Positions 1 to 64,000 of a stretch of DNA of 64,000 nucleotides are shown piece after piece. The notes beneath the pieces were generated by a model. That model was not told the origin of the DNA. It was given only the letters and a program-made list of their open reading frames with translations, and ran no database searches. The position numbers and the translations under genes were made by a program. This DNA comes from Clostridia bacterium. GTDB taxonomy: Bacteria; Bacillota; Clostridia; Christensenellales; UBA1242. Location of the stretch: NCBI GenBank assembly GCA_900768545.1, contig CAAGDD010000004.1:83493-147492 (forward strand). The letters run 5' to 3'. How positions within the stretch are numbered: position 1 is the stretch's first letter; the number at the start of each line of letters is the position of its first letter.

Positions 1-737
1 GCAAAAGCAAATCAACAAAAAAACTTTATGAAAAATATCCAAAGCGAAAAGTTTTGACTTGTGTGAAAGATGGATTTGCTTATGCAAAAAACATAAGAGC
101 AAACAAAAATGGAAGTAGTTTTGACTTGCATATTTGTGACCAAGTTTTAACTTGCAAAACAAAGCTTTTGGGCAAGGCTAATATTGACAATATTGTTGTT
201 GCAAGCAGTATGGCGTATTTGTTGGGCGAAACTCTTTATAGCATTTTGAAAGGTATTGAAAAGCTCGACCCAATCCCACATCGATTGGAGATAGTGAAAG
301 GCGGAAAAGCGACAATTATTGACGATTCTTACAATTCGAATTTTGAAGGATTTTGCCAAGCACTTGAAGTTTTGAATATGTTTGACGGGCGAAAAATCGT
401 CGTTTCGCCGGGTGTTGTCGAACTTGGAAACAAACAATATGAAACAAACTTTCAGCTTGGGGAGATGGTTTTTGAAGTGGCTGATATTTTTGTGATTATG
501 AACAAAACAAACAAAGAAGCGTTGAGCCAAGGTGCAAAAAAATATTTGTTAAATTCAAAAAATAAAGATAAAAATACACAAAAAACTCAAAAAATTGTTA
601 AAAAAATCAAAAAAAATAACAAAAAACAGGTGTTTTTTGCAAATACGCGCGCAGAACAAGTAAATATTTTGAAAAATATTTTGCAAGATGGCGATGTCGT
701 TTTGTTTGAAAATGACTTGCCTGACAATTTTAAATAA
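1..737 (+). CDS. murF: UDP-N-acetylmuramoyl-tripeptide--D-alanyl-D-alanine ligase (MurF), C-terminal part; the 5' end lies outside the window
   Basis: The frame is open to the window edge. It has the Mur-ligase C-terminal signature IIDDSYNSN and is followed by ddl. There is a Lys-rich insertion near the C-terminus. Confidence 0.8.
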   Translation, partial: KSKSTKKLYEKYPKRKVLTCVKDGFAYAKNIRANKNGSSFDLHICDQVLTCKTKLLGKANIDNIVVASSMAYLLGETLYSILKGIEKLDPIPHRLEIVKGGKATIIDDSYNSNFEGFCQALEVLNMFDGRKIVVSPGVVELGNKQYETNFQLGEMVFEVADIFVIMNKTNKEALSQGAKKYLLNSKNKDKNTQKTQKIVKKIKKNNKKQVFFANTRAEQVNILKNILQDGDVVLFENDLPDNFK

Positions 738-754
738 AAAGAAAAGGTGGTGTT

Positions 755-1861
755 ATGAAGAAAAAATTGGTGGTGCTTTTTGGCGGGAAAAGTGTTGAGA
801 GTGACATATCTGTGATCACGGCGATGCAAGCTATTCAAAATCTTGACAAGTATTTTGACGCTTTGCCGATTTATATTGACAAGTGCGGAATTTGGTGGAT
901 AGGTGACAATCTTGACAAGGTGCAAACTTTTGAAAATTTCGAAAAAAACGCAAAAAACAAAAAGCAAGTGACGCTTGCTATTGGCGAGAAAATTTTGTAT
1001 GAGAAAAAACGAAACAAGTTTGTAGCGAATTGTGAAGTTGATTGTGTTTTGAATTGTTGTCACGGCGGTGGCGGTGAAGGCGGAGCGATTCAAGGTTTTT
1101 TGAGCGAATGCTCACTTGCGCAAACGAGCCCGCTTCAAACTAGCAGCGCACTTTGTATGGATAAGTGCTTTATGAAAGATATTTTCAAATCAAACGCCAT
1201 TACTTCGCCGCAATATGTGTGCATCAAAAAAGATGACTTTGACGGCGATTTGAAAACAATCACTTCGAAAATTAAATTTCCTCTTATCGTCAAGCCCTCG
1301 AATCTTGGCAGTAGCATTGGTATCAAGGTTTGTAAAAATGAAAAAGAACTTCAAAACGCACTTGATTTTGCTTTTGAATTTGACAACAAAATTTTGATCG
1401 AAAAGGTTGTTGAAAATTTGAAAGAGTTTAATTGTGCGTGCTTTAAATATCGCGATATGCTTTATTTTTCAAATGTCTGTGAAGTGACAGGAAAGGGTGA
1501 GATTTATTCGTTTGAAGACAAGTATTTGTCGAGCGCAGCAAAGAACAAAATAGCGGACAAAAAACTATCATCAAAAATTAAAATTTTGACAGAAAAAATT
1601 TACAAACTTTTCGATTGTAAAGGTGTTGTGAGAGTTGATTTTTTGTATGACGAAAAAAACAAAATTTTGTATGCAAACGAAATAAATACGATCCCAGGTT
1701 CACTGTCATTTTATATGTTTAAAGGCACAACTTTTAAAGACTTGTTGACCGCTTTGATTGAAGAAGCAAAACTTGATTTTGACAAACAAAAATCACTTGT
1801 AAAAAGTTTTAAAAGTGACGCAGTAAAAATTTTTGCCGAAACAAAAATAATCAAAAAATAA
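755..1861 (+). CDS. ddl: D-alanine--D-alanine ligase
   Basis: SD AAAAGGTGG precedes the ATG. N-terminal LFGGKSVESDISV and C-terminal ATP-grasp EINTIPGS motifs are typical of Ddl. Confidence 0.9.
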   Translation: MKKKLVVLFGGKSVESDISVITAMQAIQNLDKYFDALPIYIDKCGIWWIGDNLDKVQTFENFEKNAKNKKQVTLAIGEKILYEKKRNKFVANCEVDCVLNCCHGGGGEGGAIQGFLSECSLAQTSPLQTSSALCMDKCFMKDIFKSNAITSPQYVCIKKDDFDGDLKTITSKIKFPLIVKPSNLGSSIGIKVCKNEKELQNALDFAFEFDNKILIEKVVENLKEFNCACFKYRDMLYFSNVCEVTGKGEIYSFEDKYLSSAAKNKIADKKLSSKIKILTEKIYKLFDCKGVVRVDFLYDEKNKILYANEINTIPGSLSFYMFKGTTFKDLLTALIEEAKLDFDKQKSLVKSFKSDAVKIFAETKIIKK

Positions 1862-1883
1862 AAGAAAAACACTTAAAAACAAC

Positions 1884-1910
1884 AAAAAATGCGATTTTTT
1901 CGCATTTTTT
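1884..1910 (+). terminator. Intrinsic terminator after ddl
   Basis: Hairpin AAAAAATGCGA-ttttt-TCGCATTTTTT with a T-run. Confidence 0.6.
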
Positions 1911-2064
1911 AATGATTATTTTTGACTTTTTGTCACAAATTCTTAATTTTAATGTTGTTGATTTTATATTTTTTGCTGTGAAAAGAATGTCTAAAAAACA
2001 CTATTTTTGACATCACGACAACAAAATGTTTTTGACATATTAAAATGAAATAAAAGGAGAAATT

Positions 2065-3549
2065 ATGCTTTTAAAAAATCTATTTGAAAATGTTTGTTGT
2101 GATAAAAATGTCTTAAAAAAAATTGAAAATTTTGATGTGAAAAATATTACAAAAGACTGCGAGAATATTTCAAAAAATTGTGTTTATTTTTGTTTGACTG
2201 ACGAGAAAATCAAAGCACAAAAACGATGTGAAATTGCACTTCAAAATGGTGCGGATTTGATATTTTCAAACTTTGATTTTGACAGCGAAAAACATATCAA
2301 ACTTTCGTCTTGTCGAAAAGCGTTTTCGGCGTGCTGTGCAAATTTTTATGATCACGCTTGTGACAAAATGAAGATTGTGGGCATAACGGGCACAAATGGC
2401 AAAACTTCAATTTGCAGCATAGTCAATCAAATTTTGTCGCAAAACAATGTTAAGGTCGGCGTGATTGGCACAAACGGAGTTTTTTATGACGGCAAAGAAT
2501 TTCCTTGTTCGCTCACAACGCCCGACGCTGATTTTTTGCACAAGACATTTTTTGACATGCACAAAGCAGGCGTCGAAGTGGTGGTCATGGAAGTTTCTGC
2601 GCATGCTGTTGTGCAAAATCGTATTGACGACATAACGTTTGAAGTTGGAGTCTTGTCAAACATCACGCAAGATCACCTTGACTATTTTAAAACAATGGAA
2701 AACTATCAAAAGGCGAAACTCGACTTTATCAAAAGAGACTGCGTTTTGCACAAAATCGCTTGCATTGATGATGAGCGAATTTTTAAAAATCTGGATTTTG
2801 AAAAGTTTAATGTTTTGTCTTATGGAGTTAAAAATCCTGCCGACATTTTTGCGATTGACACAAAATATTCACTTTTGGGCACAACATTTGTGGCAAATGT
2901 AAACGACGAAATTGTGCTTTCAAAAAACAAATTGGTCGGGCTTTGGAATGTTTACAACTCACTTGCCGCGCTTGCCGTTTGTCAAGTTTTGGGGCTTGAT
3001 AGCAAACAACTTGAAAGTGGGATTTGTGCCGTCACGCCGATAGACGGGCGATTTAATGTTTTGACAGTGCTTGGGCGAAGCGTAATCATCGATTTTGCAC
3101 ATTCTCCTGACAGTTTGAAAAATGTTTTGCTCACCGTCAAAAATTTGTGCAAAGGCAGAGTCTTTCTTGTGTTTGGCTGTGGCGGAAATCGTGACAAGAC
3201 CAAGCGAATCGAGATGGGAAAAGTGGCGCAAGAATTTGCTGACGTGGTTTGTTTGACTGATGACAATCCGCGTTTTGAAGATGAAATGCAAATCGTATCT
3301 GACATTGAGAAGGGGCTAACAAAGCCGCATTATGTCGAGCTTGACCGCCAGAAAGCGATTGAAAAAATGATCAAACTCTCTAGCGCCGCCGACTTTGTTT
3401 TGGTGGCTGGAAAAGGTGCAGAAAAATATCAAGAAAAAGACGGGAAAAAGATTTTTTACAACGATTTTGACGCGGTTTTAAAAATTTCAAAATCAAGACT
3501 TAAAAATTTGAAAAACAACGACCAAAATTTTTCTCAAAATCAAGAATAG
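2065..3549 (+). CDS. murE: UDP-N-acetylmuramoyl-L-alanyl-D-glutamate--2,6-diaminopimelate ligase
   Basis: SD AAGGAG. Contains the P-loop GITGTNGKTS and a DNPR motif (LTDDNPRFED), which is characteristic of meso-DAP-adding MurE. Confidence 0.9.
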   Translation: MLLKNLFENVCCDKNVLKKIENFDVKNITKDCENISKNCVYFCLTDEKIKAQKRCEIALQNGADLIFSNFDFDSEKHIKLSSCRKAFSACCANFYDHACDKMKIVGITGTNGKTSICSIVNQILSQNNVKVGVIGTNGVFYDGKEFPCSLTTPDADFLHKTFFDMHKAGVEVVVMEVSAHAVVQNRIDDITFEVGVLSNITQDHLDYFKTMENYQKAKLDFIKRDCVLHKIACIDDERIFKNLDFEKFNVLSYGVKNPADIFAIDTKYSLLGTTFVANVNDEIVLSKNKLVGLWNVYNSLAALAVCQVLGLDSKQLESGICAVTPIDGRFNVLTVLGRSVIIDFAHSPDSLKNVLLTVKNLCKGRVFLVFGCGGNRDKTKRIEMGKVAQEFADVVCLTDDNPRFEDEMQIVSDIEKGLTKPHYVELDRQKAIEKMIKLSSAADFVLVAGKGAEKYQEKDGKKIFYNDFDAVLKISKSRLKNLKNNDQNFSQNQE

Positions 3550-3591
3550 GTCAGTTTTACAAAAGAACGAAACGATTTTTGACGAGGACTT

Positions 3592-4560
3592 ATGACAATA
3601 AAATATCTTGTTTGTGGGCTGTTTTGCTTGTTGTTTTCGAGCGTTATTTCGCCTGTGATTTTGTGGTTTTGCAAGAAAATGAAGGCGTCGCAAAGCATTT
3701 TGCATTATGTGGACAAGCACGCCAGCAAAGAAGGCACGCCGACAATGGGTGGCATTATTTTTGTGCTGACAGCGATTTTTTCGGCTTGTTTTTTGTTTGA
3801 TGAAGCACAATTTTTGGCTTGGTTTGCACTCGCGGTGACTTTTGCTTATGGCATGCTTGGCTTTTTAGACGATTTTATAAAAGTCCATTTTCACCACAAC
3901 GAAGGACTCAAACCTTATCAAAAAATCGTTGGACAAGTCGGCATTGCGATTATCGTTGGGCTGTTTTTGTATTATTCGGGACGGACAAGCATTTCGTTTT
4001 TCGCGTTCACTTTTGAAATTGGTTGGTGGGTCGTTCCGCTCACAGTTTTGGTGCTGGTCGCAACCGCAAATAGCGTAAATTTGACTGACGGGCTTGACGG
4101 GCTTGCTGGCGGCGTGTCGTTTGTTTACATTTTAATTTTTGGAATAATTTTGGTACTTTTAAACAATATCGAATTTCAAAATTTGGCGATCTTGTGTTTT
4201 GGACTTTGTGGCGGAATTTTGGGCTTTTTGCTTTTAAACTGCTTCCCTGCAAAAATCTTCATGGGCGACACCGGCTCGCTTGCGCTGGGCGGCTTTATTG
4301 GCGTCATCGCGGTTTTGTCGGGGTGCGAACTTCTTATTCCGATTATGGGGGTTATGTTTGTTTTGTCGGCGTTGTCGGATATCATTCAAGTTTTGCATTA
4401 CAAACGCACAAAAAAGCGAGTATTTTTGATGGCTCCACTTCATCATCATTTTGAAAAGAAAGGCATTCACGAAAACAAAATTGTCGTCGCATATATCGCT
4501 ATCACCGCGGCGTTTTGCATTATGACATTGATTTTGATGATAAAATTTGGCATTCAATAA
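3592..4560 (+). CDS. mraY: Phospho-N-acetylmuramoyl-pentapeptide transferase
   Basis: Polytopic membrane protein with motifs KEGTPTMGG, NLTDGLDGLA, FMGDTGSLALGG and APLHHHFE. Confidence 0.95.
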   Translation: MTIKYLVCGLFCLLFSSVISPVILWFCKKMKASQSILHYVDKHASKEGTPTMGGIIFVLTAIFSACFLFDEAQFLAWFALAVTFAYGMLGFLDDFIKVHFHHNEGLKPYQKIVGQVGIAIIVGLFLYYSGRTSISFFAFTFEIGWWVVPLTVLVLVATANSVNLTDGLDGLAGGVSFVYILIFGIILVLLNNIEFQNLAILCFGLCGGILGFLLLNCFPAKIFMGDTGSLALGGFIGVIAVLSGCELLIPIMGVMFVLSALSDIIQVLHYKRTKKRVFLMAPLHHHFEKKGIHENKIVVAYIAITAAFCIMTLILMIKFGIQ

Positions 4561-4608
4561 AGTTATAAAATCGGCGGGAACATTCATAAAATATTGAAAG
4601 GTGATTTT

Positions 4609-5910
4609 ATGAGACTGAAAAACAAAAAAGCTTTGGTTTATGGGCTTGGCGACAGTGGACGAGCTGTAATAAATTTTTTGAAAAAGAAAGACGCGAAAGT
4701 CAGTTTTTATGACGACGATATAAAATATTTTGAATATGTTGGCTTTGAGCGAAACCCGTTTGACAAGCATTATGACTTTGTTGTTGTAAGCCCCGGGATC
4801 GTTTGCCAAGGAAACAAACTTTTGCAAGTTTTGAAGCAAAAAAATATTCCAATTATGTCTGAAATTGACTTTGCATATCACTTTGCAAAAGGAAAAATTG
4901 TCGCCGTCACGGGCACAAACGGAAAGACCACAGTTTGTATGCTTGTAAACAAAATTTTAAAAGAAGCGGGCTACAAAACTTTTTTGTGCGGCAATATCGG
5001 CTTGCCTTTTTCGGCGGTCTGTGAAAAGACAACAAAAAAGAGTGTGACAGTTTGTGAAGTGTCAAATTTTCAACTCGAAACAAGCAATATTTTTCGCGCA
5101 AACGTGGCTTGCATTTTAAATTTGAAGCCTGATCATCTTGACCGTCATGGCACTTTTGAAGAGTATAAAAAGATCAAAGAAAAGCTTGCACAAAACTTAA
5201 AATGCAAAGATGTTTTAATTTTAAATTTTGATGACGAAAATACAAAAAAGATGATTTTGCATAAAAATTTTCAGTTTTTTTCAAAAAAAATGCTAAAAAA
5301 AGGTGTTTTTGTGAAAAACAATCAAATTTTTGTTAAGAAAAAATCCGTTTTGAGTTTAAACGAAATAAAACTTTTGGGCGAAAAAAATCTTGAAAATGTT
5401 TTGGCTGCGGTCGCGATTTGCTCACACTTCAAAGTTTCGCCTACTGATTTTTCGCGTGCGATTTTTTCGTTTAAGCCAGCATCGCATCGAATCCAACTTG
5501 TCGGCACAATCGGCGGGGTGAATTTTGTTGATGACAGCAAGGCGACAAATGTTGCATCGACCATCGCGTGCGTTGAAGCGTTTTTAAAAGAAAACAAAAT
5601 TTTGCTTATGGGCGGGCAAGGGAAAGATATCGATTATGGAGAATTGTTTTCAAAAAATTTCGCAATAAAAAAGGTTGTTTGTTTTGGTGCTGACGGGAAA
5701 AACATTTTCAAAAGCGCAAAGTCGTTTGGCTATGATTCGATTTTGTTTGAAAAGTTTGCTGACGCAGTTTTATATTCCAAAAAATTGGCTCAAAGCGGTG
5801 ACTATGTTTTGCTTTCGCCAGCGTGTTCAAGCTTTGACGAATTTTCTTCTTATGCCGAGCGTGGCGACAAATTTCGAAAGTTGATTTTGGAGAGTGACGA
5901 TGAAGTTTGA
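4609..5910 (+). CDS. murD: UDP-N-acetylmuramoylalanine--D-glutamate ligase
   Basis: The ATG at 4609 follows SD GAAAGGTGA; the track start at 4594 is a TTG without an SD. It has N-terminal GLGDSGRA and the P-loop GTNGKTT. Confidence 0.9.
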   Translation: MRLKNKKALVYGLGDSGRAVINFLKKKDAKVSFYDDDIKYFEYVGFERNPFDKHYDFVVVSPGIVCQGNKLLQVLKQKNIPIMSEIDFAYHFAKGKIVAVTGTNGKTTVCMLVNKILKEAGYKTFLCGNIGLPFSAVCEKTTKKSVTVCEVSNFQLETSNIFRANVACILNLKPDHLDRHGTFEEYKKIKEKLAQNLKCKDVLILNFDDENTKKMILHKNFQFFSKKMLKKGVFVKNNQIFVKKKSVLSLNEIKLLGEKNLENVLAAVAICSHFKVSPTDFSRAIFSFKPASHRIQLVGTIGGVNFVDDSKATNVASTIACVEAFLKENKILLMGGQGKDIDYGELFSKNFAIKKVVCFGADGKNIFKSAKSFGYDSILFEKFADAVLYSKKLAQSGDYVLLSPACSSFDEFSSYAERGDKFRKLILESDDEV

Positions 5911-7018
5911 TTTGTCAAAGAAAAAACTTTTTTCAAAACAACAAATTTTTGTGATAATTTTGGTCTTGTTTTTGGTCGCATTTGGCTGCGTTATGGTTTA
6001 TAGCGCGAGCAGTTATTCGGCAAATTATAAATACAAAAACGAATGTTTTTTTGTGTTTAAACAACTTTTCGGCATAGTCTTGGGACTGTTTGCAATGTTC
6101 TTTTTCGCATTTTTTGATTATCACCTTTTGAAAAAGTTTCGATATTGGATTTTGGGCGTGTCGGTTGTCTTGCTCGTGCTTGTTTTTGTGCCGGGTTTTG
6201 GCGTGCAAAGTTATGGCGCAAATCGTTGGGTCAATCTGTTTGGCGTGTCGATTCAGCCGTCAGAAATCACAAAATTTGCGCTTGTGCTGTTTTTGGCGTG
6301 TTATCTGTCAGAAAATCATGACAAGGTCAAGACTTTCAAAGGACTGATTTTGCCGCTCGCAGTCGCTGGCATTTTATGTCTGCTGGTCATTATCGAGCCG
6401 AGTATGAGCGTGACAATGTGCTTGGCTTTTGTGACTTTTTTGATGTTGATTATGGGCGGAATGAGCAAAAAACACACTATTTTGTTTTCGTGCATGGCGG
6501 GCGCAATGGTGCCAGTGCTGATTGTCGCCGAGCCATATAGACTCAAACGACTTTTTGCATTTTTAAACCCTTGGGCGTCACCACAAGGCGAAGGATTTCA
6601 ACTTATTCAGTCGCTTTATGGGCTGGGCAACGGCGGCTGGTTTGGCGTTGGGCTTTTCAATAGCAGACAAAAATATCTGTTTTTGCCTTTTGCAGAATCT
6701 GACTTCATATTTTCGATTATCGGAGAAGAACTTGGTCTCGTGGGTGCGATTGCTCTTTTGTGCATATATTCAACTTTGGTGTTTTGTTTGTTCAAAATCG
6801 CTCTCAACGCAAAAGACCGCTTCGGCTGCCTTTTGTCTTGTGGAGTCGCACTTGTCATTGCCGTGCAAACAATTTTAAATGTCGCCGTTGTCACAGGTTC
6901 TATCCCGCCGACCGGCTTGCCACTTCCGTTTATCTCGTCTGGCGGAACTTCCGTCGCGGTCTTTATGGCAGCAATCGGCGTCGCCCTAAATGTCGCAAGA
7001 CAGAGCAAAAAAATTTAA
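5900..7018 (+). CDS. ftsW: SEDS-family peptidoglycan glycosyltransferase (FtsW/RodA/SpoVE type)
   Basis: About 10 TM helices. Motifs NRWVNLFGVSIQPSEITK and LPLPFISSGGTS. It sits after murD and overlaps the murD stop. It could be the spoVE orthologue in a spore former. Confidence 0.85.
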   Translation: MKFDLSKKKLFSKQQIFVIILVLFLVAFGCVMVYSASSYSANYKYKNECFFVFKQLFGIVLGLFAMFFFAFFDYHLLKKFRYWILGVSVVLLVLVFVPGFGVQSYGANRWVNLFGVSIQPSEITKFALVLFLACYLSENHDKVKTFKGLILPLAVAGILCLLVIIEPSMSVTMCLAFVTFLMLIMGGMSKKHTILFSCMAGAMVPVLIVAEPYRLKRLFAFLNPWASPQGEGFQLIQSLYGLGNGGWFGVGLFNSRQKYLFLPFAESDFIFSIIGEELGLVGAIALLCIYSTLVFCLFKIALNAKDRFGCLLSCGVALVIAVQTILNVAVVTGSIPPTGLPLPFISSGGTSVAVFMAAIGVALNVARQSKKI

Positions 7019-7101
7019 AAATCTCGTCTGTCAAGATCAAAAAAATAGGCATAAATAGAAAGAAGTCTAAAGTTTTGTGAAAAATATAATGAAAAACTGA
7101 G

Positions 7102-7130
7102 TTGACATTTCAATTTCAATGTTTTATCAT
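7102..7130 (+). promoter_or_regulatory. Sigma-A-type promoter TTGACA-17 nt-TATCAT
   Basis: The -35 box is at 7102-7107 and the -10 box at 7125-7130, with a 17-nt spacer. It lies upstream of the mini-ORF and the M20 gene. Confidence 0.5.
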
Positions 7131-7153
7131 AAAAACATAAAAGGAGAAAAAGA

Positions 7154-7346
7154 ATGTTTAATATGAATATGTTTTGGCATCATAATTAGTCATTCTCAAA
7201 ACTGAAATATGTTTTGTGAATGGTTTTTTATGCGTCGCAAAACATATTTAAGATGGATTAGGGTCTTTTAATAAGGCGAAATAAAATCTTTTAAAATATA
7301 AACCTGTTGATATGTTTTGTAAAATCAAACGCTCAACAGGTTTTTT
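7154..7346 (+). promoter_or_regulatory. Candidate leader peptide (MFNMNMFWHHN, 7154-7189) plus alternative hairpins and a terminator: a putative attenuator of the M20 peptidase gene
   Basis: SD AAGGAG at 7141-7146. The decamer ATATGTTTTG occurs three times (7167, 7207, 7310) and its complement CAAAACATAT once (7238). Terminator stem 7300-7310/7333-7343 is followed by T6. Confidence 0.35.
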
Positions 7347-7364
7347 AATTTAAAGGAGATTTAT

Positions 7365-8444
7365 ATGAAAAATTTAGAGAAATTGGTCGGATTAAAATCT
7401 GACGAAAACTGCAATGAAATTTTAAAATTTTTGAAAAACGAATTGACCAAAAAGGTTAAAGAAATTGAAATTTTGGGCGATGACACCAAGATTTTGATCG
7501 CGGGCTTAAACTGCAATTTAAACGACATTGAGCCGATTGTTTTGTCGGGGCACATTGACACAGTTGGCGCAAATATGCAACTTTACAAAACAAATCCGTT
7601 TGAACTAACAAAAATTGGTGACAAGGCTTTTGGGCTTGGAAGCATTGATATGAAAAGTTTTACAGCAGTCGTATTGGACAGAATTGAAGAAATCAAAAAC
7701 TTGGGCGTGCCAGTAATTTTGGCACTTACGACCGACGAAGAAACAAAGTTGAAGTCGATCGAACTTATGATCAAAACCTTCAAAGACAAAAATATCAAGC
7801 CAAAGTTTACAATTTTGGGCGAACCTACAAAAAGTGAATTTAATTTGTGCTCAAACGCTTGTTATGAATATAGTGCCGAGTTTTTTGGAAAGGCGTGCCA
7901 CAGCAGCAAAATCAACGAAGGAATAAACGCAATTTGCGCGTGCGCAAAACTTGTAAGTTTTATTGAAGAAAGACAAAAATGTTATGAATTGACATCAAAT
8001 TGCGGTGTGATCAAGGGCGGCGAAGTTGTCAACAAAGTCCCAGATTATGCCAAACTTAAATTTGATATTCGTTCGATCGAAGCGAAAGATATTGAAAATT
8101 TTGTCAAAGATATAAACGACTATATGTCAACCTTGCAAAAACAATATGACGGGCTTTCGGCAAACCTTAAACAAATTTTAGCGATCCCTGCTTTCAATAT
8201 GTTTAAAAATGACAAAATTCAAAATATGGCAAAGGATCTAGACATAAAAACTGCCGCGTTTTCGGGTGGTTGTGAAGCTGGATATTACACTGCCTATGTT
8301 GGCGATTCAATCATTTTTGGTGTTGGCGATTTGTCACTTGCTCACAAGCCAAACGAATATGTTGTGATTGACGAATATTACAAATATTCTGCCAAACTTT
8401 TGTCAGTGCTTCAATATGTTGAAAAGGCATATTTTGCAAAATAA
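7365..8444 (+). CDS. M20-family metallopeptidase/deacylase (ArgE/DapE-like); substrate unknown
   Basis: SD AAAGGAG. Metal-ligand motifs SGHIDTV, GSIDMKS and TTDEET are typical of the M20 family. Confidence 0.8.
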   Translation: MKNLEKLVGLKSDENCNEILKFLKNELTKKVKEIEILGDDTKILIAGLNCNLNDIEPIVLSGHIDTVGANMQLYKTNPFELTKIGDKAFGLGSIDMKSFTAVVLDRIEEIKNLGVPVILALTTDEETKLKSIELMIKTFKDKNIKPKFTILGEPTKSEFNLCSNACYEYSAEFFGKACHSSKINEGINAICACAKLVSFIEERQKCYELTSNCGVIKGGEVVNKVPDYAKLKFDIRSIEAKDIENFVKDINDYMSTLQKQYDGLSANLKQILAIPAFNMFKNDKIQNMAKDLDIKTAAFSGGCEAGYYTAYVGDSIIFGVGDLSLAHKPNEYVVIDEYYKYSAKLLSVLQYVEKAYFAK

Positions 8445-8482
8445 TCAAAATTTCAATTTGCAAAAACGCCGAAATTTCGGTC

Positions 8483-8510
8483 TTGACTTCTGGTCAAAAC
8501 TTGATAAAAT
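8483..8510 (+). promoter_or_regulatory. Sigma-A-type promoter TTGACT-16 nt-TAAAAT upstream of the decayed GNAT gene
   Basis: -35 at 8483-8488 and -10 at 8505-8510. Confidence 0.45.
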
Positions 8511-8542
8511 ATCTTCATTAAATTGTTGAAAAAGGGGATATT

Positions 8543-8916
8543 ATGAAAAAGATTTACAAAATATGTTCAAGAAAATTTTTCGACATATTTTAAAAATTTC
8601 ACAACAGAAGATGTTGAAAATTAAATTGAAAAATGGCAGGTGTGGCTTGGCTTTTGCATAGTTTATGATAGTCAAAAAGTCGGGCTAATTTCACTCGGTG
8701 AAAAACAAGACAAAACATTGAATTTTTGCATTATGATTTTGCCAAATTTTCGCAAAAAAGGTATTGCAACATCTGCTTTTGATTTGGCGAAAAATGTTTC
8801 AAAAAGCAAAGGATATTTAATCATAACATCATCTTGCGCGAAAAGAAAATCTCGCAAGCGAAAACTTGCACAAAAAGCTTGGATTTGACCTTAAAAAGAA
8901 GAAGAAAAAAGCCTAA
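8543..8916 (+). pseudogene. GNAT-family N-acetyltransferase, disrupted by a frameshift near the start, an in-frame TAA at 8622, and a frameshift in an A-rich run near 8841
   Basis: The GNAT core GLISL...ILPNFRKKGIATSAFDLAK is in frame 0. The typical C-terminus KENLASENLHKKLGFDL is readable only in frame +1, with its stop at 8914-8916. The ATG at 8543 with SD AAAGGGG is in a third frame. Confidence 0.55.
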
Positions 8917-9005
8917 ACGGCACAGATATGCTTCGCTCGCTGGAAAACGAAAATATAAATTCCTCCTTTTGTTTCAAAAATTTTTCAAATTTCATAAATA
9001 AAGTT

Positions 9006-10265
9006 ATGGAAGAAAAATTTTTGATCAATGGTGGAACAAAACTTGTTGGAGAAATCAAGGCTGACGGGGCGAAAAACGCTTTTTTGCCGATTTTGGCGGG
9101 CTGCGTTTTGGCGGAAGATGAGTTTTGTTTAAACAATTATGTAAATTTGTCAGACCTTTTGTGTATGCGTGAAATTTTGGCTGTTTTAAACTGCAAAACT
9201 TCAAGCGATGACGGAAGTGTTTTTGTTGACACAAGAAATATTAAAAATGCGAAAATCAGTTTCGAACTTACTCAAAAAGTGCGTGCATCTATTTTTTTAT
9301 TGGGGCCACTTCTTTCAAAATTTCGAAGTGCTGTTATGGCTTTCCCGGGCGGGTGCAATATCGGCTCTCGACCTATCGATATTCACATAAACGGCTTGAA
9401 AAGTTTTGGCGCACGGATTGTTGAGCGTCACGGCTACATTTATTGTTATGGCGAAAATATGCACAGTGCTCAAATTCGACTGTCGTTTCCAAGCGTCGGC
9501 GCGACCGAGAGTTTGATGATGTGTGCAACATTGTTAGATGGTGAAAGTGTGCTGAAAAATTGCGCAAAAGAACCCGAGATTATTGACCTTCAAAACTTTT
9601 TAAACAAAATGGGAGCAAAGGTTTCGGGCGCGGGCACTGACACGATAAAAATCGTTGGAGTTAAACACTTGCACGGGTGCGAATATGATGTTATGGGCGA
9701 TCGAATCGTTGCGGGAACTTATCTCTTGGCGGCGGCAACTTGCGGCGGTGATGTGACCGTTTTTGGCACAAAATCTTTGCACAACGAAAGTTTGATTTCG
9801 TTTCTTAAACAAACTGCTTGCCAAATTGATACGTTTGATGATAAAATAAGATTGAAAGCAGACAAAAGGCTTTCTTCGATTTTGAATATCCAAACAATGC
9901 CTTATCCAAATTTTCCGACCGACCTTCAATCTCAAATGATGGTGCTTCAAACGGTCAGTGATGGGGTGAGCGTGATTGGCGAAAACGTGTTTGAAAATCG
10001 TTTTGCTGTGGCGTGCGAACTCAACAAAATGGGTGCTGATATCGCCATAAATGGCAAGACGGCACTTGTGCGTGGCGTTGAAAAATTGTATGGCGCAGAT
10101 GTGTTTTCGACAGACCTTCGAGCCGGCGCAGCGTTGGTGATTGCGGGAATGAAAGCCGAAGGCTACACCACCGTGCACAACGGACAAATCATCGACCGCG
10201 GATATGAAAAAATTGAAGATAAATACAAATTGCTCGGGGCGGATATAACGAGAATTGTTGAATAA
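9006..10265 (+). CDS. murA: UDP-N-acetylglucosamine 1-carboxyvinyltransferase
   Basis: The start at 9006 (MEEKFLINGGTKLVGEI) matches MurA N-termini. The active-site Cys context FPGGCNIGSRPID is present. The track start at 8928 is an upstream extension. Confidence 0.9.
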   Translation: MEEKFLINGGTKLVGEIKADGAKNAFLPILAGCVLAEDEFCLNNYVNLSDLLCMREILAVLNCKTSSDDGSVFVDTRNIKNAKISFELTQKVRASIFLLGPLLSKFRSAVMAFPGGCNIGSRPIDIHINGLKSFGARIVERHGYIYCYGENMHSAQIRLSFPSVGATESLMMCATLLDGESVLKNCAKEPEIIDLQNFLNKMGAKVSGAGTDTIKIVGVKHLHGCEYDVMGDRIVAGTYLLAAATCGGDVTVFGTKSLHNESLISFLKQTACQIDTFDDKIRLKADKRLSSILNIQTMPYPNFPTDLQSQMMVLQTVSDGVSVIGENVFENRFAVACELNKMGADIAINGKTALVRGVEKLYGADVFSTDLRAGAALVIAGMKAEGYTTVHNGQIIDRGYEKIEDKYKLLGADITRIVE

Positions 10266-10291
10266 TTTTGTTTGTCACAAAAGGAAGAAAA

Positions 10292-11254
10292 ATGAGCAAA
10301 AAATGGATAATTTCATTATCAATAATTTTTTCAATTTTGGCAGTTGTGCTTATTCTTTTTTGGACACTTTTTGGTCTTTCATCAGTGACGGTCGAATTTG
10401 ATTCAACACTTCAAAATTTGACTGTTTCAGAGCAAGAAATTTTGGACGCTGGCGAGTTTAAATATCATTCTTGTGTGCTTTTTGACGGGAAGAAAAAATA
10501 TATTCAAAAAATCGAAGACAAGGCTTTTGAAAATCCAAATTTTGCATATTTAAGAGTTGTAAATGTCGAAACAAGATTTCCAAACAAATATATCGTGCAT
10601 GTGACTGAAAGAGAACAACTTTTTGCTATCGAAAACAACGGACAAGTTTTGATTTGTGACCGCGATTTGAGAGTCTTGAAAATTGAAGATAGTTTTGTGT
10701 CAGTTCAATCAAATCCTATTTTGGTGCAAGGTGCAAAAATCTTGACTCAAGATGTCAAAGTGGGCGACTTTTTGGAAATTGAACAACAAAGTTTGAAAAA
10801 AGTTTATAGCGCATTTTTGAAAAGTAATCGTGACTTTTCGCAAATTGTTGGAAAGTTTAAGTCGTTCAAACTGGGAACTTGCGTGGCTGAAATCACGGGC
10901 AAAGAGTATGTTTCGCTCACCATGACGACTTTTGGTGACAAAACTTTTGTGATAAACAACATTGATTTTGCGTTAAATCAAAAGATTTCTCTTGCTTTGT
11001 CAGTCGAAGCAAGTGTTTATGCTCAAACTTTTGACGAAGACGGAAATGTCATAAACAAAAGTGGAGATAACATCTTTGTGATTGCAAATGAGCGTGGCGA
11101 ATATGTGCCTTTTGAAGAAGGAATGGACGAGTCGAAAAAAGAAAAACTCGGGCTTGAAAATATGAAGACAATTTTAGTGGACAATTTGGTGATAACTGAT
11201 CACACTCCACGAACTGAAAAAGATATTTATTATTGCTTTTTGAAAACGACTTGA
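10292..11254 (+). CDS. FtsQ/DivIB-like cell-division protein (single TM plus POTRA-like domain)
   Basis: SD AAGGAAG plus ATG at 10292. It has an N-terminal TM helix and the POTRA-type segment VTVEF...RFPNKYIVHVTEREQLFAI. It sits at the dcw-cluster position. Confidence 0.65.
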   Translation: MSKKWIISLSIIFSILAVVLILFWTLFGLSSVTVEFDSTLQNLTVSEQEILDAGEFKYHSCVLFDGKKKYIQKIEDKAFENPNFAYLRVVNVETRFPNKYIVHVTEREQLFAIENNGQVLICDRDLRVLKIEDSFVSVQSNPILVQGAKILTQDVKVGDFLEIEQQSLKKVYSAFLKSNRDFSQIVGKFKSFKLGTCVAEITGKEYVSLTMTTFGDKTFVINNIDFALNQKISLALSVEASVYAQTFDEDGNVINKSGDNIFVIANERGEYVPFEEGMDESKKEKLGLENMKTILVDNLVITDHTPRTEKDIYYCFLKTT

Positions 11255-11255
11255 C

Positions 11256-11382
11256 GGGGCAGACGAAGAGCCCCGAAGGGGCGGAAAAGCGCATGAGAAA
11301 ATGAAACCTGTGCGGCTTCATTTTTTTTGCGCTTTTCACAACGCGCCGTGGCTGGCCGCCACGGTCGCGGCTTCGTTCGCCC
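11256..11382. repeat. GC-rich four-helix palindromic intergenic element, copy A1
   Basis: Closing stem GGGGCAGACGAAG/CTTCGTTCGCCC. Internal hairpins at 11270-11282, 11284-11292/11329-11337 (with CTTCAT+T8 inside) and 11346-11364. Confidence 0.75.
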
Positions 11383-11395
11383 ACATCACATCGCA

Positions 11396-11463
11396 GGGGC
11401 GAAAGTTTGCGTTGAAACGCCTTTCAACGCAAGTTTTGCCGCGCGATCTTAACCCTTCGCACC
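11396..11463. repeat. Truncated element, copy A2 (homologous to the 5' half of 15181-15309)
   Basis: GGGGCGAAAGTTTGCGTTGAAA..TTTCAACGCAAGTTTTGCCGCG aligns with 15181-15233. A degenerate GC-rich tail continues to about 11520. Confidence 0.6.
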
Positions 11464-11741
11464 TTTCTGCCACATTTTCTCGTGCGCCAAAACAGGCGAC
11501 GCACCCCGCGCGCTGCCCCAAATTTTCACCCCAAAAAATCATCAAATCACGCACAATTTGTCAAAATTGCAAAAAAAATAACAAAATTTTGTCAAAAAAA
11601 GGCTGAAAAATGTCGAAAAATATTTGCTAAAAAAAATATATTAAATTATAATAAATAATATAGTTGTTGCTTTCACGGGTGGCGTGAATTTAGCAACTTC
11701 AGCTATCAAGCACAGCGATAAAATGTGTCACAGGGAGGCAA

Positions 11742-14036
11742 ATGAAGAATAAAATATTTTACACATTTTCTGTAATATTTTTTGCGATAACTGCACTTTG
11801 TGAAGGACTTTTTCTATGCCAAATTTTCAATAGGGATAGTCTTAGCCCGCATGGCTTATTTTCGATCGCGACCGAGTATTTTAATTTTGCTTTAACTGAC
11901 AATGGCCGTCATGGTATCGAGCTTCCAGACTTGACGTCTGTTGTGCCAGAGTATGAAAAAGTGGTTGAGCTCACTTTCAATCCCTATCATGCATTTTTGG
12001 GTGATGATGTTTATGTTATGACACTTGATGAGTTTTATGTAATGTGGCCTGACAAGGTTGACGAGGTTGATAATTCAAACAATATAAATATTTATATTAG
12101 TTGGAGTGACACTCCAATTGGAAGAGTGATGTGCATTGTTCCTAACGGCGAAAATATTGTAAATTTATCTTCATTTACAGAAAAAAAACGATCAATTCAA
12201 TATTATTTCACAGTGTCAGAAGGTGCGTCAAATATTTTTTCCGGCTTTGAAAGGTTGAGAGTTTTGGATATGTCAGGTGTTTTTGTTAAAAACTGCTCAA
12301 ATGCAGACGGAATGCTTGGCAATTTGTCAGGTTTGAAGTTGGGGAAGATGCCGATTCCACTTGATAATAGCATAACAGACAATATGATAGATGGAAATGA
12401 GGTGTCAAGCGAAGAATTTATGCCTTTTGGCGAAATTGGCTGTCCTTACCAAACTCAGGCGTATTCGGATTGTGAACTTATGGAGTTTCCTTTTGACAGA
12501 CAGCATCATGAAGATGGTCATGATGGATCGTGTTATACTGATGGCTGTGACGAAAACTTTTGGAATGATTTTTGGAACAGTCTTGGCGTCGATCCAATAA
12601 GTATAACACAGGTTTATTTCAATAGTGAAGAAGCTATTTCAAATTTTAACATGTCAAATGATACCAGCATTACAGCAGAATCTGTCGGTGTTGGTCCTTT
12701 TACTTCGGCTTATGGAGAAATTCAAGTTTATGTTTCAAGTGGCAATTGGAATATTTATGACGCTTATGGCGAAACATTTTATAGTTTATATTCAAGCGAA
12801 CTTGATGATTATGATGGTTCTGAGCCTGTAGTCATAAATTTTGTAGGAAATTTCAATATTGGTCACCGAATAAACTTTTCGCCATTAAAAAATTTGTGTT
12901 ATGTTGATATGTCTGGCGCTTGGGCTTATATGATGCGTGGTGCACTTGCTGCGTCAGAGTCTATCGGAACTATTCCTAGGGTGAAAAGCGGAACTGGTTT
13001 TATGGGATATGTAATGCCAATATATGTTCCTTATGAAGATCCAGTTGATAATGAAGATGTTTACAATGAAGGTCACTTTTTTGGATATGGTGCTTCTTTT
13101 GAAGGACGAAACAACTCGTTGTCAGGGACTGGCTGCAATAGTGGATACAATTTGTATAGAAATGAGTCACAATATATCGTTCATATCACTTTGGACAAAA
13201 ATGGTGGTTCAAACGGGTCGGACGGCGTTTGGTTTTTGCAAAATACTTCGACATATTATGACAATGCAGATATGAGTTATTCAAATAAGGTAACACAAAT
13301 TTCTGTTCCAACAAAAACAAATTATATTTTCGCGGGATATCAATATAACGGAACTGTGTATAATGGAAAATTGTTTATCGACAGCAATGGAAAATTTGCA
13401 AGTAATTTTGGGTCGTTTTTTGTTGAAGATGCGACGCTGACAGCACTTTGGGTTGAGCCTCAAGTGGTTTCAGTTTCGTTGAATCCAAACGGCGGAAGCG
13501 GAGTAGATTCGGCGGTTTATTACTACTATTATGTAAACAAATATTACAAAGATTCGACTATGGCAAACAGATTTGATTACAACAAAATCACTTGCCCTAC
13601 TCAATCTGGATATAAATTTTTGGGTTATTACACAGAATCCACTGGCGGAACACAATATATTTCAAGCACTGGAAATATTTCAGATGACTTGTGCTACAAA
13701 ATCAACAGTTCTACGACATTATTTGCTCACTGGCGAGATAGTTCTGGTGGCGGTGGAGGCGGAACAGTCACCCCGACCACTTACACAGTTTCAGTGACAA
13801 TCAAATCAAGCACAAGCAGCAATCCAAACACTTTTGAAAGTTCGACTTCGGGAATGAATAGTGTGACTGCAAACTATTATGCAAGTTCAACAAGTCAATC
13901 GTCTTCAAGCATTTCAAACGCAAGTTCGAGTTTCACTTCGGTGAAGAACAAAGATTTTAAACTTACAGCAGCGGCAAAAAATGGATATCTATTTTTTGGA
14001 TTTACGACAAGCAATTCTGCGCCAAGCCCAACTTAA
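11742..14036 (+). CDS. Large secreted/surface protein with Listeria-Bacteroides-type (InlB B-repeat-like) repeats; N-terminal segment of an interrupted reading frame
   Basis: SD GGGAGG and an N-terminal hydrophobic segment. Two clear repeats of the pattern NGG...GY.F.GY...........TL.A.W, then a G6 linker and a Ser/Thr-rich region. It ends at a TAA inside a third repeat. Confidence 0.7.
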   Translation: MKNKIFYTFSVIFFAITALCEGLFLCQIFNRDSLSPHGLFSIATEYFNFALTDNGRHGIELPDLTSVVPEYEKVVELTFNPYHAFLGDDVYVMTLDEFYVMWPDKVDEVDNSNNINIYISWSDTPIGRVMCIVPNGENIVNLSSFTEKKRSIQYYFTVSEGASNIFSGFERLRVLDMSGVFVKNCSNADGMLGNLSGLKLGKMPIPLDNSITDNMIDGNEVSSEEFMPFGEIGCPYQTQAYSDCELMEFPFDRQHHEDGHDGSCYTDGCDENFWNDFWNSLGVDPISITQVYFNSEEAISNFNMSNDTSITAESVGVGPFTSAYGEIQVYVSSGNWNIYDAYGETFYSLYSSELDDYDGSEPVVINFVGNFNIGHRINFSPLKNLCYVDMSGAWAYMMRGALAASESIGTIPRVKSGTGFMGYVMPIYVPYEDPVDNEDVYNEGHFFGYGASFEGRNNSLSGTGCNSGYNLYRNESQYIVHITLDKNGGSNGSDGVWFLQNTSTYYDNADMSYSNKVTQISVPTKTNYIFAGYQYNGTVYNGKLFIDSNGKFASNFGSFFVEDATLTALWVEPQVVSVSLNPNGGSGVDSAVYYYYYVNKYYKDSTMANRFDYNKITCPTQSGYKFLGYYTESTGGTQYISSTGNISDDLCYKINSSTTLFAHWRDSSGGGGGGTVTPTTYTVSVTIKSSTSSNPNTFESSTSGMNSVTANYYASSTSQSSSSISNASSSFTSVKNKDFKLTAAAKNGYLFFGFTTSNSAPSPT

Positions 14037-14039
14037 ACC

Positions 14040-14987
14040 GTGAGCGAGTCGCAAAGTTGGACGATCTCGTCAAACACTTCGATATATGTTTGGTTTAAGG
14101 CTGTTTCGGGGAACAAACTCAAATATGACTCGACCGACAAATATTGGTATTTCGAAGACGGAAAGACGCTTCAAAGTTATGTCGGCGATAAACTGAACAG
14201 CGAGATAAATTCGAGCATAGATAAGACGACTGCTTCGACAGGAGAACTTACAATTTTCACCGTTGGCGGAACTGGTCACAATGTAAATTTATATAGATTT
14301 AAAGGCGAAATTTATGGTGCAGTCACCACTTTGCAAACAATGAATTTGAAATTGAGTGGAACTGACTATGCGTTTACAAAGGGGGAAACTTATTGGTTTA
14401 AATATGAGCCTATCCGTTGGCGTGTGAGTGATTATGGCATTCCAAGCACAAGTTATCCAACGGGTTGGGATAAGTATGGTTGCTATAATACTAACTTCAC
14501 AGCCGTTTCAGACAAGATTGTTTACGCTTCTCAATTAAACACAGAAGAATTCACTCTTGGTGAAAATGGCTGCTATACAAACACAATGGTTAGCGGTTAT
14601 AAAGACGGCGCTTATTCAATGGATGTGAGAATTAAAGAAAACTCTTTCAATTATTTGGCAGAAACAGATGCAAACATGACTCAATTTACTTCGCAAGACA
14701 AGTCGGAAGACAGAAGAACAGTGGTTTATCGCTTTAGACTTCGCGTGGCGAATGTTGAAGAACTTGAGAACAACTTCTCTGACTTGCGTTCGACCGCAAC
14801 TGATTATGTAGCGTTTTTGCTTGGCATAAATACTGACCAATATTGCAATTATTTCACGAGAGATGTAGGAACAAAATATTACAATATGACCGGCATTGGT
14901 GTTGATGGCAGGTTGCACGACTATTATTCAAATCAGTTTATGGGCATGCGCCTTGCAATGACATTTACTCAAGGCTCGAGATATTAA
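14040..14987 (+). CDS. Continuation of the same surface-protein frame, downstream of a single in-frame TAA (14034-14036); probably not an independent gene
   Basis: Same frame as 11742-14036. There is no SD before the GTG and no signal peptide. The first residues (WTISSNTSIYVWF) complete the repeat begun upstream (NGYLFFGF). Confidence 0.45.
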   Translation: MSESQSWTISSNTSIYVWFKAVSGNKLKYDSTDKYWYFEDGKTLQSYVGDKLNSEINSSIDKTTASTGELTIFTVGGTGHNVNLYRFKGEIYGAVTTLQTMNLKLSGTDYAFTKGETYWFKYEPIRWRVSDYGIPSTSYPTGWDKYGCYNTNFTAVSDKIVYASQLNTEEFTLGENGCYTNTMVSGYKDGAYSMDVRIKENSFNYLAETDANMTQFTSQDKSEDRRTVVYRFRLRVANVEELENNFSDLRSTATDYVAFLLGINTDQYCNYFTRDVGTKYYNMTGIGVDGRLHDYYSNQFMGMRLAMTFTQGSRY

Positions 14988-14989
14988 AA

Positions 14990-15143
14990 GGGCGACGGGA
15001 AAAGCAAATCAAAAGATTTGCTTTTTTTTGTTGCAAAAGGCGGTGAGTGTGATGTGAAAATGAGCGGTGCGATGCGGCGGGTGGAGAGTTTGAAATGCCT
15101 TTGACGCCTTTTGCAACTCTGCCGCGTGCGGCAGCCGTCGCCC
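14990..15143. repeat. GC-rich palindromic element, copy B1 (variant architecture)
   Basis: Closing stem GGGCGACGG/CCGTCGCCC. It contains the terminator hairpin AGCAAATC-aaaa-GATTTGCT+T8, the 13-bp stem GTTGCAAAAGGCG/CGCCTTTTGCAAC, and the hairpin CTGCCGC..GCGGCAG. Confidence 0.75.
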
Positions 15144-15180
15144 GTGTTTGTTGAGAAAAAGGTGTTTGAATGTTGAAACT

Positions 15181-15309
15181 GGGGCGAAAGTTGGCGTTGA
15201 AAAGCGTGTGCAATTCAACGCTGTTTTGCCGCGAAAAATGTGTTAAAAAACTTTGACTTTTTCTCGCTCGCGGCAAAACGCAGCCCTGCGGGCTGCAAAC
15301 CTTCGCCCC
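15181..15309. repeat. GC-rich four-helix palindromic element, copy B2
   Basis: Closing stem GGGGCGAA(A)G/CTTCGCCCC. Internal stems GCGTTGAA/TTCAACGC, TTTTGCCGCGA/TCGCGGCAAAA and GCAGCCC-tgc-GGGCTGC. Confidence 0.75.
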
Positions 15310-15326
15310 ACAGCTGATTGGTTTAC

Positions 15327-15359
15327 AAAAAAAAGACTTGCAAACTGCAAGTCTTTTTT
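15327..15359 (-). terminator. Bidirectional intrinsic terminator serving rpmB
   Basis: 10-bp stem AAGACTTGCA-aac-TGCAAGTCTT flanked by an A-run and a T-run. Confidence 0.7.
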
Positions 15360-15380
15360 ATTCCAAGTATCAAGCCAAAA

Positions 15381-15551
15381 CTATGCTTTTTTTGAAGTTC
15401 TAATGCATTTTGTGCAAGCCTTAACTTTCTTTCCGTCAATTTCGGCACTTTGCAAATTTACATTATACTTTCTTGGAGCTTTGTTATTAGCGTGGCTAAC
15501 TGTTTTTCCGTCCATTTTGCCTTTTCCGCAAACATCACATACTCTGCTCAT
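15381..15551 (-). CDS. rpmB: 50S ribosomal protein L28 (56 aa; not in the supplied ORF track because it is under 60 aa)
   Basis: My hand translation gives MSRVCDVCGKGKMDGKTVSHANNKAPRKYNVNLQSAEIDGKKVKACTKCIRTSKKA. SD GGAGAAATGAT precedes the ATG. It is divergent from the Asp23/DAK2 pair, as in Bacillus rpmB-yloU-yloV. Confidence 0.9.
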   Translation of the reverse strand: MSRVCDVCGKGKMDGKTVSHANNKAPRKYNVNLQSAEIDGKKVKACTKCIRTSKKA

Positions 15552-15713
15552 ATCATTTCTCCTTTAATAATTGTCGAGTTTAATCATAACACACAATTAA
15601 AAAAAAATCAACTGTTTTTGGCAAGGTTTATTATTAAAATTTTCAATTCTTGCATATATTTTGTTATAAAAGCAGTCCCAAAAATATTTTTTTTGTAAAA
15701 TCAATCAAAATAC

Positions 15714-15742
15714 TTGTCAAAAAAAATGGAATGTTGTATTAT
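15714..15742 (+). promoter_or_regulatory. Sigma-A-type promoter TTGTCA-17 nt-TATTAT upstream of the Asp23-family gene
   Basis: -35 at 15714-15719 and -10 at 15737-15742. Confidence 0.45.
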
Positions 15743-15781
15743 ATAAATGCGAAATAATCTAAACAAGGGGGAGAATTTCCT

Positions 15782-16132
15782 TTGACAGTCGATACAAACA
15801 ATTATTATGGCAATATTTCAATCAGCGACAATGCAATCCGCACTGTGGCTGGTTTTGTTGCTCTCGATTGTTATGGCGTTGTTGACCTTGTAGCAAAAAA
15901 TTTTAAAGAAAACGCCAGAGAACTTTTTAGAAAAGAAAGATATTCAAAAGGGATAACGGTCAGCCATATTGAAAACAGAATATTTATTGACATTCACTGC
16001 ATTTTAAAATACGGTGTTTCTATCAGTGCGGTGGCTGAATCTCTCAAAAAATCAGTAAAATATAGCGTAGAAAACTTCACGGGCATGATTGTTGATACTG
16101 TCAATGTCCATGTTGTGGGCGTGTGCGTATAA
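15782..16132 (+). CDS. Asp23/Gls24-family protein (YloU-like)
   Basis: TTG start after SD AAGGGGGAG. The N-terminal pattern GNISISDNAIRTVAGFVALDCYGVV is typical of Asp23. It has conserved synteny with the following DAK2 gene. Confidence 0.85.
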   Translation: MTVDTNNYYGNISISDNAIRTVAGFVALDCYGVVDLVAKNFKENARELFRKERYSKGITVSHIENRIFIDIHCILKYGVSISAVAESLKKSVKYSVENFTGMIVDTVNVHVVGVCV

Positions 16133-16147
16133 ATTTAGGGAGCAGTT

Positions 16148-17782
16148 ATGCAAAAATCGATAAACGGAGCAACCTTTCGCAAGATGCTTCTTGCCGGAGT
16201 TAGTTTGCTCGAACAAAATAAAGAATATATAGACTCATTAAACGTATTTCCAGTGCCAGATGGCGACACAGGAACAAATATGTTTTTGACGATGAAATCA
16301 GCAGTCGGAGAAGTAAACAAGTGTATGAACAATGACCTTGCATCACTCTCTGAAGCTTTTTCAAAAGGTGCGCTTCGTGGCGCTCGTGGAAACAGCGGTG
16401 TTATCACTTCACAAATTTTCAAAGGCTTTTGTTCTGTAACAAAAAATTTGAAAGAAATCACAACCAAAGACTTCGCAAAAGCTATGCAAGAAGGTGCAAC
16501 AATCGCATATAAAGCGGTTACAAAACCAAAAGAAGGCACAATTTTGACCGTAATTCGTGTTATGTCAGAAAACGCTGTTGCTTTGGCTAAAAAACACGAC
16601 GACTTTGATGTTTGGTTTAAAAAAGTTATCGACACCGGTGAAGAAATCTTGAAACAAACTCCAGAAATGTTGCCAGTTTTGAAAAAGGCAGGCGTTGTTG
16701 ACTCTGGTGGTCGCGGAATTTTGGTTATCTTCACAGGTTTTTGCCGTTATTTAGCTGGCGAAGAAGATTTGGAATATGTTTTCGAAGACGAAACAAAGCC
16801 ACAGACTGTTGATGATGTTATCGCTGATATCAACAATCTTAGCGATATCGAATTTGGCTATTGCACCGAATATATGATTATCAATATGTTTAAGAAGACG
16901 ACAGAAGCGGATATCGAAAAATTGAGAGAAAAACTTATGGAAATCGGTGATTCAGTTATCTGTATTGGCGACCTTTCATTGGTTAAGGTTCACGTTCACA
17001 CAAACGAACCAAACAAGGCTCTTGGCTACGCTTTGGAACTTGGCGAACTTTACAATCTCAAAATCGAAAATATGAGAGAACAAAATCGTGAACTCAAGAA
17101 AAAAGCACAAATTGCTGAAAATTCAAAGGAAATTGGTATGATTTCTGTTGCTCCTGGCGACGGATTTGCTTCAATTTTCAAAGAGTTGTTGGTTGACGAA
17201 AATATCGTTGGCGGACAAACTATGAATCCAAGTGCAGAAGATATCGCAAACGCTGCTGATAAAGTTCCTGCAAGAAATGTCTTTGTTTTCCCAAACAACA
17301 AAAACATCATTTTGGCTGCTGAACAAGCAAACGATGTGACAAACAAAAACTTGATTATTATCCCAACAAAGAGCGTGCCAGAAGGCATCGCTGCAGCTAT
17401 CGCTTTCAATCCAGATGCTTCTGTTGAAGAAAATCAAAGTGCAATGCTTGAAGCTGTTAAAAATGTTCGTTCTGGATCAGTTACTTACGCTGTTCGTGAC
17501 ACTCACGTTGACGGATTTGACCTTACAAAAGGTGAAATCATTGGACTTGACAACAAGGCGATCTTGGCAAAAGGAAACTTGGTAGGCGACACAACTGAAA
17601 AACTTATTGACGCTATGTTTGATGACTCTGTTATGAATATCACTCTTTTCTATGGAGAAGATATTAGAGAAGACGAAGCAAACGAACTTCAAGAACGTAT
17701 CGCAAACAAATATCCTGACTGTGAAGTTACTGTTGCTCATGGTGGCCAACCAGTTTATTATTATTTGATTTCTCTTGAATAA
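16148..17782 (+). CDS. DAK2 (DhaL-like) domain fusion protein, YloV family
   Basis: DhaL motif PDGDTGTNM near the N-terminus. The ~544-aa length and its position after the Asp23 gene match the YloV family. Confidence 0.9.
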   Translation: MQKSINGATFRKMLLAGVSLLEQNKEYIDSLNVFPVPDGDTGTNMFLTMKSAVGEVNKCMNNDLASLSEAFSKGALRGARGNSGVITSQIFKGFCSVTKNLKEITTKDFAKAMQEGATIAYKAVTKPKEGTILTVIRVMSENAVALAKKHDDFDVWFKKVIDTGEEILKQTPEMLPVLKKAGVVDSGGRGILVIFTGFCRYLAGEEDLEYVFEDETKPQTVDDVIADINNLSDIEFGYCTEYMIINMFKKTTEADIEKLREKLMEIGDSVICIGDLSLVKVHVHTNEPNKALGYALELGELYNLKIENMREQNRELKKKAQIAENSKEIGMISVAPGDGFASIFKELLVDENIVGGQTMNPSAEDIANAADKVPARNVFVFPNNKNIILAAEQANDVTNKNLIIIPTKSVPEGIAAAIAFNPDASVEENQSAMLEAVKNVRSGSVTYAVRDTHVDGFDLTKGEIIGLDNKAILAKGNLVGDTTEKLIDAMFDDSVMNITLFYGEDIREDEANELQERIANKYPDCEVTVAHGGQPVYYYLISLE

Positions 17783-17800
17783 AATTATTAAAACATAACA

Positions 17801-17827
17801 AAAACACGGCGAAATGTCGTGTTTTTT
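17801..17827 (+). terminator. Weak intrinsic terminator after the DAK2 gene
   Basis: ACACG-9 nt-CGTGT with a T-run. Confidence 0.4.
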
Positions 17828-17940
17828 ATTTGTCTTTTGACACATATTGAAATGATATGTTGATGTTTGAAAGTGAAGTCGAAATTTGGAAAGTAATGTT
17901 GAAATTTTAAAAAACTTTGAGATGAAGTTTTGTTTTGCAA

Positions 17941-18096
17941 GGGCGTCGGAAAAGCAAATCAAAAGATTTGCTTTTTTTTGTTGCAAAAGGGCGGGCGATG
18001 AGCAGAATTGACGGACAATGGCGGGCGGTGTGAAAGGGCTGATTTTTTTACACCTTTTGCAAATCTGGCGCACATTCTGTGCGGCAGCCGGCGCCC
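17941..18096. repeat. GC-rich palindromic element, copy C (paralogue of 14990-15143)
   Basis: Closing stem GGGCGTCGG/CCGGCGCCC. A 43-nt block is identical to 14998-15040. Also contains stems TTGCAAAAGG/CCTTTTGCAA and CTGGCGCACA/TGTGCGGCAG. Confidence 0.75.
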
Positions 18097-18245
18097 CGTT
18101 TCCATTGAAAACACTTTGTTTGAAAATCACCACAACAAAACTACACTTTATAAAAAACTACACAAAAGAAACATACATTTAAAACCGCCACACCACAAAA
18201 AACACATATAAAAAGCACTTTATTTTTCATAACCACCACACTGCT

Positions 18246-18278
18246 ACAAAAAAAACAGCATATCGATTTGATATGCTG
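18246..18278 (-). terminator. Intrinsic terminator of serS
   Basis: On the minus strand: CAGCATATC-aaatc-GATATGCTG followed by T8. Confidence 0.7.
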
Positions 18279-18296
18279 CTAAAATTTGTTTAAAAG

Positions 18297-19589
18297 TTAG
18301 GCTTTTTTAACTGGATAGATATATTCTTTTCCACCCATATATTTTTGCAAAACTTTTGGAACTTTGATTGATCCGTCTGCTTGATAGTTGTTTTCCAAGA
18401 GAGCAATAAGACCACGTGGAGAAGCAACAACAGTGTTGTTTAATGTGTGAACAAGATATGTTCCTTTTTCGCCTTTGGCACGGATTGAAAGACGTCTAGC
18501 TTGAGCGTCACCCAAAGTTGAGCAAGAGCAAACTTCAAAATATTTCTTTTGTCTTGGGCTCCACGCTTCAATGTCACAAGACTTAACTTTCAAATCAGCC
18601 AAGTCGCCAGAGCAACATTCAAGTTGACGAACAGGAATGTTCATATTGTTGAAGATTTCAACAGAATATTTCCACATTTTGTTATACCAAGCCATGCTAT
18701 CTTCAGGTTTGCACAAAACGATCATTTCTTGTTTTTCGAATTGGTGAACACGATAAACTCCGCGTTCTTCAAGGCCGTGTGAGCCGATTTCTTTTCTAAA
18801 ACATGGGCTATAAGATGTGAGTGTGATAGGAAGTTCTTGTTCTTTCACGATTTGACCTTTAAAACGACCAATCATCGAGTGCTCACTTGTTCCAATAAGG
18901 AAAAGATCTTCGTTTTCGATTTTATACATCATTGCGTCCATTTCAGCAAAACTCATAACGCCATTTACAACATCGCTGCGGATCATAAATGGAGGAATGC
19001 AGAAAGTGAAGCCTTTGTCGATCATATAATCACGACCATAAGCGATCATTGCTTCGTGAAGGCGGGCAGCGTCACCCATAAGATAATAGAATCCTGCACC
19101 GCTTGTTCTGCCAGCACTATCTTTGTCAAGGCCGCTGATAGATTCCAAAATGTCGGCGTTGTAAGGGATTTCATAATCAGGCACAACAGGTTCGCCAAAA
19201 CGAGCGAGTTCAACATTTTCGCTGTCATCTTTTCCAACTGGCACGCTTTCGTCGATGATGTTTGGAATGGTCATCATAATCTTTTTGATTTTTTCTGCCA
19301 ATTCTTCTTCATCTTTTTCGAGTTGGTCAATGCGGTCGTTGTTTGCTTTGACTTGTTCTTTAATTTTGTTTGCTTCGTCAATTTTTTTCTCTTTCATAAG
19401 CATTCCAATTTGGCTTGAAAGAGTGTTTCTGCTGGCACGAAGATTGTCACCTTCTTGTTTATAAGCCCGAAGTTGGGCGTCAAGCTTTTCTACTTCGTCA
19501 ACAAGTGGCAATTTTTCGTCTTGAAACTTCTTTTTGATGTTTTCTTTAACGAGTTCTTTGTTTGTTCTTATCAAGTTTATATCAATCAT
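18297..19589 (-). CDS. serS: Serine--tRNA ligase
   Basis: Start at 19589 (MIDINLIRTN) follows SD AAGGAGAAAG. It has an N-terminal coiled-coil arm and class II core motifs (FRKEIGSHG, TLNNTVVASPRGLIALLEN). Confidence 0.95.
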   Translation of the reverse strand: MIDINLIRTNKELVKENIKKKFQDEKLPLVDEVEKLDAQLRAYKQEGDNLRASRNTLSSQIGMLMKEKKIDEANKIKEQVKANNDRIDQLEKDEEELAEKIKKIMMTIPNIIDESVPVGKDDSENVELARFGEPVVPDYEIPYNADILESISGLDKDSAGRTSGAGFYYLMGDAARLHEAMIAYGRDYMIDKGFTFCIPPFMIRSDVVNGVMSFAEMDAMMYKIENEDLFLIGTSEHSMIGRFKGQIVKEQELPITLTSYSPCFRKEIGSHGLEERGVYRVHQFEKQEMIVLCKPEDSMAWYNKMWKYSVEIFNNMNIPVRQLECCSGDLADLKVKSCDIEAWSPRQKKYFEVCSCSTLGDAQARRLSIRAKGEKGTYLVHTLNNTVVASPRGLIALLENNYQADGSIKVPKVLQKYMGGKEYIYPVKKA

Positions 19590-19838
19590 AACTTTCTCCT
19601 TAATTAGCAAAATTATAGACATTTCTGCATTTTATGTCAAGTTTTTGAAAGGATAAAGATTTTAAAGCACAAAAAAAACAACAATTTTTTGTTGAAATTG
19701 TCAAAATAACGCAATTTTTTGTGATTGAAATTAAATATGTATAAATATTAAAAAAAATAAATTTTTATAAGTAATTATGCATTTTTATTTGACTTTTTGT
19801 CAAAAAATGGATATTCTATTGTATATAAGTGGGGTAAT

Positions 19839-20963
19839 ATGGCAAAAAATTGTGTCACTGTGGTCGAAATTGGCTCATCAAAATTGTCTTGTGTTGTCGC
19901 ACAACGCGGTGTTAATGGCATTTTCAATATCAAAGCTAATGCTTCAGTCGAATATGCTGGCTTTTTTGAAGGCGAATTTTTGGAAAAATCACTTTTAGAA
20001 GATTCGTTTAAAAGTTTGTTTGCAAAAGTTGCTTCTGTTTATCAAAAAAATATAAACAAAATTTATGTTGGAGTTCCTGCCGAATTTTCAAAAGTGTGTG
20101 AAATTTCTCAACAAATTTCGTTTAGAATGAAAAAAACTATCAAAGAAAAAGACCTTGATGCTTTGTCTGAAATGGCTTCTGACAAAATCGATGTCGAAGA
20201 TATGGAAGTTTTGTCTGTTAGCCCTATTTGTTATGGCATTGACGACAATCGAAAAACAAACAATCCTATCGGCTTGAAAGCCACAAAACTTATGGCTGAT
20301 TTTAGTGCAGTTTTGGCACAATCAAGCTTTATTCAAACATTAAACAAAATCTGGACACGCCTTGGCATCGAACAAGTTGAGTATATCAGCGAGCCTTTGT
20401 GTGAAGCGTTGACAGTTGTTGACAAAGAAGAAAGAGAGCGCACTTGCATCGTTATTGACGTTGGAGCGCGTTCGTCAAGCGTCGCTTTTGTTAAAGGAAA
20501 CGGCTTGACAAGTTTGACTTCTTTTTCAATGGGTGGATCGTTTATCACAAGCGATTTGGCAGAAGCGTGCTCAATCGGCTATGAAGATGCTCGAAATTTG
20601 AAAAAACAAATTGTTCTTTCACTCAAAGGCGGGGACAACGATTTTTATGAATTACCACTTTTGGGCGGAAGAATTATTCGAATTCCATTGAATTATGCAA
20701 ACGAAGCAGTTTGTTATAGACTCGAACTTATCGCAAAAACAGTAAACGAGTGCATTAGACTTTTTGCAAAAGAATATGTGCCTTATTATCCAGTGTTTTT
20801 GTGTGGAGCGGGTATTAGCAAAATCAAAGGCGGAAAAGACTTTTTTGCAAAGTGCATTGGTCGAAATATCGCTTATGGAACTTCATCAATTCCAGCACTT
20901 GACAAGCCTGAAATTGCAAGTTTGACGGGTATGGTTGAGATTGCTCTGTCAAAAAACGAATAA
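19839..20963 (+). CDS. ftsA: Cell-division protein FtsA (actin-like ATPase)
   Basis: The ATG at 19839 follows AAGTGGGG. N-terminal VVEIGSSKLSCVV (phosphate-1-like) and DVGARSS motifs are present. It lies immediately upstream of ftsZ. Confidence 0.78.
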   Translation: MAKNCVTVVEIGSSKLSCVVAQRGVNGIFNIKANASVEYAGFFEGEFLEKSLLEDSFKSLFAKVASVYQKNINKIYVGVPAEFSKVCEISQQISFRMKKTIKEKDLDALSEMASDKIDVEDMEVLSVSPICYGIDDNRKTNNPIGLKATKLMADFSAVLAQSSFIQTLNKIWTRLGIEQVEYISEPLCEALTVVDKEERERTCIVIDVGARSSSVAFVKGNGLTSLTSFSMGGSFITSDLAEACSIGYEDARNLKKQIVLSLKGGDNDFYELPLLGGRIIRIPLNYANEAVCYRLELIAKTVNECIRLFAKEYVPYYPVFLCGAGISKIKGGKDFFAKCIGRNIAYGTSSIPALDKPEIASLTGMVEIALSKNE

Positions 20964-21050
20964 AAATACAAAAAATTTACGAAATTTTATCAAAAATTGT
21001 TGCCAAAAAGCAAAATAAAGAGTTAAAATAAAACAAAGAGGAGATTTCTT

Positions 21051-22235
21051 ATGGAAAACAATACAACACCAAATTCAACTTCAATCGTAAAAATCAAAGT
21101 TTTGGGCGTAGGCGGCGGCGGAAACAACGCGGTTAATCGTATGATTGAAGCAAATGTTGCTTCGGCAGAATTTGTTGCGATCAACACTGATAAACAAGCC
21201 CTTTTGATTTCAAAAGCCGAAAAAAGACTTCAAATTGGTGAAAGACTTACTGGCGGAAGAGGCGCAGGCGCTATTCCTGAAATTGGAAGAAAAGCAGCAG
21301 AAGAAAGCAAGTCTTCTATCACAGAAATTTTGAAAGGCACTGACCTTGTATTTATCACTGCCGGCATGGGTGGCGGAACAGGAACAGGTGCTGCTCCAGT
21401 TATTGCCCAAATCGCAAAAGAACTTGGCATTTTGACAGTTGGAATTGTTACAAAACCTTTCCAATTTGAAAATCCAAAGAGAATGGAAAATGCAGAAAAA
21501 GGTATTGCAGAACTTAGAAAATATGTTGATACAATCGTTATTATTCCAAACGAAAGATTGCTCACAATTTTGCCTGAAAAGACAACTTTGGTCGAAGCAT
21601 TTAGATATGCTGACGATGTTTTAAGACAAGGTATTCAAGGCATTTCTGACTTGATCGTATTCCCAGGAATGATCAACCTTGACTTTGCTGATATTGAAAC
21701 AGTTATGAAAAATCGTGGACTTGCTCACATGGGCATTGGTCACGGAAAAGGCGAAAACAAAACTTTGGAAGCTGTTAGACAAGCTGTTGCTTCTCCACTT
21801 ATCGAAACAACAATCGAAGGCGCTACTGGTGTTGTTTTAAACATCAAGGGTGGCAGCGATATCACTTTGAGAGAAGTTAATGAAGCAGCAAATATGGTTA
21901 AAGAAGTTATTGACCCTTCTTGCAACCTTATTTTTGGAAGCAGCATTGACCCAGAAATGAGAGATGAAGTTGAAATCACAATCATCGCTACTGGCTTTAA
22001 AACTCCTGGTGAAGACGCTGAAAAAACTGAAGAAAAGGTTGAAGAAAAACCTGCTGAAAAAGAAGAAGACAAATTTAAAGGCTTCAATCCATTTGGATAC
22101 AATCCACAAGCTCAATCTTCTCAAAAAGATGTTAGAGTAGAACAAAATGACACAACTTCAAGAGTTGATGTAAACCCTACAATCTCTTCAATTCCACCTT
22201 GGATTGAAAAAATTAGAAACAAAAACAAGAGATAG
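21051..22235 (+). CDS. ftsZ: Cell-division GTPase FtsZ
   Basis: Tubulin signature [10 protein letters not shown] plus NTDKQAL and a C-terminal linker and peptide. Confidence 0.97.
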
Positions 22236-22244
22236 GAGTTTTTA

Positions 22245-22802
22245 ATGGAAAACCAAGATTATAAATTTGTAAATGACGAAACTCATCAAAAAGGCAAAAA
22301 ACTTTTTAAAACTTTGGCTTTTATCTTTTTGTCAGTGGCTGTTGTCGCTATTATTTGCGCGATTCCACTTATCGTCAAAGGTGTTCAACTTGGAAATGTC
22401 ACAAACGAAAACCCTAATTATTTCGAATTGAATAAAAAAGGTGCAAATCTTTTGATGGGTGGCTTCGTTTTGATGGGAATGGGAGGACTTTTCTTTGGCG
22501 GATTGTCACTTATGATGTTTATTATGGCTCATCAACGCGAACTCGTCGCTTATCAAGCAAGTTCAACAATCCCTGTTGTTGGCGAAGGTGTTTCTCAAAT
22601 GGCACAACCTGTTGGAGAGGTTGTTGAAAAAGCAAAAATTGCAAAGAAAAGAGTTTGTGAAAAGTGTGGTGCAGAAAACTCTGCAAACGCAAAATTCTGC
22701 AAAGGTTGCGGCGAAGCTCTTGTGAAAACTTGTCCAAAATGCGGAAAAGTTGTTGAAAAAGACTCAAGTTTTTGTGCTGAATGTGGCAGCAAAATTGATT
22801 AA
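22245..22802 (+). CDS. Membrane protein with a C-terminal double zinc-ribbon
   Basis: Two TM segments, then CEKCG..x..CKGCG..x..CPKCG..x..CAECG. SD TAGGAG. Confidence 0.6.
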   Translation: MENQDYKFVNDETHQKGKKLFKTLAFIFLSVAVVAIICAIPLIVKGVQLGNVTNENPNYFELNKKGANLLMGGFVLMGMGGLFFGGLSLMMFIMAHQRELVAYQASSTIPVVGEGVSQMAQPVGEVVEKAKIAKKRVCEKCGAENSANAKFCKGCGEALVKTCPKCGKVVEKDSSFCAECGSKID

Positions 22803-22812
22803 CAAAATATGG

Positions 22813-22844
22813 AAAAAGCAAATCGAAGTGATTTGCTTTTTTTT
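22813..22844 (+). terminator. Intrinsic terminator
   Basis: AGCAAATC-gaagt-GATTTGCT followed by T8, starting 11 nt after the stop codon. Confidence 0.7.
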
Positions 22845-22895
22845 GCGTGAATTTTAAAAATATTGTGGACTTTTATGCATATTTTAAAATGTGGT

Positions 22896-23031
22896 GGGCG
22901 GGCGAAAGCGCCCCGAAGGGGCGAGAAAAGCGAGAAAAAAGTGAGGCGACCGTGCTTCACTTTTTTTTGTCCGCTTTTCTCACGCACAAGCGAGCGCAAA
23001 AAACGCTCGCTCGCGCGTCTTTCGCCCGCCC
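22896..23031. repeat. GC-rich four-helix palindromic element, copy D (archetype)
   Basis: Perfect 13-bp terminal inverted repeat GGGCGGGCGAAAG/CTTTCGCCCGCCC. Internal hairpins at 22909-22923, 22924-22932/22972-22980 (with CTTCAC+T8 inside) and 22990-23010. Confidence 0.8.
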
Positions 23032-23122
23032 TTTGACAAAATTTGAGCATAAAAGTTTTGATTTGTCATTTTTTTCTTATATCGATATGATTGAAATAAA
23101 ATAAAATGATTTTGAGGCAAAA

Positions 23123-23920
23123 ATGAAGATTGTTATCGAATATGTAATAATTGAAAATCTCCTTATCAATTTTATTGTCTTAAAGTCACTTGCCCTTGTC
23201 TGCAAAGAAAAAGGCAGAATATTTCTTTTGTCTGCCTTTTTAGGCTCGTGCCTGACAGTTTGTCTTCCACTACTTCGATTGTCCGCTGTGGGGCATATTT
23301 TGACCCAAATCGGGTTTGCGTGCGTGATAATTTGCATATCATTTAAGTTTAAAAGTTTTAAAAAATTTTTAAAATTGTTTTTCTGCTATTTTTTGATATC
23401 TTTTGCTTATGGTGGTGCAGTTTATTTTTTTGAAGGCTTGTTTGGACAAAAGTTTATGATTTTGACACTTTTGATTGTAACTTTGACATATTTTGTCTTC
23501 AAAATTGTGGTTTCAAAGATCAAACGAAAAAATGATATTGAAAACTTTTGCAAAAATATAAAGATTGAAAATGACGGGAAAATTTTTGACTGCAAAGCGT
23601 TTTTGGATAGCGGAAATTTGCTCACAGATCCAGTCACAAAAAGCCCAGTGTGTTTGATAAATTTCAATATGTTTTCAAAACTTTTTGACAAATTAAAAAT
23701 TGAAGATGTTTTGACAAAATCACAAAAACTCAAAGATATCAAATTGGCACATTATATAAATTTTTCGACTTTAAACAACACAAACAAAATTCTTGTTTTT
23801 CAAGTCGATCAAATAAATGTTGGCGACAAGGTGTTTGAAAGACCGATTTTGGGACTGTGTTTTCAAAATTTCAATCAGTCGTTTGGCACTGATATAATTT
23901 TGCACAACAACTTTGCATAA
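23123..23920 (+). CDS. spoIIGA: Sigma-E processing peptidase SpoIIGA
   Basis: N-terminal polytopic membrane domain. Aspartic-protease motif FLDSGNLLTDP. It lies immediately upstream of sigE. Confidence 0.85.
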   Translation: MKIVIEYVIIENLLINFIVLKSLALVCKEKGRIFLLSAFLGSCLTVCLPLLRLSAVGHILTQIGFACVIICISFKFKSFKKFLKLFFCYFLISFAYGGAVYFFEGLFGQKFMILTLLIVTLTYFVFKIVVSKIKRKNDIENFCKNIKIENDGKIFDCKAFLDSGNLLTDPVTKSPVCLINFNMFSKLFDKLKIEDVLTKSQKLKDIKLAHYINFSTLNNTNKILVFQVDQINVGDKVFERPILGLCFQNFNQSFGTDIILHNNFA

Positions 23921-23931
23921 AGGAGGAGGTT

Positions 23932-24663
23932 ATGAGAAGTATTTTGTTGAAGATAAAATTGTTTTTTTGGAAGATTTTTCACAAAGATTTTTCGAAGCAC
24001 ACAGAAGAGATTGTTTGTTTTATTTATGGAAACGCGACCCTTCCGCAGCCGCTTGATAGCGACGAAGAAATGTTGATGGTCGAAGAAGCACAAAACGGAA
24101 ACTTGGTCGCACGCGAAAAACTTATTGAGCACAATTTGCGTCTTGTGGTTTTTATTGCCAAAAAATTTGAGTCGTGCGGGATCGAACTTGACGACTTGGT
24201 GTCAATAGGGGCAATTGGGCTTATCAAAGCGGTCAAAACATATAGTGTTGACAAAAACATAAAACTTGCCACTTATGCAAGCCGCTGCATTGAAAACGAA
24301 ATTTTGATGCAAATTCGAAAAAACAGTCGCCGCAAAGCCGAAATGTCACTTGATGAGCCATTGTCAAATGACGGCGACGGAAACGAACTTTTGCTTGCAG
24401 ATATTCTCTCGACCGAAGATGACGATGTTTCAAAAAATATCGAACTTTGTGCAGAGAAGAAAATTTTGTTATCTGCCGTCGAAAAACTTGAACGCCGTGA
24501 ACAAGCGATTATGTTTATGCGCTTTGGATTAGATGGAAGTGAAGAAAAAACTCAAAAAGAAGTGGCGGATATTATGGGGATCAGCCAAAGTTATATTTCG
24601 CGAATCGAGAAAAAGATTTTGACAAAGTTGAAGAAAAGATTGCAAAAAACTGCCGAAAATTGA
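23932..24663 (+). CDS. sigE: Sporulation sigma factor E (pro-sigma-E)
   Basis: N-terminal pro-sequence, then LPQPLDSDEE...LIEHNLRLVVFIAKKFE...SIGAIGLIKAVKTY, which closely matches SigE region 2. Confidence 0.92.
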   Translation: MRSILLKIKLFFWKIFHKDFSKHTEEIVCFIYGNATLPQPLDSDEEMLMVEEAQNGNLVAREKLIEHNLRLVVFIAKKFESCGIELDDLVSIGAIGLIKAVKTYSVDKNIKLATYASRCIENEILMQIRKNSRRKAEMSLDEPLSNDGDGNELLLADILSTEDDDVSKNIELCAEKKILLSAVEKLERREQAIMFMRFGLDGSEEKTQKEVADIMGISQSYISRIEKKILTKLKKRLQKTAEN

Positions 24664-24710
24664 CTTTTTTTGCAAAATTTTGACTACTTTTGTGTTTTTT
24701 GAGCGCTCGT

Positions 24711-24740
24711 GCATATTAGTTTTTCTCAACGGGCAACATA
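24711..24740 (+). promoter_or_regulatory. Candidate forespore-type (sigma-F/G) promoter GCATA-16 nt-GGCAACATA upstream of sigG
   Basis: Matched from memory of the Bacillus sigma-F consensus (GCATR / GGHRARHTX). sigG is known to be sigma-F/G dependent. Confidence 0.3.
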
Positions 24741-24765
24741 TCACTATCGAGTTTGAGGTGAAAAA

Positions 24766-25539
24766 ATGTCAAATAGAGTAGTGATTGCGGGCGTCAATAC
24801 CGCGACTTTGCCAAAACTTAAAAATGACGAAATTATGGCACTGATAAAAGAAGTGAAAAAAGGTGACGAGTTTGCGCGCGACAAATTTGTTGTTGCAAAC
24901 TTGCGTCTTGTTTTGTCGGTCGTTCAACGCTTTGCTGGCCACGCCGACAAGGCTGACGATATGTTTCAAGTGGGGTGCGTGGGGCTTTTGAAAGCTATTG
25001 ACAATTTTGACGAAACGCTCAATGTTCGCTTTTCGACTTATGCCGTGCCGATGATTATTGGTGAAATTCGCCGTTATCTTCGCGACAACAATTCGGTCAG
25101 AGTCAGTCGTTCGATTCGAGATGTGGCGTTTAAGGCGATGCAAGCCAAAGAAAAATATATCAAAGAAAACAACGCCGAGCCGACAATGGAACAAGTCGCA
25201 CTTATGCTTGATTTGCCGCTAAAAGATGTTGTTTTTGCGCTTGACGCGATAAGCGAAACAGTGTCGCTCAGTGAGCCTGTTTACACAGACGGAAACGAAG
25301 CAATCAAGGTTTTGGATCAAATTTCCGACGAGAAGAATTGTGATGAAGGCATTGTCGAACGCCTTTCGCTCAACGAAGCAATAAAAAATCTCAGTGATCG
25401 TGAAAAAGAAATTTTGCTTATGCGGTATTATGTCGGGAAAACTCAAATGGAAGTCAGCGAAGAAGTTGGCATTTCACAAGCGCAAGTTTCGCGTCTTGAA
25501 AAAAACGCACTCAAAACTATCAAAAATTTTATCGATTAA
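24766..25539 (+). CDS. sigG: Sporulation sigma factor G
   Basis: GVNTATLPKLKNDE...NLRLVLSVVQRF...FQVGCVGLLKAIDNFD...FSTYAVPMIIGEIRRYLRDNNSVRVSRS is near-identical in pattern to SigG. It sits in spoIIGA-sigE-sigG synteny. Confidence 0.9.
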   Translation: MSNRVVIAGVNTATLPKLKNDEIMALIKEVKKGDEFARDKFVVANLRLVLSVVQRFAGHADKADDMFQVGCVGLLKAIDNFDETLNVRFSTYAVPMIIGEIRRYLRDNNSVRVSRSIRDVAFKAMQAKEKYIKENNAEPTMEQVALMLDLPLKDVVFALDAISETVSLSEPVYTDGNEAIKVLDQISDEKNCDEGIVERLSLNEAIKNLSDREKEILLMRYYVGKTQMEVSEEVGISQAQVSRLEKNALKTIKNFID

Positions 25540-25656
25540 AGCGTCAAAAAATGTTAAAAATTTGTGTTTTTGACATTTTTTTGTTAAAAATAGCCGAAAA
25601 TTTTGATATTTTTAAGATTTTGCATTATTTGACAAAATGCGACATATAAATTTTGT

Positions 25657-25950
25657 ATGGATACATCATTTTTGGAATTGAGATGCAAAGAAGTGGTCAA
25701 TGTCGTCGATGGAAGGCGACTTGGGCATATCGTCGATATTGTTTTCAATCTTGAAAACGGGTGCGTTGTCGGGGTTGTTGTGCCGGGCGAAAAGAGTTTT
25801 TGGAATGTTTTTAAAGGCGGAGCCGAACTTTTTATTCCGCTTTCTCAAATCGTAAAAATCGGCGAAGATGCTGTTTTGGTCGAACTTTTTTCGACATCAA
25901 GTCAAGGTCCAAACGCTTATATTTTGGAAGATAGCAAAAAGAAAAAATAA
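25657..25950 (+). CDS. YlmC/YmxH-family sporulation protein (PRC-barrel)
   Basis: The signature ELRCKEVVNVVDGRRLGHIVDIVFNLENG..VVPG is typical of the YlmC/YmxH family. Confidence 0.8.
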   Translation: MDTSFLELRCKEVVNVVDGRRLGHIVDIVFNLENGCVVGVVVPGEKSFWNVFKGGAELFIPLSQIVKIGEDAVLVELFSTSSQGPNAYILEDSKKKK

Positions 25951-25976
25951 TCAAGTCGTGCTTGATTATTTTTTTG
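25947..25976. terminator. Bidirectional terminator between ylmC-like and nrdR
   Basis: 9-bp stem ATAATCAAG-tcgtg-CTTGATTAT flanked by A6 and T8. Confidence 0.65.
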
Positions 25977-25989
25977 TTTCAATATTAAA

Positions 25990-26433
25990 TTACATTTCTG
26001 TGATGAGTTTTATAAAGTTTGTCACATCTTTAAATTGACGATAAACAGATGCAAATCTTACATAAGCGATTTCGTCAACGGCTTTAAGTTTTTCCATAAT
26101 CATTTCGCCGATTTCTTGTGACGAAATTTCTTGTTTTAGAGAATTTTGAATTTGTTTTTCAATATCTTCTGCCATTGCATCAATTTGGGCGATAGAAACA
26201 GGTCTTTTTTCACAAGCCTTGATCATTCCGCACTTGATTTTTTCGATGTTAAACGCTTGACGGCTTCCGTCTTTTTTAACCACCAAAATAGGCACAGTTT
26301 CAACTGTTTCATAAGTTGTAAATCTTCTGCCGCAGCCAAGACATTCTCTTCTTCTGCGGATAGAATTTGATTCATCAGTGCTTCTTGAATCCAAAACTTT
26401 GCTCTCTTCACATTGACAATAAATACATCTCAT
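25990..26433 (-). CDS. nrdR: Transcriptional repressor NrdR
   Basis: Zinc ribbon MRCIYCQ...CLGCGRRFTTYE followed by an ATP-cone. Confidence 0.95.
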   Translation of the reverse strand: MRCIYCQCEESKVLDSRSTDESNSIRRRRECLGCGRRFTTYETVETVPILVVKKDGSRQAFNIEKIKCGMIKACEKRPVSIAQIDAMAEDIEKQIQNSLKQEISSQEIGEMIMEKLKAVDEIAYVRFASVYRQFKDVTNFIKLITEM

Positions 26434-26568
26434 TTGTTTATCTCCTTAAGTTCGTCTTTATTTTAACACAATATTTTGTATATATCAAACATTTTTAGCA
26501 CAATGATTTGATTTTTTTTAAATTTTGAATATCTGCATATTTTTTTGCACCGATCCATAGTTTGTAAT

Positions 26569-26796
26569 ATGGAAACTTTGGATAATGCGAAAATTGGAAA
26601 AATTTATAAGATTGTCGGCTTTGACGGACAAGTTGACAAGGTTTTAAGGCGCTTTTTAGAACTTGGATTTTCGGTCGGTCAAGATGTGAAAATTGTGTCA
26701 AAATCTTTGCAAAAAAAGGTGTTTTTAGTGCAAATTCGTGGCTATCTTTTGAGCATTCGAGCAAATTTGCTTAAAAAAGTGAAGGTGAAAGTATGA
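26569..26796 (+). CDS. feoA: Ferrous iron transport protein A
   Basis: Small SH3-like FeoA pattern (KIVGFDG...RRFLELGF..G..V). Its stop overlaps the feoB ATG (ATGA). The ATG at 26569 is preferred over the upstream TTG. Confidence 0.8.
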   Translation: METLDNAKIGKIYKIVGFDGQVDKVLRRFLELGFSVGQDVKIVSKSLQKKVFLVQIRGYLLSIRANLLKKVKVKV

Positions 26797-28841
26797 AAGA
26801 AATTTTGCTTGTTGGAAATCCAAATTCGGGCAAAACAACGCTGTTTAACAGCCTGACGCGCTCAAACGAACATATTGGAAACTGGCACGGCGTTACAGTT
26901 GAAAACAAAGAAAAATCGTTTTCAATCGACGGCGAAAAATATGTTTTGGTTGACACTCCCGGCATTTATTCGCTTTGTCCACTTTCGTTTGAAGAAGAAG
27001 TTGCGGTCAAGACTATTTTTGAAAAAAGTGACCAAAAAATTTTAAATATTTGTGACAAAAACAATCTTCAACGAAACTTGTATTTGACACTTTGTTTGGT
27101 TGAAAAGGGCTGCGATGTGGTGCTTGCAATAAACGAAATCGACAAAAAGACGATTTTCAATGTAGACTGCAAAAAACTTTCAAAAATGCTCGGGATTGAT
27201 GTTGTTTTGATCAATGCTGAAAAACAAATTGGACTTGACAAACTCAAAAAATGCCTTCAAAAAAAGACCACAGCACCAAAGCCCAAATATTTGTCTGCTT
27301 TGCACGGAAATTTTGTTGGATATGACCTTGTCAAGGCGTATGAGCGTGACGAAAAATATTTAAAAAACGCCGATTTTTCATCGATTAAAAATGACAGCGT
27401 TCAAGTGATTTCACAACTTCGATATGACTTTATTGATCAAATTTTGACCACTTGCGCAAAGCGGACAAGCGATGTTTATGGAAAGAGCAAATTTGACAAA
27501 ATTTTGTTAAACAAATGGCTGGCTTTTCCGGTATTTTTGGCGATTATGTCGTTGATTTTTTATTTGACTTTTTTTTCTCTTGGCTCATTTTTATCAGACG
27601 CACTTCAAAATCTTTTGTCACTCGTCACAAAGCCGATTTTGAGTTTTTTGCAAGCAAAATTTGCATCTTCTTGGATATATGATTTGTTTGATGTTGCCAT
27701 TTTTGGCGGAGTGGCAACGGTGTTGTCGTTTTTGCCACAAGTTGTCTTGTTGTTTTTCTTTTTGTCGATTTTGGAAGACTCGGGATATATGTCGCGAATT
27801 GCATTTATTTTTGAAGACATTTTGGGAAAAATTGGCTTGTCTGGAAAGAGTGTTTACACACTTTTGATGGGCTTTGGCTGCTCGACTTCGGCAATTATGA
27901 CCTGTCGAAATATGGACGACAAAAATGCAAAAACAAAAACGGCGATTTTGTGCCCTTATATGAGTTGTTCGGCAAAAATCACAATTTACACTGTGATCGG
28001 CGGCGCGTTTTTTGGTGCAAAAAATCTTTGGTGCATTATTGGACTTTACTTTTTGGGCGTGGTGGTCGCACTTTGCATTTCAAAAATTTTGGACACTTTT
28101 GTTTTGAAGAGCAAAAGTCAAAGTTTTATTCTCGAATTTCCACCTTATCGCGTTTCAAGTTTTAAACGCATAGCAAAACTTTTGTGGAAAAACATCAAAA
28201 CATTTTTAATCAAAGTCGGCACAGTTATGATCTCAATGAACATCATTGTTTGGGTTTTGTCGTCGTTTTCATTTAAATTTGAATATGTTGCAAATGCCGA
28301 AGGAGCGTCGATGCTTGAAAATATTGGAAGATTTTTAGCACCGATTTTCAAACCACTCGGCTTTGGAAACTGGGCGATTGTGGCCTCACTTTTGGCGGGG
28401 CTTGTCGCGAAAGAAGTTGTAGTTTCGTCGATAGCGATGTTCAATGGAATTGACGCAAGCGCAACAAAACTTATTTCATCTTCACTTTTGCTTGAAAGCA
28501 GTGTGATTTTCTTTGCCACAAAGGCGAGTGTAATATCTTTTTTGACCTTCTGCTTGCTTTACACGCCGTGCATTGCGTCAGTTTCGATGCTTTTGCAAGA
28601 AATCGGCAAAAAGTGGACTATTTTGTCAATCATTATCCAACTTTTGACCGCATATCTTGTGGCATTTGTGATTTACAATGTTTCATTTGCATTTGAAATT
28701 TTTGGTTTTTTTAGGGTGTTTTTTGTGCTTTTGGCGATAGTTTTTGTGGTCGCTGCTGTTTTGATTTTGTTTAAAAAACTAAAAAATCGAACAATTTGTG
28801 CTCATTGCGAAAGTTGTCGAAAAAATTGTAAAAGAAAATAA
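26793..28841 (+). CDS. feoB: Ferrous iron transporter FeoB
   Basis: N-terminal G-domain GNPNSGKTTLFN and DTPG, then a polytopic permease. It has a Cys-rich tail CAHCESCRKNC. Confidence 0.95.
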   Translation: MKEILLVGNPNSGKTTLFNSLTRSNEHIGNWHGVTVENKEKSFSIDGEKYVLVDTPGIYSLCPLSFEEEVAVKTIFEKSDQKILNICDKNNLQRNLYLTLCLVEKGCDVVLAINEIDKKTIFNVDCKKLSKMLGIDVVLINAEKQIGLDKLKKCLQKKTTAPKPKYLSALHGNFVGYDLVKAYERDEKYLKNADFSSIKNDSVQVISQLRYDFIDQILTTCAKRTSDVYGKSKFDKILLNKWLAFPVFLAIMSLIFYLTFFSLGSFLSDALQNLLSLVTKPILSFLQAKFASSWIYDLFDVAIFGGVATVLSFLPQVVLLFFFLSILEDSGYMSRIAFIFEDILGKIGLSGKSVYTLLMGFGCSTSAIMTCRNMDDKNAKTKTAILCPYMSCSAKITIYTVIGGAFFGAKNLWCIIGLYFLGVVVALCISKILDTFVLKSKSQSFILEFPPYRVSSFKRIAKLLWKNIKTFLIKVGTVMISMNIIVWVLSSFSFKFEYVANAEGASMLENIGRFLAPIFKPLGFGNWAIVASLLAGLVAKEVVVSSIAMFNGIDASATKLISSSLLLESSVIFFATKASVISFLTFCLLYTPCIASVSMLLQEIGKKWTILSIIIQLLTAYLVAFVIYNVSFAFEIFGFFRVFFVLLAIVFVVAAVLILFKKLKNRTICAHCESCRKNCKRK

Positions 28842-28911
28842 AAGCGAGTGCATTTAAAAAATTTCAACTCAAAGATTTGCAATTAAAACAAAATTGTGTT
28901 ATATTTTTGAT

Positions 28912-30219
28912 ATGATTAAACCTATTGTGGCCGTGGTCGGCAGAGCAAATGTTGGAAAATCAACCTTTTTCAACAAGATTTGCGGAAAAAGATTGAGTAT
29001 CGTTGATGATGTTGCGGGTGTGACTCGTGACAGGCTTTATGCCGACGCAAATTGGTGCGGAAAAGAATTTACTTTAGTTGACACCGGCGGCGTGGAACTT
29101 GGCAGCGAAGATGTTTTTCAAAAAGAAATTATCGAGCAGGTTATGCTCGCGATCGAAAACGCGACCGTGATTGTTATGCTTGTTGACGGAAAAACTGGCA
29201 TCACACAAGGCGACGAAGATGTTGCAAAACTTTTGAGGAAACAAAAAGTTCCTGTGGTTTTGGTGGTCAACAAACTTGACAATTTTGACCTTTCAAATGT
29301 TTATGATTTTTATTCACTTGGCCTTGGCGAACCTATGCCAATTTCGTGTATGCAAAGCAAAGGTCTTGGTGACGTTTTGGACAAGATTGTGTCATATTTT
29401 CCAAAAGATATGCCAACTTTTGAAGACAACGGCATCAAAATCAGCCTTGTAGGACGACCAAATGTCGGCAAAAGTTCACTTATCAATCGTCTTTTGGGTA
29501 AAAAGAGAGTTGTGGTCAGCGATATCGAAGGAACAACTCGTGACGCTGTGACTGTGCCATTTAGATGCAACAAAAAAGATTATTATTTGATTGACACTGC
29601 GGGGCTTCGTCGCCAACGTTCGGTCGAAAAACAATCTGTTGAAGGATATTCTGTTTTGCGCAGTATGAACGCAATCGAAATGAGCGATGTTGTGCTTATC
29701 GTTTTAGACGCAACAAAAGAAGTTTCGGAGCAAGATGTTCGAATCGCCGGCTTTGTGCATGAAGCGAAAAAACCAAGCGTTGTTTTGGTCAACAAGTGGG
29801 ACGAAAAAACAATGTCAAAAGAAGAATTTACAAACATCTTGAAAGAAAAATTGTCATTTATGGATTATTTCAAAGTTTTGTTTGTTTCGGCTTTGACGGG
29901 TGCGGGCTTGTCAGCAATTATGCAAACTGTCGATGTTGTTTTTGAAAATGCTTCAAAACGAATTTCAACTGGCGTTTTAAATGACATTTTGCAAGACGCA
30001 ATTTTAAACTTTGAGCCACCTTCAAAAAATGGGAAAAAGAGTAAGATTTTGTTTGCGACACAGCCAAGCACAAATCCACCAAAATTTGTATTTTTCTGCA
30101 AAGATCCAGCTCTTATTGGCTTTGCTTATGAAAGATATCTCGAAAATCGACTTCGCGAAAAAGTTGACTTTTCGGGGACGCCTATTGAACTCGTGTTTAA
30201 GGGCAAGGAGGAAGAATGA
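28912..30219 (+). CDS. der: Ribosome-biogenesis GTPase Der (EngA)
   Basis: Tandem G-domains (GRANVGKST, GRPNVGKSS) plus a KH-like C-terminus. Start at 28912 (MIKPIVAVVG). Confidence 0.95.
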   Translation: MIKPIVAVVGRANVGKSTFFNKICGKRLSIVDDVAGVTRDRLYADANWCGKEFTLVDTGGVELGSEDVFQKEIIEQVMLAIENATVIVMLVDGKTGITQGDEDVAKLLRKQKVPVVLVVNKLDNFDLSNVYDFYSLGLGEPMPISCMQSKGLGDVLDKIVSYFPKDMPTFEDNGIKISLVGRPNVGKSSLINRLLGKKRVVVSDIEGTTRDAVTVPFRCNKKDYYLIDTAGLRRQRSVEKQSVEGYSVLRSMNAIEMSDVVLIVLDATKEVSEQDVRIAGFVHEAKKPSVVLVNKWDEKTMSKEEFTNILKEKLSFMDYFKVLFVSALTGAGLSAIMQTVDVVFENASKRISTGVLNDILQDAILNFEPPSKNGKKSKILFATQPSTNPPKFVFFCKDPALIGFAYERYLENRLREKVDFSGTPIELVFKGKEEE

Positions 30220-30983
30220 TTTTTTATTATTTGATGCTTGCATGCATTGCGGGGTATTTGATTGGAAATATCAACTTTGCACGCATATATTCAAAAGCGT
30301 TTAGCAAAAAAGACATCACAACAATCGGGAGCAAAAATCCTGGCACAATGAATATGCTTCGAACAAATGGCTTTGGCGAAGCAATGCTCACCCTTGTTTG
30401 TGAAGCAATCAAGTGTGGCTTGCCAGCTCTTTGTGCTTACTTTTTGTTTGAACATTTCTTTGCTGGAGCTGGAAATGTTTCTTACTTTTTGACTGCTCTT
30501 GGGGCGGTCGTTGGACACTGCTTTCCTGTTTTTTACAAATTTAAAGGCGGAAAAGGTGTGGCTTGCACATTTGGAATGTTTTTGTTTCATCCCCAACTTT
30601 GGTGGGTTGGAATAATCGTTTTTGTTTGCTGCTTTTTGTTGTTCTTCTTTATCAAATATCCATTTTTGATTTCATTTTCATTTATTTTCACAATGACGAT
30701 TTATTCGACTGTGATTTTTTGGCAACAACAAGTCCCATATATCATTGTTGTGATTTATTTGATGTGGCTCAATGTCGCACTTTTGATCTTTATGCACAGA
30801 AGCAACATTTCAAGATTGGTTCGCGGAAAAGAAAACAAAGTAAACTTTTTTGAGAAAGTGTTTAAACGAAAAAAGAAAGACAGTGTTGAAAAGACACAAG
30901 ATGTCGAGCAGAAAAATGAAGGGGAGAGCGAAACCTTTGCCGAAGGCAAAAAAAACAGCGACGAAAAAAATGAAGTCAAGTGA
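30216..30983 (+). CDS. plsY: Glycerol-3-phosphate acyltransferase PlsY, with a ~55-aa charged C-terminal extension
   Basis: Motifs GSKNPGTMNMLR and FKGGKGVA. It overlaps the der stop. Its stop codon lies inside the hairpin of repeat E. Confidence 0.9.
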   Translation: MIFYYLMLACIAGYLIGNINFARIYSKAFSKKDITTIGSKNPGTMNMLRTNGFGEAMLTLVCEAIKCGLPALCAYFLFEHFFAGAGNVSYFLTALGAVVGHCFPVFYKFKGGKGVACTFGMFLFHPQLWWVGIIVFVCCFLLFFFIKYPFLISFSFIFTMTIYSTVIFWQQQVPYIIVVIYLMWLNVALLIFMHRSNISRLVRGKENKVNFFEKVFKRKKKDSVEKTQDVEQKNEGESETFAEGKKNSDEKNEVK

Positions 30984-31055
30984 CTTCATTTTTTTTGTGT
31001 GCCGCGGTTTTGAGCGCGCGGGGCGGCGCTCGCCCGCACGCGTTTCGCTCGCGAG
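30970..31055. repeat. Partial GC-rich element, copy E (central hairpin plus right arm only)
   Basis: ATGAAGTCA-ag-TGACTTCAT followed by T8 and GC-rich hairpins. It shares the CTTCAT-T8-G motif with copies A1, D and F. Confidence 0.6.
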
Positions 31056-31121
31056 AAGAGAGAAAATATCGTTCTAAAAAATTTGAAACTTTCATAAAGT
31101 ATTCTATCCTTTGGAGGTTTT

Positions 31122-32600
31122 ATGGAAAAGTATCAAATTTATGAAGATATTCAAACTCGCACCAATGGTGATATATATCTTGGCGTAGTTGGACCAGTAA
31201 GAGTCGGCAAATCGACATTTATTTCTCAATTTATGCAAAAATTGGTGATTCCGAATATCGAAAACAAAAATGTTAAACAACGCGCAATAGATGAATTGCC
31301 ACAAAGTGCAGACGGAAAAACTGTGATGACAACTCAGCCAAAATTTGTGCCAAATGAAGCGGTTAAAATTACTGTTGCAGACAAAATCAATTTGAAAGTT
31401 AGAATGATTGATTGTGTTGGATATCTCGTTTCTGGGGCAATGGGTGTGAGCGAAAACAACAAGCCACGCCTTGTTAAAACACCTTGGTCAGACGAAGAAA
31501 TGCCTTTTGAACAAGCGGCAGAAATTGGCACAAAAAAGGTGATTGAAGACCATTCAACAATCGGGATTGTTCTCACAACAGACGGCTCTGTGACAGATAT
31601 TGAAAGAGCAAATTATGTTGAAGCCGAAGAGAGAGTTGTCAAAGAAATGAAAGCGTGTCAAAAACCTTTTGTTATGGTTTTAAACTGCAAAAATCCAAAT
31701 TCGGCAGAAAGCAAAAAACTTGCTCAAAGTTTGGCAGAAAAATATGATTGCCAAATCGTTGCAATGAATGTTGCCGAAATGAAAGACGCAGATGTTGACC
31801 GAATTTTCGAAAAAATGCTTTTGGAATTTCCTGTCAAGAGCATCAAAGTCAATATGCCAAAATGGCTTCAAGCACTTTCTTTTTCAAATCCTATTATTGA
31901 AGAGATTGTTAAAGAAGTCAAAAATTTTGGAAACAATGTCAAAAAGATTGGTGACGCAAAAAAAGACACTGTCGTTTTTATGGAAAGTGACAGTTTCGAT
32001 CCTATCACATTTTCAAATGTTGAAATGGGCGAGGGAATAATCAAATTTAATGTTATTCCAAAAGAAAACTTGTTTTACAAAGTGCTTTCAGACGCGTGCG
32101 GATTTGAAATCAATGACGACTATGAACTTGTTTCATATATCAAAGATTTGGCGGTCGCAAAAGTCGAATATGACAAACTTAAAGACGCTCTCGACCAAGT
32201 TGAACAAACTGGATATGGAATTGTTGTACCAAGCAAAAACGAATACACTCTTGAAAATCCAGAAGTGGTTAAACAAGGTGGAAAATATGGCGTCAAGATC
32301 AAGGCAAGTGCTCCAAGTTTGCACATCGTGAAAGTAGATGTTGAAACAGAAGTGACTCCACTTGTTGGAACTGAATCTCAAAGTCAAGATTTGGTAGCTT
32401 ATTTGAGTGAAAAATTTGAAAACGACCCAGACGGAATTTGGGACACAAATCTTTTGGGCAAGAGCCTTTATTCGCTTATTGATGACAATATTGGAACAAA
32501 AATTTTGGCAATGCCAGCAGATGCTCAAAGAAAAATGAAAAAGACGCTTGGAAAAATTATAAACGAAGGCAAAGGTGGAGTTTTGTGCATTCTGCTCTAA
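31122..32600 (+). CDS. spoIVA: Stage IV sporulation protein A (spore-coat morphogenetic ATPase)
   Basis: MEKYQIYEDIQTRTNGDIYLGVVGPVRVGKSTFI matches the SpoIVA N-terminus and Walker A. Length is 492 aa. Confidence 0.95.
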   Translation: MEKYQIYEDIQTRTNGDIYLGVVGPVRVGKSTFISQFMQKLVIPNIENKNVKQRAIDELPQSADGKTVMTTQPKFVPNEAVKITVADKINLKVRMIDCVGYLVSGAMGVSENNKPRLVKTPWSDEEMPFEQAAEIGTKKVIEDHSTIGIVLTTDGSVTDIERANYVEAEERVVKEMKACQKPFVMVLNCKNPNSAESKKLAQSLAEKYDCQIVAMNVAEMKDADVDRIFEKMLLEFPVKSIKVNMPKWLQALSFSNPIIEEIVKEVKNFGNNVKKIGDAKKDTVVFMESDSFDPITFSNVEMGEGIIKFNVIPKENLFYKVLSDACGFEINDDYELVSYIKDLAVAKVEYDKLKDALDQVEQTGYGIVVPSKNEYTLENPEVVKQGGKYGVKIKASAPSLHIVKVDVETEVTPLVGTESQSQDLVAYLSEKFENDPDGIWDTNLLGKSLYSLIDDNIGTKILAMPADAQRKMKKTLGKIINEGKGGVLCILL

Positions 32601-32602
32601 AC

Positions 32603-32724
32603 GTGGGGCAAAACCTTTGCAAAGCAAAGAAAAATTTGCAAAAAAAATGAGGCCGACCGCTTCATTTTTTTTGTTGCAAATTTTTTGCCCGCCGCGCCGC
32701 TCGCGGGCGGGCGTTTTGCCCCAC
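32603..32724. repeat. GC-rich four-helix palindromic element, copy F
   Basis: Perfect 12-bp closing stem GTGGGGCAAAAC/GTTTTGCCCCAC. Internal stems CTTTGC-aaa-GCAAAG, AAAAATTTGCAA/TTGCAAATTTTT (with CTTCAT+T8 inside) and GCCCGCCGCG/CGCGGGCGGGC. Confidence 0.8.
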
Positions 32725-32872
32725 ACTCGACCAAAAAAATCGACACAATATAATCAACTGTCGAAAATCAAAAATAAAACGCAAAAAAACTTAAAATTTT
32801 TTAAAAAGATAATCAAAAATTGGTTGACTTGAAAAGGGAAAGTTTAATATAATTTGTCTAGGAGGGATAAAT

Positions 32873-33382
32873 ATGGCAAAGAGAAAATCAAGCAAAAAAA
32901 GTGGCGTTAAGGCAATTTTAGACTTTGTTGTTTTGGCGTTGGCAGGTGGAATGTTTGGCTTTTTGGCACTTCCATTTGTAAAAGCTCAAGCAAGCGGACT
33001 TGGTGAAACAAGAGAACTTGCAAGATACAACGGCTATCAACTTATGGACTTTGAAAACAATGCTGGCGTTGCTACTTGTGTTTTGCTTATGATCATTTTT
33101 GCTTCACTTTTGGCTGTGTTTGCTATCGTTAAGATGCTTGCAGATATGGGCACACTTAAAGGCGCTACACTTTCAAAAGTTGTTGCATTTGGAACAGTCG
33201 TTTTAGCATTGGCTGTTTTGGTTATGACAATCGTTATTATGATCGTTATTCCAACAAATTGCAAAGTAAATGGAGCATTTGGATTTTCTGGCGGCACAAC
33301 AGCAGTTTGGTATGGTCTTATTATCAACGCTTGCGCTGGTCTTGCAACATTTGTTACAAGCGTATTCTCAATCAGAAAATAA
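32873..33382 (+). CDS. Hypothetical membrane protein (4 predicted TM segments)
   Basis: Strong SD AGGAGGG and hydrophobic segments. No family recognised. Confidence 0.6.
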   Translation: MAKRKSSKKSGVKAILDFVVLALAGGMFGFLALPFVKAQASGLGETRELARYNGYQLMDFENNAGVATCVLLMIIFASLLAVFAIVKMLADMGTLKGATLSKVVAFGTVVLALAVLVMTIVIMIVIPTNCKVNGAFGFSGGTTAVWYGLIINACAGLATFVTSVFSIRK

Positions 33383-33432
33383 TGCAAAAAAAGACACCAA
33401 GTTTTTGGTGTTTTTTTTATTGTCACAAAAAG

Positions 33433-33463
33433 AAAAAACATATCGTTTTGATATGTTTTTTTT
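33433..33463. terminator. Bidirectional terminator between convergent genes
   Basis: A6-CATATC-gtttt-GATATG-T8. Confidence 0.65.
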
Positions 33464-34286
33464 AAATGAAATCGTATTGAGTTTTGAGTTTTTCAAATTC
33501 TTCAAAAATGTCATCAAAATTATGTATTTTGAGTTTTTTGTGAACTTTGTCAAATTCCCATTGTTTGATATTGAAAACATTAATCCAGAATGGAAGATAA
33601 AAGTGTGCACCTTTGCAGAAATGTTTTACAACAGTGTCTTTGTGAATTTTTCTTTGTTCGTTAAATTTGAAAGGAAGGTATTTGATTTTTGCATATTTGT
33701 TGATAGCAGTTTGGTCAGAAAAAGCCATTTTTTTGCGATAAACAAGTTCTCTGCATTTTCTAAACATTCCATCTTCTTTGATTTGTTTAATGTTCATCAA
33801 GAGCATTCCTGCATTGCAATAGTTGTGGTGGATCCAAAATCTGCCCATAAAATCTTTAACCATTCCCACATCATAGCCTTCAACGTCTTGATCGTAAAGT
33901 TCTTTAATATCGCTGCAAGCCATTGTGTCAACATCAAGATAAATCGCTTTGTCAGGAAGATTTGGCATCATATCAATCATCAATCTTAAAAGAGTGTAAG
34001 GAGTGTAGCCTGTGTGATGATTTGCTCCGTCCATCATATAAGTTTTATACATTTCTGTAACATCGAGTTTGATAGCTTTGCTTTTTGGATTTTTTGCTTG
34101 CAAAACTTTTGTCAAAAGGTCGATTTGCTCGTTTGAAATATCTTGAAATTTTGGATTGTCATAAGTCAAGTCCATTGTCAAAATATAGACATTCAATTCT
34201 TCATCACTGTATTTTGCGAGCGACATAGTAGCCAAGAGCAAACCTTTATAAATTCCGCGATTTGCCCCATAAAAAACTGGTATCAT
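33462..34286 (-). CDS. Glycosyltransferase family 8 protein
   Basis: The N-terminal pattern and the DxD motif in AIYLDVDTMACSD are typical of GT8 (retaining) enzymes. SD AGGAG. Confidence 0.82.
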   Translation of the reverse strand: MIPVFYGANRGIYKGLLLATMSLAKYSDEELNVYILTMDLTYDNPKFQDISNEQIDLLTKVLQAKNPKSKAIKLDVTEMYKTYMMDGANHHTGYTPYTLLRLMIDMMPNLPDKAIYLDVDTMACSDIKELYDQDVEGYDVGMVKDFMGRFWIHHNYCNAGMLLMNIKQIKEDGMFRKCRELVYRKKMAFSDQTAINKYAKIKYLPFKFNEQRKIHKDTVVKHFCKGAHFYLPFWINVFNIKQWEFDKVHKKLKIHNFDDIFEEFEKLKTQYDFI

Positions 34287-34418
34287 AAAAACTCCTAAAT
34301 TTTATTTCTCTCACATATTATCATATTTTTGGACAAATGTCCAACAAAATGGCGAAAGTTAATTAAAAAATTTTAATTGTTAAAAAAAACAAATCTCAAA
34401 GGATTTGCTTTTTTGTTG

Positions 34419-35195
34419 TTATGAATTTGTTTCAACGGCTTTGTGCTTTTTGTCGTAAAGTTTTTTAAAGCCCCAATAGATAAGATAAATTATTGCGACC
34501 ATTCCAAACACCGCACCGATTGTGCAAATTGGCATCAACCATGTTGGGATAAATGGGAAGGTGCTTCCTGTCAAGAAAAACCAATCATAATGATGATTTT
34601 CTGGAATGCCAGCGTAGAGAACATTTCCAATCATTGCCCAAACAGCGATAAACAAAAGTGCAATATAATTTTGCCAAATATTTTTCCATTGCAATTTTGT
34701 GTGACCGGTCGTCAATGCCAAAACTCCCCAGCCAAACAAAAGTCCGTGGAAGGTGAATGTTTCAACAACTTTATAACTAAAAGGAGAAACTCCGCCAAGG
34801 GCAGAGCCCGGATATGTCATATACATAAGAGAACTTACGACTGCAAGCGACGCAGAGATTTCGCGAAGCCAAGTCTTTTTTGAAAAGTTTGCAAAAACGA
34901 TAACAATGCCCATAACGGTGCAAATATGAAATGGCAATTTGTCGATATCGATTTGTCCGTTTGAACGATAAAATGGCATCATAAAAAAGTTTAAGATATA
35001 AACGCAAACTGGAGCAATTGCAAAAAAGTTTAATGCTTTGCGCTTTGTGTTCTCACTTTTTCCTTTCAAAAGAAATGCAACAAGTGCTGTTGTTCCAAAT
35101 ATCAAAAGCAAATATCCAATGTGCCAGCCCGAAAACAATGTGATTTCAGAATGCGACCACTTGGCGTTTAAAAGTTTATATAAAAATTCAAACAT
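34419..35195 (-). CDS. Polytopic membrane protein, possibly YwaF/TIGR02206-like (family assignment from memory, uncertain)
   Basis: About 7 TM segments and the motif KLPFHICTV. It is a paralogue of the next gene. SD GAGGA. Confidence 0.5.
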   Translation of the reverse strand: MFEFLYKLLNAKWSHSEITLFSGWHIGYLLLIFGTTALVAFLLKGKSENTKRKALNFFAIAPVCVYILNFFMMPFYRSNGQIDIDKLPFHICTVMGIVIVFANFSKKTWLREISASLAVVSSLMYMTYPGSALGGVSPFSYKVVETFTFHGLLFGWGVLALTTGHTKLQWKNIWQNYIALLFIAVWAMIGNVLYAGIPENHHYDWFFLTGSTFPFIPTWLMPICTIGAVFGMVAIIYLIYWGFKKLYDKKHKAVETNS

Positions 35196-35289
35196 AATAT
35201 CCTCACTTGATCAGTAGTTTAACACAAGCTTTAAAAATGTCAAAATTATTGTCGAATTTTGATGATTTTTTTTGAATATGTCGATTTTT

Positions 35290-35418
35290 GGGCGGGCGAA
35301 GGCACGCAAGGCTACGCCGCGTGCCAAAAACGGGGCACAAAAAAATAAAGCCTTTCGACTTTATTTTTTTCGCGCCGCCGTTTTTCTTGCTCCGCTCGCG
35401 GAGCAAACTTCGCCCGCC
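35290..35418. repeat. GC-rich four-helix palindromic element, copy G
   Basis: Closing stem GGGCGGGCGAAG/CTTCGCCCGCC. Internal stems GGCACGC/GCGTGCC, AAAAACGG/CCGTTTTT (with ATAAAG-8 nt-CTTTAT flanked by A/T runs inside) and TTGCTCCG-ctcg-CGGAGCAA. Confidence 0.8.
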
Positions 35419-35431
35419 GCCGTCTGCACAC

Positions 35432-36205
35432 CTAAACTTGTTCGCTTTGCCCTGTTTTTTTCTTTCTTGCTGGCAGTTTGCAAAGCCAAACGACCAAATA
35501 AAACAAAGCAACATAGACGATGATCGCCAAAACACCAAACACTTGATAAGGAACTCCCCAAAAATCAAAATCGACAGGGTTGTTTCGAAGATACATATAA
35601 TCAGATCCGGGAAAGATAACAAAGTCAAGCAGTGCACCCCAACAAAACATAACTGTGAAGCAAAGATAAGTTTTCCAAATGTTTTTAAATTCAAGTTTTG
35701 CAAAGCCATAAACAATAACCAAAATCGAACACATAAATCCAATCATGTGTGACACTGTGCTGTAAATGCAAGTGAACGACATATATGTGCGATTGAGACC
35801 GACCGCTGGGAAGAGCAAAAAGGAGATAGTTGCCAAAAATCCGCCGACAGCGCTAAAATCGAGCAATGCTTTGCTTTTTGAAAAGATTGCAATAATGAAA
35901 ATCCAAACCATAACTGAACAAATGTGCATAGGAAGCAAAATCTTCAAAATATTTTGCCACGAATAATCTGTTTCAATGCACAAATTGACCACTCTCGAAA
36001 CTATTTCAAACATAAGCAGAATGCTTACCAAAGTTATAACAATAATTCGTCTTATTTTTTCAGATTTTTTATAAAACAACAAACTAAACAAAATTGTTAA
36101 GACTGCAACAGTTACCAAAACGATTATGTGACGTGTGCCATAAAGATATTCACTTTTTGGAAGCGATGGGTTGTTTTCGTTTGTCCACCAATCATGAAAA
36201 CTCAT
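35432..36205 (-). CDS. Polytopic membrane protein, paralogue of 34419-35195
   Basis: Similar length and topology, with the motif LLPMHICSV. SD AGGAGAAA. Confidence 0.5.
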   Translation of the reverse strand: MSFHDWWTNENNPSLPKSEYLYGTRHIIVLVTVAVLTILFSLLFYKKSEKIRRIIVITLVSILLMFEIVSRVVNLCIETDYSWQNILKILLPMHICSVMVWIFIIAIFSKSKALLDFSAVGGFLATISFLLFPAVGLNRTYMSFTCIYSTVSHMIGFMCSILVIVYGFAKLEFKNIWKTYLCFTVMFCWGALLDFVIFPGSDYMYLRNNPVDFDFWGVPYQVFGVLAIIVYVALFYLVVWLCKLPARKKKTGQSEQV

Positions 36206-36269
36206 AAATTTCTCCTAGTTTTTGTTCAATATGAAAAATTGCAAAGTTTTTTTTGCAAGCATTCGATAT

Positions 36270-36346
36270 TTGGTGTTCCAGAGAAGATTCGAACTTCCGA
36301 TCTTCAGTTTAGGAAACTGCTGCTCTATCCTGCTGAGCTACTGGAA
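36270..36346 (-). tRNA. tRNA-Arg (anticodon CCU), CCA encoded
   Basis: Hand-folded cloverleaf. Acceptor GTTCCAG/CTGGAAC, D-stem GCTC/GAGC, anticodon loop TTCCTAA, T-arm GGAAG-TTCGAAT-CTTCT, discriminator A plus CCA. Length 77 nt. Confidence 0.88.
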
Positions 36347-36509
36347 CATATATGAAATATTAGCACTAATTTCTTAAAATTGCAAACAAAAGCACTCTTT
36401 TGTGATTAATATGAAACAAAAAATAATAAAAACAAAAATATTTTGTCGAATTAATTGATTTTTTAAACAATTTCGCGTATAATTGTCATAACAATAAAAG
36501 GAGAATAAT

Positions 36510-37313
36510 ATGAAGAAAAAATATTTATCAATAGCAGCGGGTCTTGCACTTGTTGTCACTGGCGGAATGTTGTTTGCTGGTTGCGGCGATGAATTTTCAA
36601 AAGGCGAAACAGTTTCAAGTGCAGATGTTTCACAATATCTTGAACAGTGCACAGAAACAACATTGGGCGAAGGCTACAAACTAGATGTTCATATTGAAGG
36701 AAATTTGGCAAAAGAATTTGGCTACGACACAATGGCATTAAAAGGAACAATGGTTTTGAAAGACGGCGTTCCACAAATGAGTTTTACAGTCAATATACCA
36801 GGTGAAAACGCCGAAGACAATCTCAACGCAGAATTGTATGTTGACGGAAACACATTTTATGTAAAAGACAATGCGTCAAGCACAAAAATCAAAACAACAA
36901 TTAGCACCGATGATCCAGAATATGCAGACTTTGTTAACGCTTTGGAAACTTTGAAAAATTATGAATCAAGCGCTCTCGGTGCTGTAAAATCTTATCTCAA
37001 CAATGAAGCGCTTTTTGCTGGTCAAAACGGAAAGAAACTTGTTGATGAAGAAACAGGCACAGAAAGATATAAATTTAGTTTCAGCCAAAAAGTATCTGGA
37101 GTTAAACAATCTGCTGTCTTGTATATCAACTTTGTTGACGGAAAATTGAGCGGGTATGATTGTGAATTTTCTGTAAAATATGGAAGAAACTCAATTTCAG
37201 TTGTTACAAAAGTTGAAACTTACACAGGCGAAGTTGAATTTCCAGCAGACCTTGATACTTATGAAGAAGTGGATACCAGCACAGACCAACCTAAAACAGA
37301 TCTTGCTGCATAA
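36510..37313 (+). CDS. Hypothetical lipoprotein
   Basis: SD AAAGGAG. Signal peptide with lipobox LFAGC. Confidence 0.7.
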   Translation: MKKKYLSIAAGLALVVTGGMLFAGCGDEFSKGETVSSADVSQYLEQCTETTLGEGYKLDVHIEGNLAKEFGYDTMALKGTMVLKDGVPQMSFTVNIPGENAEDNLNAELYVDGNTFYVKDNASSTKIKTTISTDDPEYADFVNALETLKNYESSALGAVKSYLNNEALFAGQNGKKLVDEETGTERYKFSFSQKVSGVKQSAVLYINFVDGKLSGYDCEFSVKYGRNSISVVTKVETYTGEVEFPADLDTYEEVDTSTDQPKTDLAA

Positions 37314-37504
37314 ATTTTGCAAATGAAAACAAGCAAAACAAAATTTGCTTGTTTTTTTGTTTTGTTTTAATAACAATTTTTTCGACACAAAACACACAAA
37401 AAAGAGTTGTCAAATTTTTATAAAAATTTTTGTATAAATATACATTTTTTGATTGATTTATTCATTTTGATGTGTTAAAATAATAATGCTAAGGGGAAAG
37501 TATT

Positions 37505-38104
37505 ATGGCATATCTTAATATGTTCAATTTGATCGGCTTTGACGCAAATGGTGAAGTTTGCGCGACCGAAATTTGCGATTTAAACAAATCTCGCTCAAAC
37601 TTTTTGTATCTTGTTTGCAAATATAATCTTCAATTTTTGAAAGAAAAGGGACAAGAATGTCCAGAGTTTTTCAAAGAATCTCTTTCTCGCGTTTTGGAAG
37701 CGGTTGAGCAAGGAGCAAATTACAAAAAGGCAAGAGTTGGCATTGCAAAATATTGCTTGCCAGAAGTGGAAATTTTGCTTTCTTCAAACGCGACTGACAA
37801 GGCGGTCGTTGTTGCATTAAACGAAAAAATGACACAAGTTTGCAAACCTGACGAAGTGTTGTCTTTGGTTGGAAAGCAAAAGTGCGACACAAAAGTAAAC
37901 AAAGATATGATTACATATATTATCACACACTTTGCGGGCAAGGTTGACGCCGAAATCGAAAAAGATATCAAAAATATCGATGACCCAAAAAGTTTTAGAA
38001 GACTTTTCAAAAACATTATCAAATCAAACAGCTTGGTTTTGAGCGCTCAAAAAATTCAAACTGGCGAAATTTCTTATGACCAATTTTTGCCAAAAGCAAT
38101 TTAA
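37505..38104 (+). CDS. Hypothetical protein (199 aa); no family recognised
   Basis: SD AAGGGGAAAG and a clean ORF in an otherwise non-coding gap. Confidence 0.55.
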   Translation: MAYLNMFNLIGFDANGEVCATEICDLNKSRSNFLYLVCKYNLQFLKEKGQECPEFFKESLSRVLEAVEQGANYKKARVGIAKYCLPEVEILLSSNATDKAVVVALNEKMTQVCKPDEVLSLVGKQKCDTKVNKDMITYIITHFAGKVDAEIEKDIKNIDDPKSFRRLFKNIIKSNSLVLSAQKIQTGEISYDQFLPKAI

Positions 38105-38134
38105 AAAATATTTTAAAAATTTGTTAAGAAATGC

Positions 38135-38163
38135 TTGACAAAGCAAGTTATTTTATATAAAAT
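38135..38163 (+). promoter_or_regulatory. Sigma-A-type promoter TTGACA-17 nt-TAAAAT for rplM-rpsI
   Basis: -35 at 38135-38140 and -10 at 38158-38163. A ~160-nt leader follows. Confidence 0.5.
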
Positions 38164-38324
38164 ATAATCGTCTTTATTTTGAAGGCGATTTTTTATTGTT
38201 AGCCCCAAGAGAAAGTTGACTTCGAAATAGATTATGACAAGACTTACTGGCAAAGACTTGTCGAAAAACTTAAAGCGTGAATTTTAAGTTATATTAGATT
38301 ATCAATTCAAATTAGGAGAAATAA

Positions 38325-38768
38325 ATGAAAACATATATGGCAAATCCAGCCTCTGTTGAAAGAAAATGGTATGTTGTAGATGCTACAAATATGCCACTCG
38401 GCAGACTTGCAAGCCAAGTTGCTGACATCTTGACTGGAAAAAATAAAACTATTTACACACCACATGTTGACACAGGAGATTTTGTTATCGTTATCAATTC
38501 TGACAAAGTGGTTTTGACAGGCAAAAAGCTTGAACAAAAGAAAATGCGTTGGCACACAGGTTACATCGGCGGACTTAAAGAAGTTGATTACAAAACTTTG
38601 ATGGAAAAAGATTCTACAAAAGTTGTTGAAAAGGCCGTTAAAGGAATGCTTCCTAAAAACACTGTTGGAAGAAAACAAATCACAAGACTCAACGTTTATA
38701 AAGATGCAGAACACAAGCATCAAGCTCAAAAACCAGAACTTGTTTCTTTAAAAGGAGAAATTAAATAA
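38325..38768 (+). CDS. rplM: 50S ribosomal protein L13
   Basis: [20 protein letters not shown]... is a typical L13 sequence. Confidence 0.97.
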
Positions 38769-39175
38769 TGGCTGAAAAGAAACAATCAAAAGGTGCTTTT
38801 ATTGCTACCGGAAGAAGAAAAAAATCTATCGCTAGAGTTAGACTTACTGCTGGAAACGGCAAAATCGTTATCAATGGCAAAAACATCGATGAATATCTCC
38901 AAAGAGATACTCTCATCTTGATCGCTAAACAACCTTTGACTCTTACAAACACTGCTGACAAGTTTGATGTTGAAGTTAGCGTTATCGGCGGCGGAATTTC
39001 TGGACAAGCTGGTGCAGTTTGCCACGGAATCGCTAGAGCTTTGCTTAAAGTTTCTGAAACTTATAGAAAAGAACTTAAAGATGCTGGACTTCTTACTCGT
39101 GACCCAAGAATGAAAGAAAGAAAGAAGTATGGTCTCAAAAAAGCAAGAAAAGCATCACAATTCTCAAAGAGATAA
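38768..39175 (+). CDS. rpsI: 30S ribosomal protein S9
   Basis: [19 protein letters not shown]...[24 protein letters not shown] is a typical S9 sequence. It overlaps the rplM stop by 1 nt. Confidence 0.97.
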
Positions 39176-39187
39176 TGTTTTTATTTC

Positions 39188-39219
39188 AAAAACACAACCG
39201 ATTTTGGTTGTGTTTTTTT
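39188..39219 (+). terminator. Intrinsic terminator after rpsI
   Basis: ACACAACC-gatttt-GGTTGTGT followed by T7. Confidence 0.75.
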
Positions 39220-39358
39220 GTTTTGTAAGTGGAAGGTTTGATAAAAGAAAGGTGCAAGGAAAACCAAACGGCAAAATATTTTGAATGCTTGCAAAAATTT
39301 TGTGTTTTTGTTTGCAAAAATTTTGAGTTTTATTTTATAATATTGTCAGGAGGTTTTT

Positions 39359-40363
39359 ATGAAAAAGAAAAACAAAATTTTGGCTGGTTTGGTTCTCACT
39401 GGCGTGCTTGCCACAAGCGGAATCTTCTTTGGTTGTGGCGGTAACAAGGGTGGAAACGATCCACTTGCAAACACAAGCGATGTATATGGCTTTGCTGGCG
39501 TGACAACAAGTATGCTTATGGCAAACGACAATGTTAATGGAGCAATGGTTTCTGCACTTTCGACAGAAAATCCTTTTGGCGAAATTAAAGCCCAACTTCA
39601 AACAGCAATTACTAAAACAATGGATAGTTATATGAATTTGTTTGACTCTGTTGCTGGCGGAGAAAAACCTGTTAATGTTGTCAATGAAAAGTTGGTAGAT
39701 CAAGAATATGCTCACAAGTTGACTGTTTCTGCAAGCATGATTGACGGACAAACCACAAAATGTGTTATATATTTTAATGAAACATTGAAAAACGCAGCTG
39801 ACACAGAAGTTGACGACACAGATGACGAAGACCAAGAAACAGTTTTGGTAGGAAAAATGTATTTAAATGATTCTGAAACAGCCCTTTATGTTAAAGGTGT
39901 TAAAGAAATCGACGCTGACGGCGAAGTTGAAGTTGAGTTTAAAGCTTATGCCACAAGTGATTATGATGACAACAATGTTGTTATTTTCAAACAAGAACAC
40001 GAAGTTGAAGGCGGCGAAACTGAAGAAGAATATTCTATCAAAGTTGTTATTGGCGGCATTACAGTTCACGAATTTAAATTCTCGCTTGAAAGAGATGTAA
40101 ACGGAAAAATTGAAGTTGAATATGAACAAACTGTAAATGGTCAAACTATCGAATTTGAAGTTGAAAGAGAATCTGACAAGTCTTTGAAAATTGAAGCAAA
40201 AAACTTTTTGGGACACGAAATCGAAGTTGAAGTTAAAGTAAAAAGTGAAGTTGAAGGAAAATATTATTATCAATACACTATCACAAAAATCGACGATAAA
40301 GATGTTACTTTATATGAAATGACTTTCTCTGGAACTACAAGAGATTTGGCTCAACAAGCATAA
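39359..40363 (+). CDS. Hypothetical acidic lipoprotein
   Basis: SD AGGAGG. Lipobox FFGC. The C-terminal half has repetitive (E/K)VEVE beta-strand-like periodicity. Confidence 0.7.
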   Translation: MKKKNKILAGLVLTGVLATSGIFFGCGGNKGGNDPLANTSDVYGFAGVTTSMLMANDNVNGAMVSALSTENPFGEIKAQLQTAITKTMDSYMNLFDSVAGGEKPVNVVNEKLVDQEYAHKLTVSASMIDGQTTKCVIYFNETLKNAADTEVDDTDDEDQETVLVGKMYLNDSETALYVKGVKEIDADGEVEVEFKAYATSDYDDNNVVIFKQEHEVEGGETEEEYSIKVVIGGITVHEFKFSLERDVNGKIEVEYEQTVNGQTIEFEVERESDKSLKIEAKNFLGHEIEVEVKVKSEVEGKYYYQYTITKIDDKDVTLYEMTFSGTTRDLAQQA

Positions 40364-40370
40364 ATAAAAG

Positions 40371-40397
40371 GTGCAACAAGTGTTGCACTTTTTTTTT
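40371..40397 (+). terminator. Intrinsic terminator
   Basis: GTGCAACA-ag-TGTTGCAC followed by T9. Confidence 0.7.
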
Positions 40398-40430
40398 GCA
40401 AAAATCTTTTGAATGTGTTATAATAATATT

Positions 40431-41303
40431 ATGGAAAAGATTTATGATGTTTTGATTATTGGCGGTGGTGTCGGCGGAATGTCGGCAGCAATTTATGCCA
40501 AAAGAAATGGAAAAAGTGTTTTGATTGTTGAAAAATCGGCTTTGGGCGGACAGGTTGCAAGTTTGCAAAAGATTGAAAACTTCCCTTCTCAAAAACAAAT
40601 TGACGGATTTTCACTTTCACAAATGTTTGCTTCGCAAGTAAAAAATTTGGGGATTGAAGTTTGTTTTGATGACATTCAAAAGGTGAATTTTGACGGCGAA
40701 ATTAAACAAATTTTTGGCAAAAAATCGACTTATTTGGCAAAAAATGTTGTGATTGCTTGCGGGCTTAAAAGTGTCGAACTCGACGCAATGGACGAAAAAT
40801 TTTTGGGCAATGGTGTAAGTTTTTGTGCTGTGTGTGATGCAAACTTTTTCAAAGGACAAACTGTTTGTGTTGCAAGCAAAAACGGCAGCGGGCTTGGCGA
40901 AGCGAGAGTTTTGTCGGCAGTGTGCAAAAATGTGATTTTGTTTGATAGTGGCGATTTGTCAGTCTTTGAAAAAAACAACAAGATTTCAAATCTTCAAGTT
41001 TTTTCTTGCTCGAAAATAATAAAAATCTTGGGTGAAAATGTTGTTGACGGCGTTGAAGTTGATGTTGACGGAAAAGTGCAAAAATTTGATGTCAAAGCGG
41101 TGTTTGTGGCTCTTGGAAAACTTCCAAATACAAAACTTTTTGAAGGTCAACTTGATCTTGACGAAAAAGGCTTTATCAAGACAGATGAAAATATGCGCAC
41201 ATCAAAAAATGGGGTTTTTGCCGTTGGAGATGTGCGAAATGGCGTGCTTAAACAAATTGTGACGGCCTGCGCAGACGGGAGCATTGCTGGCGCGAATGTA
41301 TAA
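40431..41303 (+). CDS. trxB: Thioredoxin-disulfide reductase-like flavoprotein
   Basis: FAD motif DVLIIGGGVGGMSAA, redox motif CAVCD and C-terminal GDV motif. The ATG at 40431 is preferred over the track start. Confidence 0.82.
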   Translation: MEKIYDVLIIGGGVGGMSAAIYAKRNGKSVLIVEKSALGGQVASLQKIENFPSQKQIDGFSLSQMFASQVKNLGIEVCFDDIQKVNFDGEIKQIFGKKSTYLAKNVVIACGLKSVELDAMDEKFLGNGVSFCAVCDANFFKGQTVCVASKNGSGLGEARVLSAVCKNVILFDSGDLSVFEKNNKISNLQVFSCSKIIKILGENVVDGVEVDVDGKVQKFDVKAVFVALGKLPNTKLFEGQLDLDEKGFIKTDENMRTSKNGVFAVGDVRNGVLKQIVTACADGSIAGANV

Positions 41304-41476
41304 ATTTTGACAAGTTTGCTTATTTTGTGGCAAACTTGTTTTTTTTGTCATAAAAAAGACTATGGAAAAAGAAAAGAAATCAAACATCAAAATTATTTGT
41401 ATCAAGGCTCCAAGATGGTCTGTGCCATTTTTGAAGTTGTTTTACAAAAAAGACAAAAATGTTTCAAAATAGCAAG

Positions 41477-41613
41477 CGGGCGGGCAAGACTTTGCCCCGT
41501 GCCGGGGCAAAGTGAAAATTTCGACACAAGGGTGCAGCCAAATGGTGTGCGCGGTTCTTTTTTTGTCGAAATTTTTTGCACGCACGGCGCACTCGCGCGT
41601 GCCTTGCCCGCCG
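41477..41613. repeat. GC-rich four-helix palindromic element, copy H
   Basis: Closing stem CGGGCGGGCAAG/CTTGCCCGCCG. Internal stems CTTTGCCCCG-tgc-CGGGGCAAAG, AAAATTTCGACA/TGTCGAAATTTT and GCACGC/GCGTGC. Confidence 0.8.
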
Positions 41614-41720
41614 TCTCCCGAAAATTTGCAAAAACAAACTCAAAAGATTTGCAATTATTGAAATAAAAAGATATAATAAGGTTGTAAAGATGCAATAATA
41701 TTGCAAAATAGGAGTTTGAA

Positions 41721-42425
41721 ATGAGAAGATTTTTTGGAGAAAAGAAAAACGACAAAATTGTTATAACAGGTGAAGAATACAATCATCTTCGAAATGTTTT
41801 GAGATTGAATGTTGGCGACGAAATTTTGGTTTCTCTCAATGACGAAAATGAATATGCTTGTGAAATCACATCTTTTGGCAGAAACGACGCAGTTTGCAAA
41901 ATTATCGGTTCAAAACCTTGTGACGGAAATCCAAGAAAGAATATTGTTATTTTTCAAGCGATCACAAAAAGACCAAAATTTGAATTTATTGTTCAAAAAG
42001 CGACTGAAATCGGAATTACAAAAATCGTTCCTTTTGTGAGCGAATTTGTTATTGCAAAAGTCACAGAAAACAAAATGGACAGACTTGAATCTATCGCTAT
42101 GAACGCATGCAAACAATGCGAAAGAACAATTATGCCAATTATTGACAAACCAAAAAATATCGATGAAGTCATCGCTTCTTTCAAAGATTTTGATCTTATT
42201 TTGTTTGCAAATGAACGAGCCGACAAAGGTGAAGCAATCGCAAATCTCGACAAATATAAAAATATCGCTATCATTGTTGGATCAGAAGGCGGATTCTCAC
42301 AAAAAGAAAAAGAAAAATTTATCGAAGCGGGCGCCACATCTATCAGCCTTGGCAGAAGAATTTATCGTTGCGAAACAGCGTCTGTTGCGATGATGAGTCT
42401 TGTTTCAATTTTAAGTGGAAACTAA
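41721..42425 (+). CDS. rsmE: 16S rRNA (uracil1498-N3)-methyltransferase
   Basis: C-terminal SPOUT motif GSEGGFSQKE...LGRRIYRCETA. It sits in rsmE-mtaB-rpsU synteny, as in Bacillus yqeU-yqeV-rpsU. Confidence 0.85.
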   Translation: MRRFFGEKKNDKIVITGEEYNHLRNVLRLNVGDEILVSLNDENEYACEITSFGRNDAVCKIIGSKPCDGNPRKNIVIFQAITKRPKFEFIVQKATEIGITKIVPFVSEFVIAKVTENKMDRLESIAMNACKQCERTIMPIIDKPKNIDEVIASFKDFDLILFANERADKGEAIANLDKYKNIAIIVGSEGGFSQKEKEKFIEAGATSISLGRRIYRCETASVAMMSLVSILSGN

Positions 42426-42426
42426 T

Positions 42427-43665
42427 ATGAAAATCGCAGTTGTAACTCTTGGCTGTAAAGTAAACAAATATGAAAGTGATGCGCTTGTTTTTGAACTTAA
42501 AAAGCGTGGCTATGAAACAACGGACAAACTCGAATTTGCTGATGCTTATGTGGTCAATTCTTGTGCAGTGACAAACGAAGCAGAAAAAAAATCTCGCCAA
42601 ATGTTGGAGCGTGTGAGAAAACTCAATCCAAACGCAAAGATATATGTTATGGGCTGTGCAAGCCAAAACAATCCTGAAAAGTTTGTTGAAAAAGGGGCAC
42701 AATTTGTTGTTGGCACAGCAAACAAACAAAAAATTTTGGACGATTTAGAAAACGTTGGCACGCATATATATGACTTTCCAAAACAATATGAAGACGACTT
42801 GTTTTCGGCTCAAAGTCTGTCGCGTGCATACATAAAAATTCAAGACGGGTGCAACAACTTTTGCACTTATTGTCTTATTCCTTATCTTCGTGGCAGAAGC
42901 CGCTCGCGCAGCCTTGAAAGTATTGTTGACGAAGTGTCAAAATTGCCAGAAAATGTCAAAGAAGTCGTGCTTGTTGGCATTGATGTTTCAGACTTTCAAA
43001 TTGACGGGGAAAAGGCCCTCGGCACGCTTTTAAAATCTCTTGACGGCTTTGGAAAGCGTCTTCGTCTTTCGTCTATGGAAGACAATTTGATTAGTGACGA
43101 ATTTTTAGAAATTTTGGCAAGTTTGAAAAACTTTTGCCCACATTTTCACTTGTCTTTGCAAAGTGGTTGTGACAATGTTTTGAAAAAAATGAACAGAAAA
43201 TACACGACTGCACAATTTGAAGAAAGTGTAAACAAAATTCGAAAATATTTTCCAAACGCAGGCATAACAACAGATATTATCGTTGGCTTCCCAACCGAAA
43301 CTGATGAAGATTTTGAAACAACAATGAAGTTTGTTGAAAAAATCAAATTTTCACAGTTGCACATTTTCCCTTATTCAAAACGAAACGGGACTGCGGCAGC
43401 AAAACTTTATAAAGATTTGTCAGGGAATATCAAAACTCAAAGACTTAAACGCCTTGAAGAACTTGGCAAAAAACTTGGTCTTGATTTTATAAATCAAAAC
43501 AAAACGGGAAAGGTCTTGATTGAAGAATTTGCTGACGGATATTTTGAAGGATACACAGAAAATTATATAAAATGTTTCTTGCAAGGCGATTTTGAAGTTG
43601 GCGATATTGTTGATGTAAAAATAATCAAACCTTTCAAAAATGGTGCTTTGTGCGAAAAGATTTGA
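42427..43665 (+). CDS. mtaB: Radical-SAM methylthiotransferase (MtaB-type, tRNA t6A37)
   Basis: N-terminal MTTase domain (VVTLGCKVNKYES) and radical-SAM CNNFCTYC. The MtaB assignment rests on synteny. ATG at 42427. Confidence 0.82.
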   Translation: MKIAVVTLGCKVNKYESDALVFELKKRGYETTDKLEFADAYVVNSCAVTNEAEKKSRQMLERVRKLNPNAKIYVMGCASQNNPEKFVEKGAQFVVGTANKQKILDDLENVGTHIYDFPKQYEDDLFSAQSLSRAYIKIQDGCNNFCTYCLIPYLRGRSRSRSLESIVDEVSKLPENVKEVVLVGIDVSDFQIDGEKALGTLLKSLDGFGKRLRLSSMEDNLISDEFLEILASLKNFCPHFHLSLQSGCDNVLKKMNRKYTTAQFEESVNKIRKYFPNAGITTDIIVGFPTETDEDFETTMKFVEKIKFSQLHIFPYSKRNGTAAAKLYKDLSGNIKTQRLKRLEELGKKLGLDFINQNKTGKVLIEEFADGYFEGYTENYIKCFLQGDFEVGDIVDVKIIKPFKNGALCEKI

Positions 43666-43737
43666 CAAAATGGTTGACATTTGCCACAAAATATGTTATA
43701 TTTGACGCAGAAATGAACTTGGAAGGTGGTGAGAGAA

Positions 43738-43920
43738 GTGACAACAGTTAAAGTAGGCGAAAACGAAAGTCTTGAAAGCGCACTTAAACGCTTTAAGAGA
43801 AAATGTCAAAAAGACGGCATTATCGGAGATATTAGAAAGAAAGAAGCTTATGACAAGCCAAGCGTAGCTAAAAAGAAAAAGAGCGAAAACGCTAGAAAAA
43901 GAGCTAGAAAAAGAGGCTAA
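43738..43920 (+). CDS. rpsU: 30S ribosomal protein S21
   Basis: [25 protein letters not shown]...[19 protein letters not shown] is a typical S21 sequence. A GTG start at 43738 is likely (SD GGAAGGTGG); 43726 is also possible. Confidence 0.85.
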
Positions 43921-43925
43921 AAATT

Positions 43926-43950
43926 AGACAGACTTTGGTCTGTCTTTTTT
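43926..43950 (+). terminator. Intrinsic terminator after rpsU
   Basis: AGACAGAC-tttg-GTCTGTCT followed by T6. Confidence 0.75.
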
Positions 43951-44039
43951 GTTGTTTTAATTTAAAATTTTGTCAAAAAAATCAAAACTTTAAAAGCATT
44001 TTGTTTGCAGAATTGTATTTCGTGTGATATCATATTGAT

Positions 44040-46163
44040 ATGAGTAATTTTGATTTCGAAACGCTCAACGATGAGCAGAAAAAAGCACTTGTTCAAACTG
44101 AAGGAGTTGTGCTTGTGACAGCGGGTGCTGGCAGCGGCAAAACACGCCTTTTGACTCACCGCATCGGCTATCTTTTGCAAAAGGGTGTTTCACCTTTCAA
44201 TATCTTGGCAATCACCTTCACAAACAAGGCGACAAATGAGATGAAAACTCGTATCGCACAGATGTGTGATGTTCCAATTTGGATCTCGACTTTTCACTCA
44301 ATGTGTGTGCGAATTTTGAGAAACGAAATCGACCATTTGGACGGTTATACAAAAAATTTTTCAATCATCGATGATGCCGACCGTGACAAGATTTTGAAAG
44401 AACTTTTGAAAAAATATCAGTGTGAAGATGACGACAAAGAAAATGTCGAAAAACATATTGACAATATCAAAAACAAAGGTCTTGACATTGATGAATATTT
44501 TTCATCACTTCGCCAATATTTGCCAGCACAAGGACTGAAAATTTATCAACAAATTTGTTATGATTATGAAGATTATTTACACAAAAACAACTCGCTCGAT
44601 TTTGACGATTTGTTAAACAAAACTCTCTTTTTGTTTTGTAATTATAGAGATGTTTTAGACAAATATGCACAGCGTTTTCGTTATATTTTGGTCGATGAAT
44701 TTCAAGACACAAACCTTGTTCAATACAAACTGATAAAAATGCTTTGCCACATTCACAAAAACTTGTTTGTTGTGGGCGATGAAGACCAATGCATTTATTC
44801 TTGGCGCGGAGCAAATTTTGAAAATATTTTCAATTTAAAGAAAGATTTTGACGATGTAAAAGTGTTTAAACTTGAACAAAATTATCGCTCGAGCAAAAAC
44901 ATTTTGACAATGGCAAACAATGTTATTGCAAATAATCGTCAGCGTCTTGACAAAAATTTGTGGACTCAAAAAGATAACGGCGAGCCGCCAGTGATTTATG
45001 CTGCGTTTGACGAGCGTGATGAAGCGATGTTTGTGGCAAGCACAATCGAAAATATGGTGTGCGAAGGTTATTCTTACAATGATTTCGCGGTGCTTATGCG
45101 TGTAAATGCCTTGTCGCGAACTTTGGAAGAAGGACTTTTGGCTTACCAAATTCCTTACAAACTTTTTGGCGGATTTAAGTTTTATGAACGCGCCGAAGTC
45201 AAAATTGTTTTGGCTTATCTTTCAATTTTTTCAAATCATCAAGATGACATTTCACTTTTCAAAGTGATAAACTTTCCAAAGCGTGGCATCGGCGAAGTAG
45301 CAATTTCAAATTTACAAGACGAAGCGGGTGATTTGAGCGTGATAAATTATCTTTTGTCAGACAAATTTGAGTTTTCAAAATACAAATCAAAACTTTCAAA
45401 ATTTGTTGAAACATTCAAGGCTTTGCAAGCAGAGAAAGACAGTTTGTCACTTTATGATTTTGTAAAGAGAGTTGTTAGTGATTTTGGCATCGATATGGCT
45501 TATGCTGGAAAAGATGAAGAGTCACAAAACAAACTTGAAAATATCGGCAGCCTGCTCGCTGGCGTTCAAGAATATTGCGACGAAAACGACGACGCAAATT
45601 TGGAAGATTATTTGGCAGAAGTTATGCTCAAAAGTGATACTGACAATATTCAAGAAGACGGCAGCGTCACTCTTGCGACCGTTCACGCTGTGAAAGGGCT
45701 TGAATTTAAAGTTGTGTTTGTCGTTGGACTTGAAGAAGGAATTTTTCCACTTGCGCGCTCAAACAACAGCGAAAGCGAACTTGAAGAAGAACGCCGACTT
45801 ATGTATGTTGCTATCACGCGTGCTGAAAACAAGATATTTTTAATTCACGCAGCAAAGCGATTTATGTATGGAAAGTCGAGTTATCAAAAAGAAAGCCGCT
45901 TTTTGGCAGAACTCGGCATAGTTGACAAAGCAAAGCCAAAAAAGAGCACGCCAGCAGCGAAAAACAGCTTTTTTGTTGAAGATAAAGAAGAAACTTTCGA
46001 CAGCGGCTATAAAGAAGGTGACAAAGTTTTTCACAGCCGTTTTGGAATTGGAAAAATCGTCAATATTTCAGATGACGGACTTGTGGCAGATATCGATTTT
46101 GAAGATGTTGGCACAAAGAGTTTGATGCTCAATTTGGCTAGTTTAGAAAAGGTGGAAGATTGA
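44040..46163 (+). CDS. pcrA: ATP-dependent DNA helicase PcrA (UvrD family)
   Basis: Motif I AGAGSGKT plus VDEFQDTN, YRS and VHAVKGLEF. It lies upstream of ligA, as in Firmicutes. Confidence 0.92.
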   Translation: MSNFDFETLNDEQKKALVQTEGVVLVTAGAGSGKTRLLTHRIGYLLQKGVSPFNILAITFTNKATNEMKTRIAQMCDVPIWISTFHSMCVRILRNEIDHLDGYTKNFSIIDDADRDKILKELLKKYQCEDDDKENVEKHIDNIKNKGLDIDEYFSSLRQYLPAQGLKIYQQICYDYEDYLHKNNSLDFDDLLNKTLFLFCNYRDVLDKYAQRFRYILVDEFQDTNLVQYKLIKMLCHIHKNLFVVGDEDQCIYSWRGANFENIFNLKKDFDDVKVFKLEQNYRSSKNILTMANNVIANNRQRLDKNLWTQKDNGEPPVIYAAFDERDEAMFVASTIENMVCEGYSYNDFAVLMRVNALSRTLEEGLLAYQIPYKLFGGFKFYERAEVKIVLAYLSIFSNHQDDISLFKVINFPKRGIGEVAISNLQDEAGDLSVINYLLSDKFEFSKYKSKLSKFVETFKALQAEKDSLSLYDFVKRVVSDFGIDMAYAGKDEESQNKLENIGSLLAGVQEYCDENDDANLEDYLAEVMLKSDTDNIQEDGSVTLATVHAVKGLEFKVVFVVGLEEGIFPLARSNNSESELEEERRLMYVAITRAENKIFLIHAAKRFMYGKSSYQKESRFLAELGIVDKAKPKKSTPAAKNSFFVEDKEETFDSGYKEGDKVFHSRFGIGKIVNISDDGLVADIDFEDVGTKSLMLNLASLEKVED

Positions 46164-46164
46164 T

Positions 46165-48120
46165 ATGGACAAGATGCAAAGAATGAAAGATTTGGTCAAA
46201 GAATTGTTGATTCACAATCGAAATTATTATGACCTTGACAATCCAACAATTTCTGACAAAGAATATGACGCGCTTTATGACGAACTCGTCGATTTGGAAG
46301 CGGAACTTGGCGTCGTTTTGCCAGATTCTCCAACTCAACGCGTGGGCGGCGAAGCAATCGCAAAATTTGAGAAAAAACGCCACGAAATAAGACTTTATTC
46401 AATGGGAAAAGTGCGCTCGTTTGAAGACTTGAAAGCGTTTTTTGATGATATGCACAAATATGAAAAAGACCCTACTTTTTCGGTTGAATACAAATTTGAT
46501 GGGCTCAAAATTGTGCTCGAATATCAAGACGGAAAGCTTGTTTGCGCGACGACGCGTGGAAATGGCGAAATTGGCGAAGTTGTGACCGAACAAGTTAAGA
46601 CGATTCGAAGCGTTCCTCTTGAAATTGACTTTAAAGGAAAACTCTTGTTGCAAGGCGAAGGAATGATGACAAAATCAAGCTTTGCTCGCTACAACAAAAC
46701 CGCTCAAGAGCCACTTAAAAACCCACGAAATGGGGTTGCGGGCGGCATAAGAAATCTCGACCCAAAAGAAACTGCAAAACGAAAACTTGATTATTTTTGT
46801 TATGATGTGCTTTTTGCTCAAGACAAAAAGTTTTCGACTCAAAAAGAGATGAACGATTTTATCAAAGCGTGCGGTTTCAAAACGGGCGACTTTTTCAAGA
46901 TTGTAAAAAGCGAAGAAGAAGCTGAAGAGATTATCAAACAGGTCGATGTTGTCAAAGATGACCTTGACATTATGATCGACGGAATTGTCGTTAAACTCAA
47001 TGAAATTGCTCCGCGCGAAGAGATTGGATACACAAACAAATTTCCAAAATGGGCGAGAGCGTTTAAGTTTGAAGCGGAAGAAATCTCGACAATGCTCAAC
47101 GATGTCGTTTGGCAGGTGGGAAGAACTGGGAAGGTTACTCCAATCGCTGTTTTAGAGCCTGTTTGGCTTGCTGGTGCGACAATTTCGCGTGCGACATTAA
47201 ACAACTTTGACGACATCTTGAAAAAGAAAGTTTTGAAAAACAGCAGAGTGTTTATTAGACGCAGCAATGAAGTTATTCCAGAAGTTTTGGGACTTGCTGA
47301 AAAATATCCAAATTCGACCGAAATTGAAGAGCCAAAATATTGTCCAAGTTGTGGCAGTTTGCTCGTCAAAAAAGGTCCACTTTTGTTCTGCAAAAATCAC
47401 GATAATTGCAAAGAACAAATCATCAGCCGCTTGACTCATTTTGTCAGCCGAGACGCTTTCAATATTGAAGGCTTGTCACAAAAGTCTATTTTGCAGTTTT
47501 ATCAAGATTTGAATTTAAGACATTTCTATGAACTTTTCCATTTGACAAAAGACCAACTTGTTTCACTTGAAAAGTTTAAAGATAAAAAAGCACAAAACAT
47601 TTTGGACAGTTTGGAAAAAAGCAAACATATCGAATTATCGAGATTTTTGTTCTCACTCGGCATCGGTGAAGTCGGCACAAAGACCGCAAAAGATTTGTCG
47701 AGATATTTTAAGAGTCTTGAAAACTTGAAAAATGCCGAATATGATGAAATCATAAAAGTCGACGACATCGGCGAAATTATTGCGCAAAATATTGTTGATT
47801 ATTTTGATGACGAAGACAATCTCAAAGAAATTGACGCACTTTTGTCTGTTGGGGTTGTGCCACAAGACAACGCAAGTGCTGTTTCAAACAAACTTGAAGG
47901 ATTGACTTTTGTTTTGACAGGAACGCTGCCAAATTATTCGCGCCCAGAGATGACCAAAATCATTGAAGAACACGGCGGAAAAACATCAAGTTCGGTTTCA
48001 AAAAACACCAATTTTGTTTTGGCTGGTGAAGAAGCAGGTAGCAAACTCGACAAAGCCAAAGCGCTTGGCGTTGAGATAATCACCGAAGAAGAATTTTTCA
48101 AACTTTTAAATCAAAACTAA
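46165..48120 (+). CDS. ligA: NAD-dependent DNA ligase
   Basis: Adenylation motif EYKFDGLKI, Zn finger CPSCGS...C..C, HhH repeats and a C-terminal BRCT domain. Confidence 0.95.
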   Translation: MDKMQRMKDLVKELLIHNRNYYDLDNPTISDKEYDALYDELVDLEAELGVVLPDSPTQRVGGEAIAKFEKKRHEIRLYSMGKVRSFEDLKAFFDDMHKYEKDPTFSVEYKFDGLKIVLEYQDGKLVCATTRGNGEIGEVVTEQVKTIRSVPLEIDFKGKLLLQGEGMMTKSSFARYNKTAQEPLKNPRNGVAGGIRNLDPKETAKRKLDYFCYDVLFAQDKKFSTQKEMNDFIKACGFKTGDFFKIVKSEEEAEEIIKQVDVVKDDLDIMIDGIVVKLNEIAPREEIGYTNKFPKWARAFKFEAEEISTMLNDVVWQVGRTGKVTPIAVLEPVWLAGATISRATLNNFDDILKKKVLKNSRVFIRRSNEVIPEVLGLAEKYPNSTEIEEPKYCPSCGSLLVKKGPLLFCKNHDNCKEQIISRLTHFVSRDAFNIEGLSQKSILQFYQDLNLRHFYELFHLTKDQLVSLEKFKDKKAQNILDSLEKSKHIELSRFLFSLGIGEVGTKTAKDLSRYFKSLENLKNAEYDEIIKVDDIGEIIAQNIVDYFDDEDNLKEIDALLSVGVVPQDNASAVSNKLEGLTFVLTGTLPNYSRPEMTKIIEEHGGKTSSSVSKNTNFVLAGEEAGSKLDKAKALGVEIITEEEFFKLLNQN

Positions 48121-48177
48121 AATTATTGATTTTGTCGAAAAATTGTGATATAATAACATTATTAAAAGGAGAAAAGC

Positions 48178-48555
48178 ATGCCAGTTTGCCCAAAATGTCA
48201 CAAACAGATGAAAAAGAAGTCTAGCTTGAGTTTGAGTTATGCTTTGCAAAAGGCAATAGATGATGCTATTCACTATATTTATGGTGGCAAAGGTGCACCA
48301 GACCAATGGGCGTGCGTTTCAATGTTGCCAAACCCAGAATATCGTAGGTGGGAAGAGAAGAAAAAACAATATGACAAAAAACTTATTAAAATAGGAAAGC
48401 TTCCAAGTCCACCAATGGAGTTTATCCCTTGTGATGAACACTGGCAGTTGAAAGGGAGTCCAAAAGCTTCGGTTCCTACAAAAAAGACACGAAAAAACTT
48501 TTTTATTGAAGATGAAACCACTGGCATGATATCAAAAGTAAAACACATATTTTAA
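48178..48555 (+). CDS. Hypothetical protein (125 aa) with an N-terminal CPKC half-site
   Basis: SD AAAGGAG. No family recognised. Confidence 0.5.
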   Translation: MPVCPKCHKQMKKKSSLSLSYALQKAIDDAIHYIYGGKGAPDQWACVSMLPNPEYRRWEEKKKQYDKKLIKIGKLPSPPMEFIPCDEHWQLKGSPKASVPTKKTRKNFFIEDETTGMISKVKHIF

Positions 48556-48560
48556 ACTTA

Positions 48561-48585
48561 AAGGCTTTGTAAAAAGCCTTTTTTG
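48561..48585 (+). terminator. Intrinsic terminator
   Basis: AAGGCTTT-gtaa-AAAGCCTT followed by a T-run. Confidence 0.7.
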
Positions 48586-48653
48586 TTACCCCAAAGGCGA
48601 CTGTTGACTTTTAAAAGCGAAATGGTATCATGAAATTAGTTTAAGGGGATAAT

Positions 48654-48788
48654 ATGGACGAATTTTTGATTTTGGATAAATATTCTGTTTGGAGAAAATT
48701 GCCAGAAGCGCTTGGAAACGACGAAACTATGAGCCTTTTGGAAGAATACAAAAAATATGGTGATCCAAAAGTTAAAGAAAAATTATAA
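48654..48788 (+). CDS. 44-aa ORF; possibly a remnant of a sigma-70-family N-terminus (speculative)
   Basis: Strong SD AAGGGGA. The sequence MDEFLILDKYSVWRKLPEALGNDETMSLLEEYKKYGDPKVKEKL resembles the start of sigma region 2 and then stops. Confidence 0.3.
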   Translation: MDEFLILDKYSVWRKLPEALGNDETMSLLEEYKKYGDPKVKEKL

Positions 48789-48795
48789 AAAATGC

Positions 48796-48824
48796 TTGAC
48801 AATATAGACTAGTTATTATATAAT
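48796..48824 (+). promoter_or_regulatory. Consensus sigma-A promoter TTGACA-17 nt-TATAAT of the str operon
   Basis: -35 at 48796-48801 and -10 at 48819-48824, both perfect hexamers. Confidence 0.65.
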
Positions 48825-49058
48825 AAGCACAGTGTTTCGTTGTCGGAAACAGTGCTTAAAACCTAAGCATAAACAAACAACAGGTGGCGGACCTTGTGAG
48901 CCGTTCACCGATTTGAAGATTTTTCAAAGTCGCATTGCGATTGTGTTGTTCGTGTTTGATTAAAAAGCATTTTTCATTGGCACGGAATATCCGTGTCATT
49001 TTTTATGACAAATCGATTCGAGATTTAAAACCGAAAATCTAATTAAAAGGAGTACGAA

Positions 49059-49439
49059 ATGCCTACATTTAACCAACTTGTTAGAAAAGGAAGAAAAACT
49101 TTTGATAAAAAGAAAAAATCTCCACTTTTGGAAGAAAATCCTCAAAAGCGTGGTGTTTGCTTGAACGTAAGAACAGCTACACCTAAAAAGCCTAACTCAG
49201 CTCTTCGTAAGATTGCCAGAGTAAAACTTTCAAATGGTCAAGAAGGAACTTGCTACATTCCAGGAATTGGACACAACTTGCAAGAACACAGTGTTGTTCT
49301 CGTTCGTGGCGGACGTGTTAAGGACCTTCCTGGTGTGCGTTACCATATCGTAAGAGGAACACTTGATACTGCTGGCGTTGCCAACAGAAAACAAAGCCGT
49401 TCTAAATATGGTGCTAAAAAGCCTAAGGCTGGAAAATAA
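49059..49439 (+). CDS. rpsL: 30S ribosomal protein S12
   Basis: [12 protein letters not shown]...[10 protein letters not shown]...[14 protein letters not shown] is a typical S12 sequence. Confidence 0.97.
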
Positions 49440-49446
49440 AGTCTAA

Positions 49447-49549
49447 AACTTTTCTATGCTAGAAAAGTTACAAAAGACTTGGGGAGTTTCGATTCTCCCC
49501 AAACCCCTACAAACGACTTACTTTAAAAAAGTAAGCAAAAGTTCAAAAA
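49447..49549 (+). repeat. 103-nt triple-hairpin module, copy 1 (after rpsL)
   Basis: 101/103 identical to 50295-50397. Hairpins AACTTTTCT/AGAAAAGTT, TTGGGGAG/CTCCCCAA and CTTACTT/AAGTAAG. Confidence 0.85.
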
Positions 49550-49810
49550 CAAACTGAATTTTGAAAAATTAACTTTTTGAAAAACTGAACAGAAACAAAA
49601 ATTGTTTTAAAACAAATTTATATTTTTGAAAAGTTTTGCTTATTATTAGATTTTAAGTGGTCGAAATGGGTTAATCGAAGTGTGAATGTTCTTACATTTA
49701 CAAAAATTTAACAAATTATTTTAAACGGCTTTGTCAGAAGTTGTTTCAAAGTTTTTATGTTAATCAAAATTTGATTCACTCACATTTGTGAGTTTAAAAG
49801 GAGTAAAACC

Positions 49811-50284
49811 ATGCCAAGAAGAAATAGTGCGGTTAAGAAAGATGTTTTGCCAGATCCAATTTACAACAACAAAGTTGTTACAAAACTTATCAATCAAATT
49901 ATGATGAGCGGTAAAAAAGGTCTTGCTCAAAGAATCGTTTATGGTTCTTTCGATATTATTAAAGAAAAAGCAGGTTTAGAAGGTTTGGATGTTTGCTTGA
50001 CTGCTATCGAAAACGTTAAACCTATGCTTGAAACAAAAGGACGCAGAGTAGGTGGTGCTACTTACCAAGTTCCTATGGAAATCCGCCCAGAAAGAAGACA
50101 AACTCTTGCTATTCGTTGGATTGTTAACAACGCTAGAAAGAGAACTGGTGAAAGAAGTATGAGTGAAAAACTTGCAGGCGAACTTTTGGACGCTTACAAC
50201 AACACTGGCGCTTCTATCAAAAAGCGTGATGAAATGCACAGAATGGCTGAAGCTAACAAGGCTTTCGCACATTATAAGTGGTAA
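49811..50284 (+). CDS. rpsG: 30S ribosomal protein S7
   Basis: [28 protein letters not shown]... is a typical S7 sequence. Confidence 0.97.
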
Positions 50285-50294
50285 AATTGTTATT

Positions 50295-50397
50295 AACTTT
50301 TCTATGCTAGAAAAGTTACAAAAGACTTGGGGAGTTTCGATTCTCCCCAAACCCCTGCAAACGACTTACTTTTAAAAAGTAAGCAAAAGTTCAAAAA
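50295..50397 (+). repeat. 103-nt triple-hairpin module, copy 2 (after rpsG)
   Basis: See copy 1. Weaker similarity continues about 40 nt further downstream in both copies. Confidence 0.85.
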
Positions 50398-50855
50398 TTA
50401 AACTTGATTTAAAATTAAAACCTTTTCAAAAGATATTTGAAAGAGTTTTAATAAGTTTAATTTTTAGGCGGGTGGTTGAGAAATAAAAACAATGTTATCA
50501 AAGTTTTGATTATTTATTGTGTTTAAATTTGAATGAGATTGTTTAAAAAAGAGAGTGTTTAAATGATTTTGCTTGATTTAGATACGAAAAATTATTAAAA
50601 ATTTTGATAAATTTGCAATAAAACCCAACAAAAATTGAAATTTTTAAGTTTTTATTAAAAAATCTAATATTTTTGTTTTTGAGAGTGACAAAGATATGTG
50701 ATTTTAAGAAAAAAACTTAAAAAGGTTCAATAAAAGTGACACAGGGCAATTATCGAAGCGAAAACATAATGTTTTTACATTAAAAATCAATTTTTGGTCA
50801 TTTTTGTTGATTAAAAACTTAAAAAATTGACAAATTTAATTAAGGAGAAAATTAT

Positions 50856-52931
50856 ATGGCTACAAATCTTGAAATGACAAGAAACGTCGGAATTATGGCC
50901 CATATTGATGCTGGTAAAACAACAACTACTGAAAGAATTTTGTTCTATACCGGAAAAAATCACAAGATCGGCGAAGTTCACGATGGTGCAGCTACGATGG
51001 ACTGGATGGCTCAAGAACAAGAAAGAGGTATTACAATTACTTCTGCTTGTACAACTTGTTTCTGGAAAGGTCACAAGATCAACATCATCGACACTCCTGG
51101 ACACGTTGACTTCACAGTTGAAGTTGAACGTTCTTTGAAGGTTCTTGATGGTGCGGTTTTGGTTCTTTCTGCTCGTGATAAGGTTCAACCACAAACAGAA
51201 ACTGTTTGGCGTCAATCTACAAAATATAAAGTTCCTACAATCATCTATGTAAACAAGATGGATAGAGATGCTGCTGACTTTTATGGTTGCGTAGATTCAA
51301 TTAGAGACAGATTGAAAACAAATCCACTTCCAATTCAAATGCCAATCGGCGAAGCTGATACTTTCTCAGGAATTATCGACCTTTTGACAATGAAAGCCGA
51401 AGTTTATGAAGACGATATGGGAACAAAAATCGATATCGTTGAAATTCCTGAAGAATACAAAGCCAAAGCACAACAATTGCACGACCAATTGGTTGAAACA
51501 ATCGTTGAAACTGATGATGCTTTGCTTGAAAGATATTTTGAAGGCGACGAAATTTCATTGGACGAACTTAAAAAAGCTCTTAGAAAAGCTACAATTGACA
51601 GAATTATCGTTCCTGTTCTTTGCGGTTCTTCTTACAAAAACAAAGGGGTTCAAATGCTTTTGGACGCTATGGTAGAATATTTGCCATCTCCACTCGACAT
51701 CGACCACATTGAAGGAACAAATCCTGACACTGGCGAAATCGAAAAGAGAGCTCCAAGTGAAGACGCTCCATTTGCTGGACTTGCATTTAAAATTATGACA
51801 GACCCATTCGTTGGTCGTCTTGCGTTCTTCAGAGTTTATTCTGGAAAATTGACAGCTGGCTCTTATGTTTACAACTCAAACAAGGGTGAAAAAGAAAGAG
51901 TTGGTCGTCTTATTAGAATGCACGCAAATCAAAGAGAAGAAATCAAAGAAGTTGGCGCTGGTGACATCGCTGCGATCGTTGGTCTTAAAGACACAATTAC
52001 AGGCGAAACACTTTGCGACGAAAAAAATCCTATCGTTTTGGAAAGTATGGAATTCCCAGAACCAGTTATTAAGGTTGCTATCGAACCTAAAACAAAGTTG
52101 ATGCAAGAAAAGATGATCCTTGCTCTTGTAAAACTTGCTGAAGAAGACCCAACTTTCAAAACATACACTGATCAAGAAACTGGACAAACAATTATTGCCG
52201 GAATGGGTGAACTTCACCTTGAAATTATTGTTGACAGACTTTTGAGAGAATTTAAAGTTGAAGCAAATGTCGGAAAGCCACAAGTTGCTTACAAAGAAAC
52301 AATTAGAAAAGCAACAAGAGCCGAAGGCAAATTTGTTAGACAATCAGGTGGTAAAGGTCAATACGGTCACTGTATTATTGATATGGAACCACTCGAACCA
52401 GGCGCTGGATATCAATTTGAAGATAAGACAGTTGGTGGATCAATTCCAAAAGAATATATTCAACCTATCAACAATGGTATTATTGAAGCTAGCAAAAACG
52501 GTGTTATCGCTGGATATGAAACTGTTGACTTCAAAGTTACTGTTATCGATGGTTCTTACCATGAAGTCGACTCTTCAGAAATGGCATTTAAGATCGCTGG
52601 TTCTATGGCGTTCAAAGATGGTGCTTTGAAAGCTAACCCAGTTCTTCTCGAACCTATTATGAAGGTTCAAGTTGAAGTTCCTGATGACTATCTTGGAACA
52701 GTAATGGGCAACCTTACTTCAAGAAGAGGTATCTTGACAGGAAATGAAACAAAACCAGGCGTTCAAGTTGTAAACGCAGAAGTTCCACTTGGAGAAATGT
52801 TTGGTTATGCTACAGACCTTCGTTCTCAAACACAAGGTCGTGGAACATTCACTATGGAATTCTTGAAATATGCTGAAGTTCCAAAGAATATCGCTGAAAA
52901 CATCGTTGGTCAGCGTAAAAAACAAGCGTAA
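50856..52931 (+). CDS. fusA: Elongation factor G
   Basis: [20 protein letters not shown] and the full five-domain length are present. Confidence 0.98.
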
Positions 52932-53027
52932 ATTTTAAAAAATTTAATAAAACATTAAAAAATGTTTTGACTTTTTAGATTTTTATGCTAAAATATCACA
53001 GTAGATTATAAAAAGGAGATTTTAAAA

Positions 53028-54230
53028 ATGGCTACAGGAATTTATGACGTAACAAAACCACACGTTAACGTTGGAACAATCGGCCACGTTGACCATGGTA
53101 AAACTACACTTACTGCTGCTATCACTATGTATAGTGCAGCAAAGGGCTTTGCTCAAAAAATGAGATATGATGAAATCGACAAAGCTCCAGAAGAAAAAGC
53201 AAGAGGAATCACAATCAACACTTCTCACGTTGAATATCAAACAGAAAAGAGACACTACGCTCACGTTGACTGCCCAGGACACGCTGACTATGTTAAAAAC
53301 ATGATCACTGGTGCTGCTCAAATGGACGGCGCTATCCTTGTTGTTGCTGCAACAGATGGTCCAATGCCTCAAACAAGAGAACACATTTTGCTTGCTAGAC
53401 AAGTTGGTGTTCCATACATCGTTGTTTTCATGAACAAGACAGACCTTGTTGATGATCCAGAACTTCTTGACCTCGTTGAAATGGAAATCAGAGAACTTTT
53501 GACAGAATATGGTTTCCCAGGAGATACAACTCCAATTATCAGAGGATCAGCTGCTAAAGCTTTGGAAGCTGCTCAAGCAGGAAACATTACAGATCCAGCT
53601 TGCGCATGCATTCAAGAATTGCTTGACGCTTTGGATTCTTATATCCCAGAACCTCAAAGAGATACAGATAAACCTTTCCTTATGCCTGTTGAAGACGTAT
53701 TCACAATCACTGGTCGTGGTACAGTTGCTACAGGAAGAATCGAAAGAGGAACTGTAAAAGTAAACGATGTTGTTGAAATCGTTGGTATGGGCGCTAAAAA
53801 ACAAACAGTTGTTACTGGCGTTGAAATGTTTAGAAAAACAGTTAACGAAGGTATCGCTGGATACAACGTTGGTATCTTGCTTCGTGGTATTCAAAGAAAT
53901 GAAATCGAAAGAGGACAAGTTCTTTGCAAACCAGGAACAATTCACCCACACACAAAATTCGCTGCTGAAGTTTACGTTTTGAAACAAGAAGAAGGCGGAC
54001 GTCATACTCCATTCTTCAATGGTTATAGACCACAATTCTATTTCAGAACAACTGACGTTACAGGAACAATCGAACTTCCTGCAGGCGTAGAAATGGTTAT
54101 GCCTGGCGATAACGTTAAGATGACAATTACTCTTAACAAAGAAATCGCTATCGAACAAGGACTTCGTTTCGCTATCCGTGAAGGTGGCAGAACAGTTGGT
54201 TCTGGTGTTGTTTCTCAAATTATTGAATAA
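53028..54230 (+). CDS. tuf: Elongation factor Tu
   Basis: [21 protein letters not shown] and NKTD are present. Confidence 0.98.
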
Positions 54231-54241
54231 TTTTAGAGATT

Positions 54242-54274
54242 AAAAAAAAGACCAAGTTTTTGGTCTTTTTTTTT
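54242..54274. terminator. Bidirectional intrinsic terminator after tuf
   Basis: A8-GACCAA-gttt-TTGGTC-T9. Confidence 0.8.
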
Positions 54275-54354
54275 GTTTCTTTACAGAAACTGCTTGCTAA
54301 ACGCAAGCAATCTCTAAAATTTTTAGGCATCGTCGCGAATGCCCTTGCAAGCAA
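54275..54354. repeat. 80-nt conserved unit, copy 1 (downstream of tuf)
   Basis: 77/80 identical to 54447-54526. Internal hairpins TGCTTGC-taaac-GCAAGCA and GGCAT-8 nt-ATGCC. Confidence 0.8.
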
Positions 54355-54446
54355 GCATGTCGCTCCTCGTAATAATTTTGAATAGGCGGTTTTTGTGAAA
54401 TAAACCAAACTCAATAATAAACAAAGACTGGCGTGCCAGTTTTTTT

Positions 54447-54526
54447 GTTTCTTTACAGAAACTGCTTGCTAAACGCGAGCAATCTCTAAAATTTTTAGGC
54501 ATCGTCGCGAATGCCCATGCGAGCAA
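54447..54526. repeat. 80-nt conserved unit, copy 2
   Basis: It is preceded by its own hairpin plus T-run (54427-54446). One substitution keeps the first hairpin paired as G-U. Confidence 0.8.
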
Positions 54527-54593
54527 AGTTTTAAAATTTGTTTTTATTTTAAAAGAAGCGTGTGTTATAATTAAATCAAAGGGAGAAAAGAAT

Positions 54594-54695
54594 ATGCAAG
54601 AAAATTGTAACGAAAAAGATTTTAAAAGATATTGCAAAAAGTTTTTGACAGAGGAATGTGAAAAAAAAGACCTTAAAAATTACTGCACTTACTGA
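54594..54695 (+). CDS. 33-aa Cys-rich mini-ORF (MQENCNEKDFKRYCKKFLTEECEKKDLKNYCTY); may be the true N-terminus of the next ORF via the A8 tract
   Basis: Strong SD AAAGGGAGAAAAG. Four Cys spaced C-x8-C-x7-C-x8-C. The A8 run at 54661-54668 lies at the junction with the +1-frame ORF. Confidence 0.3.
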   Translation: MQENCNEKDFKRYCKKFLTEECEKKDLKNYCTY

Positions 54696-55413
54696 TTTTG
54701 ATATTATTGGTGCTGTAAAATCAAGGGGAGATGAATATTATTCTTCGACAATAAAATGTTTGGCTTATATTGATGAAAATGGTGAAGTTGTCGAAAATAA
54801 AATTTGCTTTTCATATTATTTGAACAACAAAGAGCCTTTGAAATATATAAATATTAAAGATTTGACGGTATATAGATTTAAGTGCAAAAAAGTTAAAGAC
54901 AAAAAATATTATTATGTTTTGAAAGTAAAGGAAGTCAAAGACAAGCGATTTGATGAGATTGTTAAAGAGCAGTCGAAGCCAATAACAATGACTGTTGATG
55001 ATGTTTTGTTTACATTCAATCGAACATTTAGTGAATATGAAGGAAAATTTGTTGTGGGCGGCAAAAAGATTGATGTTTCGCTTGGAAGCGACGCCAAAGG
55101 TCTTGATGCGAAAAAATCATCGGCCACTTTCAAAAAAATCAAAGCAGATTTTGATGCTTTTTATGAAAAAGTTTTGAAAAATTGTGCAAAAGATATTGTT
55201 GAAGGCGCAAATGAATGGAGAGCTGACGATGACGAACACGAAATCACTGAAGAAGAAATTGTCAAAAGAATAAGCAAAAGCAGCCCTGCATTTGATATCT
55301 ATGACAACGATTATTCGATTTATTTTAACGACGACGATATGTTTGGTGGACACACTATTGTTTATAACGGAAACATTCGAAGTGAAAAATTTAGCGTTGA
55401 TATCGCTGGATAA
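54658..55413 (+). CDS. Hypothetical protein (251 aa); family not recognised
   Basis: Long clean ORF. The only start is a GTG at 54658 with poor SD spacing. See the A8 tract finding. Confidence 0.55.
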   Translation: MKKKTLKITALTDFDIIGAVKSRGDEYYSSTIKCLAYIDENGEVVENKICFSYYLNNKEPLKYINIKDLTVYRFKCKKVKDKKYYYVLKVKEVKDKRFDEIVKEQSKPITMTVDDVLFTFNRTFSEYEGKFVVGGKKIDVSLGSDAKGLDAKKSSATFKKIKADFDAFYEKVLKNCAKDIVEGANEWRADDDEHEITEEEIVKRISKSSPAFDIYDNDYSIYFNDDDMFGGHTIVYNGNIRSEKFSVDIAG

Positions 55414-55505
55414 TTTAAAAAGTCCTTATTTTGAGGGCTTTTTTTATAAAAAATACATATTTTGAAGTGTTTTTTGCAGCAAATTTGCAAATAAAGCTGT
55501 TTTGT

Positions 55506-55534
55506 TTGTAAATTTCGCTTGTTTGTGTTAAAAT
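55506..55534 (+). promoter_or_regulatory. Sigma-A-type promoter TTGTAA-17 nt-TAAAAT upstream of sepF
   Basis: -35 at 55506-55511 and -10 at 55529-55534. Confidence 0.4.
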
Positions 55535-55550
55535 ACTTGCGAGGAAAGTT

Positions 55551-55913
55551 ATGAAATTGATGAATTTTATTTATAAAATATTTGGATTTGAAAGTGACGA
55601 TGTGCAAGTTGTTAAAAAGAAACAAAATCAAAAAGCAACTTACAATTTGAAAGTTTCTCAAAAACTTCCTGACGAAATTGACGGAATTAGAGTTTATTAT
55701 CCTGAAAATTTTGAAGATTGCAAGGAAAAGACAGAACTTTTGAAAAATGGCACTCCATTTTTTATTGATTTTCGTGGCTGCAATTCACAAGAGAGAAACA
55801 AAATTTTGGATTATTATGGCGGAGTAATTGATATTTTGGGCGCTAGTAGTGAGCAAGTTGACAAAAATCTTTACATCTTTTTGCCAAAAAATATGGAATT
55901 GGAACGCGATTAA
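55551..55913 (+). CDS. sepF: Cell-division protein SepF (DUF552)
   Basis: The core IRVYYPENFEDCKEKTELLKNGTPFFIDFRG...ILDYYGGVIDILGAS...LYIFLPKNMEL matches the SepF pattern. Confidence 0.75.
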   Translation: MKLMNFIYKIFGFESDDVQVVKKKQNQKATYNLKVSQKLPDEIDGIRVYYPENFEDCKEKTELLKNGTPFFIDFRGCNSQERNKILDYYGGVIDILGASSEQVDKNLYIFLPKNMELERD

Positions 55914-55960
55914 GTTGTTATTTTAAAATAACATTATATTCGTGTCGTGGGGTATTTGAT

Positions 55961-56476
55961 TTGAAAAAAAAGTTGGTTGTGAAAATTTGTGTGATGCTTG
56001 CGATTGTGGCTGCACTTTTGACACTTGATCTTGTGACAAAGTATGTCTTTGACGCAAAATTGTCGTCTGGTGAAACAATTACAGTCATTCCACATCTTTT
56101 TAATTTTAAGTTGGTGCACAATTATGGTGCAGCTTGGGGAATGATGGCTGGCAAGCAAGTATTTTTGATTGTGTTAAGTTTGGTGTTTTTGGCCATTTTT
56201 GTGTTTTATTATGTCAAAGAAAAAGAAAAATCTTGGCTTTTCAATGTTGCTTTTGCGTTTTTGGTTGCTGGCTGCGTAGGAAATATGTATGACCGCATCT
56301 TCTTTGGCTATGTTAGAGATTTTATTCAGTTTGATTTTTGGAAAAGTTTTCCTATTTTCAATTTTGCTGACGCAATTTTGTGTATTGGCGTCGTTTTGTT
56401 TGTAATTTACTTGATTATTTATTTGGTTAAATCGCGAAAAAACGAAAAAGTGGACGGTGAAAACGATGAAAAATAA
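55961..56476 (+). CDS. lspA: Lipoprotein signal peptidase II
   Basis: TTG start. Motifs NYGAAWGM, GNMYDR and FNFAD. Confidence 0.9.
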   Translation: MKKKLVVKICVMLAIVAALLTLDLVTKYVFDAKLSSGETITVIPHLFNFKLVHNYGAAWGMMAGKQVFLIVLSLVFLAIFVFYYVKEKEKSWLFNVAFAFLVAGCVGNMYDRIFFGYVRDFIQFDFWKSFPIFNFADAILCIGVVLFVIYLIIYLVKSRKNEKVDGENDEK

Positions 56477-57371
56477 GTTTTTGGTGGAAAATTCTGGGCA
56501 AAGACTTGATGTTTTTTTAATGGAAAACACCGATTTTACACGCTCTCACATAAAAAATCTTATTGAAAAAGGACTTGTCAGCGTCGGCGGAAAGGTCGCG
56601 ACAAAGGCGGGCGCTGCGTTAAAAAATGGAGATGTGGTTGAAATTGAGATGTTGAAGCCGCAAAAAATCTCGACCGAACCTGAAGATGTTGACTTTGAAA
56701 TAGTTTATCAAGATAAAGATTTGGCAGTGATAAACAAGCCACAAGGGCTGGTTGTTCACCCTTGTTCTTCGACAAAAAGTGGCACTTTGGTTAATGGACT
56801 TTTGAAAAAAATCAAAGATTTGAGCGGGATAAATGGCGAACTTCGTCCCGGCATTGTTCATCGACTTGACAAAGACACGAGTGGGCTTTTGGTGATTGCG
56901 AAAAACGACTTTGCACATGTAAATTTGGCAGAACAAATCAAAAACAAGACTTGTCATCGAAATTATTTGGCGATTTTGGAAGGGAATTTGCCACAAAACA
57001 GCGGCAGAGTCGAAACTTTCATCAAACGCGACCCCAAAAATCGAATAAAAATGAGTGTTCAAGACTCTGGGCGTGTGGCGATAACTGATTTTAAGGTTTT
57101 AAAGCACTTTGAAAAATGTTGCTTGGTGGAATTTTCTCTCCAAACTGGGCGAACTCATCAAATTCGCGTGCATTGCAAATATTTAAATCACCCAATTATC
57201 GGTGACAAACTTTATGGAAGGGAAGAAAAAGGGCTTGCGGGGCAACTTTTGCACGCTTATAAACTTTCTTTCACGCATCCGCGAACGGGCGAAGTTTTGA
57301 CTTTTGAAGCGCCAATTCCAGCCTATTTTCAAGAATTTTTAGACAAACAAAAGCCACTTAAAATCGATTAA
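56466..57371 (+). CDS. rluD: RluA-family 23S rRNA pseudouridine synthase (RluD-like)
   Basis: N-terminal S4 domain, catalytic HRLDKDTSGLLV and TGRTHQIRVH. It follows lspA, as in Firmicutes. Confidence 0.88.
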   Translation: MKNKFLVENSGQRLDVFLMENTDFTRSHIKNLIEKGLVSVGGKVATKAGAALKNGDVVEIEMLKPQKISTEPEDVDFEIVYQDKDLAVINKPQGLVVHPCSSTKSGTLVNGLLKKIKDLSGINGELRPGIVHRLDKDTSGLLVIAKNDFAHVNLAEQIKNKTCHRNYLAILEGNLPQNSGRVETFIKRDPKNRIKMSVQDSGRVAITDFKVLKHFEKCCLVEFSLQTGRTHQIRVHCKYLNHPIIGDKLYGREEKGLAGQLLHAYKLSFTHPRTGEVLTFEAPIPAYFQEFLDKQKPLKID

Positions 57372-57466
57372 AGCGATTTGATATTGAAATTATAACAAAA
57401 ATACGCTAGGCACACAAACTTACGCGTATTTTTTTGTCACTTTTTTTGGAAAATCTGCTAAAAGTC

Positions 57467-57498
57467 TTGACAAAATGCTTGATTTTTGTTATTATAAT
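57467..57498 (+). promoter_or_regulatory. Candidate sigma-A promoter (TTGACA; -10 TATTAT or TATAAT) for rplU-prp-rpmA
   Basis: -35 at 57467-57472. The -10 choice is ambiguous, giving a 17- or 20-nt spacer. Confidence 0.35.
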
Positions 57499-57581
57499 CG
57501 TGTATCCGCATATGTTGGGCTTTTTGAAGTTCGATTATCGGCGCCCTATCGTAGCGAGTTTGGTTAGAGGAGGTAAAAAAA

Positions 57582-57890
57582 ATGTTTGCAGTTATTCAAA
57601 CAGGTGGAAAACAATACAATGTTACAGAAAACGACGTAGTTAAAGTTGAAAAACTTGATGGAAACGTTGGTGACAAAGTTAAAGTTGACGTATTATTGGT
57701 TTCTGACGGAACAAAGACCGTTGCAGGAACACCTACTGTTGAAACAGGTGAAGTTGTTGCTGAAATTGTTGCTCATGGAAAAGGCGATAAAGTTGTAGTT
57801 TACAAATACAAAGCCAAGAAAAATGAACGCAAGAAACAAGGCCACAGACAACCTTGGACACAAATCAAGATTGTTTCAATTAAGATGTAA
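57582..57890 (+). CDS. rplU: 50S ribosomal protein L21
   Basis: MFAVIQTGGKQY.V is a typical L21 start. Confidence 0.95.
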   Translation: MFAVIQTGGKQYNVTENDVVKVEKLDGNVGDKVKVDVLLVSDGTKTVAGTPTVETGEVVAEIVAHGKGDKVVVYKYKAKKNERKKQGHRQPWTQIKIVSIKM

Positions 57891-57896
57891 TTTGCT

Positions 57897-58220
57897 ATGA
57901 CGAAAATTACTATTATTAAAAAAGATGGCATAATTTGTGCCTACAAAGTGAAAGGTCACAGCGGTTTTGCAGAAGAAGGCAAAGACATTGTTTGCAGTGC
58001 GATTTCGGCGATTTCTCAAATGATTTTGGGCGGTCTTAAAGAAGTTGCGCACGCAGAAGTTGAGAGTATCGTTGAAGACGGCTTTATGCAAGTTTTTGTT
58101 AAAGACTATTCAAACGAAAAGGCTCAAACCCTTTTAAAAACAATGGAATTGGCTTTCGCAGAACTTTCAAAAGATTATGCTAGATATGTAAAAATGGAGG
58201 TTAAAGAAGATGTTTATTAA
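57897..58220 (+). CDS. prp: Ribosomal-processing cysteine protease Prp (YsxB)
   Basis: [20 protein letters not shown] carries the His/Cys dyad pattern. It lies between rplU and rpmA. Confidence 0.85.
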
Positions 58221-58482
58221 TTTACAACTTTTTGCCCATCACAAAGGTGGCGGTAGCACCAAGAACGGTAGAGATTCTGCAGGTCAAAGACTTGGAGTTA
58301 AAGCTTATGCTGGCGAATTTGTTACAGCAGGCTCAATCATCGTTAGACAACGTGGCGCAGAGATTTATCCTGGCGCAAATGTTGGTCTTGGAAGAGATTA
58401 CACACTTTATGCAAAAGCTGACGGAAAAGTCGTTTTTGGAAAGGGTAAAGGAAAGAATATTGTTTCAGTTGTTACTGAATAA
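58210..58482 (+). CDS. rpmA: 50S ribosomal protein L27 with a cleavable N-terminal extension
   Basis: MFINLQLFA|[14 protein letters not shown]. The extension ends in the F-A Prp-site pattern seen in Firmicutes. Confidence 0.95.
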
Positions 58483-58485
58483 TTT

Positions 58486-58507
58486 AAGGGCTTTGACGCC
58501 CTTTTTT
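58486..58507 (+). terminator. Intrinsic terminator after rpmA
   Basis: AAGGGC-tttgac-GCCCTT followed by a T-run. Confidence 0.7.
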
Positions 58508-58556
58508 GTTATCATAAAATAAATTGTCAAAAAAGTCGAAAAAGGGAGTGGTTTAA

Positions 58557-59396
58557 ATGCTAAAATATAGCAAAGGAACTGATTTTATCAAGATTTTGGG
58601 GAAAGATGATTTCAATCCAGAGCATATTTTAAAATGCGGTCAAATGTTTTCATATAAATTTGAAAATGACGGCTATGCAGTTTATTCTGCAGACAAAAAA
58701 TCAAAGATTTTTGAAAACGAAGATGGTTATTTGATCGAGACCAAAGATCCAGATTATTTTGAAAACTATTTTGACTTAAAAACCAATTATTCAAGTATTA
58801 AAGAAAAACTTTCCCACTACAAAATCTTAAAAGATCCAATCAAGTGGGGCTATGGCATAAGAATTGTCAAACAAGATCTTTTCGAAACAATAATTTCGTT
58901 TATTGTGTCAGCAAACAACAATATGAAGCGCATTCAAATGATTTTGGATCGTCTTCGCACAAAACTTGGCACAAATATGGGCGACTATTATGCTTTTCCG
59001 ACCAGACAACAACTTTTGAGTGTTGACGAACAATTTTTTCAAGAGATTGGTGCGGGCTATCGGGCGAAATATTTGTTTAATGTTGTGCGCCAAATCGATG
59101 AGAAAATGATTGAAGATTGGAAAAATCTTCAAACCAAAGAATTGCGGCGAAAACTGATTGACTTGTCGGGCATTGGCCCAAAAGTCGCCGACTGCATACT
59201 ATTATTTGGCTATGGCAGACAAGATGTTTTTCCAGTTGATACTTGGATGCAGCAGATGTATAACAAATATTATGACGAAGAAGAAAATCGTGAAAAGATA
59301 CGAAATATTATGACCGACAAATTTAAAAATCTCTCGGGTTATGCTCAACAATATTTGTTTTATTACATGACAAAAAATGAAAATTCAAAGACTTAG
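58557..59396 (+). CDS. ogg: 8-oxoguanine DNA glycosylase/AP lyase (OGG1-type HhH-GPD)
   Basis: The HhH-GPD motif with catalytic Lys context, LSGIGPKVADCILLFGYGRQDVFPVDTW, parallels OGG1 GVGTKVADCICL...VPVD. Confidence 0.8.
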   Translation: MLKYSKGTDFIKILGKDDFNPEHILKCGQMFSYKFENDGYAVYSADKKSKIFENEDGYLIETKDPDYFENYFDLKTNYSSIKEKLSHYKILKDPIKWGYGIRIVKQDLFETIISFIVSANNNMKRIQMILDRLRTKLGTNMGDYYAFPTRQQLLSVDEQFFQEIGAGYRAKYLFNVVRQIDEKMIEDWKNLQTKELRRKLIDLSGIGPKVADCILLFGYGRQDVFPVDTWMQQMYNKYYDEEENREKIRNIMTDKFKNLSGYAQQYLFYYMTKNENSKT

Positions 59397-59551
59397 GTCT
59401 TAAAAATACAAAAAATTCGACAAAATTTGCAAAATTTTGCTAAAAATCACAAAGTTTGAACATTTTTTGTAATTATATTCAAAAATGCCACTTGAAAACC
59501 AAAATAATTTGTGTTATCATATTTAAAAGTAATATTAAGGGGGATAGTATT

Positions 59552-61261
59552 ATGAATAGAAAAAAATCAGAATTTGAAAATCAAAACGAACAAGAAGAAG
59601 TTGAAATCAAAAAGCTTTACAAGCCTATGAAAAAATCAAAAATTTTGCTTCCACTTATTTTGGCGGGCGCTATTGCATTTAGCTCGGCATTGGCTTTGAC
59701 GGGTTGCAAGTCGCGAGTTGATAATAACAATCCTTCTGATTCGCAAGTGGTTGATGATGATTCAGACTCGACTGAAAAACCAGACGATTCGTCAAAAGAC
59801 CCAAAACCAGAACCAAAACCAGATCCAAAACCAGAACCAGAGCCAATCAACCGCTTTAAAACCTATTATGAATGGGTTGACACTTTGAGCGGAAACAATT
59901 TTAGACTTTCTGTCAATTCTTCGGGCGTAAAAACTGAATGGACATCGACCCCAGATGTTGTTTTGAAGCAAAACGGGGAAGGTTCAACTTATTATGTTTT
60001 CAATGCTGAAAATCCTTATGCTTTGTATGCAGCTGACAATAAAAATTATGAAAAAACCGAAAACATTTTCGCCGACCCTAGCGAAGTTTTCTATGAAGCG
60101 TTTAGAACATCTCAATTTTATGATTATGTTGAAGATGAAGGTTTTTATAGAGTTCTTGTTGGACAAAAAGAAAGATTATATACTGTCAAAATCGCAGAAG
60201 ACGGAAGTGCTCAATTAAATTCGGACAATTATTCTGCAAAAGTTTATGATATAGGTTCGGTTGACAAAATCGAACTTCCAAAAGAAGAACAACTTTCTCC
60301 ACTTATGTACACCATTGACGAAAACGGAAAATATAAATTCAATTACAAAGAAATGGTTGCCGCTTTTGAAAACTGGTTTAATGGGGACAATCAAGAAAAG
60401 ACCAATGTTGATGCGGTATTTTTTAAAGTTGATGAAACTTCAGAAGAATTGTATCCTTTAAGATCAAAAGTTTTATTTGCTGATTTGTCAGAAAATAGAT
60501 TTATATTCACAATTTATAGTGAAACTAAAAATTCAGGCTATATTTCAAGTTATCAGTTCTTCACAGAAAAAATTAAACCAATGATAGCTAACAAAAAATT
60601 GAAAACTATCGATGATTTTGTAAAATATATGAATAGTTTTGATCTTAAACGCGCTGGCAAAGATAAAATTTTTGGTGGTGGGCTTGATGTTGAATATTTT
60701 AAATTTGTTCCTCAAAATTTAAGAAGATATGATCTTGACTATATCACAACATTCGATAAAGATTACAAAGGCAGCAAAAAGGAAACATTGTTGACCACAC
60801 TTTGTGATCGTTGGTTCTATAAATTCAATAATGAAGGTGTGCGCAATGAAGGCTGGGGAGAAGATTCTCTTAATTATGAAAACAGAGATTTCTTGAAGTT
60901 TAAAAACCCTAAAGTTTTGTTTGCTGTTAAAGGCAATGCTGAAATGCAAAGTCCATCTACAGATTTGGGGTGGTATGCTACATTTAGAATTCAAATGTTG
61001 GTGGAAGATGAAGGAAAATTGTATGCTGTTGAATCTTCTTTTGCGTCATCAGATGTAAAAGCTATTGAAGACAAATATAGTGAATGGGACGATCAAATTG
61101 GCCAATATCTTCGCAATATTATGATCAAACCTACTGAAAAAGAATATGACACGTATAAAAAATATTACAAACTTGGAACTACAAAAAAAATAGAATTGCA
61201 ATCAGAGAATATTACTTTGTGGCAAGAAATGTTGAATAATAACGAAAAAATTAAGGAATAG
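59552..61261 (+). CDS. Hypothetical large lipoprotein with a Pro-rich KPEPKPDPKPEPEP linker
   Basis: SD AAGGGGGA plus ATG at 59552. The lipobox LTGC follows a hydrophobic segment, with an unusually long charged N-region. An alternative start is 59627. Confidence 0.65.
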   Translation: MNRKKSEFENQNEQEEVEIKKLYKPMKKSKILLPLILAGAIAFSSALALTGCKSRVDNNNPSDSQVVDDDSDSTEKPDDSSKDPKPEPKPDPKPEPEPINRFKTYYEWVDTLSGNNFRLSVNSSGVKTEWTSTPDVVLKQNGEGSTYYVFNAENPYALYAADNKNYEKTENIFADPSEVFYEAFRTSQFYDYVEDEGFYRVLVGQKERLYTVKIAEDGSAQLNSDNYSAKVYDIGSVDKIELPKEEQLSPLMYTIDENGKYKFNYKEMVAAFENWFNGDNQEKTNVDAVFFKVDETSEELYPLRSKVLFADLSENRFIFTIYSETKNSGYISSYQFFTEKIKPMIANKKLKTIDDFVKYMNSFDLKRAGKDKIFGGGLDVEYFKFVPQNLRRYDLDYITTFDKDYKGSKKETLLTTLCDRWFYKFNNEGVRNEGWGEDSLNYENRDFLKFKNPKVLFAVKGNAEMQSPSTDLGWYATFRIQMLVEDEGKLYAVESSFASSDVKAIEDKYSEWDDQIGQYLRNIMIKPTEKEYDTYKKYYKLGTTKKIELQSENITLWQEMLNNNEKIKE

Positions 61262-61285
61262 TTTAAAATTCCTTGATTTTTTTTT
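61253..61285 (+). terminator. Intrinsic terminator overlapping the stop codon
   Basis: AAGGAAT-8 nt-ATTCCTT, then ga and T9. Confidence 0.5.
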
Positions 61286-61309
61286 GATCATTGTGATAGA
61301 ATAAGGTGT

Positions 61310-63370
61310 ATGAAAATGAGTATGAAAAACAAAAAAAGTTATAGAATTTTGGCACTTTTATTGTGCTTTATGTTTATGTTTGCTGTAGGCTGCACAGGTG
61401 GCGCAGGAGAAGATGATGACAATGGCGGTGATTACAAGTCATTGGATCAAGTCAAAGTAATTTCTCGTCCGGGCGACTATGATTTTTCTGATGCAGTTGG
61501 TGAAAATTCTCAATATTTTTACAATTTGTTTTCAAGCAGCGTTGTAAAAAACTTGTATGAATTTTATGCTGGTATTAACACCAGTTTGCATAATGTGGAA
61601 ATACATAATGACGAAAGACCAAAATTGAGAGAGTCTTTGTATGCTAATTTTGATTATTCAAATGGTCTTTCTTACAAAAAAGGCGAAACCAACGACGATT
61701 CTGACACATTTGGAAATTCTGAAAATGACTTTTATTATGTGTTTGACGCGCCAAGATATAGCATTGAAAAAATTGAAGTCAAAGAAGAAAATGGTGAGAA
61801 AAAACTTGTTATCACAGTTGATACTGCTTCAAAATGGCTTTGGTCACTTGCAAGTGACGGCACAAATGATGAAAACAAAAACATTTTCCAAATTTTGGCA
61901 GATAAAGATGTTGATAGCAGTTATTCAAACGGTGTCTATACGGGAAATTATAACAGCTTTGATGATTTAATTGTTAGTATTAAGAATGCAAGATTGGATC
62001 AATCTCTTTTCAACAATGTTTTAAACAACAAAATCGGTAAGGCTTATGTTGATGTTGCAAAAAATTCAGAAAACATCAAGATAAAATATAGCAATTCACC
62101 ATTCTATGAAAAAATGGTTGAAAATGCCGAAATTACTGCAAAAAACTATTTTCAAGATGCATTTGAATATGCTGTTTATATGACTGTTTTGGGTTATGAT
62201 TACAAAGCTGAAGCAGATGCTGGTTATTTTGATTTTAATATTAGTTATGGCGCTGACGACTTTGTTAGCGACATTAAAGTTTTGTGGGCTGGACAACAGA
62301 CCTCTATTATTGACGCGCTTCAAAAAGCGAAAGATTTATACAAAAAAACTGCCAACTTTGTTGGAATTACAGCGGAAAATAAAGTGAAATTGATCGACTT
62401 TATCAAAGATAAGGTCTTGGGCGTTAACGCGCTCGCAAAGGGACAATATTCGATTGTTACAAGAGAACTCGGCGCAGCTGGGGAAGTTTTGAGCACAAAC
62501 GAAGTAAAAATTAACAAAAATTATGATATATTTGCCGAAAATTTGGTGGCTTTTGCATGTTCAGAAGCTGCTATCGGCATCGACGGAGAATCACCTTTAT
62601 CGCTCAGTGAGCCATTTTTGGCCTCGCAAATCACTGACTATAAGGGTGATTATTTTAAAATAGACGAAAATGATGAAGGAAGAGATCCTTTCGCGCATAT
62701 TGATGCGACCGAATATCAAGCGTTGATTTTGAGTCCAAATCAAGAAAACATTGGTCAATATTTTATGGACTTGATGCTCGCGTTTGAATATTATGATTAT
62801 GAAAATGGCGACAACAAAGGTGCTGATTATGCTGATGAACTTGTTTTGAATGTTGGTGTTCGTTATTTTGACTGCAACGCAAATGGTGGTGACGGAGATT
62901 ATGTTTTCAATCAAGAATCTCAAATCAAAGTCAAATATGGCCGTTTTGGAACTTTCAAAGATGCAAATGGTGAAGATGATGACGAAGCAAATTGCTTCTA
63001 TATTGGTTATTGCACAGACGAAGATTTGAAAGAATATTATGATGTTGCGCTCGACAACACCTTCAAATTTGAATCGAAGTTTAATGACAACGAATATATC
63101 AAGACAGAAGCGGCTGACGGCGAAAAGAAGAGTTCTCGTTTGATCACAGGAACATCAAAAACAAGAGAATATTTCAAATTGAATCAATCTTCAAGTTATG
63201 GCAGTTATGGAACTTTGAACAACGCGAAGTTTTCAAAGAACAATGGCGGCGCAGAAGCAAGCAGTTATTTTGAAATTTACTTTGATATCGTAAAGGTTAA
63301 GGGCGAAGCGAAAAATTACAACTTCAAGGTTGGAATTATGACTTTTGAAACAGATGTTAGCCTTGACTAA
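61310..63370 (+). CDS. Hypothetical large acidic lipoprotein (686 aa)
   Basis: Signal peptide with lipobox AVGC. No family recognised. Confidence 0.65.
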   Translation: MKMSMKNKKSYRILALLLCFMFMFAVGCTGGAGEDDDNGGDYKSLDQVKVISRPGDYDFSDAVGENSQYFYNLFSSSVVKNLYEFYAGINTSLHNVEIHNDERPKLRESLYANFDYSNGLSYKKGETNDDSDTFGNSENDFYYVFDAPRYSIEKIEVKEENGEKKLVITVDTASKWLWSLASDGTNDENKNIFQILADKDVDSSYSNGVYTGNYNSFDDLIVSIKNARLDQSLFNNVLNNKIGKAYVDVAKNSENIKIKYSNSPFYEKMVENAEITAKNYFQDAFEYAVYMTVLGYDYKAEADAGYFDFNISYGADDFVSDIKVLWAGQQTSIIDALQKAKDLYKKTANFVGITAENKVKLIDFIKDKVLGVNALAKGQYSIVTRELGAAGEVLSTNEVKINKNYDIFAENLVAFACSEAAIGIDGESPLSLSEPFLASQITDYKGDYFKIDENDEGRDPFAHIDATEYQALILSPNQENIGQYFMDLMLAFEYYDYENGDNKGADYADELVLNVGVRYFDCNANGGDGDYVFNQESQIKVKYGRFGTFKDANGEDDDEANCFYIGYCTDEDLKEYYDVALDNTFKFESKFNDNEYIKTEAADGEKKSSRLITGTSKTREYFKLNQSSSYGSYGTLNNAKFSKNNGGAEASSYFEIYFDIVKVKGEAKNYNFKVGIMTFETDVSLD

Positions 63371-63402
63371 AACGGAAAACAAAACCTAAAAAATTTAAAC
63401 AA

Positions 63403-63430
63403 AAAACACATCGATTTGGTGTGTTTTTTT
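63403..63430 (+). terminator. Intrinsic terminator
   Basis: AACACATC-gattt-GGTGTGTT followed by T7. Confidence 0.65.
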
Positions 63431-63501
63431 GATAAATTTATTGGCTTTGGGTATAGACATTTGCTTGCTTGTGTGATATAATATTCATATAGGAGTAATT
63501 T

Positions 63502-64000
63502 ATGAACCCAGGCTGGATTGTGCTTATTGTTTTTTGCGCGCTTTTGTTTATTTATGCGCTTACTATATTTATTTTGTTGCCAAAAAAGGCTTATTTTTCG
63601 GCTCTTTTTTCAGGCACTTATATCTCAACATTTAAGTTGATCGGACTCAAACTTCGAAAAACAGATTATCAAAACATTGTTGAAGCATATATTGTCGCAA
63701 AAAAATCAATGATCGGCTTGTCTATCGCACAAATCGAAAGCATTGCTGCGTCGGGCGGCAATCCTTTGAAAGTTGTCAATGGAGTTGTTTCTTCAAGAAA
63801 TGCAAAACTTGATTTTGATATCGATTTCGTCAAAGCAATCGACATTTCGGGCAGAGATGTTTTGCAAGTTATCCAAGAATGTATGAATCCAAAAGTTATC
63901 CAAATTCCTTTGGTTACTGGCGTCGCTCAAGACAATTTTGAAGTGTCTGTTAAAGCGTCACTCACTTTGAAAGTCAACATCAAAAACTTTTTGGAAGGCA
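63502..64000 (+). CDS. floA: Flotillin-like protein FloA (UPF0365/YqfA family), N-terminal part; runs off the window
   Basis: My hand translation gives MNPGWIVLIVF...ISTFKLIGLKLRK...AIDISGRDVLQVIQECMNPKVIQIPLVTGVAQDNFEV, which parallels Bacillus YqfA. SD AGGAG. It is not in the ORF track because no stop falls within the window. Confidence 0.85.
   Translation, partial: MNPGWIVLIVFCALLFIYALTIFILLPKKAYFSALFSGTYISTFKLIGLKLRKTDYQNIVEAYIVAKKSMIGLSIAQIESIAASGGNPLKVVNGVVSSRNAKLDFDIDFVKAIDISGRDVLQVIQECMNPKVIQIPLVTGVAQDNFEVSVKASLTLKVNIKNFLEG

Follow-up and report, generated by a model that had tools for sequence, protein, structure and literature searches.

Interspersed palindromic repeats are a known category of DNA element, and the family described here is one of them. 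REP, BIME and REPIN sequences are extragenic, palindromic and GC-richer than their surroundings. They lie just downstream of genes and are present in many lineage-specific copies. They contain pairs of inverted conserved units around a less conserved spacer, can act as terminators or mRNA stabilisers and bind proteins at the DNA level. MITEs, among them Correia/NEMIS, RUP, BOX, ERIC and Bacillus bcr1, are non-coding, intergenic and 100-170 bp long. They carry terminal inverted repeats, adopt stable folds, are co-transcribed with their neighbours and differ in presence or absence between relatives. Integron attC sites are defined by their structure, are located directly after stop codons and act as folded single strands; long attC sites have branched tips. 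In mitochondria, GC clusters, double-hairpin elements and repetitive hairpin-forming elements (PMC2800124) are lineage-specific and scattered as GC-rich islands in AT-rich spacers. Furthermore, passages of a human-microbiome survey (Fremin and Bhatt, 2021; PMC8040213) list palindromic terminator-containing candidate RNAs of gut bacteria, which according to these passages are intergenic, 80-130 nt long and detected on both strands. The elements reported here share features with each of these groups.

The window, i.e. the whole 64-kb stretch of DNA analysed, originates from a spore-forming human-gut Clostridium. It encompasses ftsA-ftsZ-spoIIGA-sigE-sigG, spoIVA and rpsJ-side translation genes. 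In the species collection, the nearest genomes are uncultured 'Catabacter/Christensenella/Clostridiales' MAGs with a SpoIVA identity of up to 87%. The host of the repeat family is an uncultured Christensenellales-like gut Clostridium.

One family of four-way-junction elements

The archetype of the A-type elements (Table 1) is closed by a perfect 13-bp stem, GGGCGGGCGAAAG/CTTTCGCCCGCCC, which surrounds three hairpins. Its minimum-energy fold is a four-way junction of -88.6 kcal/mol (z = -9.9), and none of 200 dinucleotide shuffles was as good. This agrees with a preliminary description of the window, in which the element had been drawn with four helices; every stem quoted there was found at its coordinates. 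The archetype scores 161.7 bits with covariance model R1 and 118.7 bits with covariance model R2. The apex of its helix 3 reads as a terminator on either strand. An intact separate terminator adjoins the archetype as well as the elements of two relatives, L024 and L025, and the right end of the archetype adjoins the conserved -35 box TTGACA of the spoIIGA promoter. Spurious ORFs of 71-101 aa are called over the archetype.

Table 1. Elements of the family and substructures of the archetype; model matches are the bounds found with the archetype-only covariance model
Feature	Position	Strand	Model match	Remarks
A-type archetype, 136 nt	22896-23031	+	22896-23031	closing stem 22896-22908 / 23019-23031
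Archetype helix 2	22909-22923			CGCCCC-GAA-GGGGCG
Archetype helix 3	22924-22980			
Archetype helix 4	~22982-23018			
Terminator-like apex of archetype helix 3	22935-22968			A6, GTGAGGC, loop GACCGT, GCTTCAC, T8
A-type element	11256-11382	+	11257-11382	starts 1 nt after stop of ORF 10268-11254
Degenerate A-type element, 15181 subtype	11396-11532	+		imperfect closing stem in window strain; R2 E = 0.31
B-type element	14990-15143	+		starts 2 nt after stop codon; closing stem GGGCGACGG/CCGTCGCCC
A-type element	15181-15309	- (slightly better model score)	15182-15308	downstream of rpmB (L28, minus strand) terminator
B-type element	17941-18096	+		between convergent fakA-like and serS; inside 424-bp block
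A-type element	30926-31050	+	30922-31054	closing stem GAGCGAAAC/GTTTCGCTC; overlaps plsY 3' end
A-type element	32603-32724	+	32602-32725	starts 2 nt after spoIVA stop codon
A-type element	35290-35418	ambiguous	35290-35419	between two minus-strand TMEM164-like paralogues; 88.2 bits plus, 86.2 bits minus
A-type element	41478-41613	+	41478-41613	starts 5 nt after 36-codon ORF; apex less terminator-like
Third B-type copy	L218 726-867			9 kb upstream of window

A covariance model of the archetype alone retrieved seven full-length copies from the window (E < 0.004), and from its matches the second model (R2) was built. R2 assigns E = 4e-9 to 6e-20 to these seven copies and E = 0.1 or worse to everything else in the window. 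The weaker matches comprise plain terminators, one of the B-type elements (14986-15147) and the degenerate copy 11396-11532. A descriptor scan (≥10 of 11 bp paired in a GC-rich closing stem, span of 85-190 nt, three-branch loop, at least 0.42 kcal/mol per nt) detected seven sites in the window versus none in three dinucleotide-shuffled windows. Together with the degenerate copy and two B-type elements, the seven strong A-type elements account for the about ten copies that had been counted before in the 64 kb. In ~84 kb of host DNA, eight A-type and three B-type elements, i.e. 11 copies, are present. No copies are present in the 10 kb downstream of the window.

The archetype and the seven other A-type sites have a common architecture: a GC-rich closing stem encloses three hairpins in one four-way junction. 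For the five further full sites proposed earlier, folding with RNA parameters revealed this same fold (z = -6.8 to -8.2). DNA energy parameters gave the same folds (z = -6.4 to -9.2); all full copies are far better than their dinucleotide shuffles (z = -6.4 to -9.9). Two copies previously regarded as truncated turned out to be full-size (30926-31050 and 11396-11532), the latter being near-perfect in other strains, for instance in L210 (-85 kcal/mol). The elements are GC-rich and 120-155 bp long. The consensus of the closing stem is GGGCG(G)GCGAAAG/CTTTCGCCC. It comprises 9-13 bp in every copy, corresponding to the terminal inverted repeats of a MITE. Most closing stems end with AAAG/CTTT; AAAC/GTTT is found in 30926 and 32603 only. 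The helices are near-perfect and contain neither conserved internal loops nor conserved unpaired nucleotides. Hairpins with a 3-nt spacer (C-GAA-G, GC-AAA-GC, GC-TTT-GC) are frequent, a form that DNA palindromes, but not selected RNA loops, would be expected to have.

As a rule, the tip of the longest hairpin is an AT-rich A-run/stem/T-run that resembles an intrinsic terminator. According to the alignment, the apex core ATGA[A/G]GC...GCTTCAT is homologous in four or five copies (11256, 30926, 32603, 35290 and the archetype). By eye, a hairpin followed by a T-run can be seen at the helix-3 apex of 11256, 22896, 30926, 32603 and 35290 and in the B-type copies. A scan with promoter and terminator consensus sequences does not list the element apexes, because their A-run pairs with the T-run and no free tail is left. 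In form, the apexes resemble the ordinary bidirectional intrinsic terminators of the host genome, and the elements are predicted to have terminator activity. A universal C-rich, G-poor (rut-like) tail was considered as well and discarded; it is true only of the B-type copies and a few relatives.

The elements at 14990 and 17941 had been described as a permuted pair. The pair is real and has 43 identical nt in common, but it constitutes a separate B subfamily with a branch order unlike that of the A-type, weaker folds (z = -4 and -3) and a model E-value of 0.12. The interior of the 14990 element consists of a terminator-like hairpin, a long-range stem, TTGCAAAAGG/CCTTTTGCAA, around a ~65-nt G-rich loop, and a GC hairpin.

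All copies are located in spacers between transcription units, and one of them reaches into a coding end. The copies are preceded by a stop codon or a terminator and followed by the next promoter. The first 58 nt of the 30926 element encode the last 19 PlsY residues, and the plsY stop codon TGA (30981-30983) falls in the terminator-like hairpin of the element. Because this element starts within plsY, the statement that all copies are intergenic had to be given up. A position a few nt behind a stop codon, likewise ascribed to all copies, applies to about half of them, which begin at most 5 nt after it, and not to the remainder. The elements cause false gene calls and change the C-terminus of PlsY.

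Pairing and strand symmetry

The A-type copies exhibit pairwise identities of 51-70%, and BLAST between them returns 14-23-nt matches only. BLAST-based repeat finders would miss the elements. The 11256 element, which is found in all strains, is 70% identical to the archetype and has a 23-nt helix-2 match in common with it. Since a MAFFT alignment of six copies broke the helices, a model-based alignment was used instead. In this alignment, which is fitted to the structure and in which 4 of the 11 rows are the reverse strands of the same loci, 93% of the pair cells are occupied by standard pairs, and both sides are altered in 46 of 56 pairs. None of 500 column shuffles was as good, and pairing falls to ~50% when the pairing partners are slid. 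The earlier view that the structure is kept while the sequence varies is thus upheld. The copies have several pieces in common: the closing-arm motif, a GCCCC-GAA-GGGGC helix 2 (two copies) and the terminator core. Therefore, common descent is favoured over convergence. The copies are one homologous family with a conserved structure. Two-sided changes in such number are classically taken as the mark of a selected RNA structure, which counts against a reading as DNA repeat.

The two strands are nearly equivalent in their pairing. In the seven best-strand rows, 353 pair cells comprise 310 Watson-Crick pairs, 16 G-T, 8 A-C and 19 other mismatches; the 2:1 excess of G-T over A-C is not significant. 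On either strand, G-U accounts for ~4% of the pairs, and the summed fold energies of the strands are about equal. Downstream of spoIVA, the elements of the relatives L024 and L025 share one site flanked by orthologous DNA but point in opposite directions: they are 74% identical as reverse complements versus 52% in the same orientation. The elements are strand-symmetric. Because the terminator-like hairpin lies inside the fold, a terminated RNA would be devoid of helix 4 and the 3' closing arm, although the closing stem is the best-conserved part of the element. The preliminary description had already argued that the central T-run ends transcripts before helix 4 is made. This argument holds, and it is strengthened by the rarity of G-U pairs, the equal stability of the strands and the orthologues in opposite orientations. 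Watson-Crick helices, strand symmetry, the internal terminator-like hairpin and the inverted orthologues favour a DNA-level repeat, and we infer that pairing is maintained at the DNA level.

Occurrence in relatives and strains

The DNA compared comprised ~950 kb from 53 relatives and four low-GC loci from a metagenome scan. It contains about eight elements, two each in L015 and L046 and one each in L024, L025, L119 and L136, the last two among the metagenome matches listed. Their arms, GGGCGAA(A)G/C(T)TTCGCCC, are those of the host elements, but interiors and branch order differ. When the syntenic DNA of the five closest relatives (90 kb) was searched with the model and without filters, plain AT-rich terminators were the only finding and elements were absent. 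The spacer downstream of spoIVA measures 86-91 nt in the closest relatives, where it holds a plain terminator only, versus 272 nt in the host. Similarly, the spacer upstream of spoIIGA comprises 130-140 nt in relatives without the element versus 320 nt in the host, and the archetype is missing from the orthologous spacer in L005, L008 and L009. Downstream of spoIVA, an element occurs in three separate lineages, in each with a different interior, and the apex of the 32603 element bears no relation to the terminator that follows spoIVA in relatives. The family has expanded in the host lineage, and copies can be gained or lost. Judged from these comparisons, the pattern among relatives is apparently one of insertion gain and lineage-specific expansion. 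The conserved end of plsY was rejected as proof of evolution in place, as the PlsY tails of relatives are low-complexity and E/K-rich and align by composition only.

The pattern GGGCGAAAG N95-125 CTTTCGCCC was used for searches beyond these genomes. In viral contigs it occurs at 18 loci, none of them related (GC-rich phage DNA or GCGAAAGT iterons). In metagenome contigs it was found at at least 120 loci, almost all of which are chance matches in GC-rich environmental DNA; among the matches listed, L119 and L136 are the only family members.

Ten strains of the species, obtained from different metagenomes, were compared over 20 kb. All copies in this region are present in them, and the archetype is found in 10/10 strains. 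Strain L058 is devoid of the 424-bp block that holds the B-type element 17941, and TTT[T/C]AAAC is found at both junctions; these flanking repeats may equally be a deletion scar. In strains L207 and L216, 11396-11532 has been lost by a deletion between the 3' closing arms of two adjacent elements, which are now joined. Both strain-level indels look like losses, i.e. deletions between short direct repeats, and consequently no fresh insertion is seen among the strains. Presence/absence variation, which had been suggested as an indicator of mobility, is thus found between species, where copies are missing at orthologous sites, but within the species the copies are fixed and the indels have the appearance of deletions.

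Stems vary within the species as much as the flanking spacer DNA does (10.6% of columns each), and loops vary at 29% of columns (Fisher p = 7e-5); among the loop changes are replacements of several bases in the terminator loop. Because stem variation is no lower than that of the flanks, current selection on pairing is not directly apparent. Substitutions between strains are too few for covariation and mostly one-sided. Hairpin tips are swapped between close paralogues. One paralogue of the 15181 element, 79% identical and with a replaced helix-3 tip, is located at a second locus in strain L210.

A strain-variable surface-protein locus (11742-14987) is bracketed by elements, and strains with two large surface-protein genes have a further element between the two. 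A role of the elements as general borders of surface-protein cassettes was considered and rejected: conservation of the gene's 3' end extends as far as the element, and the boundary of variation is therefore situated inside the gene.

Possible origin and relation to known repeats

With modest confidence, we regard the copies as paralogues of a lineage-specific, non-coding DNA repeat of nested palindromes that is REP/BIME- or MITE-like. This kinship had been proposed before. Lineage expansion and the shorter empty spacers in relatives argue for it, but target-site duplications are missing: no direct repeats are present beside any of 10 copies. In the DNA examined, no parent IS was seen. A search for the parent IS by arm motifs at IS-like spacing was uninformative, because coding DNA contains the degenerate motif too often. 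A RAYT or IS200/IS605 TnpA protein had been put forward as mobiliser; however, the called genes of ~84 kb of the host genome include neither a transposase nor an HUH gene. The earlier impression that no named family matches was confirmed. At gathering score, Rfam recognises only a tRNA-Arg in the window, and with E-value thresholds the best hit of the archetype has E = 0.043, far below gathering scores. The plasmid and phage collections contain no match to the elements, and literature searches found no description, the candidates of PMC8040213 being set beside the family by description only.

As a DNA repeat, the copies would have arisen by duplication or insertion between a stop codon and the next promoter. 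The host would tolerate and probably retain them because they provide or strengthen termination in both directions: each element carries a terminator-like hairpin of the host's usual bidirectional type and should, therefore, be able to end transcription from either side. In single-stranded or supercoiled DNA, the fold might be kept as a hairpin or cruciform, and arm-to-arm correction or template switching could restore pairs as the sequence drifts. The maintained fold could then be explained without an RNA function. Mobilisation presumably occurs in trans; the mobiliser is most likely a transposase or recombinase that is encoded elsewhere and recognises the structure of single-stranded DNA. 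A function as 3'-UTR or terminator module, which the preliminary description had named as an option, may be a secondary role of the elements.

Alternatively, the elements could be cis-acting RNA modules of 3' UTRs whose fold is selected in the transcript and which spread because they are useful. Helix 2 and the terminator hairpin would protect the mRNA 3' end, and the junction formed upon read-through would block exonucleases or insulate neighbouring operons. Strong covariation and the terminator-like apex are in line with such a role, which would likewise predict that 6 of 7 A-type copies have the orientation of the upstream gene. The start of about half of the copies 1-5 nt after a stop codon, the 16:8 ratio of G-T to A-C mismatches on the preferred strand and the many palindromic terminator-containing candidates in the cited passages of PMC8040213 can also be counted in its favour. 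We nevertheless consider it rather unlikely: a working central terminator would prevent closing stem and helix 4 from ever being co-transcribed, the strands fold equally well with few G-U pairs, and orthologous copies occur in both orientations. Moreover, the mismatch ratio comes from an alignment fitted to the structure and falls short of significance, and within the species the stems are no more conserved than flanking DNA. A family of trans-acting or catalytic RNA genes, for instance a new four-way-junction ribozyme or small RNA, is hardly credible. A four-way junction that covaries is a typical trait of functional RNAs; however, the near-perfect helices hold nothing conserved that is unpaired, no promoter precedes the copies, the terminator lies mid-element, the copies are strand-symmetric and Rfam has no match.

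The elements might also be substrates of a structure-reading DNA enzyme (HUH/Y1 transposase, junction resolvase or tyrosine recombinase) that would recognise the folded four-way DNA junction together with the GGGCGAAAG arm instead of a linear sequence. When the folded form is copied or repaired, one arm would serve as the template from which the other is made anew. This proposal, which we consider doubtful, would account for perfect Watson-Crick pairing of paralogues in one genome at 51-70% identity as well as for inversion in place, and the elements would then represent, in Bacillota, a new class of mobile DNA that is defined by shape. It is very unlikely that the elements have no common ancestor and that ordinary terminators grew outward by template-switch quasi-palindrome extension, their resemblance being convergent. 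The likeness of the apexes to the host's ordinary terminators, the hypervariable loops with multi-base replacements between strains and the swapped hairpin tips would fit such a process, but the closing-stem motif is common to copies and species, helix-2 and terminator cores recur in several copies, the 32603 apex is not akin to the spoIVA terminator of relatives, and the archetype and the elements in L024 and L025 lie beside an intact separate terminator. Highly improbable is a function as site-specific recombination sites read as folded single strands in the manner of attC or Xer/IMEX sites and marking exchangeable cassettes, e.g. the surface-protein genes at 11742-14987. The conserved structure at variable sequence, the many copies directly after stop codons and the bracketed surface-protein locus suggest this idea. 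However, most closing stems are devoid of RYYYAAC/GTTRRRY cores, no integrase or recombinase is present in ~84 kb, most copies adjoin housekeeping genes (spoIVA, plsY, spoIIGA, rpmB, serS), and variation of the surface protein ends inside the gene and not at an element.

If the reading as a DNA repeat is right, REP/MITE-like palindromic repeats extend to abundant uncultured human-gut Clostridia. The elements are a natural case for asking whether compensatory change in palindromes results from RNA selection or from arm-to-arm correction of DNA. The latter might be sufficient, and this bears on the use of covariation as proof of a functional RNA. Discovery of a structure-reading mobilising enzyme would make the family far more significant.

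Compared with the systems introduced above, the elements differ in size, shape and host. A REP unit consists of one imperfect 20-40-nt hairpin and has a conserved GTAG-like head, whereas the elements here are 120-155-nt four-way junctions without GTAG. REPs and REPINs are known in Enterobacteria and Pseudomonas together with RAYT; here, the host is a low-GC Clostridium, and RAYT was not seen in ~84 kb. MITE copies are usually >80% identical and have target-site duplications and a parent IS with matching repeats; neither of the latter was found for the elements described here, whose copies are 51-70% identical with compensated stems. In contrast to attC, the elements have no R/L core sites, no integrase within ~84 kb and no cassette array, and they are flanked by core housekeeping genes. 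The mitochondrial elements (PMC2800124) are organellar and shorter, form one or two hairpins and have no embedded terminator. The palindromic terminator-containing candidates of PMC8040213 are, as far as the cited passages describe them, the nearest published category; the examples given in these passages come from Bacteroidetes and are mostly simple hairpins, unlike the elements here. Their architecture is unusual in that it comprises a four-way junction, a putative internal bidirectional terminator and pairing that outlasts sequence.

Variation of the elements between strains and species

Between strains of the same species, the hairpin loops of the elements (22948-22953 and others) are hypervariable: 29% of their columns vary, compared with 10.6% in stems and flanks. 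The loop changes include multi-base replacements (GACCGT, GATCGC, TGTTTG, GAGTGC). This pattern suggests a loop-directed or template-switch mutation mechanism. Variation also concerns orientation. In two related species, L024 and L025, short elements occupy the orthologous site downstream of spoIVA in opposite orientations, which is consistent with an inversion between the closing arms.

The arm-pattern scan additionally retrieved dense arrays of GCGAAAGT-type iterons in several phage contigs (L070, L074, L076, L078, L083). These were rejected as family members, as they are chance matches to the arm pattern and unrelated.

Genes and reading frames beside the elements

The cell-surface protein locus, which has elements on either side, is hypervariable among strains (window versus L207-L216, the loci of other strains). 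Its gene products comprise 764+315 aa in the window and 1178, 1081, 1080+1026 or 1080+724+337 aa in other strains. Strains with two large surface-protein genes carry an extra element between the pair.

The plsY ORF enters an A-type element by 19 codons (30926-30983), and its stop codon lies inside the terminator-like hairpin. This overlap is probably harmless, because the PlsY tails of relatives are E/K-rich, of low complexity and variable in length. Spurious ORFs spanning an element are listed as genes by gene callers in public assemblies. The unannotated ORF MEKEKKSNIKIICIKAPRWSVPFLKLFYKKDKNVSK ends 5 nt before the A-type element 41478.

Features at or near the elements (window coordinates unless a locus is named)
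Feature	Position	Strand	Remark
Cell-surface protein locus	11742-14987		weak match to Listeria-Bacteroides repeat
Spurious ORFs, 71-101 aa	22847-23104	+	across GC-rich element
	22799-23050	-
	L001 2767-2982
Two tandem TMEM164-like paralogues	34419-35195, 35432-36205	-	element 35290 between them
tRNA-Arg(CCT) gene	36271-36347	-
36-codon ORF MEKEKKSNIKIICIKAPRWSVPFLKLFYKKDKNVSK	41353-41472		after terminator of upstream oxidoreductase gene
Short element, 81-91 nt	L024 1941-2031, L025 11540-11620		downstream of spoIVA

Strand asymmetry of the B-type flanks

The flanks of the B-type elements (17830-17940 and 18097-18250; 630-725 and 868-970 in L218, DNA of the same species upstream of the window) display a strong strand asymmetry: the leader is G+A-rich and C-poor (GC skew +0.6 to +0.8), the tail C+A-rich and G-poor (skew -0.5 to -0.66). 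Such a tail composition was not seen at the A-type copies within the window. Similar tails follow elements in the related species L046 and L015 and in the metagenome contig L119. In being G-poor and C+A-rich, the B-type tail resembles a rut site.
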